NCBI GenBank assembly: GCA_900314465.1
Contig: OMVK01000039.1
Span: 1-51,665 of the forward strand
DNA length: 51,665 nt
Direction: 5' to 3'
Source of the DNA: an uncultured bacterium
GTDB taxonomy: Bacteria; Bacillota_I; Bacilli_A; RF39; UBA660
The notes under the pieces were generated by a model that had not been told where the DNA came from, did not search any database, and worked only from the letters and a program-made list of their open reading frames with translations. Made by a program: the position numbers and the translations under genes. Positions 1 to 51,665 of this stretch are shown piece by piece (within the stretch, counting starts at the first letter, position 1; every line of letters starts with the position of its first letter).

Positions 1-80
1 ATTCTATAAGACATTATTAATATATATATATTTTATTATAATTATAATAATAGTAGATATAATTAAATATATAATTATAA

Positions 81-476
81 ATAATATTAATATTATTTAG
101 TAGTATATCTTTAATTATATCTACTATTATGATAGGTATAATAACATATATAAATGTCTTAGAAAGAACAAAAGAAATAGGTATATTAAAATCATTAGGT
201 TTACCTAATAAATATATAAAATTAATATTCTATTTAGAAAGTCTAATTATATTATTAATATCATTTATTATAAGTATTATTATTACTTTGTTAATTAGTA
301 TACCTGTAAATAACATATTAACTAATATAACAGGTTTAGATAATATACTTATATTGAATATCAATAATATTTTGATATTATTTAGTATAAGTATCTTAAT
401 ATCATTATTAGGTACATTTATACCTGTAAAAAGAATATCTAAATTAAAAATAATAGATATTATCAGAAGTACTTAG
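81..476 (+). CDS. C-terminal fragment of an FtsX-like ABC transporter permease (5' part not recoverable)
   Basis: FSSISLIISTIMIGIITYINVLERTKEIGILKSLG is the FtsX-family permease motif. The frame is open back to ~81, and 1-80 is low-complexity AT with stops. Confidence 0.75.
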   Translation: MILILFSSISLIISTIMIGIITYINVLERTKEIGILKSLGLPNKYIKLIFYLESLIILLISFIISIIITLLISIPVNNILTNITGLDNILILNINNILILFSISILISLLGTFIPVKRISKLKIIDIIRST

Positions 477-546
477 TTATTTGCTTTATAATATTAAAAA
501 ATATATAATACAAATGGCTTAAAGAAAATAATTATATGGAGTTTAT

Positions 547-1065
547 ATGAAAGAATATATTAATGAAATAAATAAAATAATGGATAATATTAATTATGGT
601 TTTATTACTAAAGATAATAAGATTATTAATGATAATAATAGTAAAGAATGGGATAATTTTAATGAATATTATTATTTACAATCTCCAGAAGAATTATTAA
701 AGAGTAAAGTTGGAGTATGTTGGGATCAAGTTGAATTAGAAAGATATTTATTTAGTAAATATAATATAAATACTAAAACTTATTTTATTTATTTAGATGA
801 TTTAGAAAATTTACCATCTCATACATTCTTAGTATATCAAGATAATAATAAATATTATTGGTATGAACATTCTTGGTATAATCAAAAAGGTATACATGAA
901 TATAATAATCTAAATGAATTATTATTAGATGTTAAGAATAAGTTTATATCTGATTATGATAATAGTTATAAATTATATTTATATGAATATCAAAAACCTA
1001 AATATCATATTACTTGTAATGAGTTTTATAAGTATTTAGAAACACAAAAACAAATTAATATATAA
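547..1065 (+). CDS. Hypothetical protein, possible transglutaminase/papain-like fold
   Basis: RBS GGAG; GVCWDQ ... SHTF ... WYE resembles a Cys-His-acidic triad (inference). Confidence 0.55.
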   Translation: MKEYINEINKIMDNINYGFITKDNKIINDNNSKEWDNFNEYYYLQSPEELLKSKVGVCWDQVELERYLFSKYNINTKTYFIYLDDLENLPSHTFLVYQDNNKYYWYEHSWYNQKGIHEYNNLNELLLDVKNKFISDYDNSYKLYLYEYQKPKYHITCNEFYKYLETQKQINI

Positions 1066-1074
1066 GGAATTATT

Positions 1075-2052
1075 ATGTGGAATATAGGAAATGTTAAAAT
1101 TGAAAATAGAATTGTTTTAGCACCAATGGCAGGTATTTCTAATACATCTTATCGAAAGATAATAAAAGAAATTGGTGCTGGTTTGATATATGCAGAAATG
1201 GTATCTGATAAAGCTATTGTTTTTAATAATCAAAAGACTATGGAATTACTTAAAATGGATGAATCAGAAAGACCTATTGCTCAACAAATATTTGGAAGTG
1301 ATGTTAACTCTTTTGTTAAAGCTGCAAAATTAATTGAAGAGAAAATGCATCCGGATATTATAGATATTAATATGGGTTGCCCTGTACCTAAAGTTGCAGT
1401 TAAAGCTCAAGCAGGTAGTGCATTACTTAAAAATCCAGATAAGATTTATAAAATAGTATCAAAAGTAGTTAAGGCAGTATCTGTTCCTGTTACAGTTAAA
1501 ATAAGATTAGGATGGGATTCTAATTCGATTAATTGTGTTGAAGTTGCTAAAGTTTGTGAAAAAGCAGGTGCAAGTGCAATAACATTACATGCAAGAACTC
1601 GTGCTCAAGGCTATTCAGGTAAGGCTGATTGGTCTTATATAAAAAAGGTAAAAGAAGCAGTATCAATACCTGTTATTGGAAATGGTGATGTTAAAACTTG
1701 TTTTGATGCCAAAAGAATGCTAGATGAAACAGGATGTGATGCTGTAATGATTGGAAGAGGAGTCTTAGGAAACCCTTGGTTAATAAGAGATTGTGTTAAC
1801 TATTTAAGAGATGGAACTCTCCCAATACCAGTAACACCACAAGAAAAAATAAATATGTTAAAAAGACACTTTAATTTATTAGTACAAGATAAAAATGAAA
1901 AAGTAGCATTACTTGAAATAAGAACACATGCAGCATGGTATATCAAAGGACTAAAAGGTTCTAGTAAAATAAGAGATGAAATATTTGCTTGTAAGACTAA
2001 AGAAGAGTTATTTGATTTATTAGATAATTATCTTAATAACTATGATAACTAG
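1075..2052 (+). CDS. dusB: tRNA-dihydrouridine synthase B
   Basis: LAPMAG, DINMGCP, HARTR, GNGDV and GRG motifs. Confidence 0.95.
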
Positions 2053-2072
2053 TATATGCTAGTTATCTTTTT
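2045..2072 (+). terminator. Intrinsic terminator after dusB
   Basis: ATAACTAG-tatatg-CTAGTTAT stem followed by a T tract. Confidence 0.7.
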
Positions 2073-2150
2073 ATATTGATATTTTATAAATATTAGTTAT
2101 AATAAATAATGTTATATTTGCAAACAAATGTTTTATATAAAGGTGATATT

Positions 2151-4964
2151 ATGGATAAAATAATTGTAAAAGGTGCTCGTGAAAATAATTTAAAAAATAT
2201 AGATATTGAGATACCTAAAAATAAATTAGTTGTAATGACCGGTGTATCTGGTTCAGGTAAATCATCACTTGCTTTTGATACTATTTATGCTGAGGGTGAA
2301 AGAAGATATGTTGAATCACTTTCTCCATTTGCAAGACAATTCTTAGGAAATTCTACTAAACCGGATGTTGATTCAATTGAAGGATTATCACCATCTATTT
2401 CGATAGACCAAAAGACTACAAATAATAATCCACGTTCAACAGTTGGTACTGTAACAGAAATTTATGATTATTTAAGATTATTATTTGCAAGAATAGGTGT
2501 TCCATATTGTCCAAATCATCATGAACCAATAACTTCACAAAGTGTTGAAGAAATGACTAATAAAATTATGGACTATCCTGAAGGGACAAGACTTGAAGTA
2601 TTAGCACCTGTTGTACATGGGGAAAAAGGTACTCATAAAGACTTATTTGATAAACTTAGAAAAGATGGATATACAAGAGTAAGAGTTAATTCAGAAACTT
2701 ATGATTTAAGTGAAGAAATAAAATGCGAAAAAAATAAAAAAGATAATATCGATGTTGTAATAGATAGAATAGTTTTAAAAAGTGAAGCTCGAACTCGATT
2801 ATTTGAAGCGATCGAAAATGCAACTAAACTTGCTGATGGTAAAGTTGTAATAAATATATTAGGTGATAAAGAAATTGTTATGTCAGAACATTATTCTTGT
2901 CCTAAGTGTGATTTTTCACTACCAGAACTTGAACCAAGAATATTTTCTTTTAATGCTCCATATGGTGCATGTCCAGCTTGTAAAGGTTTAGGAATGACTA
3001 AACATATAGATTTAAATTTATTAATACCAGATAAAAATAAATCTATCTTAGATGGAGCAATTAAGACACTTAATATAGATAATAATCAAGATACTATTAA
3101 ATTATTAACTATTGCTAAAGAGTTAAATATTGATTTAAATGTACCAATAAAAGATATGAAAAAAGAAGACTTAGATGTTATCTTATATGGTAGTGAACAA
3201 GAATTTGAATTTAATTTTATATCGAAAAATGGTAATACTCATAAGTCTGTATCGACATATGAGGGTGTTGTCACTCAACTAGAACGCAGATATATTGAAA
3301 CTACTGCCAGTTGGATTCGTGAGTGGATTGATGGATTCATGATGGAAACTACTTGTCCAGTATGTCATGGCTCACGTTTAAAAAGTGATGTTTTAAATGT
3401 ATTAGTTGGTGGTAAATCAATTTGGGATGTAACTCAAATGAGTATAAAAGACTTAATACCATTCTTTAAAAATTTAAAATTATCTGAATCACAAAAACAA
3501 ATAAGTGATTTATTATTAAAGGAAATAGAATCTCGTTTAGAATTTCTTGATCATGTTGGCCTAAATTATTTAACACTTGCAAGAGAAGCTGGAACTTTAT
3601 CAGGCGGTGAGTCACAAAGAATAAGACTTGCAACACAGATTGGTTCAAGATTATCAGGAGTTTTATATGTACTTGATGAACCATCAATTGGCTTGCATCA
3701 AAAAGATAATGATAGACTTATCGAATCACTTAAAGCTATGCGTGATTTAGGTAATACTTTAATTGTTGTTGAACATGATGAAGATACCATGAGAGCAGCT
3801 GATTATTTAATAGACATTGGCCCTGGTGCAGGAAATGAAGGCGGAAGAGTGGTTGCAGCTGGTACTCCTGAAGAAGTTGCAAATACTGAAGGTTCAATTA
3901 CAGGAGAATATTTAAGTGGAAAAAGAAAAATTGAAGTACCTACAAAAAGAAGAAAAGGTAATGGTAAATTCTTAACTGTTAAAGGAGCTAAAGAACATAA
4001 TTTAAAAAATATTAATGTTAAATTTCCACTTGGAACATTTACTTGTGTAACTGGTGTATCAGGTTCTGGCAAATCATCATTAGTAAATGAGATATTATGT
4101 CATTCTCTTCAACAATATGTTTATAATTCAAAAGTTCATATTGGTGCCTGTAAAGAAGTTAAGGGAATGGAAAATGTAGATAAAGTAGTACAAATAACTC
4201 AAGATCCAATTGGTAGAACACCAAGATCTAATCCAGCAACATATACAGGTGTATTTGATGATATTCGTGATGTTTTTGCTCAAACTAAAGAAGCAAAGAT
4301 TCGTGGATATGATAAGAGTAGATTTTCATTCAATGTTAAAGGTGGAAGATGTGAGGCTTGTTGGGGTGATGGTGTTAAAAAAATTGAAATGCACTTTCTT
4401 CCAGATGTTTATGTACCATGTGATGTCTGTCATGGAACTCGTTTTAACTCAGAAACACTAGATATTAAATTTAAAGGAAAATCAATTGCAGATGTCTTAG
4501 ATATGAGAGTTGAAGAAGCCTATGAATTCTTTAAAAATGAACCTAAGATCAAAGCTAAATTACAAGTATTAATGGACGTAGGCCTTTCATATATTAAACT
4601 AGGAGAACCAGCTCCTGACTTATCAGGTGGTGAAGCAGGTAGAATAAAACTTGCCAAAGAACTTCAAAAGAAACCAACAGGTAAATCAGTATTTATCTTA
4701 GATGAACCAACAACTGGATTACATTCAGAAGATATTAAAAAACTCTTATCAATTTTACAAAGAATAGTTGATAATGGTGATACTGTAATCGTAATTGAAC
4801 ATAATCTTGATGTAATAAAAGTAGCAGATTATATTATTGATTTAGGACCAGATGGTGGAGATGCAGGTGGTGAAGTTGTTACTACCGGTACACCAGAAGA
4901 AGTAAGTGAGTGCAAGACTTCATATACAGGTGAATATTTAAAGAAAATATTAAATAAATATTAA
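2151..4964 (+). CDS. uvrA: Excinuclease ABC subunit A
   Basis: Two GVSGSGKS Walker A motifs, LSGGE signatures and CxxC zinc fingers. Start moved to MDKIIVKGA at 2151, after RBS AAGGTGA. Confidence 0.98.
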
Positions 4965-5040
4965 TTTACAAATAAGTTATTATTTTATTTATTCAAGTAT
5001 TAAAATAATGTTATAATTTCAGTAGGATAGAGGTGTTTTA

Positions 5041-5856
5041 ATGAATCCAATAGCTTTCTCTATATGGGGTTATGATATAAGATGGTATTCAATATTTATT
5101 TTAGCAGCTGTTATTGCATCAGCAATTGCAATTGAAAGAGAAACAGATCGATTTGGTATTAGACCTGATTTTGTATTTAATATGTTATTTTGGGCATTCA
5201 TATGTGGTGTAATTGGTGCAAGATTATATTATGTTTTATTTAATTTTCAATTATTTGCAAGTGATCCTATGACTATTTTAGAAATATGGAATGGTGGTCT
5301 TGCAATTCATGGTGGACTAATCGCTGGTTTACTTTTCATTATCGGATATACTAAAAAATATAATGTTAGAACGATACGTATATTAGATATGGTTTCTGTA
5401 CCATTATTACTTGGACAAGCAATCGGACGCTGGGGTAATTTCTTTAATCAGGAAGCTCATGGTGCTGCAACAACAGTACAAATACTTAAAAGTTTTGGCT
5501 TACCAAAGTTTATTATTGATGGAATGACTATTGATGGTGTTGTTTACACTCCAACATTCTTAATAGAATCAATTTTATGTTTAATAGCATTTATTCTAAT
5601 ATGTTTTATTAGGAGAGGAAAATATACCAAAGTAGGAGTACCATTTGCATGCTATTTAATATCATATGGTTTAATAAGATTCTTTATTGAAATATCAAGA
5701 ACTGATGCACTTATGATTGGTGGATTTAAAGTAGCTCAAATTGTATCAGTTATTATGGTTATTGTTGGTATTGGAATACTTATGTACGATAGTAGAAAAG
5801 GCAAGTTTGAAGATTTATATAACGACCGAAGTAATATAGATGAGATAAAATATTAA
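5041..5856 (+). CDS. lgt: Prolipoprotein diacylglyceryl transferase
   Basis: IRWY, GARLYYV, GGLAIHGG and GRWGNFFNQE motifs. Confidence 0.97.
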   Translation: MNPIAFSIWGYDIRWYSIFILAAVIASAIAIERETDRFGIRPDFVFNMLFWAFICGVIGARLYYVLFNFQLFASDPMTILEIWNGGLAIHGGLIAGLLFIIGYTKKYNVRTIRILDMVSVPLLLGQAIGRWGNFFNQEAHGAATTVQILKSFGLPKFIIDGMTIDGVVYTPTFLIESILCLIAFILICFIRRGKYTKVGVPFACYLISYGLIRFFIEISRTDALMIGGFKVAQIVSVIMVIVGIGILMYDSRKGKFEDLYNDRSNIDEIKY

Positions 5857-5932
5857 TATTTAAAAAGAACTAATATGTTCTTTTTTCTTTGTAATAAAAA
5901 AATTAATGTGATATGATTTTACTGGTGAGAAA

Positions 5933-6292
5933 ATGAATAATTTAGTGATGGCTTATCTAGGTGATGCTGTCTATGAATTATATATTAGAGAGTACTTAAT
6001 AAATAAAGGGATTGCTAAAGTTAAAACACTTCAAGAAGCAAGTATTAATTATGTGTCGGCAGTCAGTCAAAGAAGAATATTAGAAAAATTAATAGATAAT
6101 AATTATTTAACTGACGAAGAAATAGAAATAGTTAATCGTGGACGTAATGCATCATCACATCCAAGTAAGACTACTGATATAGTTACATATAAAAAGTCTA
6201 CTGGTTTTGAATGTTTAATTGGCAATTTATATAAAAATAATAAAGATAGATGTTATCAAATTCTAGATTATATTATAGATAATAATTTATAA
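5933..6292 (+). CDS. mrnC: Mini-ribonuclease III
   Basis: AYLGDAVYELYIR, RGRNA and STGFECLIG motifs. Confidence 0.93.
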   Translation: MNNLVMAYLGDAVYELYIREYLINKGIAKVKTLQEASINYVSAVSQRRILEKLIDNNYLTDEEIEIVNRGRNASSHPSKTTDIVTYKKSTGFECLIGNLYKNNKDRCYQILDYIIDNNL

Positions 6293-6308
6293 AAGAAAGA
6301 AGATTTAT

Positions 6309-6908
6309 ATGGATTATCAAAACGATAACGAACTAATTGAAATGGTATCTGATAATTCTGAAGAAGCAAGAGATTATTTATATAATAAATATTCGTATAT
6401 CGTAGATATTATTATTAATAAATATCGTACTAGTGCTAGTTATTTAAATGTCGATATGAATGATTTAAGACAAGAAGCTTTATTAGGTTTTTCAGATGCT
6501 TTAGTAAATTATAATCAAGATAAAGATACTAGTCTTTCAACTTTTATTAGTTTATGTGTTGAAAGAAGAGTTGGTAATTATATAAGAAAATATAGTACAA
6601 ACAAAATGAAACAAGAAGGCAATGCTCTTTCTTTAGATATGAATGTAGGAAAAGATGAAGATTTACCTATTCAAGATGTAATTGGTATGCCAAACTCAAA
6701 TCCTGAAACCAAGATGGTTGATAAAGAAGAAACAGAAAGATTAAATAGAGAGATTAAAGAAGCATTAAGTCCTTCGGAATATGAGATATATGAATTATTA
6801 ATAAATGATTTTAGCTATGAAGATATTGCTAAAATAACTAATAAACAACCAAAGCAAGTTTATAATATGATATATCGTATTCGTAGCAAAGTTAAAGATT
6901 TATTATAA
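6309..6908 (+). CDS. sigH: Sigma-70 family sigma factor, SigH-like
   Basis: DLRQEALLG, FISLCVER and YEDIA..KQVYN..YRIR motifs; sits at the conserved position between mrnC and secE. Confidence 0.8.
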   Translation: MDYQNDNELIEMVSDNSEEARDYLYNKYSYIVDIIINKYRTSASYLNVDMNDLRQEALLGFSDALVNYNQDKDTSLSTFISLCVERRVGNYIRKYSTNKMKQEGNALSLDMNVGKDEDLPIQDVIGMPNSNPETKMVDKEETERLNREIKEALSPSEYEIYELLINDFSYEDIAKITNKQPKQVYNMIYRIRSKVKDLL

Positions 6909-6998
6909 AATTATTGCATTAAATACTTCCATATGCTATATTATTGGTGTACACGGAAGTGTTTTTTTTATACATGAATTTTAAGAGGAGTTTTAAAC

Positions 6999-7499
6999 AT
7001 GAAAAAGAAAAGCAATGAAAAAAATGAAAAAAAAGAAACTATCGAAGAAAAAGATAATTCTGATGTAAAAACTAAAAAAGCAGCAAAAGAATTAAAAGAA
7101 CAAGAAAAGAAACAAGAAAAAGAAGAGAGAAAAAAGTTTGAAAAAGAAGAGAAAGCTAAAAAAGAAGCTGAAGAAGAAAAATATGAAGAAGAACGTGAAA
7201 AAGTAGAACAACAAATTGATGATTTACTAGTCAAACGTGATGATGCAAAAGATAATAAAGATAAAGAACAAGTAAAAGAATTAAATAAAGAAATCAAAGA
7301 ACTTAAGAAAAAAAGATCTGATATTGGCAAAGAAGATTCTTATTTACACCAAGTAAAAGAAGAAATGAAACTTGTTCGTTTTCCAAGCAAACAAGAAGTA
7401 ATTAAATATTCGATTGCAACACTTGTATTTATTGTGTTCTTTGGTTTATTCTTTTCGCTTATTAATGCAATATTTGCATTTATCAAAACATTATTTTAA
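6999..7499 (+). CDS. secE: Preprotein translocase SecE with a long K/E-rich N-terminal extension
   Basis: C-terminal VKEEMKLVRFPSKQE plus a single TM helix; immediately upstream of nusG. Confidence 0.88.
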   Translation: MKKKSNEKNEKKETIEEKDNSDVKTKKAAKELKEQEKKQEKEERKKFEKEEKAKKEAEEEKYEEEREKVEQQIDDLLVKRDDAKDNKDKEQVKELNKEIKELKKKRSDIGKEDSYLHQVKEEMKLVRFPSKQEVIKYSIATLVFIVFFGLFFSLINAIFAFIKTLF

Positions 7500-7513
7500 A
7501 AGGGGAACATTGT

Positions 7514-8053
7514 ATGGAAAAGTTATGGTATGTTGTTAATACTTATTCAGGTCATGAAGATTCAGTAAAAGAAAAGCTTATGCAAAGAGCATCATCAATG
7601 GGATTTGATGATTATATATTTAGAGTTATTGTTCCAACAGAAACTGTAGTTGAAACTACTAAAGATGGAAAGAAAAAAGAAGTTCAAAAGAAGTTATTTC
7701 CTGGTTATGTTTTAGTAGAAATGATTATGACTGATGAAGCTTGGTATGTTGTAAGAAATACTCCAGGTGTAACAGGTTTACTTGGTTCATCTGGTAAAGG
7801 TGCAAAACCAACTCCAATTCCACCACAAGAAATTGAAAAAATATTAGTAAATATGGGTATGTCAAGAGTTGATGCTGATACTGAACTTAAAAAAGGTACT
7901 AAGGTTGATATTGTTGATGGTCCATTTAAGGGTATGAGTGGTGTTGTTGATACAGTTGATAATGATAATAATAGATTAACAGTAATTATTGATTTATTTG
8001 GTCAAGAAACTCCTGTCGAACTAGAAACATTCCAAATAAATATTGCAAGATAA
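7514..8053 (+). CDS. nusG: Transcription termination/antitermination factor NusG
   Basis: WYVVNTYSGHE, FPGYVLVEM, VRNTPGVTG and KOW motif DGPF. Confidence 0.98.
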   Translation: MEKLWYVVNTYSGHEDSVKEKLMQRASSMGFDDYIFRVIVPTETVVETTKDGKKKEVQKKLFPGYVLVEMIMTDEAWYVVRNTPGVTGLLGSSGKGAKPTPIPPQEIEKILVNMGMSRVDADTELKKGTKVDIVDGPFKGMSGVVDTVDNDNNRLTVIIDLFGQETPVELETFQINIAR

Positions 8054-8151
8054 AGATTTCTCTTTATCTTTTTTGTTGATATTAATAATTACTTGCTATT
8101 TATTAGTACTTGTGTTAATATCTAAATTGCTAAATTATTTTTAGCATGAAT

Positions 8152-8186
8152 GTGGGAGGGAAACGCGGATTTGCCCATTACCACAT
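8152..8186 (+). promoter_or_regulatory. Conserved rplK leader (GTGGGAG...ACCAC, L1-binding-site-like structure)
   Basis: GTGGGAGGG..CCCATTACCACAT resembles the structured leaders in Firmicute rplK/rplA regions. Confidence 0.6.
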
Positions 8187-8215
8187 AGCGAAAATACAGA
8201 AAGGATGTGTTTTAC

Positions 8216-8803
8216 GTGGCAAAAGAAGTCTTTAGAAAAGTTAAATTACAAATCGAAGCAGGAAAAGCAACTCCAGCTCCACCAGTTGGTACTGCAGTTG
8301 GTCCATTAGGAATCAATATTCAAGATTTCTGTCAAAAGTATAATGCTGCTACTCAAGATAAACTTGGTAATGTAATACCAGTTGAATTAACAGTTTATGC
8401 TGATAAGTCATTCGATTTCGTTTTAAAAACACCACCTACTGCTGAATTACTTAAGAAAGCTGCAAAGATTGAAAAAGCTAGTAGTAAAGGTGCTAATGAA
8501 GTAGTTGCAACTTTAACTCAAGATGATATTAAGAAGATTGCTGAAACTAAAATGCCTGATTTAAATGCTTATTCAATCGAAGAAGCTATGAAACAAGTTG
8601 AAGGTACAGCACGTAATATGGGAATTGCAGTTAAGGGTGTAAACGATCAAGAACTTGCTGAACAAGAAAAAGAGGCTGAAGAAGAAGAGGCTAAAGAAGC
8701 TGAAAGAGAAGCCGAACTTCAAGCTATGCAAGAATCTTCTCAAGATACTAATGTAGAAACTGAAGTTATCACTGAGAAGAAAGATGAAGAAGAACAACAA
8801 TAA
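8216..8803 (+). CDS. rplK: 50S ribosomal protein L11 with an acidic C-terminal extension
   Basis: AGKATPAPPVG, KTPP, KMPDLNA and GTARNMG motifs; likely GTG start at 8216. Confidence 0.97.
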   Translation: MAKEVFRKVKLQIEAGKATPAPPVGTAVGPLGINIQDFCQKYNAATQDKLGNVIPVELTVYADKSFDFVLKTPPTAELLKKAAKIEKASSKGANEVVATLTQDDIKKIAETKMPDLNAYSIEEAMKQVEGTARNMGIAVKGVNDQELAEQEKEAEEEEAKEAEREAELQAMQESSQDTNVETEVITEKKDEEEQQ

Positions 8804-8862
8804 TTTAAATTAATTTAATATAAATAAAAATCCGCTAATAAACCACGATTGGAGGTAAAAAG

Positions 8863-9561
8863 ATGAAAAAGTTTGGAAAGAAATATGTGGAAGCTTCAAA
8901 ATTAGTTGAAGCAAATAAGCAATATACTTTATCTGAAGCTGTTGATTTAGTTAAGAAAACTTCTGTAACTAAGTTTGATAGTTCAGTAGAAATTGCTGTT
9001 AAACTTAACATCGATACCAAGAAAGCTGATCAACAAATGAGAGGTTCTATTGTTTTACCAAATGGAAATGGTAAGACTAAGAAAGTATTAGTACTTGCAA
9101 AAGGTGCTGCTGCTGAAGCTGCAAAAGCTGCCGGTGCTGATTATGTTGGAGAACAAGATATGATCGATAAGATAGCTAAGGAAAACTGGTTTGATTATGA
9201 TGTAATCGTTGCAACTCCTGAAATGATGCCTGCACTTGGTAAAATTGGTCGTGTTTTAGGGCCAAGAGGTTTAATGCCTAACCCTAAAACTGGAACTGTT
9301 ACAACAACACCTGATAAGGCTGTTTTAGATGTTAAGAAAGGTATGGTTGAATATCGTGCTGATCAATATGGTAATGTTAATTTATCAGTTGGTAAAGTTT
9401 CATTTACTGAAGATAAATTAATTGAAAATATCAAGTTTGTTATTAACACACTTGTGAAAGCAAAACCTGCATCAGTAAAAGGTAAATATATTAAAAACAT
9501 ATCTTTATCTACTACTATGGGTCCTGGTATCCATGTAGACCAAAATTCTATTGACATGTAA
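8863..9561 (+). CDS. rplA: 50S ribosomal protein L1
   Basis: GRVLGPRGLMPNPKTGT and STTMGPG motifs. Confidence 0.98.
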   Translation: MKKFGKKYVEASKLVEANKQYTLSEAVDLVKKTSVTKFDSSVEIAVKLNIDTKKADQQMRGSIVLPNGNGKTKKVLVLAKGAAAEAAKAAGADYVGEQDMIDKIAKENWFDYDVIVATPEMMPALGKIGRVLGPRGLMPNPKTGTVTTTPDKAVLDVKKGMVEYRADQYGNVNLSVGKVSFTEDKLIENIKFVINTLVKAKPASVKGKYIKNISLSTTMGPGIHVDQNSIDM

Positions 9562-9597
9562 TTTATTATAGTGTTAATATAATGATGTTAAAAAAAC

Positions 9598-9702
9598 GAG
9601 TACCGAAGACAGTAGGGAATACTTATGTATTTTAATTATCCTACCGAGGGAAGGTTTATTCTTTTAAAAGATATAGACTTTCCTTAACGGAAAGTTTTTT
9701 TA
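9598..9702 (+). promoter_or_regulatory. L10 leader (rplJL autoregulatory RNA) with attenuator-like hairpin
   Basis: CCGAAGACAGTAGG...TTAA...CCTACCGAGG, then an ACTTTCC-ttaac-GGAAAGT stem plus T tract upstream of rplJ. Confidence 0.8.
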
Positions 9703-9724
9703 TAAATAATAAAGGAGGACATGT

Positions 9725-10228
9725 ATGGCAAGTTCAAAAATACTTGAATCTAAACAAGCAACAGTAGATGAAATTACTGATAAAATAAAAAATTCTGAAT
9801 CAGTTGTTGTATTTAAATATGCAAAAAGTACTGTTAGCGATTTACAGGGTTTAAGAAGAGAATTGAAAAAGTCTGATAGTGAAGTTAAAGTTTACAAGAA
9901 TACCCTTGTTAAACGTGCACTAGATGGTTTAAATATTGACCTTGATGAGTATCTTGAAGGACCTAATGCTATCGTTTTTGGTAAAGATTTACTAGAGCCA
10001 ATTAAGGCTGTATCTAAATTTGCTAAAGATCATGATAATATTGAAATTACAACTGGTATTATTGATGGCAAAGCAGTTTCACTTGATACTATTAAAGATT
10101 ATGCATCTATCCCATCAAGAGAAGGACTTATCACTATGATTGCTGGTGGCTTAATGGAACATGTTAAGAAAGTAGCCATCGAACTTAATTTATATGCCGA
10201 TAAATTAGGCGGAGAAAATAATAATTAA
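9725..10228 (+). CDS. rplJ: 50S ribosomal protein L10
   Basis: LRRELK, VYKNTLVKRA and ASIPSREGL motifs. Confidence 0.96.
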   Translation: MASSKILESKQATVDEITDKIKNSESVVVFKYAKSTVSDLQGLRRELKKSDSEVKVYKNTLVKRALDGLNIDLDEYLEGPNAIVFGKDLLEPIKAVSKFAKDHDNIEITTGIIDGKAVSLDTIKDYASIPSREGLITMIAGGLMEHVKKVAIELNLYADKLGGENNN

Positions 10229-10246
10229 AAGAAAGGAATGATTTAA

Positions 10247-10612
10247 ATGGCAAAATTATCTACACAAGAAATAGTTGACGCTATAAAAGAAATGACTATT
10301 CTAGAAGTTAAAGATTTAGAAGAAGCAATTGAGAAGGAATTTGGAGTTAATCCAAATGCAGTAGCTGTTGCTGCACCTGCTGAAGCTCAAAAGGATGACG
10401 GTCCTTCTACTAAGACTGTTGTATTAAAGAGTTGCGGAGATAAGAAGATTGCAGTTATTAAAGTTATACGTGAAGCTACTGGCTTAGGTTTAGTTGAAGC
10501 TAAGGGTCTTGCTGATAAAGGTGGAAATATTAAGGAAAATATTCCTGCTGCTGAAGCTGATGAACTTAAGGCTAAACTTGAAGAAGCTGGAGCTACTGTT
10601 GAACTTCAATAA
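10247..10612 (+). CDS. rplL: 50S ribosomal protein L7/L12
   Basis: KIAVIKVIREATGLGLVEAK and LEEAGATVEL motifs. Confidence 0.98.
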   Translation: MAKLSTQEIVDAIKEMTILEVKDLEEAIEKEFGVNPNAVAVAAPAEAQKDDGPSTKTVVLKSCGDKKIAVIKVIREATGLGLVEAKGLADKGGNIKENIPAAEADELKAKLEEAGATVELQ

Positions 10613-10624
10613 TAGTAAATTATT

Positions 10625-10654
10625 AAACTGATGATGTAACTTCATCAGTTTTTT
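10625..10654 (+). terminator. Intrinsic terminator after rplL
   Basis: AAACTGATGA-tgtaact-TCATCAGTTT followed by a T tract. Confidence 0.85.
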
Positions 10655-10677
10655 GTTATAATGAAATAGTGATGTGA

Positions 10678-11019
10678 ATGAAGAAGATAGTTATTTTAAT
10701 GACAATTAGTGCATTTAGTATATTTTTTGCATTACTATTTATAGGAAAAAGTATAGAAAAAAATAATGCTGATTATCGTGCTCTTGAAAATGATATGGTT
10801 GAAATAGCACAAACATATGTTGATTCAAATAAGTTGACTGTTTCAATTGGAGATATGGTTGAATTAAAGGCTAGCAAGATGATGGAAGACAAATTATTAA
10901 ATTCTATGAATGTAAAAGATGATACATGTGATGGTTATGTAAATATATCAAGATCATATTCAGGATATAAATATGATCCATATATTAAATGTAATTATTA
11001 TGAAACTTATCAAGATTAA
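10678..11019 (+). CDS. Small N-terminally anchored exported protein with a C-terminal Cys pair
   Basis: MKK plus a hydrophobic helix; CDGYV...YIKC; has its own TGnTATAAT promoter. Confidence 0.7.
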   Translation: MKKIVILMTISAFSIFFALLFIGKSIEKNNADYRALENDMVEIAQTYVDSNKLTVSIGDMVELKASKMMEDKLLNSMNVKDDTCDGYVNISRSYSGYKYDPYIKCNYYETYQD

Positions 11020-11154
11020 TTTAAATATGCTTGACTAATTTTTTTCTAAATGCTATATTATATTCGCAATTTTAAATTTGATTCTGCCTCGGTAGAATCT
11101 TATTTTAAAAGAATACATGATACACCGGGATGTGTGTATATAGAAAGGAAATAT

Positions 11155-11568
11155 ATGACTACTATTAACCAATTAGTAAGAAAAGGAAGAAAAAATAAAG
11201 TTCGTAGAGGTAAATCCCCAGTATTAAACTCAGGTTTAAATACTATGACTAAAAAAAGAACTAATACTAATCACCCACAAATGCGTGGAGTATGTACTGT
11301 AGTTAAGACTGAAGGTCCAAAGAAACCAAACTCAGCACAAAGAAAAGTTGCTCGTGTTAAACTTTCAAATGGACGTGAAGTTAAATGTTATATTCCTGGT
11401 GAAGGACATAACCTACAAGAACACTCTGTTGTATTAATAAGAGGTGGACGTGTTAAGGATCTTATCGGTGTTCGTTATCACATAATTCGTGGTGCACTTG
11501 ATACACAAGGTGTTAATGATCGTAAACAAGCTAGAAGTAGATATGGTACAAAGAAACCAAAAAAGTAA
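11155..11568 (+). CDS. rpsL: 30S ribosomal protein S12
   Basis: [10 protein letters not shown] start after RBS AAAGGA (the track start at 11050 is too early); PKKPNSA and GGRVKD motifs. Confidence 0.98.
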
Positions 11569-11593
11569 AATAAAAATATAAGGAGGAAAAATT

Positions 11594-12061
11594 ATGCGTA
11601 AAAGACAAGCTGTAAAGCGTGATGTATTACCAGATCCTATATATGAATCTAAAATAGTTACCAGATTAATTAACACTGTTATGAAAAAAGGTAAAAAAGG
11701 TACTGCCGAAAAGATTTTATATAGTGCATTCGATATGGTAAAAAATAAGACTGGTGAAGAACCAATGGACGTTTTCAATAAAGCTGTTGAAAATATCAAA
11801 CCAGTTCTTGAAGTAAAATCTCGTCGTGTCGGTGGAGCAAATGTTCAAGTTCCACTTGAAGTTAGCGATGAAAGAGGCCAAGCTCTTGCATTAAGATGGT
11901 TAGTTCAATATGCAAGACTAAGAAATGGTAAAAATATGGCTGAAAATTTAGCAAATGAGATTGTTGATGCTGCAAATGGACAAGGCGGAGCAGTTAAAAA
12001 ACGTGACGATGTTCATCGTATGGCTGAAGCAAATAAAGCATTTGCACATTATAGATGGTAG
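11594..12061 (+). CDS. rpsG: 30S ribosomal protein S7
   Basis: RRVGGAN and [15 protein letters not shown] motifs. Confidence 0.98.
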
Positions 12062-12070
12062 GAGAAAAGT

Positions 12071-14143
12071 ATGGCTAGAGATGTTACAATAGATAAAATT
12101 AGAAATATTGGTATTATGGCACATATTGATGCCGGTAAAACTACCACAACTGAAAGAATTTTATTCCTATCAGGAAGAATTCATAAAATCGGTGAAACAC
12201 ATGATGGTGAATCACAAATGGATTGGATGGATCAAGAAAAAGAAAGAGGTATTACAATTACTTCTGCGGCTACAACTTGCCATTGGAATGGTTGTAGATT
12301 AAATATTATTGATACTCCAGGACACGTAGATTTCACTGCTGAAGTTCAAAGATCATTAAGAGTACTTGATGGTGCAATAACTTTACTTGATGCTAATGCC
12401 GGTGTTGAACCACAAACTGAAACAGTATGGAGACAAGCAAATGAATATGATGTACCAAGATTAATTTGTGCTAACAAAATGGGCAAAATTGGTGCTGACT
12501 TCTATATGTCCCTTCAATCATGCAAAGATAGATTAGGTGCAAATGTTGCTGCAATTGAATTACCTATCGGAGCAGAAGACCAATTCAGTGGTATTATCGA
12601 TTTAGTTAAAATGAAAGCTGAAATGTTTGATGGTAAGGAAGATGAGTTATTAACTGAAACTGATATTCCTGCTGACATGTTAGATAAAGCTAATGAATAT
12701 AGAACTAAATTAATTGAAGCTGTTGCTGAATTTGATGATGACTTCATGGAAAAATACCTTGAAGGTGAAGAAATAACTATTGATGAATTAAAGAAGCAAA
12801 TAAGAAAAGCTACTTTAACTGCTAAATTCTTCCCAGTTCTTTGTGCTGATGCACTAGCAAATAAAGGTGTTAGATTATTACTTGATGCTGTAGTTGATTA
12901 TTTACCAGCTCCAACTGATATACCAGCTATTGTTTGTATAGATGAAGATGGTAATGAAGTTGATAGACACCCAAGTGATGACCAACCATTTACTGCATTA
13001 GCATTCAAAATTATGACAGATCCATTTGTTGGACGTCTTGCATTCTTCCGTGTTTATTCAGGACATTTATCAGCTGGTTCTTATGTTTTAAATTCAACTA
13101 AGAACGTAAAAGAAAGAATTGGACGTATTTTACAAATGCATGCTAACAACCGTACAGAAATACAAGAAGTATATTGTGGTGAAATAGCAGCTGCAGTTGG
13201 TTTAAAAAATACTACAACTGCTGATACATTATGTGATGAAAAACATCCAGTTATCATGAAAGGTATGGAATTCCCAGAACCTGTTATGGATATTGCTATT
13301 GAACCTAAAGCTAAAGCTGATCAAGATAAACTTGCAATAGCTCTACAAAAGTTAACTGAAGAAGATCCAACTTTAAAAGTTAAAACTGATAGAGAAACTG
13401 GTCAAACAATCTTATCTGGTATGGGAGAACTTCATCTTGATGTAATTGTTACAAGAATTAAGAGAGAGTTTGGTATTGAATGTAACGAAGGTAAACCACA
13501 AGTTGCTTATCGTGAAACAATAACTGTACCTGGTGATTGTGAAGGTAAATATATTAAACAAACTGGTGGTCGTGGACAATATGGTCACGTTTGGATTAAG
13601 TTTGAACCAAATCCTGGTAAAGGCTATGAATTCGTTGATCAAGTTGTTGGCGGTGTTGTTCCAAGAGAATACATTCCAGTTGTTGATAAAGGTTTACAAG
13701 AAGCCATGGCTGGTGGTATCCTAGCTGGATATCCAGTTGTAGATGTAAAAGCCACATTACATGATGGTTCATATCATGAAGTCGATTCATCAGAAATGGC
13801 CTTCAAAGTTGCTGCAAGTCTTGCACTTAAAGCTGCTAAGGATAAATGTAAAGCTGTACTACTTGAACCAATTATGAAGGTTGTAGTTGATGTTCCAAAT
13901 GAATATGTTGGAAATGTAATGGGAGATTTAATTGGAAGAAGAGGTCGTCCAGTTAGTCAAACAGTAATGGGGGTAACAACACGTATCATTGCTATGGTTC
14001 CATTATCAGAAATGTTTGGATATACTACTGACTTAAGAAGTAATACTCAAGGCCGTGGTAATTCACAAATGTTAAAAGACCATTATGAACAAGTTCCTAA
14101 AAATATTGCAGATGAAATAATTAAGAAAAATACTGCAAATTAA
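12071..14143 (+). CDS. fusA: Elongation factor G
   Basis: [19 protein letters not shown] and GMGELHL motifs; str operon position. Confidence 0.98.
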
Positions 14144-14225
14144 TTAGAGTACTTGATTTATAGAAAACTATTAGATAAAATATAATTTGTTATAAGGAAA
14201 AAAGAAATTAGAAGGAGATAATATT

Positions 14226-15395
14226 ATGACAAGAGAAAAATTCGATCGTAGTAAACCACATGTTAATATTGGTACTATTGGTCACGTTGATCATGGTAAA
14301 ACAACTTTAACTGCTGCTATTTCAAAGGAATTCTCAAAAAATCCTATGGCTTATGACCAAATAGATGGAGCTCCAGAAGAAAAAGCACGTGGAATTACTA
14401 TTAATTCTGCACATATTGAATATGAAACTGCAAAGAGACATTATGCACACGTTGATTGCCCAGGACATGCTGATTATGTTAAAAACATGATTACAGGTGC
14501 TGCACAAATGGACGGTGCTATCCTAGTTGTTTCAGCTGCTGATGGTGTTATGCCACAAACTCGTGAACATATCTTACTTGCTCGTCAAGTTGGTGTTCCA
14601 AAAATTGTTGTTTATTTAAACAAGGTTGATCAAGTTGATGATCCTGAAATTCTTGACTTAGTTGAAGAAGAAGTAAGAGATTTACTTGAAGAATATGGTT
14701 ATGATAGAAATTGTCCAGTTATTAGAGGTTCAGCTCTTAAGGCTCTTGAAGGAGATCCAGAATCAGTTAAGTCTATTCATGATTTAATGGATGCTGTTGA
14801 TGAATATATTCCAACTCCTGAAAGAGATAATGATAAACCATTCTTAATGCCAATCGAAGATGTATTCACAATCTCAGGTCGTGGTACTGTTGTAACAGGA
14901 CGTGTTGAACGTGGAGAAGTTAAGATGAATGATGAAGTTGAAATCGTTGGTCTAAGACCTACTCAAAAATCAGTAGTTACTGGTATTGAAATGTTCCGTA
15001 AGACTCTAGATTTCGCTGAAGCTGGTGATAATGCTGGTATTCTATTAAGAGGTATCGCAAGAGACCAAGTTGAAAGAGGACAAGTTTTAGCTAAACCTGG
15101 AACTGTTACTCCACATAAGAAATTTAAATGCCAAGTTTACGTATTAACTAAAGAAGAAGGTGGACGTCATACTCCATTCATGAATAATTATCGTCCACAA
15201 TTCTACTTCAGAACTACAGATGTAACTGGTGTTATTGAATTAAATCAAGGTACTGATATGGTTATGCCTGGTGATAATGTAGACTTCTCAGTTGAATTAT
15301 TAAGCCCAGTAGCACTTGAAAAAGGAACTAGATTTGCTATCCGTGAAGGTGGTAAAACAGTTGGTTCTGGTGTTGTAACTGAAATTATCGACTAA
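14226..15395 (+). CDS. tuf: Elongation factor Tu
   Basis: [21 protein letters not shown] and GSAL motifs. Confidence 0.99.
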
Positions 15396-15402
15396 TCAAA
15401 AT

Positions 15403-15429
15403 TAAACTCTAGTAATACTAGAGTTTTTT
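15403..15429 (+). terminator. Intrinsic terminator after tuf
   Basis: AAACTCTAGT-aat-ACTAGAGTTT plus T tract. Confidence 0.85.
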
Positions 15430-15463
15430 AATGCTTTAATGTACAATTTTACTAGGTGAGCAT

Positions 15464-16354
15464 ATGTTTAAATTAAATAATAAAGTAAAAGATATAGTCT
15501 TAAAGAAAAATAGAATACCAAGAATTGTATCTGTTATACTTGGAGCATTTATTTGTGCAGTTGTCTATAATTCATTTAATATACCCAATAATGTTGTTTC
15601 TGGTGGAGGTGGAGGTCTTGCTATTATTTTCAATAAAATGTTTGGCATACCTAATATTGTCTTTCTTGATATATTTGTTGGTATATCTCTTATCTTTTCC
15701 TTTATTTTCTTAGGAAAAAAGCATATTGTTTATTCGACGGTTGGTTATCTTGCATATACTATAATGCTAAACTTAACTTCACCAATCGCACATTATTTTG
15801 TTATGAATTTTGATTCATATTTATTTACTGTATTTATCTATGGTTTACTTAATGGAATAGGTAGTGCTTTGATTTTCCGTGCCGGATTTAATACTGGTGG
15901 AATAGATTCTTATATTGAGATATTTATGAAAAAGTTTAAAGTACCATATAAATTAGTATCTAATATTATTAATGGAATAATTATTTTAATCGGAGCTATT
16001 TATTTTGGCTTAGTAAATACTATATATACAATAATATTTTTAGTAATATCTAATTTTATTTGTGATTATTTTGAATTAGGTAATTCTACAAATAAATTAT
16101 GCTATATAAGTACTAGTAAACAAAAAGAATTAGAATATTTTTTAACTAATGAATTAAAAGTTAGTTATAATATTATTTTTTCATCAAATGGTATATTAAT
16201 ATTTAAAAAAGATATCATAATGTGTGTTGTACCTACAGATATGTTTTATGTATTAAAAGAAAAATTAAAAAGTTTAGATCCTAATTGTACTTTATATTCT
16301 GAAGATTGTTATACGGTATATGGAGGTGTAACAAATAATATTTTGCCTGTTTAA
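15464..16354 (+). CDS. YitT/YczE family membrane protein
   Basis: SGGGGGLA and GFNTGGID repeats, multiple TM helices, and a C-terminal soluble domain ending DPN...VYGG. Confidence 0.8.
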   Translation: MFKLNNKVKDIVLKKNRIPRIVSVILGAFICAVVYNSFNIPNNVVSGGGGGLAIIFNKMFGIPNIVFLDIFVGISLIFSFIFLGKKHIVYSTVGYLAYTIMLNLTSPIAHYFVMNFDSYLFTVFIYGLLNGIGSALIFRAGFNTGGIDSYIEIFMKKFKVPYKLVSNIINGIIILIGAIYFGLVNTIYTIIFLVISNFICDYFELGNSTNKLCYISTSKQKELEYFLTNELKVSYNIIFSSNGILIFKKDIIMCVVPTDMFYVLKEKLKSLDPNCTLYSEDCYTVYGGVTNNILPV

Positions 16355-16405
16355 TAAATTGTATTTATTAAAGAATGATAAAATGTTATAATTACTCTTA
16401 GGTGG

Positions 16406-17773
16406 ATGGCTATGGATACTAATAATCAAATTAATAATATGCCTAGAAAAGTTGTAATTAATACATCACAACCAAAAGTTGTTCTTGTTAAACATCAAGA
16501 TGTTAATAATTTTGTTACACCATCTGATGATAAACTTGTTGAAAAACCATTAACTAATGATTTAGTAGATGAAGTTTTGGTAAGTGATGATGCAAATCAA
16601 ATTATTACTAGTGGATTAACTGAACCAGAACTTTCTAGTCCTACTTTTGATAATCAAAACATTATAAATAATAATGCAAATGTTCTAAATGATGAAAACA
16701 AAATTACAAACTCTGTTGAAAGTAATGCAAATACTGATATAAAAAATATTGCGATAAATGCTATGGCAAGTGAAGAAGCTAAAGAACAAGCTGATGAAGA
16801 ACAAAAAGATGTTAGTATCGAAGGAAAAGAATTATACAATAACGGAGAATTTTCTAATGCTCCTAGTATGATTAAAATGTATGGCGAAGTATTAACTGAT
16901 AAAAATTACGTAACTAATCCAGCTATCGCAAGAGATGAAGAAATTGGGAAAATGATTCTTACCTTGATTACACCTGATAAAAGTGCTTTATTAGTTGGTA
17001 AACCTGGTATTGGTAAAACAGCTTTAGTTGAAGGACTTGCTTATCGTATTAATAAAGGTTTAGTACCTGATGCAATTAAGGGTTGGAAAATAATAAAAAT
17101 AAATATTCCAGCTTTACTTGGAAAAATAAATGTAAATGGCACTGAAGTAAATAAACTTCAATTATTAATAGATGAAATAGATAAAGTAGAAAAAACTATA
17201 TTATTTATTGATGAAGTACATTTACTTGTATCTCATAGTGGGGGACAAATAGATTTGGATTTTGCTAATATGTTAAAACCATATCTTGATCGTGGAAGAA
17301 TATTAATGATTGGTGCTACTACCGACAAAGAATACGAAGAATACATCTTACGTGATAGAGCTTTTGTAAGAAGATTTATAAAAATAGATATCAAAGAATT
17401 ACAAGGCGATGACGTAGTAAAAGTACTAATGGGTACTTATCCTAAATTTGAACGTGAAATGGGAGTTAAATTTAAATATACAGTCTTCCAACTTGAAAGA
17501 ATATTTAAGTGGATTGTTGATAATACAACAGAATATAAAAGAATATATGAAGTTCAAAATAGATATCCAGATATTTGTTTAACAATTGTTTCTAGTGCAT
17601 TTTCATATGCTGTATTTGAAAACTCTCCATATGTAACTTATAGTCACTTATATCTAGCAATGAAAAATACGAATACAATATATAATGATGCTAAAGAAGC
17701 CGCGATTGCTGATTTTAAAGTTAGATTTAAAAATGACTTAATAAAAGAAGGAATTGATCCTAATAAGATTTAA
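16406..17773 (+). CDS. ClpA/B-type AAA+ protein with only the first nucleotide-binding domain and a disordered N-terminus
   Basis: IARDEEI, GKPGIGKT, LFIDEVH, IGATT..EY, DRAFVRRF and RYPD motifs; no second AAA domain. Confidence 0.8.
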   Translation: MAMDTNNQINNMPRKVVINTSQPKVVLVKHQDVNNFVTPSDDKLVEKPLTNDLVDEVLVSDDANQIITSGLTEPELSSPTFDNQNIINNNANVLNDENKITNSVESNANTDIKNIAINAMASEEAKEQADEEQKDVSIEGKELYNNGEFSNAPSMIKMYGEVLTDKNYVTNPAIARDEEIGKMILTLITPDKSALLVGKPGIGKTALVEGLAYRINKGLVPDAIKGWKIIKINIPALLGKINVNGTEVNKLQLLIDEIDKVEKTILFIDEVHLLVSHSGGQIDLDFANMLKPYLDRGRILMIGATTDKEYEEYILRDRAFVRRFIKIDIKELQGDDVVKVLMGTYPKFEREMGVKFKYTVFQLERIFKWIVDNTTEYKRIYEVQNRYPDICLTIVSSAFSYAVFENSPYVTYSHLYLAMKNTNTIYNDAKEAAIADFKVRFKNDLIKEGIDPNKI

Positions 17774-18705
17774 TTCCTTATTTTTCTTTTATACCTTGAT
17801 ATGTATTTCTTTTAACCATTTCTTTATCAATATCATTTAATACAACAAACTTTTTAACTAACCATTTTGGTTCTATTAAATCTTCTTTATCTGGATCTCC
17901 TGTTATTCTTGCTATAACGATATTTTCATTTAAATATTCAAGTTGAGATATAACAATATCTATATTCTTCTTTAGTTAATATCTTAAATGGTTTCTTTAA
18001 ATACATATCTTCTAATTTAGTACCTTTAATAACATAAAGCATATGTATTTTTATACCATCTATATCAAGTCTATTTAGATATTTTGCTGTTTCAATCATA
18101 TCTTCTTTGGTTTCATATGGAAGTCCATTAATTATATGTACAACAACTTTTATATTTCTTTTCTTAAGTTCTTTTACAGCATTTTCAAAACATTTCAAAT
18201 CATGTCCACGATTAATAAGTTTTAAAGTCTTTTCGTGCATAGATTGAAGACCTAGCTCTATGGTTAAAAAAGTTTTTTTATTTAAGTCTTCTAAATAATC
18301 ATATATTTCAGAATTAAAACAATCAGGTCTTGTAGCAATATCAATACCAATTACACCAGGTATATTTAATACACTTTCATATTTTTCTTTTAATATATTA
18401 ACATCAGCATATGTATTAGAATTTGCTTGAAAATAGGCAATATATTTAGCATTTGGCCATTTCTTTAGCATCATATTTTTAATATTATTAAATTGTGTTA
18501 CTAAATCATCATTTTTATTACCGGCAAAGTCACCTGAACCACTTTCAGAACAATAAATACAACCATCATAACCTTTAGTTCCATCTCTATTTGGACAGGT
18601 AAAACCAGCATTTAAAGCAACTTTAAATACTTTCATACCAAAAGTCTTCTTATAGAAATAATTTAAAGTATAATATCTCTTATTATCTAAAGTATTTTTA
18701 AACAT
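17770..18705 (-). pseudogene. YhcC/TIGR01212-type radical SAM protein with an apparent 2-nt frameshift near 17962
   Basis: FTCPNRDG..GCIYC motif. After KEEY the family C-terminus (DIVISQLEYL...RITGD...QG) continues in another frame to TAA at 17770. Confidence 0.85.
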
Positions 18706-18771
18706 TTTTTCACATATTAATATACTAGCATAAGAATATATTATATGTTAGTATTAAATTGAGGAGTTTAT

Positions 18772-20361
18772 ATGAAAAATAACACATTTAAAACAATTTT
18801 ATTTATATTAATTATATTATTAAGTTATTATCTTTGTTTACCACCAATAAACATAACTGCTATATCATTTTGGATATTTATTATTTGGATATTATTATTA
18901 ATACTTTTAATATATATTCTTCCAGATATCGCTTCTTTTAAACATATTGTATTTAAAAATACTAATAAGTTATTTAAGATAATATCTTCTTTAATAGTAG
19001 GTATTATCGTATTAATTATTTTAATAAATATAATATGCAGCCCATTATTTAATGCTAAGAGTTATTCAAAACGTATATCAGTAAATCAATCTGGTGATTT
19101 TTCTAGGGATATCGAAGAAGTTAGTTTTAACTCTATACCTTTATTAGATAGAGATTCTTCGATGAAATTAGGAGATCGAGTAATGGGACAAATGAGTGAT
19201 TATGTTTCTCAATATTATGTTTCTGATCAATATACTCAGATTAATTATAATAATGATATATTACGTGTAACACCACTTGAATATTATGATCTTGTTAGAT
19301 GGATTATGCATGATAAAGACGGAATAAATGCTTACATAACTGTTAATTCAACAACCGGTGAAGCAAACCTAGTTAAAATTGATGGTGGAATGAAGATAAT
19401 GCCAAGTGCATATTTTAATCATGACTTAAATAGAGTATTAAGATTTAGATATCCAACTAAAATATTTGGAAATGCTAAATTTGAAATAGATGATAATGGT
19501 ATACCTTACTGGGTTGCTCCAACTATTTCTTATACCGGTATTTCTAATAAGACTAAAATAACTGGTGCCGTAATATTAAATCCAGTAACTGGTGAAAGTA
19601 AATTATATAATTTATCAGAAATACCAACATGGGTTGATAATGTCTATTATTCAAGTATAGTAATGGAAATGCTTGATGATTGGGGAATGTATATTAATGG
19701 ATTCTTTAATTCATTTATTGGTCAAAAAAATGTAGTTAAGACTACTGATGGATATAATTATTTAGCTTTAAATAACGATATATATTTATATACTGGTATT
19801 ACATCTGTTGCATCAGATGAATCTAATCTAGGTTTTGTTTTATGTAATTTAAGAACAGGTGAAACGACATACTATAGTGCACCAGGTGCTGAAGAATACT
19901 CAGCAATGTCATCAGCTGAAGGACAAGTACAACAAATGAATTACAAGAGTACTTTTCCTTTGCTTATTAATCTTGCAGGAAAACCAACATATTTAGTAAG
20001 TTTAAAAGATCAGGCAGGACTTGTTAAAATGTATGGTTTTGTCGATGTATCTGATTACCAAAAAGTTGTAGTAACAGATGCTAAAGAGGGAATAAAAGCA
20101 GCAGCACAAAATTATCTAAAAGTTTGTGGAACCAATGAAAATAACAATTTATTATTAACAAAGAAAATAACAATAAAATCAATAACTAATGTTGTAATAG
20201 ATGGTACAACATATTATTACTTACTAGATAATGATAATAATAAATATCGTATATCTATAAAAAATTATTCAAATATGCCATATATAAAAATAGGCGATAC
20301 TTTAAATATTGGATATTATGATAATAATAGTGATATTATTGAAATAAATAATATTAATTAG
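18772..20361 (+). CDS. Conserved hypothetical membrane protein (three N-terminal TM helices and a large extracytoplasmic domain)
   Basis: Long ORF with RBS GAGGAG; no function recognised. Confidence 0.75.
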   Translation: MKNNTFKTILFILIILLSYYLCLPPINITAISFWIFIIWILLLILLIYILPDIASFKHIVFKNTNKLFKIISSLIVGIIVLIILINIICSPLFNAKSYSKRISVNQSGDFSRDIEEVSFNSIPLLDRDSSMKLGDRVMGQMSDYVSQYYVSDQYTQINYNNDILRVTPLEYYDLVRWIMHDKDGINAYITVNSTTGEANLVKIDGGMKIMPSAYFNHDLNRVLRFRYPTKIFGNAKFEIDDNGIPYWVAPTISYTGISNKTKITGAVILNPVTGESKLYNLSEIPTWVDNVYYSSIVMEMLDDWGMYINGFFNSFIGQKNVVKTTDGYNYLALNNDIYLYTGITSVASDESNLGFVLCNLRTGETTYYSAPGAEEYSAMSSAEGQVQQMNYKSTFPLLINLAGKPTYLVSLKDQAGLVKMYGFVDVSDYQKVVVTDAKEGIKAAAQNYLKVCGTNENNNLLLTKKITIKSITNVVIDGTTYYYLLDNDNNKYRISIKNYSNMPYIKIGDTLNIGYYDNNSDIIEINNIN

Positions 20362-20426
20362 TAAATATCTATTTAAAATATTAAAAAATTATTATACAAT
20401 AAATACATAGAATAAGAGGTAGTTGT

Positions 20427-20897
20427 ATGTTTAAAAGAAAAAAAGAAGATTTAACACTTAAAGAAGCATATCATAATAAGCCATTAGCTTTTATATTTGA
20501 AATAATACTTTTAATATTATTTATTGCTGAATATGTTATGTTAACAGTAAGTTTAATTGGTACATTCTTAAGTGAAACACCAGATGCACTTGAAGTATCA
20601 TATACTTTACTAAATGCCATTTATATTGTTCTTGTTATGGTAGATTGTGGAGTATTATTAGTATTCTTTGGTAAAAATAATATTCAAAACTTATTTGATG
20701 ATGATTCTATTAGATTAATAAGAGAATCAGAGTTTGTTTCTTGTTTAGGATTACTAATAAGTGTTGCTATTGTATGTTTCCGTGCATTTGGATTTACAAT
20801 AGGCTTTGATGTATACAATCTTGCAGTATTAACTGCATTAAGTGGTATTGCATTTACAAGTGATTATTTCTTAACTGAACATATTAGAAAAGGCTAG
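20427..20897 (+). CDS. Hypothetical four-TM membrane protein
   Basis: RBS GAGGT, hydrophobic helices and a downstream terminator. Confidence 0.75.
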   Translation: MFKRKKEDLTLKEAYHNKPLAFIFEIILLILFIAEYVMLTVSLIGTFLSETPDALEVSYTLLNAIYIVLVMVDCGVLLVFFGKNNIQNLFDDDSIRLIRESEFVSCLGLLISVAIVCFRAFGFTIGFDVYNLAVLTALSGIAFTSDYFLTEHIRKG

Positions 20898-20941
20898 AAA
20901 TAGTCTTTTTTATTTTATATAATTTATATCATGGTGATAAA

Positions 20942-23065
20942 ATGAATGAATTAATAATAGATGAATTAACTAGTGAATTAAATGTTAATAAATCACAAGT
21001 TATTAACACTTTAAAATTACTTGAAGATGGTGGAACAATACCTTTTATTGCACGTTATAGAAAAGAAGCAACAGGTGCACTTGATGAAAATCAAATAAAA
21101 GCTATAAGTGATAAATATAATTACTATGAATCTTTATATAAAAGAAAAGAAGATGTAATAAGATTAATAAATGAAAAAGGTTTACTTACAGATGAACTTA
21201 AGAATAATATTTTATCTTGTACTAAGTTAACTGAAGTAGAAGATTTATATAGACCATATAAAGAAAAGAAGAAAACAAAAGCTACCGAAGCTATTAAAAT
21301 GGGTTTAGAACCCCTTGCTAAAAAGATAATGTCTTTTCCTACTAAAGGTAGTTTAAATGAGTTAGCTAAAGGTTATAATGTAAGTGAAGATATAGCGTTA
21401 GAAAATGCAAGTTATATTATTGCTGAATGGTTTTCTGATAATGCTTTTTATCGTAAAGGTATTAGAAATATAATATATAATCATGGTATGATAACATCTA
21501 AACAAAAAAAGAATAGTAAAGATGAAAATAAAACATATGAAATGTATTATAACTTTAGTGAACTAATAAAATATGCTAAATCATATCATATACTTGCTAT
21601 GAATCGTGGAGAAAATGAAGATATCTTAAATGTTTCTTTAACATATGATGATAATGAAGTATTAGATTATATGAAAAATCATATTATTAAAGACAAAACA
21701 TCTTTTGTATGTGAATATGTAGATAATGCCATAAAAGATTCTTTAAAAAGATTAATACTTCCATCAATTGAAAGAGAAATACGTTCAGATTTAAAAGATA
21801 GAGCAGATGAACAAGCTATAGATGTTTTTAAAGTTAATCTTGAAAATTTGCTTTTACAAAGACCACTTTCAGGTTATCGTGTACTAGGTTATGACCCAGC
21901 ATTTAGGACTGGATGCAAACTTGCTTGTTTAGACGAATCAGGAAATGTTTTACATATAGATGTTATATATCCGACTGCACCACATAATGATTTTGAAAAC
22001 TCTAAAAAGAAAGTATTAGAATTAATAGATAAATATAATTTAAATTTAGTAGCTATTGGTAATGGTACAGCATCAAGAGAATCAGAAGAATTCATTTCTA
22101 AAGTGATCGAAGATAGACCAACTGTTAAATATTTAATTGTATCTGAAGCAGGTGCATCTGTTTATTCAGCATCTAAAGTTGCACAAGAAGAATTTCCAAA
22201 ACTAGAAGTACAAGAAAGAAGTGCTATTTCTATTGGAAGAAGAGTAGAAGACCCACTATCAGAACTTGTTAAAATAGACCCTAAATCTATCGGAGTAGGT
22301 GAATATCAACATGATGTTAATCAAAAACTATTAAGTGATAATCTAGATTTTACTGTATCTAAAGTAGTTAATAGTGTTGGTGTTAATATAAATACGGCTT
22401 CCTCATTTATATTAAATTATATAAGTGGATTAACTAAAACAATGATTAATAAAATACAAGAATATAAAAAGAATAATAAAATAAAATCAAGAAATGAATT
22501 AAAAAAGATATTATCACCAAAAGCTTATGAACAATCAATTGGTTTTTTAAGAGTATATGATGGAGATAATATACTTGATAAAACAGGTATTCATCCAGAA
22601 TCATATGATGCTACTATGAAATTTTTAAAAATAATTAATTTAGATATCAAAGATATTAATACTAAAGAATTTAAAGATAAATTAAAGAATATTAAACCTA
22701 ATGATTATCTAAAAGAATTAGATATTGATGAATATACATTAAATGATATAATCAAAGAATTATTAAATCCTGGAATAGACCCAAGAACTGAAGTGGATCC
22801 ACCAATACTTAGGAGAGATGTTTTAACTATTGATGATTTAAAAGTAGGAATGAAATTAAAAGGAACAGTAAGAAATGTCTTATCGTTTGGTGCATTTGTC
22901 GATATCGGTTTACATGATGATGGTTTATTACATGTATCTAAGATGAGTAAATCATTTGTTAAAAATCCAATGGATATTGTATCTGTTGGTGATATTATTG
23001 ATGTTTATATTGATTCAATAGATAAAAATAATAATAAAATTAGTTTATCTTTATATAAGAATTAA
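20942..23065 (+). CDS. tex: Tex/YhgF RNA-binding transcriptional accessory protein
   Basis: TIPFIARYRKE, DPAFRTGCK, IGNGTASRE, GASVYSAS and a C-terminal S1 domain. Confidence 0.95.
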   Translation: MNELIIDELTSELNVNKSQVINTLKLLEDGGTIPFIARYRKEATGALDENQIKAISDKYNYYESLYKRKEDVIRLINEKGLLTDELKNNILSCTKLTEVEDLYRPYKEKKKTKATEAIKMGLEPLAKKIMSFPTKGSLNELAKGYNVSEDIALENASYIIAEWFSDNAFYRKGIRNIIYNHGMITSKQKKNSKDENKTYEMYYNFSELIKYAKSYHILAMNRGENEDILNVSLTYDDNEVLDYMKNHIIKDKTSFVCEYVDNAIKDSLKRLILPSIEREIRSDLKDRADEQAIDVFKVNLENLLLQRPLSGYRVLGYDPAFRTGCKLACLDESGNVLHIDVIYPTAPHNDFENSKKKVLELIDKYNLNLVAIGNGTASRESEEFISKVIEDRPTVKYLIVSEAGASVYSASKVAQEEFPKLEVQERSAISIGRRVEDPLSELVKIDPKSIGVGEYQHDVNQKLLSDNLDFTVSKVVNSVGVNINTASSFILNYISGLTKTMINKIQEYKKNNKIKSRNELKKILSPKAYEQSIGFLRVYDGDNILDKTGIHPESYDATMKFLKIINLDIKDINTKEFKDKLKNIKPNDYLKELDIDEYTLNDIIKELLNPGIDPRTEVDPPILRRDVLTIDDLKVGMKLKGTVRNVLSFGAFVDIGLHDDGLLHVSKMSKSFVKNPMDIVSVGDIIDVYIDSIDKNNNKISLSLYKN

Positions 23066-23144
23066 TAATAATATTCAGTTGCATAAATAAAAAAATATGA
23101 TATAATTTTAATTGTCTAGTGATTAGATAGTTAAAATTATTTAT

Positions 23145-38267: not shown

Positions 38268-39467
38268 CTATTTAGAATGTTTTATTATTACTTCATTATT
38301 ATCACTTGTATTTGTATCAAAAACAGAATAATCTTTAGCTCTTCCAGCAACATGTTCTATATATTTAGGATCTCCATATCCTGAATATAAAACAGTATTT
38401 GTATAATTATTATAATCTGTTTTGCTTTCATCTTGAATTATATATTGAACAGGAATACCAGTTTCATCACTTGTTGCTTTTAAAATCTTATCTGTATTAC
38501 TTGTACCCGCATTATATGCCATGATAGCTAGCATCGTATTATCATCATATTTCTTATTTAAATAATTGAGTACAATGGCTCCAGCTGCAATTTGTGTCTT
38601 GGGATGTTTTAAATCCTCCTGTGTAATAATTATATCAGCATCTTTAAATCTATTAACATCATTAGAAAATGCAATAGTTTCATATTTATTATCTATATAG
38701 TTATAGGCTTTTATTTCCATATCTTTAAAAGCATCAGATTCAAATCCCATCAGTTTATTATTTTCTGCATTACCATTACTTTCTTGGGCAATCATAGAAA
38801 TCAACAAGTCTCTTGAAATTCCCCATTTTTGCGAAACTTCATTAATATAGTCACTATATTTTAACGCGTTATTAATAGCATCTGTATCATCAAGAGTATT
38901 ATAGGGATTATAATAAATTATGTCATTATTAATATCATCTGTAAGCGAATTATTATTTTCGTCGTCATAACTAATATCACTGGTTGTATTTTGATCATCT
39001 ATTTCATTATCTTCATAATTATCTTCAGGTATTTCTTGCCATGTAATAACACCAGTATCCATATCAATAGTAGATTTATTATTTTTTTTAACTTCATAAA
39101 GCATAGAACCAACAACTGCCGTAGCTAATAATGAAAGCCCTACTTTTACAATTCTTTTCTTAGTAATAATATTACCACTTATATAACTATTAATTTCTTT
39201 ATGATTTAACTTACTAAATACTTTTTTATAATTTCTAATAATTACTTCATCATTTTCTATATTAACTAATAAATCTTTAGAATTAACTGATAATCTGATA
39301 ATATCATTACGATAATCACCTGAATCAATTTTAGTAATAATATAATTCATTATTAACATTGAATATTTATTTTTTAACTTAATATTATTTTTATATCCAA
39401 TAATTTTATTATTAATTATTTTAAACGTATATCTATTTTTAGCTTTCATTTTCATTTTCCATTTCAT
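38268..39467 (-). CDS. Membrane-anchored lytic transglycosylase (SLT domain) protein
   Basis: Central TM helix, acidic linker, AQESNG catalytic motif and AYNAG; exact start uncertain. Confidence 0.75.
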   Translation of the reverse strand: MKWKMKMKAKNRYTFKIINNKIIGYKNNIKLKNKYSMLIMNYIITKIDSGDYRNDIIRLSVNSKDLLVNIENDEVIIRNYKKVFSKLNHKEINSYISGNIITKKRIVKVGLSLLATAVVGSMLYEVKKNNKSTIDMDTGVITWQEIPEDNYEDNEIDDQNTTSDISYDDENNNSLTDDINNDIIYYNPYNTLDDTDAINNALKYSDYINEVSQKWGISRDLLISMIAQESNGNAENNKLMGFESDAFKDMEIKAYNYIDNKYETIAFSNDVNRFKDADIIITQEDLKHPKTQIAAGAIVLNYLNKKYDDNTMLAIMAYNAGTSNTDKILKATSDETGIPVQYIIQDESKTDYNNYTNTVLYSGYGDPKYIEHVAGRAKDYSVFDTNTSDNNEVIIKHSK

Positions 39468-39642
39468 GCTTTATTTTTTCTAATAAATTATCATCAATAT
39501 CTTTTATAACATATTTATTATTAATAAATGCTATTTCACTAATATAAGTATTATTATCATCAGAATATGCAATATAATCTTTATTACTATAACTAATAAT
39601 ATTAACTATATCATATTTTTTATTATCAATAGTTATATTCAT
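39439..39642 (-). CDS. Small hypothetical protein, loosely DUF1292-like
   Basis: 67 aa, overlaps the start of the SLT gene; beta-rich with a C-terminal helix. Confidence 0.55.
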   Translation of the reverse strand: MNITIDNKKYDIVNIISYSNKDYIAYSDDNNTYISEIAFINNKYVIKDIDDNLLEKIKHEMENENES

Positions 39643-39744
39643 ATTATCATCTCTAATAAAATTATAACATGAAATAGATATTTTATAGATTTCTTTAATT
39701 TAATTTACATTTAAGATATAATATAAACAAATGGAAGTGATAAT

Positions 39745-41583
39745 ATGTGTGGTATTGCTGGTTTTGTTGGTAAAATGGATAATCCTAAAAAGGTATTAAA
39801 ACAAATGACTGATATTATTGCTTATCGAGGTCCTGATGCTGAAGGTAGTTATTTTGATAAAGATGTTGCATTAGGTCATCGTAGACTTGCAATAATAGAT
39901 ATAAAATCAGGTAAGCAACCAATGATATCTAATAGTAAAAAAAATATTATTGTATTTAATGGTGAAATATATAATTTTAAAGAGTTAAAAAAGGAATTGC
40001 CAAATTATGATTTTAAAACTAATTCAGATACTGAAGTATTACTTGCAGCATATGAAAAATGGGGTCATGATATGGTTAATCATTTAAGGGGAATGTTTGC
40101 TTTTGCAATTTGGGATAGTAAAAGAGAAGAACTATTTATGGCAAGAGATAAATGGGGAATAAAACCATTATATTATACTTATATGAATAATGTCTTTATG
40201 TTTTCTTCAGAAATAAAGGCTTTTTTGGGAAATCCTGCTTTTAAAAAAGAATTAAATACTGACATATTAGCATCTTATTTATGTTATAATTCAACACCTA
40301 CAAGAGAAACATTTTTTAAGAATGTATATAGGTTAGATCCAGGAACAATACTAATATATAAAAGTGGAAAAATTGAAAAAAAAGAATATTTCCATTTAGA
40401 TTTTGAACCAAAAGAGGAAACACTAGAAGAGGCAAAAGAAGAAATAGCAAAAGCTATGAAGGATTCTGTAGAACATCATCAAATTGCTGATGTTGAAGTT
40501 GGGTCTTTCTTATCATCAGGTATTGATTCTAGTTACTTAGTTTCAATTGCTAAACCTGATAAAACATATACTGTAGGCTATGATAATCCTAAATATGATG
40601 AAATATCATATGCAAAAGATTTATCAAAAAAATTACATATAAATAATACTTCTAAAAAAATAACAAAAAAAGAATATATTAATAATTTTGAAAAGATTAT
40701 GTATTACATGGATGAACCATTAGCTGATCCATCTGCAATTGCATTATATTTTGTAGCAGAAATAGCATCTAAAGACGTAAAAGTAGTTATGTCTGGAGAA
40801 GGTGCAGATGAGTTATTTGCAGGCTATTTAACTTATTTAGAAGATTATTCACAAGAATGGTATATGAAAATACCATATTCATTAAGACATATTGCATCTA
40901 ATATTGCTGGATTATTTCCTGATGTAAGAGGATTTAATTTCATATATAGACGTGGTCAAAAACTCGAAGATTATAATATAGGTTTAGGTCGTGTATTTAG
41001 AACTAAAGAAGCAATGAAGATTGTAAAATGTCCTAATCAAATAAAACCTGAATCTTTAACACAAGAAATATACAAAGAAAATAAAGGCAAATCAAATACT
41101 ATTAAAAGACAAGCAATTGATTTCTATTTATGGTTAGTTCATGATTTCCTTCATGCAGTAGATAGAAATACGATGATGTTTGGCCTTGAAGCTAGAACTC
41201 CCTTCTTAGATGATAAAGTATATGAAGTAGCAAGACGTTTACCGGATAATCTAAAACTAGATCATGAAGGACATACTAAAATAGCTTTAAGAGCAGCTGC
41301 TAAAGGAACAATACCAAATGATGCTTATAAAAAGAAAAAGTTAGGTTTCCCTGTTCCTTTAAGAGAATGGATTAAAGATGATGATTTACATAATAACATA
41401 AAAGAAAAATTTTCTTCATCTGATGCCGAAAAATTCTTCAATCAAAAAGAAATACTTAAATTGCTTGATGAAACAATTAATGGAAGAAAAGATACATACA
41501 AAAAAGTATGGGTAATATATACATTTTTAGTTTGGTATGATATATATTTTAATGATAAATATAAAGAATATATGAAGGTGTAA
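39745..41583 (+). CDS. asnB: Asparagine synthase (glutamine-hydrolysing) family amidotransferase
   Basis: MCGIAG Ntn start, RGPD, FNGEIYN, LSSGIDSS and SGEGADE motifs. Confidence 0.93.
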   Translation: MCGIAGFVGKMDNPKKVLKQMTDIIAYRGPDAEGSYFDKDVALGHRRLAIIDIKSGKQPMISNSKKNIIVFNGEIYNFKELKKELPNYDFKTNSDTEVLLAAYEKWGHDMVNHLRGMFAFAIWDSKREELFMARDKWGIKPLYYTYMNNVFMFSSEIKAFLGNPAFKKELNTDILASYLCYNSTPTRETFFKNVYRLDPGTILIYKSGKIEKKEYFHLDFEPKEETLEEAKEEIAKAMKDSVEHHQIADVEVGSFLSSGIDSSYLVSIAKPDKTYTVGYDNPKYDEISYAKDLSKKLHINNTSKKITKKEYINNFEKIMYYMDEPLADPSAIALYFVAEIASKDVKVVMSGEGADELFAGYLTYLEDYSQEWYMKIPYSLRHIASNIAGLFPDVRGFNFIYRRGQKLEDYNIGLGRVFRTKEAMKIVKCPNQIKPESLTQEIYKENKGKSNTIKRQAIDFYLWLVHDFLHAVDRNTMMFGLEARTPFLDDKVYEVARRLPDNLKLDHEGHTKIALRAAAKGTIPNDAYKKKKLGFPVPLREWIKDDDLHNNIKEKFSSSDAEKFFNQKEILKLLDETINGRKDTYKKVWVIYTFLVWYDIYFNDKYKEYMKV

Positions 41584-41585
41584 TA

Positions 41586-42251
41586 ATGAATAAAACAAAA
41601 AAAGTACAAGAAAAAAATACAAAGAAGAAATCCAAAAAGAAAATAATTATTATATTATTAATAGTTGTTGCTATATTAGTTGTTGGTTTTTTAGTATATA
41701 AATTTGTTTTTAAAAAGACAAATACTAGTGATAGTATATTTACAGAAAATACATTAAATACTATAGATAACTATGGTATAACATTATCCGATAAAGATAC
41801 TGAATTATATAAAGAAGAATATGAAAAATTAAAATCAAATCTCGAATCAAATAATATAGATTATGATGCATATGCAGAAAGTATTGCTAAATTATTTATT
41901 ATAGATTTATATACTATTGATAATAAATTAAATAAATATGATGTAGGTGGAGTAGAATTTGTATATCCAAACAATTTAGATAACTATAAATTAAATGTTG
42001 AGGATACATTATATAAATATGTTGAAAATAATGGAGATAATAAAAGAACACAAGATTTACCAGAAGTTAAAAGTATAACTGTTAAAAGTGTTAAAAATAC
42101 TCAATATGAAATAAAATCAGAAAATCAAAAATATGATGCATATGATTTTCGATTAAGTTGGGATTATACAGAAAAGAACGATTACGATAATGAAGGAGAA
42201 GTAATTGTCATAAATAAAGATAATAAAATGTATGTTGTTGAGAAAAACTAG
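41586..42251 (+). CDS. Hypothetical single-TM membrane-anchored protein
   Basis: Basic N-terminus, one TM helix and an extracytoplasmic domain. Confidence 0.75.
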   Translation: MNKTKKVQEKNTKKKSKKKIIIILLIVVAILVVGFLVYKFVFKKTNTSDSIFTENTLNTIDNYGITLSDKDTELYKEEYEKLKSNLESNNIDYDAYAESIAKLFIIDLYTIDNKLNKYDVGGVEFVYPNNLDNYKLNVEDTLYKYVENNGDNKRTQDLPEVKSITVKSVKNTQYEIKSENQKYDAYDFRLSWDYTEKNDYDNEGEVIVINKDNKMYVVEKN

Positions 42252-42296
42252 AAATTATCTAGTTTTTTATTATATATTAATAAATAGGTGATTCAT

Positions 42297-43838
42297 ATGT
42301 GCTTAGAAGAACTTTTAAATAAAAATAATATAAAAGATTTTGAAATGTATGGTAATGATATAGCTAAAGTTAAACCAATATCTAAATTTAATAAGAAATG
42401 TAATGTTATACTTGTAACAGCTACTAATCCGACTAAGTTTGGTGAAGGTAAGACAACAGTTGCTATAGGTTTACATGATGCATTAAGAAAATTAAATGTC
42501 AATAGTGCATTATGTTTAAGAGAACCATCAATGGGACCTGTATTCGGTATTAAAGGTGGTGCAACAGGTGGTGGGAAAGCAAGAATATTACCAGAAGATA
42601 AAATTAATTTACACTTTACAGGTGACTTTCATGCAATAACTAGTGCAAATAATTTAATATGTGCCTGTATAGATAATGAAATATATCAAGGTAATAGCTT
42701 GGATATTAAAGAGGTAACATTTAATAGATGTATGGACATGAATGATAGGGCATTAAGAGATATAACACTTAATTGTAGTAAGTATGAAAGAAAAGCAAAA
42801 TTTGATATTACTGCTGCCTCAGAAATAATGGGAATATTCTGTCTTGCTAAAGATATTGATGATTTAAGAAAAAGAATTAGTAATATTATCATAGGTTATA
42901 ATAGTAATCATGAAGAAATATATGTAAGTGATTTAGGTATTACAGATGCCGTTGTAGGTTTATTACTTGATGCTTTTAAACCCAATATAGTAAGAACTAA
43001 TGAAAATAATTTATCATTTGTTCATGGTGGACCTTTTGCAAATATTGCCCATGGATGCAATTCACTAATAAGCTTAGAAACAGCCTCCAATTATGGAGAT
43101 TATATCGTAACTGAAGCAGGTTTTGGATCTGATGCTGGTGGTTTTAAATTCATAGATATTTTAGCGCGTGATAACTTTAACATTTATGGCGTAGTATTAG
43201 TTACAACTATTCGAGCACTTAAATATAATGGTAATGGTGATATTAAAAAAGGTATATCTAATTTACAAGCTCACATAGATAATCTTACATATTTAAATAC
43301 TAATTTGGTTGTAACACTAAATAAATTTGATGATGATACAGATGAAGATGTAAATTATGTAAAAGAATATGTTGAATCACAAAATATTTTAGTTAGTGTA
43401 AATACTATATACCAAGATGGTTCTAATGGTGCAATTGATTTAGCTAGAAAAATAATATCATTTAAAAATAAAAAGAAAATAAATTACTTATATAATATTA
43501 ATGATAATTTAGAGGATAAAATTAATAGCTATTTACATCATATATGTCATGCAACAGGTTATACTTGTACAACGGAAATTAAAGATAAAATAAATTATTT
43601 AAATAAATATAAATATCCAATATGTGTTGCTAAAACTCAATATAGTATTAGTGATAATCCAAAATTATTAGGTTATCCTAAAGATTATCAAGTTAGTATT
43701 AAAGATATTAAAGTAAACAATGGTTCTAAATTCATCGTAGTATACTTAGGTAATATTATAACTATGCCTGGTTTATCAAAAGAGCCATCAGCTAAAAAAA
43801 TAAGAATAGAAAATAATTCTGTTATATTACCACGATAA
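42297..43838 (+). CDS. fhs: Formate--tetrahydrofolate ligase
   Basis: GEGKTT, IKGGATGGG, HGGPFANIAHG, TEAGFG and TMPGL motifs. Confidence 0.96.
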   Translation: MCLEELLNKNNIKDFEMYGNDIAKVKPISKFNKKCNVILVTATNPTKFGEGKTTVAIGLHDALRKLNVNSALCLREPSMGPVFGIKGGATGGGKARILPEDKINLHFTGDFHAITSANNLICACIDNEIYQGNSLDIKEVTFNRCMDMNDRALRDITLNCSKYERKAKFDITAASEIMGIFCLAKDIDDLRKRISNIIIGYNSNHEEIYVSDLGITDAVVGLLLDAFKPNIVRTNENNLSFVHGGPFANIAHGCNSLISLETASNYGDYIVTEAGFGSDAGGFKFIDILARDNFNIYGVVLVTTIRALKYNGNGDIKKGISNLQAHIDNLTYLNTNLVVTLNKFDDDTDEDVNYVKEYVESQNILVSVNTIYQDGSNGAIDLARKIISFKNKKKINYLYNINDNLEDKINSYLHHICHATGYTCTTEIKDKINYLNKYKYPICVAKTQYSISDNPKLLGYPKDYQVSIKDIKVNNGSKFIVVYLGNIITMPGLSKEPSAKKIRIENNSVILPR

Positions 43839-43892
43839 TTCTTTAACATCTCATATTGTTGATTTATAATAATAAACTTGTGAGGTGTAGTT

Positions 43893-44066
43893 ATGGAAGA
43901 TAAAATAAAGATTATAAGTTCATTAATAAAAGCATTTGAAACGAGAAATGAACTTTTACACGAAGAAATAAAAAGGAATGAAGAAGCAATTAAAAAAATG
44001 AAGAATGAATTATTCTTTATCGAGGAAAATAAAAAAATAAGCAAAGAAACATCAACTAATATCTAG
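43893..44066 (+). CDS. 57-aa coiled-coil small protein (below the ORF-track cutoff)
   Basis: RBS GAGGTG, MEDKIKIISSLIKAFETRNELLHEEIKRNEEAIKKMKNELFFIEENKKISKETSTNI; a terminator overlaps the stop. Confidence 0.6.
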   Translation: MEDKIKIISSLIKAFETRNELLHEEIKRNEEAIKKMKNELFFIEENKKISKETSTNI

Positions 44067-44133
44067 TTGACGTTTTTTTGTTAAAATTATTTAATAAATC
44101 GAATAAAACTAGTAAAATTAATAATAAAGGTAC

Positions 44134-44640
44134 AATTAATATAAGAAATGAGTGATTTCTATGAATTTCGACTTTAAAAATTCACTTGTAGGTTATGATG
44201 AATCAAATACAAAAGATTTATTAACTAAGATAAAGCAAGTAGTAGATGATACTAATACAAATATAAGTGCATCTATGAATGAAGTAATAGATGGAATAGA
44301 TTATTACTGAGTAGGAATGGGTGCAGAAGCATTCAAAGAAGTCCAAAGAGAAGATATAAAAGAACTATCAAATGCCTTTTCTGAAATATCACAAGGAATA
44401 CAAAATAACATATTAATTATGGGACAGGATGTAGTAAACAGTGATAACGTAATAGCAGCAAGTATAAATGGATTAATTGACACAAATACATCTGGTTATA
44501 CAGGAAATAATTCAGTTAATCAAAGTATTAGTGCTAGTGTAAATGGCGGTATTCCATCAAATATTTTAGATAGCATTGTTAATGCTTTGGAAAGAACTGG
44601 AGCAACACTTGCAACAGCAGGAACATATGCTGGTAAGGGT
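44134..44640 (+). repeat. Direct repeat copy A (pairs with 46352-46858, offset 2218)
   Basis: Nearly identical for ~440 bp (I see one synonymous TTC/TTT difference), then progressively diverging. Confidence 0.92.
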
Positions 44641-45616
44641 GTTATGTCTTTTACAGAGAATATTGGAGATGCAGGTGTAATAGCATGTACAACAATGCTT
44701 ACACCGGTAACAGCTCTTTTTGATGGAGTTGGCTATTTAACATCAAACTTAACAGGTTCAAGTTATGAACCAATAACTGATGATGTTTGGAATGCAACAA
44801 AAGAACTAACATCTCAAAATTTAACAATGATGTATTTGATGATATTGAAAATTCGCCATATGGGAAATGGCTTCAAGATAATGCATATGGCTATGATACA
44901 GTCAAGGATGTTCCTACACTTGTTGGATATATAGGTGCGGCAGTTGGTACAACAGTTTTAACTGGTGAATTAGGAAGTGCAGCTAGCTTGTCATCAGCTT
45001 CAACAGGTGCGGCCTTAGGATACAATCGTTACCAACAATTAGTACAGGAGTAGGAGCTACAAATGCAGTAATAAACGCAGTAGCAAGAACTGGAGTCAGT
45101 GCGGTTAAAGGAGCATCAAATGTTCCACTTGGATCTGTAGCTCATTTGTTATATGATCCATCTACAGAAAAGCAACAAGAGTTACTAAACACAATAAATT
45201 ATGATGACAATGGTAATCAAATAAACAACAAGGCATGGGATGATTTAACATTAGGGGAAAAAACTAGTTTATATTATGAAGATGCTGGTGGAACAAAACA
45301 AATAATTTCATCAGGTGAATATTCTGCATTAGCAAATGGTACAATCGAGGCAGTAAATCTTGGAATCGATTTAAAAAATAACATTAAAGATAATATAACT
45401 AATCGTGAACAGCCAAGTAACACATCTGGTATCAGAGCACCAATTCTAAAGCCAGCACGTAAATTAAAAGATACAAGAGTAGTATCGAAAATACTAAATA
45501 TATTAGATAAAGCAACATCTAATAGTTCAAAAAATATGATAGATTTAACTATCAACTCTGCTTATGATGCGGAAAAAACAAAAATATCAGATGAATTTGA
45601 TACAATAGATTCATAA
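44161..45616 (+). pseudogene. Degenerate WXG100-led toxin paralogue (in-frame TGA 44308-44310; frameshifts near 44826 and 45027)
   Basis: The three track ORFs (44317, 44787, 45146) align collinearly with the 46379-48796 protein. The C-terminus differs and has no ART motifs. Confidence 0.85.
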
Positions 45617-45669
45617 TTATATAAATAAGCAAAAAAAATATATAGTAAAATTAATATGGAGGTTAGAAT

Positions 45670-45984
45670 ATGAATAATGTGAAGTATTTACCAATAGGTA
45701 CAGTAGTAATGCTAAAAGGTGGTAAAAGAAAAATAATGATAATTGGATTTGAAATGAGTTCAAATAAAGATGGAGTAAATAAACATTATGATTATGCTGG
45801 ATGTATATATCCAGAAGGAATGCTTGATTATAATACTGGGTTATTTTTTAATCATGATCAAATAGAAAAAATATATTATATGGGTTACAAAAGTGATGAA
45901 CACATACTATTTGATAAAGCATTAAAAGATTATATTAAAAAAGAAAATGATAACATAAATCAGGAGAGTAACAATGAACAATAA
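45670..45984 (+). CDS. DUF4176 domain protein (T7SS-associated)
   Basis: YLPIGTVVML, IMIIG, YDYAGCIYPEG and FFNHDQIEKIYYMGY motifs. Confidence 0.9.
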   Translation: MNNVKYLPIGTVVMLKGGKRKIMIIGFEMSSNKDGVNKHYDYAGCIYPEGMLDYNTGLFFNHDQIEKIYYMGYKSDEHILFDKALKDYIKKENDNINQESNNEQ

Positions 45985-46357
45985 AACATATTTACCAATA
46001 GGCACAGTAGTAATGCTAAAAGGTGGTAAAAAGAGAATAATGGTTATAGGTTATGAAATGCAATATGTAGATGACAAAGGTGTTAAACAACGTTTTAACT
46101 ATGCAGGATGTTTATTCCCAGAAGGATTAATAAACACCAACGAAGTGTTATTATTTAATAATAATCAAATAGAAAAAATATATTTTACAGGTTACTCTGA
46201 TGAAGAACAAAAACAATTTAATACTAAATTACTAGAGTTGATTAATAAACAACTAGTACCTAATGTTAATAATCAAAATAGTACAACATTAGGAGAACCA
46301 AATTTGTATTCAAATGATAGACCACAAATAACACAAGTTAACAGTACAAATAATTAA
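45974..46357 (+). CDS. DUF4176 domain protein, second paralogue with an N/Q-rich tail
   Basis: YLPIGTVVML, YAGCLFPEG and LFNNNQIEKIYFTGYSDEE motifs. Confidence 0.9.
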   Translation: MNNKTYLPIGTVVMLKGGKKRIMVIGYEMQYVDDKGVKQRFNYAGCLFPEGLINTNEVLLFNNNQIEKIYFTGYSDEEQKQFNTKLLELINKQLVPNVNNQNSTTLGEPNLYSNDRPQITQVNSTNN

Positions 46358-46858
46358 TATAAGAAATGAGTGATTTCTATGAATTTTGACTTTAAAAATT
46401 CACTTGTAGGTTATGATGAATCAAATACAAAAGATTTATTAACTAAGATAAAGCAAGTAGTAGATGATACTAATACAAATATAAGTGCATCTATGAATGA
46501 AGTAATAGATGGAATAGATTATTACTGAGTAGGAATGGGTGCAGAAGCATTCAAAGAAGTCCAAAGAGAAGATATAAAAGAACTATCAAATGCCTTTTCT
46601 GAAATATCACAAGGAATACAAAATAACATATTAATTATGGGACAGGATGTAGTAAACAGTGATAACGTAATAGCAGCAAGTATAAATGGATTAATTGACA
46701 CAAATACATCTGGTTATACAGGAAATAATTCAGTTAATCAAAGTATTAGTGCTAGTGTAAATGGCGGTATTCCATCAAATATTTTAGATAGCATTGATAA
46801 TGTTTTGGAAAGAACTGGAGCAACAATTGCAACAGCAGGAACATATGCTGGCAAAGGT
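46352..46858 (+). repeat. Direct repeat copy B
   Basis: Matches 44134-44640. Confidence 0.92.
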
Positions 46859-48796
46859 TTAATGTCTTTTGGTGAGGATGTTATGGATGCTGGTGTAATA
46901 ATAGGTGCAGCTGCACTTACACCAACAGCATTACTTACTGATGGAGCTGGTTATATAGCATCAAAATTAACAGGTGCAGATTATGAACCAGCAACAAAGG
47001 CAATGTGGAGTGCAGCAAAGGGTTTTACTTCAAAAACACTGACAGAAGATTTGTTTAATTCAATGGAAGATACATCTTATGGAAAATGGCTTCAGAATAA
47101 TGCATATGGATATGATACAGTAAAAAATGTTTCAACATCAGCTGGTTATATGGCTGGAACAGTTGGAGCAACAATTTTAACAGGTGGATTAGCAGGAGGT
47201 ATATTAGGACTAACTCCAGCAGCAACAGGTGCATTACTTACTGGTGCAACATCACTTGGAAGAAATACTACTGCAGCTTGGAGAGATGGTGCATCAACAA
47301 CAGGAGGACTTGCCTATGGTAGTGTAATGGGTGCAAAAGATGCCGCAATGGGATATGTAGCATTACCAACAATTGGTACAGGTGTGAGTGTTGCAAATTC
47401 AGCATTAAATGCGGTAGCAAGAACAGGTCTTAATGCAGCACAAAGTGCACTTGATGTTCCACTTGAATCAGCAGCACATTTGTTATATGATCCATCAAAA
47501 GAAAAACAAAATGAATTATTAAATTTAACAAATTTTGATGAAGATGGTAATCAAATAAATAATAAGACATGGGAAGATTTAACTATATCAGATAAAGCTA
47601 AATTATATTTTGATGAAGCTGGTGGAACAAAGCAAATGATTACATCAGTAGCAACATCTGCATTAGTAAGTGGAGGGATGGAAGCTGCTAATTCATTGGT
47701 TAGTGCAAAACAAAATTTAGATTCTGATAATATTAGTACAAAAGAATCAACTGTAGACTTAGAAGATACTCTAGAGATGGAACCTGTAAAAGAATCAACT
47801 GTAGACTTAGAAGATACTCTAGAGATGGAACCTGTAAAAGAATCAACTGTAGACTTAGAAGATACTCTAGAAATGAACCCTGTAAAAGAATCAACTGTAG
47901 ATTTAGATGATACTCTTGAGATGGAGCCTATAGATTTAAATAAAAACGATTCAAACTCAACTTTAAATAATAAAAACAATAATGAAAATATAGTAACAAT
48001 AAAAGAAACAAAAGATACAACATTTGACGGAAATGCAAAGTCATTTAAAGATGTACAAAGATTCCTTCAACCACGATCAGAAGCAATTACAGCAATGTCT
48101 AAACATTTTGGTGATGCCGGTGAAAAGGTAAATGATCTCTTTAGAAAGGGTATGACTGCAGAAGAAATAATGAATGTTTTGCCAGATAACGAAAAGGGAC
48201 AATTTAAAGAATATTTAACCAACACTCATGCTGGACAATGGCTTTCAGGTCTATCTAAAGATCAAATTAAGTCAATCAATTATTATTCATCTATAAGTTG
48301 CGATGGAATACAAAATGAGCTTAGAGCTGCAACGACTGATGCAGATATAATTATTAATAGGGACAAAGTTAAAAATATAGATTCTGCCCTTGAACAGTTT
48401 GGTGGAACAAGAGAAGATGCTGTTTTATATAGAGGAGTTAACCTTAATTCATTTGCAGCTCAAGAAGGTTATGGCGAACTATTTAATGGAGTAAATGCAA
48501 ATGATCCTGTAGAAATATATGCGACACTTTCAACATTAACCGGAAAAACTTTTCATGATAAAGCATATATGAGTGCCTCACCTGGCCTAAATACATGTTT
48601 TAAAAATAGAAAAATAATACTAGAAATTGATACACCAAAAGGAAGTAAAGGAGCATATATTAATCAAATATCTGATTTTTACAACTCCGAAAATGAGTTT
48701 CTTTTACCACGTGATACATCATTAAAAATGGCAGGTGTAGCACTAAAAAAGATTGGTAATGATGAAAAAGTTGTTGTTCATTGTAAATATGAATAA
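46379..48796 (+). CDS. WXG100/LXG-like polymorphic toxin with a C-terminal VIP2-like ADP-ribosyltransferase; in-frame TGA at 46526-46528
   Basis: ATG 46379 follows RBS GAGTGA and is in frame with the track ORF 46535. Features: YY*VG..AEAF, a G/A-rich hydrophobic middle, and LYRG, YMSAS, ENEFLLPR. Confidence 0.85.
47741..47932 (+). repeat. Four tandem 48-bp coding repeats (KESTVDLEDTLEMEPV)
   Basis: Units start at 47741, 47789, 47837 and 47885; the first two are identical. Confidence 0.95.
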
Positions 48797-48802
48797 ATAG
48801 TA

Positions 48803-48811
48803 TGATATAAT
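48803..48811 (+). promoter_or_regulatory. Extended -10 promoter for the putative immunity genes
   Basis: TGATATAAT just after the toxin stop, followed by RBS GGAGG. Confidence 0.6.
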
Positions 48812-48838
48812 ACAAAATAATAATAATGGAGGGATAAT

Positions 48839-49039
48839 ATGAATAATGATAATAAAAGGAAAAGTTTTCCAGATGCAAAATTTACATTTAAAGATGATGA
48901 AGGTAAAACTAAAGAACAAATAGAAGAAGAAGTAAAAAAAATGATTGCTGAAAGAGATAGAACACTTGCGGAATTAAGAAAACAAAGAGAACAAGAAAAT
49001 ACACAAACTGAAGAAGAGAATTCTTCCAGGCACAGATAA
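48839..49039 (+). CDS. 66-aa charged protein, candidate toxin-binding immunity factor
   Basis: Strong RBS GGAGG; located between the ART toxin and the ARH gene. Confidence 0.7.
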   Translation: MNNDNKRKSFPDAKFTFKDDEGKTKEQIEEEVKKMIAERDRTLAELRKQREQENTQTEEENSSRHR

Positions 49040-49057
49040 TAAAGAAAGTGAATAATT

Positions 49058-50059
49058 ATGGTTAATAAAGAACAAATACAGTCTGGAATTTTTGGCTTTG
49101 TTGTAGGTGATGCTTATGGTGTTCCATATGAATTTTTAAAAAGAAATGATGAAAGATTAAAAAAAATCGAAGACATGAAGGCATATGGGACACACAATCA
49201 ACCATCTGGAACATGGAGTGATGATTCATCAATGACTTTATCAACAATGCAATCAATTGTTGATAATGATGGAAAGATTAATTATGATGATATAATGAAC
49301 AAATATGTTGATTGGGCAGTTAAAGCTAAATATACTGCAACCGATACTTTATTTGATATTGGAAATAGTACATATAAAGCAATAAATAAATATTTATCTC
49401 ATAGATATAGCCCGACTGAATGTGGTGGTAAATCAGTATATGAAAATGGTAATGGATCTCTAATGAGAATGTTACCTGTAATATTTGATTTGTATGATAG
49501 TGATTTAACAGACACACAAAAAAATAATATAATTAACGAATATTCATCATTAACTCATGCCAATGAGATAAGTCAAATGGGTTGTCACATCTACTATGAT
49601 TTTGTTAGTAATATAATGGATGGTCTTTCCAAAAATGAAGCATACGAAAAAGTTAAGCAAATAAACTATAAACAATACTATAATGATAGTTCCATAGAAA
49701 AGTATAAAAGAATACTAAATGGTTCATTAGATACTTTATCACAAGCAGAAATTTCATCGTCAGGATATGTAGTAGACACACTAGAAGCATCTATTTGGTT
49801 AATTTTACATACAAATAGTTATGAAGAATTAGTTAAAAAAGCTGTATCTTTAGGAGATGACACAGATACTGTTTCAGCAATTTCCGGAAGTATAGGTGGA
49901 CTAATTTATGGATACAACAATATTCCTAAAGAATGGTTGGATAAGATAAAGAAAAAAGATCAAATCAATCAATTATGTTTAAATTTTACTGAATGTCTAA
50001 ATAAAAAAAACATAAACAAAGAAGATAATTATAATGAATCATCTTGCACAAGAAGATAA
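49058..50059 (+). CDS. ADP-ribosylglycohydrolase (DraG/ARH family), predicted immunity
   Basis: GDAYGVPYEF, WSDDSSMT, GNGSLMR, THA and GDDTDT metal-binding motifs. Confidence 0.93.
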   Translation: MVNKEQIQSGIFGFVVGDAYGVPYEFLKRNDERLKKIEDMKAYGTHNQPSGTWSDDSSMTLSTMQSIVDNDGKINYDDIMNKYVDWAVKAKYTATDTLFDIGNSTYKAINKYLSHRYSPTECGGKSVYENGNGSLMRMLPVIFDLYDSDLTDTQKNNIINEYSSLTHANEISQMGCHIYYDFVSNIMDGLSKNEAYEKVKQINYKQYYNDSSIEKYKRILNGSLDTLSQAEISSSGYVVDTLEASIWLILHTNSYEELVKKAVSLGDDTDTVSAISGSIGGLIYGYNNIPKEWLDKIKKKDQINQLCLNFTECLNKKNINKEDNYNESSCTRR

Positions 50060-50114
50060 AACTTTAATTTACTTAGTTTAAGTAGTATTATATTATTATA
50101 ATAGGTGATATATA

Positions 50115-50483
50115 ATGAAGTATTATTATGGTGGAGATAGACACTATTCAATTGATTCAATAGAAGAAGTGTATTTAAATCTAAATAAAGAGATAGATAG
50201 AATAGATGCTATCATGAAAGATATTGAAAATCACATAAATGACTTAAAACCTAATTTTACTGGTGATGTAGCAAATGCATTTTATGAAAAGTTTAATAAC
50301 ATTGATTCTGAATATAAAACAATTAAAGATAATTTTAATAAATATGCAGATAGTTTATTAAAGATAAAAGATGCATATCATTATATAGATGAACAAGAAG
50401 TCAAGAAAATGGAAAAAATGACTGATGAACTTGTATCTAATCAAAAAGCTAGTATGGAAGCAAATTTAAATCAAAACAGATAA
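50115..50483 (+). CDS. WXG100-like protein (F-x-G variant)
   Basis: 122 aa helix-turn-helix pattern, central FTG..ANAF and a C-terminal YxxxD (YHYID). Confidence 0.75.
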   Translation: MKYYYGGDRHYSIDSIEEVYLNLNKEIDRIDAIMKDIENHINDLKPNFTGDVANAFYEKFNNIDSEYKTIKDNFNKYADSLLKIKDAYHYIDEQEVKKMEKMTDELVSNQKASMEANLNQNR

Positions 50484-50508
50484 TTTATAACAACAAAAAA
50501 CCATTAAC

Positions 50509-51665
50509 CGATATGAGCCCCGTTTCTTGGACAAAATAGAAACGAGGTTTTGTATGAGTAAATTAACATATGAAGATAAAATAAATTTGTATAATGATAG
50601 AAAAAAGGAATTAGTGTTGCATCGTTATCATTAAAGTATAAAGTTGCTGAGTCAGTAATCAAATATTTGATATGCTTAATTGATAAACATGGGTATGGTA
50701 TCTTAAAAAGAGATAAAAATAAATATTATTCTTCCCACGAAAAAGAAAGAATAATTTATAGAGTATTATTAAATAATGAATCCACAAATTCAGTAGCAAT
50801 AGATGAAGGACTTGCAAGCAGAGGTATGTTATGTAATTGGATTAAAAAATATAAAGAAAACGGGTATAATGTAGTTGAACGAAAGCGATGACGTCCAACT
50901 ATAAAAACAAAGACTAAAGTTAAGAAAAGCGAAATAGACAAAGAAAAAATTAAGAGACTTGAAGAAGAAAATTTATATTTGAAGGCAGAACTTGAATACA
51001 CAAAAAATTGAGAGCCTTAGTTCAAGCAAGGAAGAATCGACAACAGAAGAAAAAACAACTATTGTTACTGAACTAAGGCCTAAATATGGTTTAAAGATTC
51101 TTCTTAAAGTGTCAGGTCTTGCAAGATCAGTATATTATTACACTTTATCAAAGATTGATAAAGATAATAAAAATAAAGAAGTTATTAAGAAGATAAAAGA
51201 AATATTCATTAAAAATAAAGAGAGATATGGATATCGTAGAATAACACTTGAACTTAAGAATCAAGGTTATAATGTTAATCATAAGAAAGTTTATAGGTTA
51301 ATGCATAAACTTAATCTAAAACCACTTAAACTAAATAAAAGAAGATATTCTTCTTATAAAGGAATAATTGTAAAAATAGCCAATAATATTATTAAAAAAG
51401 ATTTCTTTGCAAACAAGCCAAATAGAAAGTGGTATACAGATGTTACTGAATTTAATCTAAGGGGAGAAAAAGTCTATCTTTCACCAATTCTAGATGGCTA
51501 TAATGGTGAAATTGTTTCTCATGACACATCAAGATGTGCTGATTTGAATCAGATAAGAAGAATGCTGGATAAAGTTTTTAATGGTAAAAAGTTAGATGGA
51601 TTAATACTTCATTCAGATCAAGGATGGCAATATCAACATAATTATTATCAGCAAAGGCTTAAAAA
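50509..51665 (+). mobile_element. IS3 family (IS150-group-like) element, orfA disrupted, truncated by the window end
   Basis: IR-like end GATATGAGCCCCGTTTCTTGGACA. HTH orfA starts at 50554. The orfB frame is open from ~51001 to the end, with YGYRR, WYTDVTEF and HSDQGWQY. Confidence 0.9.
50554..51011 (+). pseudogene. IS3 orfA pseudogene
   Basis: Frameshift in the A-run near 50601-50607 and TGA at 50889-50891 where RGRP is expected. Confidence 0.75.

Follow-up and report, generated by a model that had tools for sequence, protein, structure and literature searches.

The island at the edge of this contig raises the question of whether an uncultured gut member of the Bacilli, with a genome of about 1.15 Mb (94.5% complete), encodes an ADP-ribosylating toxin for export by a type VII secretion system (T7SS), and how the cell would be protected from it. 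The window, which is the whole stretch of DNA that was analysed (51,665 nucleotides), carries the island on one strand (Table 1). A first-pass annotation had described a novel interbacterial warfare module, comprised of a WXG-led toxin, a WXG-led paralogue and an ADP-ribosyl hydrolase (ARH), and coupled to T7SS-like export. Its genes, coordinates and same-strand open reading frames (ORFs) were recovered under the standard code, but the open WXG-led frames were not. Similarly, the type of module, the presence of an EssC ATPase in the genome and the N-terminal hairpin held up, but the intact toxin and the novelty did not. The locus represents a polymorphic toxin-immunity island associated with a T7SS. 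We consider it likely that the full reading is a T7SS-type island with a TGA-stopped toxin and two-layer self-protection.

Table 1. Features of the island, in window coordinates.
Feature	Coordinates	Strand	Basis or remark
Decayed toxin paralogue	44152..45616	+	Codon inspection, tblastn, Pfam
DUF4176 protein 1, 104 aa, 'small' class	45670..45984	+	PF13780, 87.9 bits, E 4.6e-25
DUF4176 protein 2, 127 aa, 'small' class	45974..46357	+	PF13780, 92.1 bits, E 2.3e-26
Toxin gene	46370..48796	+	Likely true start ATG 46379; in-frame TGA 46526-46528
WXG100-type N-terminal hairpin	46379..46744	+	AF2, PF06013 in relatives, C66 paralogues
Gly/Ala/Thr-rich hydrophobic middle domain	46745..47739	+	Composition, sharing with G057 and G009 toxins
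Acidic linker, four tandem 48-nt repeats	47740..47929	+	TRF
C-terminal ADP-ribosyltransferase	48227..48781	+	PF03496, PDB matches, motifs
Orphan 66-aa protein	48839..49039	+	Shine-Dalgarno, complex prediction
ADP-ribosyl(arginine) hydrolase, DraG/Tri1/Lmo0067 type	49058..50059	+	PF03747, NF041672, PDB
122-aa WXG100-like protein, FTG for WXG	50115..50483	+	PF06013, TIGR03930
IS3-family element, cut by contig end	50667..51663	+	HTH_21, rve

The toxin ends in an ADP-ribosyltransferase (ART) domain (ADPrib_exo_Tox, PF03496) at amino acids 620-804 (99.7 bits, E 1.7e-28; cut-off 23.4). The R-S-ExE motifs lie exactly where they were first placed: LYRG at 48425-48436 (R688), YMSAS at 48566-48580 (S735) and ENE at 48689-48697 (E774-x-E776). 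Relatives in the PDB (38 sequences at E <= 0.01) include 5URP (1.8e-10), Lmo0066 (8ZA7_B, 1.5e-9), C3, Certhrax, Vip2 and iota; Tre1 is absent from the 38. By sequence similarity, the domain belongs to the C3/Vip2/Lmo0066 class. Downstream, the ARH has the conserved domain PF03747 (ADP_ribosyl_GH, 207.7 bits; cut-off 26.2), and its closest PDB matches include Lmo0067, aligned over the full length (8ZA7_A, E 1.2e-73), and Tri1 (6DRE, 1.1e-38). The Pfam and PDB matches support the pairing of an ExE (arginine-type) ART with a DraG/Tri1-type ARH in a T7SS-type module.

The best NCBIfam model of the ARH is also Tri1 (NF041672), with a score (170.7 bits) below the equivalog cut-off (490) and an alignment to profile positions 69-353. 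[quoted passage not shown] The alignment of the ARH from profile position 69 indicates that it lacks the occluding N-terminal extension. Its sequence relationships make the ARH a candidate 'eraser' immunity enzyme. Most ARH homologues in the order lie away from any detectable toxin, so the ARH alone is not proof of an immunity role.

The 66-aa ORF between the toxin and the ARH has a strong Shine-Dalgarno sequence (GGAGGG) 8 nt before its ATG. Complex prediction of its product with the ART gave an ipSAE of 0.84 (best control, 0.00), passing a mark that is reached by 51 of the 78 solved complexes and by 2 of the 108 mismatched pairs. Contact agreement was at least 94% and partner pLDDT at least 79. 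The predicted interface spans R688, S735, E774 and E776. This predicted cover of the catalytic cleft makes the 66-aa protein a candidate occluding immunity protein and suggests that the two functions of Tri1 are split here across two genes.

A less probable reading, to which we still give real weight, is that the ARH is the sole immunity factor, binding the ART as Lmo0067 does with Lmo0066, and that the 66-aa ORF is unrelated or non-functional. Its appeal lies in 8ZA7, a solved ART-ARH complex whose ARH is the closest solved relative of ours, and in the assignment of ARH as the immunity protein of ART-RSE toxins by Zhang 2012 (PMC3482391). Searches for relatives of the 66-aa protein also turned up no homologue, Pfam placed it in no known immunity family, and the gene is missing from the other ARH loci that were inspected. 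Against this stand the strong ribosome-binding site, the wide margin by which the prediction passes with all four catalytic residues in the interface, and the lack of SNPs inside the 66-aa ORF among those listed across strains. We thus retain the two-layer arrangement of occluder and eraser.

The novelty first claimed for the pairing was overstated. As set out by Zhang 2012, the purely bioinformatic 'Tox-ART-RSE' class, with the T7SS leaders WXG, LXG and LDXD and Imm-ADP-RGHD immunity, has members in firmicutes, tenericutes and further groups (PMC3482391), and the window has exactly this domain logic. A Listeria monocytogenes ART-ARH complex, Lmo0066-Lmo0067, is also in the PDB (8ZA7); a literature search found no paper on it. 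The lmo0066 gene is placed within the T7SS hypervariable region lmo0061-lmo0075 (PMC5417603) and, as in the window, a DraG-type ARH gene follows directly downstream of the ART gene. The island departs from the Listeria pair in placing a further gene between those of the toxin and the ARH, in its WXG100-type leader and pair of small DUF4176 genes, and in a T7SS for which neither EssB nor EsaA was detected. Tre1-Tri1 of Serratia proteamaculans (6DRE/6DRH) likewise counters an R-S-E ART with a DraG-like ARH, but its delivery is by T6SS rather than T7SS and its occlusion resides in Tri1, whereas here it is predicted for a separate protein. The gene order is that of YwqJ-YwqK-EndoV of the Bacillus subtilis T7SSb, which a preprint describes as a deaminase toxin, an immunity protein that acts by binding and a repair enzyme encoded by its own gene (PMC13648612). 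Both encode toxin, binder (predicted in our case) and damage-reversing enzyme in one operon; the chemistry differs, with DNA deamination and endonuclease V in one and protein ADP-ribosylation and ARH in the other. The domain logic is already known; what is new is the 66-aa orphan. The class described by Zhang 2012 lists no small occluding partner with the ARH (PMC3482391).

The toxin and its upstream paralogue are WXG-led only if TGA is read as tryptophan, and neither copy has one open frame. The WXG Trp codon is TGA in both copies (44308-44310 in the paralogue) and TGG in two paralogues on a second contig of the assembly (C66). We rejected TGA as a Trp codon. TGA terminates 62 of the 559 long ORFs of the genome, and the next stop follows after a median of 3 codons; release factors RF1 and RF2 are both encoded; and the only tRNA-Trp found has the CCA anticodon. 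Furthermore, every in-frame TGA in the housekeeping ORFs of the window either precedes the start codon or marks the normal end of the gene. The genetic code is the standard one, in which TGA is a stop. Because TGA is a stop under code 11, the toxin frame is split into a 52-aa ORF and a 753-aa ORF, the second of which begins at ATG 46535. With the stop at the WXG Trp codon, the toxin is most likely not produced at full length or exported. Thus, the toxin allele of the source strain is most likely disarmed: both copies would end at the WXG turn, and the genes for the 66-aa protein and the ARH stay intact.

The stop is polymorphic. Position 46528 is a G (TGG) in the gut metagenome runs X12 (38.4/38.4 depth) and X17 (2.3/2.3) but an A in runs X2 and X3. 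The TGA allele is therefore common to two or more datasets, since X2 and X3 differ from the window at SNPs close by. Among the six SNPs listed downstream of the stop, four are synonymous, including one in the catalytic Arg codon, and two are not. The shared allele and the mostly synonymous changes leave room for residual toxin function. Near-cognate decoding of UGA by tRNA-Trp occurs in Bacillus. Low-level readthrough at codon 53 by tRNA-Trp(CCA) would yield the wild-type protein, since the stop replaces a Trp codon, and the TGA would then act as an expression throttle. The position of the stop, exactly at an invariant Trp codon that is TGG in paralogues and other strains, and its occurrence in both window copies are consistent with such a throttle. 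We nevertheless regard it as improbable: RF2 is present, TGA is an efficient stop genome-wide, a recent duplication or conversion of about 445 bp explains the likeness of the two copies, and the breakage of other island genes fits general decay. For example, orfA of the IS3 element has an in-frame TGA at codon 75. The upstream gene, first read as a WXG-led paralogue, changes frame twice after its TGA and contains an internal gap; toxin amino acids 1-225, 227-272 and 331-459 match it in three different frames (tblastn). It lacks an ART domain, and its C-terminal piece has no Pfam family.

Restart at ATG 46535, two codons (6 nt) past the TGA, would cut the protein exactly at the hairpin turn between two helices, but export of a reassembled 50-aa helix-1 peptide (approximate length) and 753-aa protein is very unlikely, as 46535 lacks good Shine-Dalgarno spacing, the intact TGG allele elsewhere makes the split form derived rather than designed, and we know of no precedent.

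As first proposed, the N-terminus is modelled as a WXG100-type hairpin (AF2, core pLDDT about 90), with helices at residues 17-52 and 56-112 around a W53-V54-G55 turn. Its own Pfam WXG100 score is below the cut-off (14.6-18.2 bits), but PF06013 is matched by 17 of the 27 members of the N-domain family. The domain is 45-47% identical to the two C66 paralogues and is a paralogue of a standalone 111-aa WXG protein adjoining essC. A Foldseek search with the hairpin returned nothing significant (best E 0.16), with Esx proteins ranking top. The Pfam LXG model did not match, confirming that the leader is not a canonical LXG. These features suggest a putative T7SS recognition domain. The 122-aa protein had been called WXG100-like: its ORF is present, but it scores just under the cut-offs (PF06013, 26.8 versus 27.3 bits; TIGR03930, 39.5 versus 44.85). 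It could possibly serve as a hairpin partner or targeting factor.

The middle domain (A 16%, G 15%, T 13%; two hydrophobic peaks) is a putative binding region for DUF4176 chaperones and possibly a translocation region. It is followed by the acidic linker, in which TRF detected 4.0 copies of a 48-nt period (93% matches) encoding the 16-aa unit KESTVDLEDTLEMEPV. Both DUF4176 genes were confirmed by Pfam (PF13780 cut-off, 25 bits). The middle region is common to toxins of two other genomes, each with DUF4176 genes directly upstream: an 813-aa toxin of a same-genus genome (G057), preceded by two, and that of G009, whose DUF4176-toxin module adjoins essC. In the LXG toxins TelA and TelB of the Streptococcus intermedius T7SSb, DUF4176 (Ltc) chaperones are described as binding a middle domain that is hydrophobic and disordered (PMC12478183). 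By analogy with that account, the two DUF4176 proteins are probably Ltc-type toxin chaperones. Like TelA/TelB, the island combines a WXG-superfamily leader, a hydrophobic middle, DUF4176 proteins and an EssC machine. It differs in its leader, a WXG100-like hairpin of about 110 aa, and in having no upstream Lap pair. Those Ltc proteins that have been characterised belong to the 'large' class (200-250 aa), and their genes separate the Lap genes from the toxin gene, in contrast to the small proteins of the window.

The IS3 element proposed at the island's edge has HTH_21 and rve domains (50959-51663) and is single-copy in the assembly, with no match on other contigs. The last 55 bp of the window are the first 55 bp of C66, which carries a T7SS locus. 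Through this 55-bp assembly overlap within the IS element, which joins the window's contig (C79) to C66, essC is most likely located about 3.3 kb past the IS3. The genome search for an apparatus recovered EssC (TIGR03928, 880 bits; cut-off 778) but not EssB or EsaA. An intracellular toxin-antitoxin or regulatory pair of the DraT/DraG or DarT/DarG type, or a host-directed toxin, is hardly credible. In favour of these readings, ARH homologues in the order are mostly in non-toxin contexts, and C3-like and binary toxins aimed at host cells are among the nearest ART relatives of solved structure. Against them, the ART is encoded as a fusion to a WXG100-type hairpin and a middle domain associated with chaperones, its gene has DUF4176 genes and, most likely, essC nearby, and an ExE motif and arginine-type ARH in one operon fit antibacterial self-protection as outlined by Zhang 2012 (PMC3482391).

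In strains with an intact toxin, the EssC-type T7SS would recognise the hairpin, and the two upstream DUF4176 (Ltc-type) proteins would keep the middle domain soluble. The linker would join this domain to the ART, whose mono-ADP-ribosylation of arginine would strike a target inside a bacterial neighbour. In the producer, the 66-aa protein would plug the catalytic cleft as a first layer of protection; as a second, the ARH would act like Tri1 and DraG and strip the ADP-ribose off arginine.

The apparatus itself is not a canonical T7SSb, a candidate that we rejected because HMMs for EssB/YukC, YukD and EsaA matched nothing in the genome (94.5% complete). Clusters with an EssC-type ATPase, WXG100 and ubiquitin-like proteins and no EssA, EssB or EsaA are grouped as T7SSc-j (Garrett, Higginson & Palmer 2024, PMC11217815). 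The C66 locus resembles these systems as a group and is placed in no named subtype; the main text of that review makes no mention of Erysipelotrich*, Mollicutes or Tenericutes. Beside essC on C66, we saw no gene for a kinase, phosphatase or FHA partner. The neighbours of essC encode WXG100 proteins and an 84-aa ubiquitin-like protein (predicted-model pLDDT 96), which aligns best with ESX-5 EccD (query-normalised TM-scores, 0.80-0.81). The 84-aa gene adjoins essC in 19 of 23 related loci and also in G057. The closest relatives of EssC are from metagenome-assembled genomes labelled 'uncultured Bacilli bacterium'.

The island at the right-hand end of the window is a real, well-formed T7SS module of a known kind, pairing an ADP-ribosyltransferase (ART) toxin with ARH immunity. 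The forward-strand ORFs that the first-pass annotation had called between 44.1 and 51.7 kb are present, and Pfam bears out the two DUF4176 proteins, the ART, the ARH and the IS3 element among them; the 122-aa WXG100-like gene exists as an ORF, with a score that falls just short of the Pfam cut-off. A scan for promoters and terminators returned counts no better than those of shuffled sequence. Contigs of the RNA-library run X17 span 46000-46150, 46312-46540, 46804-46870 and 48910-49103; such libraries may contain DNA, and the contigs cannot show expression.

Features of the toxin island in the window and of the T7SS locus on contig C66 (locus L009) of the same genome
Feature	Location	Strand	Support or remark
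Upstream toxin copy, ORF pieces	44152-44310 (52 aa), 44317-44934, 44787-45053, 45146-45616	+	Standard code, changing frames
DUF4176 protein 1	45670-45984	+	Pfam PF13780, 87.9 bits (cut-off 25)
DUF4176 protein 2	45974-46357	+	Pfam PF13780, 92.1 bits (cut-off 25)
Toxin, ORF pieces	46370-46528 (52 aa) and 46535-48796 (753 aa)	+	Standard code
Acidic linker, 4 x 48-nt repeat	47740-47929	+	Within the toxin gene
Orphan 66-aa ORF	48839-49039	+	Standard code
ARH, 333 aa	49058-50059	+	Pfam ADP_ribosyl_GH, 207.7 bits (cut-off 26.2)
WXG100-like ORF, 122 aa	50115-50483	+	Pfam WXG100 near threshold, 26.8 (cut-off 27.3)
IS3 pieces	Up to contig end	+	Pfam HTH_21 70.4 bits, rve 56.3 bits
EssC, 1532-aa ORF	C66		PF01580, then TIGR03928 880.2 bits (cut-off 778.4)
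T7SS locus: EssC, 84-aa Ubl protein, 111-aa WXG protein, further small helical proteins	L009 3329-10249		
Second T7SS-type toxin, 547 aa	L009 10262-11905		Same WXG-type N-domain with TGG intact; CHAP, Pfam E 5.7e-10

The idea that the island represents a new coupling of ART/ARH chemistry to type VII secretion did not survive, because the class is on record. Zhang et al. (2012, PMC3482391) list Tox-ART-RSE toxins with T7SS leaders (WXG, LXG, LDXD) and ADP-ribosyl glycohydrolase immunity, and state that no enzymatic immunity protein other than Imm-ARG was known at the time. Whitney et al. (2017, PMC5555719) describe an LXG-ART protein as abundant in human gut metagenomes, and PMC5417603 locates lmo0066 in the T7SS variable region of Listeria. 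Furthermore, the Lmo0066-Lmo0067 complex has been solved (PDB 8ZA7). These precedents make the island one of a known kind. Literature searches on RF39 with type VII secretion returned nothing relevant, and those on Lmo0067 or 8ZA7 found no paper.

The C-terminal tip of the toxin matches ADPrib_exo_Tox (PF03496) at 99.7 bits (cut-off 23.4), with amino acids 620-804 aligned to positions 8-190 of the 196 in the profile. Its catalytic motifs LYRG (R688), YMSAS (S735, S737) and ENE (E774, E776) lie at exactly the positions first assigned to them (48425, 48566 and 48689-48697) and align with those of 5URP, which has QLE in place of ENE. The ExE form of the ARTT motif, at the site where the C3-like 5URP has QLE, points to arginine as the likely acceptor residue. 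Among solved structures, those nearest to the domain are Plx2A (5URP, 1.8e-10), Lmo0066 (8ZA7_B, 1.5e-9), C3-type exoenzymes, Certhrax, Vip2 and iota. The proposed likeness to Tre1/Tri1 finds support in sequence on the immunity side, where the ARH matches Tri1 (6DRE, 1.1e-38), but not on the toxin side, where Tre1 (6DRH) is absent from the 38 PDB sequences matched by the ART (phmmer, E ≤ 0.01).

The ARH aligns to the full length of ADP_ribosyl_GH (PF03747; positions 2-287 of 287) and retains GDAYG, WSDDS and GDDTDT, which we take to be the conserved metal-site motifs with the metal-binding residues. Its strongest PDB match, over the full length, is Lmo0067 (8ZA7_A, E 1.2e-73). The best NCBIfam match is the Tri1 model NF041672, at 170.7 bits and below the equivalog cut-off of 490. 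This alignment begins at profile position 69 of 361, which pairs with residue 6 of the window's ARH (its hydrolase domain starts at residue ~10), so the occluding N-terminal extension of the Tri1 type is missing. Thus, whereas Tri1 fuses occlusion and damage reversal in one protein, the ARH of the window lacks the part that occludes. ARH matches occur in 33 of 301 genomes of the order at E ≤ 1e-30, mostly with no detectable toxin nearby, and G017 is the only other genome in which an ARH was found immediately behind an ART. There (L048, 1-11672), a giant ORF (6816-aa open frame) carries an ART near its end, and the next gene encodes an ARH of 406 aa whose N-terminus is extended by 88 aa; this may be a fused immunity protein of the Tri1 type that accompanies another delivery scaffold. 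Among named genomes, 238 pattern matches for ARH were found and none was confirmed. The genome of the window also encodes a second ARH paralogue (43% identity) on the minus strand of contig C68 (L049, 5046-5981), surrounded by small genes and with no detectable ART toxin.

Between toxin and ARH lies the 66-aa ORF, which has GGAGGG 8 nt ahead of its ATG. When ESMFold2 was given the 66-aa protein together with the ART (aa 590-808), the predicted complex scored an ipSAE of 0.84 against 0.00 for the best control, passing a mark that was attained in 51 of 78 cases by solved complexes and in 2 of 108 by mismatched pairs. At least 94% of contacts were common to the runs, the partner pLDDT was at least 79, and the confident predicted interface takes in R688, S735, E774 and E776. 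Memorisation of a solved structure is an unlikely basis for the pass, because a PDB sequence search with the 66-aa protein found no relative (best E 0.22). The models suggest that the protein is a candidate small active-site plug. A homologue search at near length recovered only the protein itself, a search of longer proteins found none (weak evidence), and the atlas gave no usable match; BLASTP against the 88-aa extension of the G017 ARH produced no alignment. Occlusion by a separate orphan protein beside a stand-alone eraser is possibly the new element of this island.

The toxin was initially described as WXG-led, and the helical hairpin of that description is borne out. AF2 places a helix at residues 17-52, a turn at W53-V54-G55 and a second helix at 56-112 (mean pLDDT 76, about 90 in the core). 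Among 1.84 billion representatives, a complete HMMER search recovered only 27 relatives of the N-domain at E ≤ 0.001; some are standalone proteins of ~105 aa, and others have 336-1022 aa with the domain at the N-terminus. We aligned 25 of these relatives with the window domain and one C66 paralogue, omitting P0001 (the window's own fragment) and P0015 (five matched stretches); at E ≤ 0.01, 17 of the 27 aligned sequences match Pfam WXG100 (PF06013) and 2 match LXG. The toxin itself scores below the WXG100 cut-off and has no match to Pfam LXG (PF04740), consistent with the earlier view that its N-terminus is not a canonical LXG. Foldseek with the hairpin returned no hit at E ≤ 0.001 (best E 0.16), with EsxA, EsxB, ESAT-6 and CFP-10 in the top ranks. 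Taken together, the modeled fold and the family matches identify the predicted N-terminus as a WXG100-superfamily helical hairpin.

Residues ~126-345 of the toxin are rich in alanine (16%), glycine (15%) and threonine (13%) and have two hydrophobic peaks. The low complexity of this middle domain is probably to blame for the failure of a word-based homologue search with aa 1-460, in which none of the 8000 candidates scored passed. The toxin gene adjoins two DUF4176 genes whose products score above the PF13780 cut-off and are putative Ltc-type partners of the hydrophobic middle domain. According to Gkragkopoulou et al. (2025, PMC12478183), DUF4176 proteins serve T7SSb toxins as toxin-specific chaperones by binding a disordered hydrophobic middle domain, and a 'small' size class spans 70-130 aa. 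Matches to the toxin were found in 4 of 101 genomes of the GTDB family, that of the window included. G057, from the same genus, has two DUF4176 genes directly upstream of an intact 813-aa toxin with the same N-domain and middle region and another tip. Similarly, one DUF4176 gene precedes a 1011-aa toxin with the shared middle region in G009, where the toxin adjoins essC and several WXG100 genes lie upstream.

The single open frame first attributed to the toxin did not hold: under the standard code, both copies in the window have a TGA at codon 53, and the 808-aa WXG-led protein is obtained only when TGA is read as Trp. The codon is that of the W in 'YY-W-VG', which is TGG in the two C66 paralogues, and the predicted position of W53 in the turn means that the TGA severs the hairpin at this point. 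Code 4 (TGA = Trp), which was considered since it joins the toxin ORF, was ruled out by ORF, tRNA, release factor and TGA placement evidence. Code 4 yields 488 long ORFs, compared to 471 for code 11 and 480 for a control with TAG readthrough. The 488 ORFs, bounded by TAA or TAG, contain 1238 TGG versus 260 TGA codons, and the latter fall largely at the ends (128 within the opening tenth and 63 within the closing tenth). TGA terminates 62 of 559 ORFs of at least 250 codons, with the next stop a median of 3 codons away and an extension of at least 100 codons in only 2 of the 62. Aragorn detected 22 tRNAs with a single tRNA-Trp(CCA), which is weak evidence alone because the tRNA set is incomplete. 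The genome encodes both RF1 (PVT motif) and RF2 (SPF motif). In the other protein-coding ORFs of the window, leaving aside two spurious ORFs in a likely rRNA stretch, every in-frame TGA precedes the real start or sits at the natural C-terminus. In PGK, for example, the sole TGA is at the natural end, two codons before TAA; the 538-aa ORF tried first had no PDB relative. Only the two toxin copies and the IS3 orfA have a mid-gene TGA past which homology continues. The stretch at 28000-32000 has a GC content of 45-47%, against a background of 23-32%, which fits an rRNA operon, and the spurious ORFs in it are rich in TGA.

The TGA shared by the two copies is explained by one recent duplication or conversion, as they are identical but for one base from 44134 to about 44580. 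The upstream copy matches toxin aa 1-225, 227-272 and 331-459 in three frames and has no ART. A nonsense allele at the WXG Trp codon has most likely disarmed the toxin of this strain. The case is also a practical caution for annotators: in a low-GC bacterium with a small genome, the assumption that TGA encodes Trp masked a real nonsense allele.

The stop is a real, polymorphic allele. Near-identical stretches occur in metagenome runs labelled as bovine and sheep gut, with at least half of the sampled words present in 16 runs, and we called alleles from metagenome contigs aligned to 46000-50600. Position 46528 is G (TGG) in X12, a sheep gut run (depth 38.4/38.4), on a 305-nt contig at ~2x the depth of its flanks, which fits a collapse of both copies into one contig. 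It is also G in X17, where the call is weak (depth 2.3/2.3, 13 nt from a contig end); the TGG frame is uninterrupted in both runs. X2 and X3, counted as one dataset because their statistics are identical, have A at this position; SNPs close by set them apart from the window, which means that more than one clone carries the TGA allele. Six toxin SNPs lie past the stop among those listed, four synonymous (the catalytic Arg codon included) and two not; they are too few for a selection test, with 38 further rows beyond those listed. The island of the window appears in a 'cheater' state, with a broken weapon and intact shields, and the armed allele circulates in the guts of other animals.

The last 55 bp of the window are the first 55 bp of C66, and the IS3 OrfB frame runs on across the join; the IS3 matches no other contig of the assembly. 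The overlap would put the start of essC about 3.3 kb past the junction. From this assembly overlap, which no read spans, we infer that the toxin island is genomically linked to an EssC-type ATPase. The genome search proposed at the outset for essC, essB and esaA was thus answered in part: EssC was found, with its FtsK_SpoIIIE Pfam match in two stretches, but EssB/YukC and EsaA (TIGR03929) had no match in this genome (94.5% complete). Across 101 genomes sampled from the family, EssC exceeded its cut-off in 37 and YukC in none. Downstream of essC come a gene for an 84-aa protein, the toxin N-domain as a standalone protein of 111 aa, and further small helical and WXG100-like proteins. The 84-aa protein has no YukD HMM match; its model is a ubiquitin-like beta-grasp (pLDDT 96) with top query-normalised TM-scores of 0.80-0.81, to the EccD Ubl domain of ESX-5. 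Its gene adjoins essC in 19 of 23 related loci. The same holds for G057, which keeps the whole arrangement with no fhs or island counterpart alongside. The 547-aa toxin that follows has a long acidic linker rich in Ser, Thr, Glu and Gln and a C-terminal CHAP peptidoglycan hydrolase domain.

Diverging from essC on the minus strand (L009, 331-3175) are two genes. One encodes a 575-aa protein that has a single hydrophobic segment and the HExxH-type motif HELIH, the other a membrane protein of 353 aa that combines DUF5684 and a zinc ribbon. The two genes are kept beside essC in G057, and the proteins could be apparatus parts. PMC11217815 describes EssC-WXG100-Ubl systems without EssA, EssB and EsaA as T7SSc-j; the C66 locus has EssC, WXG100-like proteins and a protein modeled as ubiquitin-like, with no EssB or EsaA match. 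The locus may represent a T7SS subtype, undescribed or unassigned, of gut Bacilli with reduced genomes. Uncultured gut Bacilli whose genomes are reduced to ~1 Mb thus continue to maintain weaponry for type VII secretion, with EssC above its cut-off in 37 of 101 family genomes.

A combined reading of these loci, which we offer tentatively and regard as rather doubtful in its entirety, is that the two functions of Tri1 are split over two genes, an orphan 66-aa plug of the ART cleft and a stand-alone ARH eraser. It would be a second chemistry for the logic of YwqJ/YwqK/EndoV (a B. subtilis T7SSb deaminase toxin, its binding immunity protein and a separate repair enzyme; preprint, PMC13648612), set in a T7SS variant that lacks EssB and is common among the members of a gut Bacilli family with ~1-Mb genomes, with the TGA as a circulating 'disarmed but immune' allele. 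In this scheme, the 66-aa protein would be the specific binder that plugs the catalytic cleft, the ARH would be a generic repair enzyme that erases Arg-ADP-ribose, and the stop at the WXG Trp codon would mark the disarmed allele. A real plug would give C3/Vip2-class ARTs a new minimal inhibitor and make the locus a clean experiment of nature, in which toxin occlusion and damage reversal, fused in Tri1, are kept apart. The locus would also extend the operon logic of a binder plus a separate repair enzyme to ADP-ribosylation.

The element at the junction has the organization of the IS3 family, an OrfA HTH followed by OrfB with HTH_21 and rve, and is cut by the contig end. HTH_Tnp_1 scores 23.2 in OrfA (cut-off 24.1), and only when an internal TGA is read through. 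This TGA is in frame at codon 75 of orfA (50667-51020; 'VERKR[TGA]RPTIK'), and a leucine-zipper-like part continues after it. Like the toxin, the IS3 element looks broken under the standard code. Loose ends of several contigs from other metagenomes fall at 50510-50551, which suggests that other strains vary in the IS3 insertion or have it in multiple copies; this may be the cause of the assembly break inside the element.

Follow-up and report, generated by a model that had tools for sequence, protein, structure and literature searches.

An in-frame TGA was found at the tryptophan of the W-x-G turn in the export domain of a predicted type VIIb-secreted ADP-ribosyltransferase toxin, in a genome that uses the standard genetic code. 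Among the explanations weighed, we tentatively place first a leaky nonsense allele, which would still yield toxin if tRNA-Trp decodes UGA at a low level, with a young pseudogene second and a termination-restart product in two chains third; both the readthrough and the activity of its product are inferred. The window, that is, the whole stretch of 51,665 nucleotides analyzed, corresponds to contig C79 of a 1.15-Mb genome with 25% GC, which is assembled in 87 contigs and rated 94.5% complete. Translation from ATG 46379, and from the equivalent ATG 44161 of a second copy, proceeds through 49 codons to the TGA, as an earlier note on this DNA had recorded with exact coordinates. Past the stop the same frame continues GTA GGA ATG GGT GCA GAA GCA TTC and remains open across 753 codons, as far as 48796 (Table 1).

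Table 1 Coordinates of the toxin gene, its partial copy and neighboring genes in the window
Feature	Position	Strand	Basis or remark
Shine-Dalgarno-like GAGTGAT upstream of ATG 46379	46368..46374	+	Pairs with the 3' tail of the 16S (window 29483 region)
First 49 codons (MNFDF...GIDYY), encoding helix 1 of the export domain (WXG100 type)	46379..46525	+	Aligns with residues 1-50 of paralogues and family
In-frame TGA in place of the W-x-G Trp codon	46526..46528	+	Same in the contigs from runs X2, X5, X7 and X19
In-frame ATG, possible restart codon, 6 nt past the TGA	46535..46537	+	SD-like pairing -5.0 kcal/mol, spacing 0
Open frame of 753 codons spanning helix 2, middle domain, repeats and toxin domain	46535..48796	+	Indel-free and without new stop on contigs of four runs
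Four tandem 48-nt repeats encoding ESTVDLEDTLEMEPVK, toxin middle region	47740..47929	+	Contigs of all four runs break here
ADP-ribosyltransferase domain	48227..48781	+	PF03496, 99.7 bits (cut-off 23.4), residues 617-801, profile 8-190 of 196
ADP-ribosylglycohydrolase gene, next long gene	49058..50059	+	PF03747, 207.7 bits, E 3.8e-61
Two DUF4176 genes directly upstream	45670-45984, 45974-46357	+	PF13780, E 4.6e-25 and 2.3e-26
Small WXG100-like protein gene downstream	50115..50483	+	PF06013, 26.8 bits, just below the 27.3 cut-off
Copy 1, decayed remnant: same 49 codons, TGA 44308-44310	44161..45409	+	205-codon frame 44317-44934, then pieces in two other frames
Tract identical to 44134-44572 save one mismatch (gene-conversion tract)	46352..46790	+	Copy-to-copy comparison

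The locus is read as encoding a type VIIb secretion system (T7SSb) polymorphic toxin together with its chaperones and, likely, its immunity protein, and export of the product is predicted, because the C-terminus matches PF03496, the ADP-ribosylglycohydrolase, DUF4176 and WXG100-like genes lie alongside, and the genome encodes EssC. The C-terminal match exceeds the curated cut-off across nearly the whole domain, placing it in PF03496, and within it we picked out by eye an R / S-x-S / E-x-E arrangement, which we take to be the motif of ADP-ribosyltransferase domains. By its position, the ADP-ribosylglycohydrolase gene is likely the immunity gene. In the Tre1-Tri1 pair of Serratia an ADP-ribosyltransferase toxin is likewise accompanied by an ADP-ribosylhydrolase immunity protein, and the order seen here, toxin then ADP-ribosylglycohydrolase gene, resembles that pair, although the export context is type VII here and type VI there. 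The EssC ATPase was identified on contig C66 (C66:3989-7906; TIGR03928, 880.7 bits, cut-off 778.4), and YukC/EssB was not found in the genome; EssC in the genome and likely chaperone genes beside the toxin together mark the protein as a predicted T7SSb substrate.

DUF4176 proteins are described as chaperones of type VIIb secretion toxins (PMC12478183), and by analogy the two DUF4176 genes likely encode chaperones of this toxin; their place directly upstream, with EssC in the genome, matches the arrangement of toxins with DUF4176 (Ltc) chaperones (PMC12478183). Two DUF4176-like genes also lie upstream of a homologue in the same-genus genome G006. The overall build, a helical N-domain, a middle region, a variable C-terminal toxin and an adjoining immunity gene, is that of T7SSb polymorphic toxins of the LXG/WXG100 type such as TelA. 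Unlike in LXG toxins, the N-domain here has about 105 residues, is WXG100-like rather than Pfam LXG, and has a stop as its W codon.

Elsewhere in the genome, C66:3989-11905 encodes EssC, then a WXG100-like protein of about 110 residues, another WXG100-like protein and a 547-residue protein whose N-domain, paralogous to that of the toxin, is fused to a CHAP domain and which is likely a second T7SS toxin; the protein of about 110 residues and the CHAP fusion supply the two C66 paralogues of the toxin N-terminus. Within the toxin gene the copy number of the ESTVDLEDTLEMEPVK repeat may vary, given where the contigs of all four sequencing runs break. Past the toxin locus, a transposase-like gene (HTH_21 plus rve integrase core, 50992-51663) runs off the window end. 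Promoter-like sites were not above chance (41 versus 45.9 expected).

That the TGA sits at the tryptophan of a W-x-G turn was claimed from the sequence in the earlier note and is borne out by the protein family. A HMMER search returned 104 homologues, mostly of about 105 residues, of which 87 were aligned with two sequences from this genome (89 rows), the 17 longer (multidomain) proteins being left out. In each of the 88 other rows the TGA column holds W, and all 89 rows have the G two positions later; in the toxin itself V-G is encoded, and the W would stand in the column only if UGA were read as Trp. Two paralogous domains on C66 read TAT/TAC TGG GTA GGT at the aligned site, and the G006 homologue that shares the two-DUF4176 synteny has TVWVGAS. 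The family profile matches EsxA of S. aureus (2vs0, E 3.9e-5), with WvG aligned with WEG, and an AlphaFold model of a C66 paralogue (44-47% identical) shows a helical hairpin of about 100 residues of the WXG100 type, with a helix at 14-50, a turn at W51-V-G53 and a second helix at 54-109, and pLDDT above 90 in the core.

The toxin N-domain itself gave zero Pfam matches at E<=0.01; PF06013 (WXG100) reached that level in 51 of the 89 family members, with the C66 paralogue at 22.7 bits (below the 27.3 cut-off), and the LXG domain (PF04740), unmatched in the toxin, did so in four of the 89. In a Foldseek search against the PDB the top matches were WXG100 proteins, none with E<=0.001, and a first protein-database search returned a single match, the cluster of the C66 paralogue. 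With the toxin as query, no orthologue outside the species was found among metagenome contigs or genome contigs, and a single-protein search of 40 relatives gave distant homologues only, in G006. Across the 151 family genomes searched, TGA within the domain was confined to the two copies described here.

These two copies are not independent evidence, as the earlier note had cautioned: from 46352 to ~46790 (44134-44572 in copy 1) the two differ at one position in about 440 nt, and after this tract their identity drops to 70-80% with indels. Because this tract has been kept identical between the copies, both TGAs are one TGG>TGA event shared through gene conversion, so that the proposal of a single mutation spread by duplication or conversion was right on origin. 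In three of the four runs the shared tract assembled as a single collapsed contig at 1.5-3 times the flank depth. An earlier statement that the gene is intact past the stop holds for copy 2 and fails for copy 1, in which a 205-codon frame is followed by pieces in other frames (three different frames in all), middle-region residues are missing and the toxin domain is absent; this remnant was also seen in runs X5 and X7. A G-to-A change turning TGG into TGA is favored in an AT-rich (25% GC) genome. As a separate case, a RhuM-family gene (PF13310) on contig C50 (~6634-7648, minus; L009:634-1648) is broken into three frames and contains two in-frame TGAs, both aligned with Trp of intact homologues in relatives. 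Since the change thus occurs twice in a dead gene, TGG>TGA is also an ordinary route of decay.

The possibility that the lineage decodes UGA as Trp, also put forward in the earlier note, was examined across the genome, and for this genome such a reassignment is refuted; the standard code is used. Both prfA and prfB are present, and prfB (465 bits, cut-off 370) retains the classical +1 frameshift site GGGAGG...CTT TGA C, for which UGA must act as a stop. ARAGORN called tRNA-Trp with anticodon CCA only (contig C21:874-947), and tRNA-Trp(UCA) was not found in this 94.5% complete genome, a completeness at which absence is not proven. A second tRNA-Trp(CCA), cut by the contig end, occupies the last 53 bases of contig C55 (L106:1501-1553, minus) and differs at one T-loop base, which would fit either a second gene or a strain variant. 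The 782 ORFs of at least 150 residues with a good coding score end in TAA (551), TAG (144) or TGA (87).

For conserved tryptophans, ORFs from 1.167 of the 1.343 Mb of G006 were compared with this genome by tblastn. Unfiltered, 855 columns with W in G006 corresponded to 647 TGG and 7 TGA; after filtering by coding score, 805 W columns corresponded to 621 TGG and 1 TGA. None of the seven TGA columns is genuine, because all lie antisense to better-scoring ORFs. A first ORF-based scan for in-frame TGA was noisy: the toxin copies and the RhuM remnant aside, its candidates were either gene boundaries or antisense frames. None of the three signs that had been named for recoding, namely loss of prfB, a tRNA-Trp(UCA) and TGA at other conserved Trp sites, was found in this genome.

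We therefore give very little credence to an incipient or partial UGA=Trp decoding genome-wide in this lineage. In its favor, two members of the same class (G035 and G040) have one release-factor match each, below the prfB cut-off, and that of G040 contains an in-frame TGA; in five of nine tRNA-Trp genes from the genus, the top pair of the anticodon stem is mismatched; and in-frame TGAs in coding context here fall only at Trp codons, in the toxin and twice in RhuM. Against this stand the retained RF2 with its UGA frameshift site, the tRNA and Trp-column results above, the 87 likely genes terminated by TGA, and the two frameshifts that the RhuM gene has acquired beside its TGAs. Class relatives that appear to be without RF2 and congeners with a mismatched 27-43 pair in tRNA-Trp (PMC13092985) recall code 4 lineages, but unlike these the present genome has kept RF2, uses TGA as a stop and has no TGA at a conserved Trp elsewhere. 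G035 and G040, relatives with small genomes, probably read UGA as sense.

Still more remote are the readings of the TGA as a selenocysteine codon or as a fault of assembly or sequencing. No selB candidate exceeded the cut-off in the genome, the best (202 versus 242 bits) being the window ORF 14226-15395, presumably the EF-Tu gene, and ARAGORN called no tRNA-Sec; a selenoprotein was rejected on these two grounds. A technical error is contradicted by the identical base in contigs of four independent runs.

The distribution of the allele was followed in public sequencing runs. At least half of the sampled words of 46100-47100 were present in 19 runs, and any part of the stretch in 20 entries from 11 studies, one of which may have supplied this DNA. 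We compared four runs, each from a different study (X2, X5, X7 and X19; bovine gut in two cases, sheep gut in one, the other unlabelled), runs X20-X24 with a small share of words being left out of the population comparison. TGA was kept in all four, because no difference is listed at 46526-46528 on their contigs, which span 46352-46635 or 46352-46656. The allele is not private to one genome but fixed in the samples seen. In one contig of run X2, at low depth, the match to the window starts at 46527, after 33 unrelated letters; this sequence joining at the stop codon was not found in the window's own genome.

Behind the stop, the copy-2 contigs have no gaps and show 15 variable sites (two further X2 differences being left out of this count), of which eight are synonymous, seven nonsynonymous and none a stop. 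With 77.7% nonsynonymous sites, the probability of seven or fewer among 15 is 0.0085 (dN/dS ~0.25, site model); allowing for 10 transitions and 5 transversions, about 10.8 nonsynonymous changes are expected and P rises to 0.03. Resting on 15 sites, three haplotypes and a divergence of about 0.3%, the synonymous excess is suggestive, not decisive, because the strains lie so close together, and the variation behind the stop may have been imported from functional alleles. Signs of continued usefulness behind the stop are, in sum, modest.

These data bear on the possibility that the toxin is a young pseudogene, killed by a nonsense mutation that spread by drift or hitch-hiking in a near-clonal population and with decay still pending; the TGA was perhaps copied by gene conversion from an upstream copy that was already dead. 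We regard this as possible but doubtful, and less probable than the leaky allele. With strains differing by about 0.3%, few disruptions would be expected yet, no orthologue outside the species was found that would date the change, and the decayed copy 1 with its identical tract, the two TGG>TGA changes in the frameshifted RhuM remnant and the G>A preference of a small AT-rich genome all fit a gene on its way out. The synonymous excess, the complete lack of indels or stops on contigs of four runs and the strong Shine-Dalgarno (SD) sequence retained at ATG 46379 are less readily accommodated, and so is the nature of the mutation, a random nonsense change being restorable by misreading in only a small share of cases. 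The earlier note's fallback, a simple recent pseudogenisation, sits poorly with a TGA found in four runs of four studies, a synonymous excess and an undisrupted frame.

The preferred reading, a leaky nonsense allele, would operate as follows. In the export domain of the ADP-ribosyltransferase toxin, a single G-to-A change made a TGA of the Trp codon in the W-x-G turn, and most ribosomes would halt after 49 codons. A minority would read UGA by means of the ordinary tRNA-Trp(CCA) and thereby reinstate exactly the tryptophan that was lost, giving a normal, exportable toxin of 805 residues at low level. This small amount of toxin would in turn keep the rest of the gene, and the immunity gene, under selection.

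Several observations lead us to favor this account, namely the W in 88 of 88 homologues with TGG in the paralogues, the standard code, the single origin of both TGAs, the persistence of TGA in four of four runs together with the synonymous excess and the lack of indels or new stops, and the strong, normally spaced SD at ATG 46379, whose duplex of -10.2 kcal/mol is stronger than that of 73% of 583 genes. TGA is, moreover, the sole stop type whose misreading restores the original residue, and under simple mutation models just 2-10% of random nonsense mutations in the toxin gene would be TGG>TGA and 0.3-1.7% would strike this codon, figures that are weakened because the findings were chosen for looking odd. 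Finally, UGA is leaky in E. coli and B. subtilis: it is reported as the leakiest stop, read mostly as Trp, in E. coli (PMC11126739), and a readthrough of about 6% is cited for TGA in B. subtilis (PMC7918605). As side observations on initiation, GAGTGAT occurs upstream in only 8 of the 583 genes, and prfB (C53, L002:798-1911) shares the toxin's AAGAAATGAGTGAT ribosome-binding motif.

The immediate context of the stop gives a mixed picture. The base at +4 is G, and the preceding five nucleotides are ATTAC; a G after the stop raises readthrough and a T-rich upstream sequence lowered it in E. coli (PMC11126739). The present case, as judged from sequence, thus resembles the leaky UGA of E. coli and B. 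subtilis in that misreading would restore the original Trp and a G follows the stop (PMC11126739, PMC7918605), but differs from the E. coli case in its T-rich upstream context. Against the leaky allele count this ATTAC, which resembles the readthrough-lowering context, and the lack of RNA structure after the stop (fold of 46515-46625, z +0.36), as well as the two TGG>TGA changes in the dead RhuM gene and the absence of a TGA in the domain anywhere else among the 151 family genomes.

The tRNA that would have to read the codon was inspected on the ARAGORN drawing, using our own numbering. In the tRNA-Trp(CCA) of C21, position 24 is an A, and 27-43 and 28-42 are both G.U pairs. In E. coli, UGA is read more often when the tRNA has A24 and a loosened top pair (PMC13092985), and by analogy these features provide a lead toward UGA readthrough. 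[quoted passage not shown] An A27/C43 mismatch, leaving a 4-bp anticodon stem, is present in tRNA-Trp of five of nine same-genus genomes. TGA ends 45 of 427 long ORFs in the present genome versus 19 of 447 in G006, whose tRNA-Trp has the 4-bp stem.

A further proposal of the earlier note was that readthrough is programmed and throttles toxin output. We consider it distinctly improbable that selection maintains the UGA as an internal throttle, the one stop misread as Trp letting only a trickle of a dangerous ADP-ribosylating toxin through, with the nearby AUG possibly adding a non-exportable product. Programmed readthrough is recognized by a stimulating RNA structure or a conserved context past the stop, and the fold across this stop (z as above) offers no such signal. 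If a throttle did exist, it would represent a natural intermediate in which TGG-to-TGA is tolerated before any change of code, in a lineage with a readthrough-prone tRNA-Trp and class relatives that would already read UGA as Trp.

Alternatively, translation might terminate and restart, which would split the hairpin at its turn into two chains, a 49-residue helix-1 peptide and a 753-residue protein starting MGAEAFK, and the hairpin may reassemble without the turn. Readthrough and such a split are both possible, and the sequence alone does not separate them; we hold the split to be unlikely, and more so than a young pseudogene. The distance of +6 nt from stop to start falls inside the range of -8 to +10 nt that is taken as predictive of termination-reinitiation, and pairs of this kind often encode subunits of one complex (PMC10666635). 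The break lies in the turn between two helices, and a Met at the restart column occurs in one of the 89 family members, namely the toxin itself. The downstream ATG had been described as having no properly spaced ribosome-binding site; the spacing is indeed 0, but an SD-like GAGTAGGA does exist, abutting the ATG (21% of the 583 genes have pairing as weak or weaker). This sequence can be counted in favor of a restart, and its position counts against, a spacing of 0 being seen in only 20 of 438 strong-SD genes. The near-invariant W (88/88) and G (89/89) suggest that the turn matters, and neither residue would be retained in the two chains. Among the 104 homologues there was no natural split form besides the copy-1 ORF of this genome, P0008. 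A complex prediction for the 49-residue peptide with the first 90 residues after the ATG gave a score of 0.02 and a mark of 0.32, and it weighs neither for nor against binding.

In-frame stops that persist under selection have already been described in bacteria (PMC7918605, PMC9122581), and what is new here is the example in a T7SS toxin. With its lone stop, lack of other decay, low dN/dS and persistence, the gene resembles these conserved in-frame stops or 'pseudo-pseudogenes' (PMC7918605, PMC9122581), and it differs from known ones in that the stop lies on the signature residue of a toxin secretion motif and has been duplicated by gene conversion. Should the leaky allele prove true, it would be a natural case of a nonsense mutation that lowers, and does not abolish, the output of an interbacterial toxin, and the allele persists in gut populations of cattle and sheep. 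For the evolution of the genetic code, TGG>TGA is the nonsense change likeliest to be tolerated, as seen here in a genome that is related to UGA=Trp lineages but uses the standard code, and no code change is shown. For annotation, gene callers break the toxin up, giving a stub of 49 codons and an ORF of 753 codons without the export helix, and the 205-residue ORF of copy 1 is already listed in a public protein library as if it were a protein of its own.
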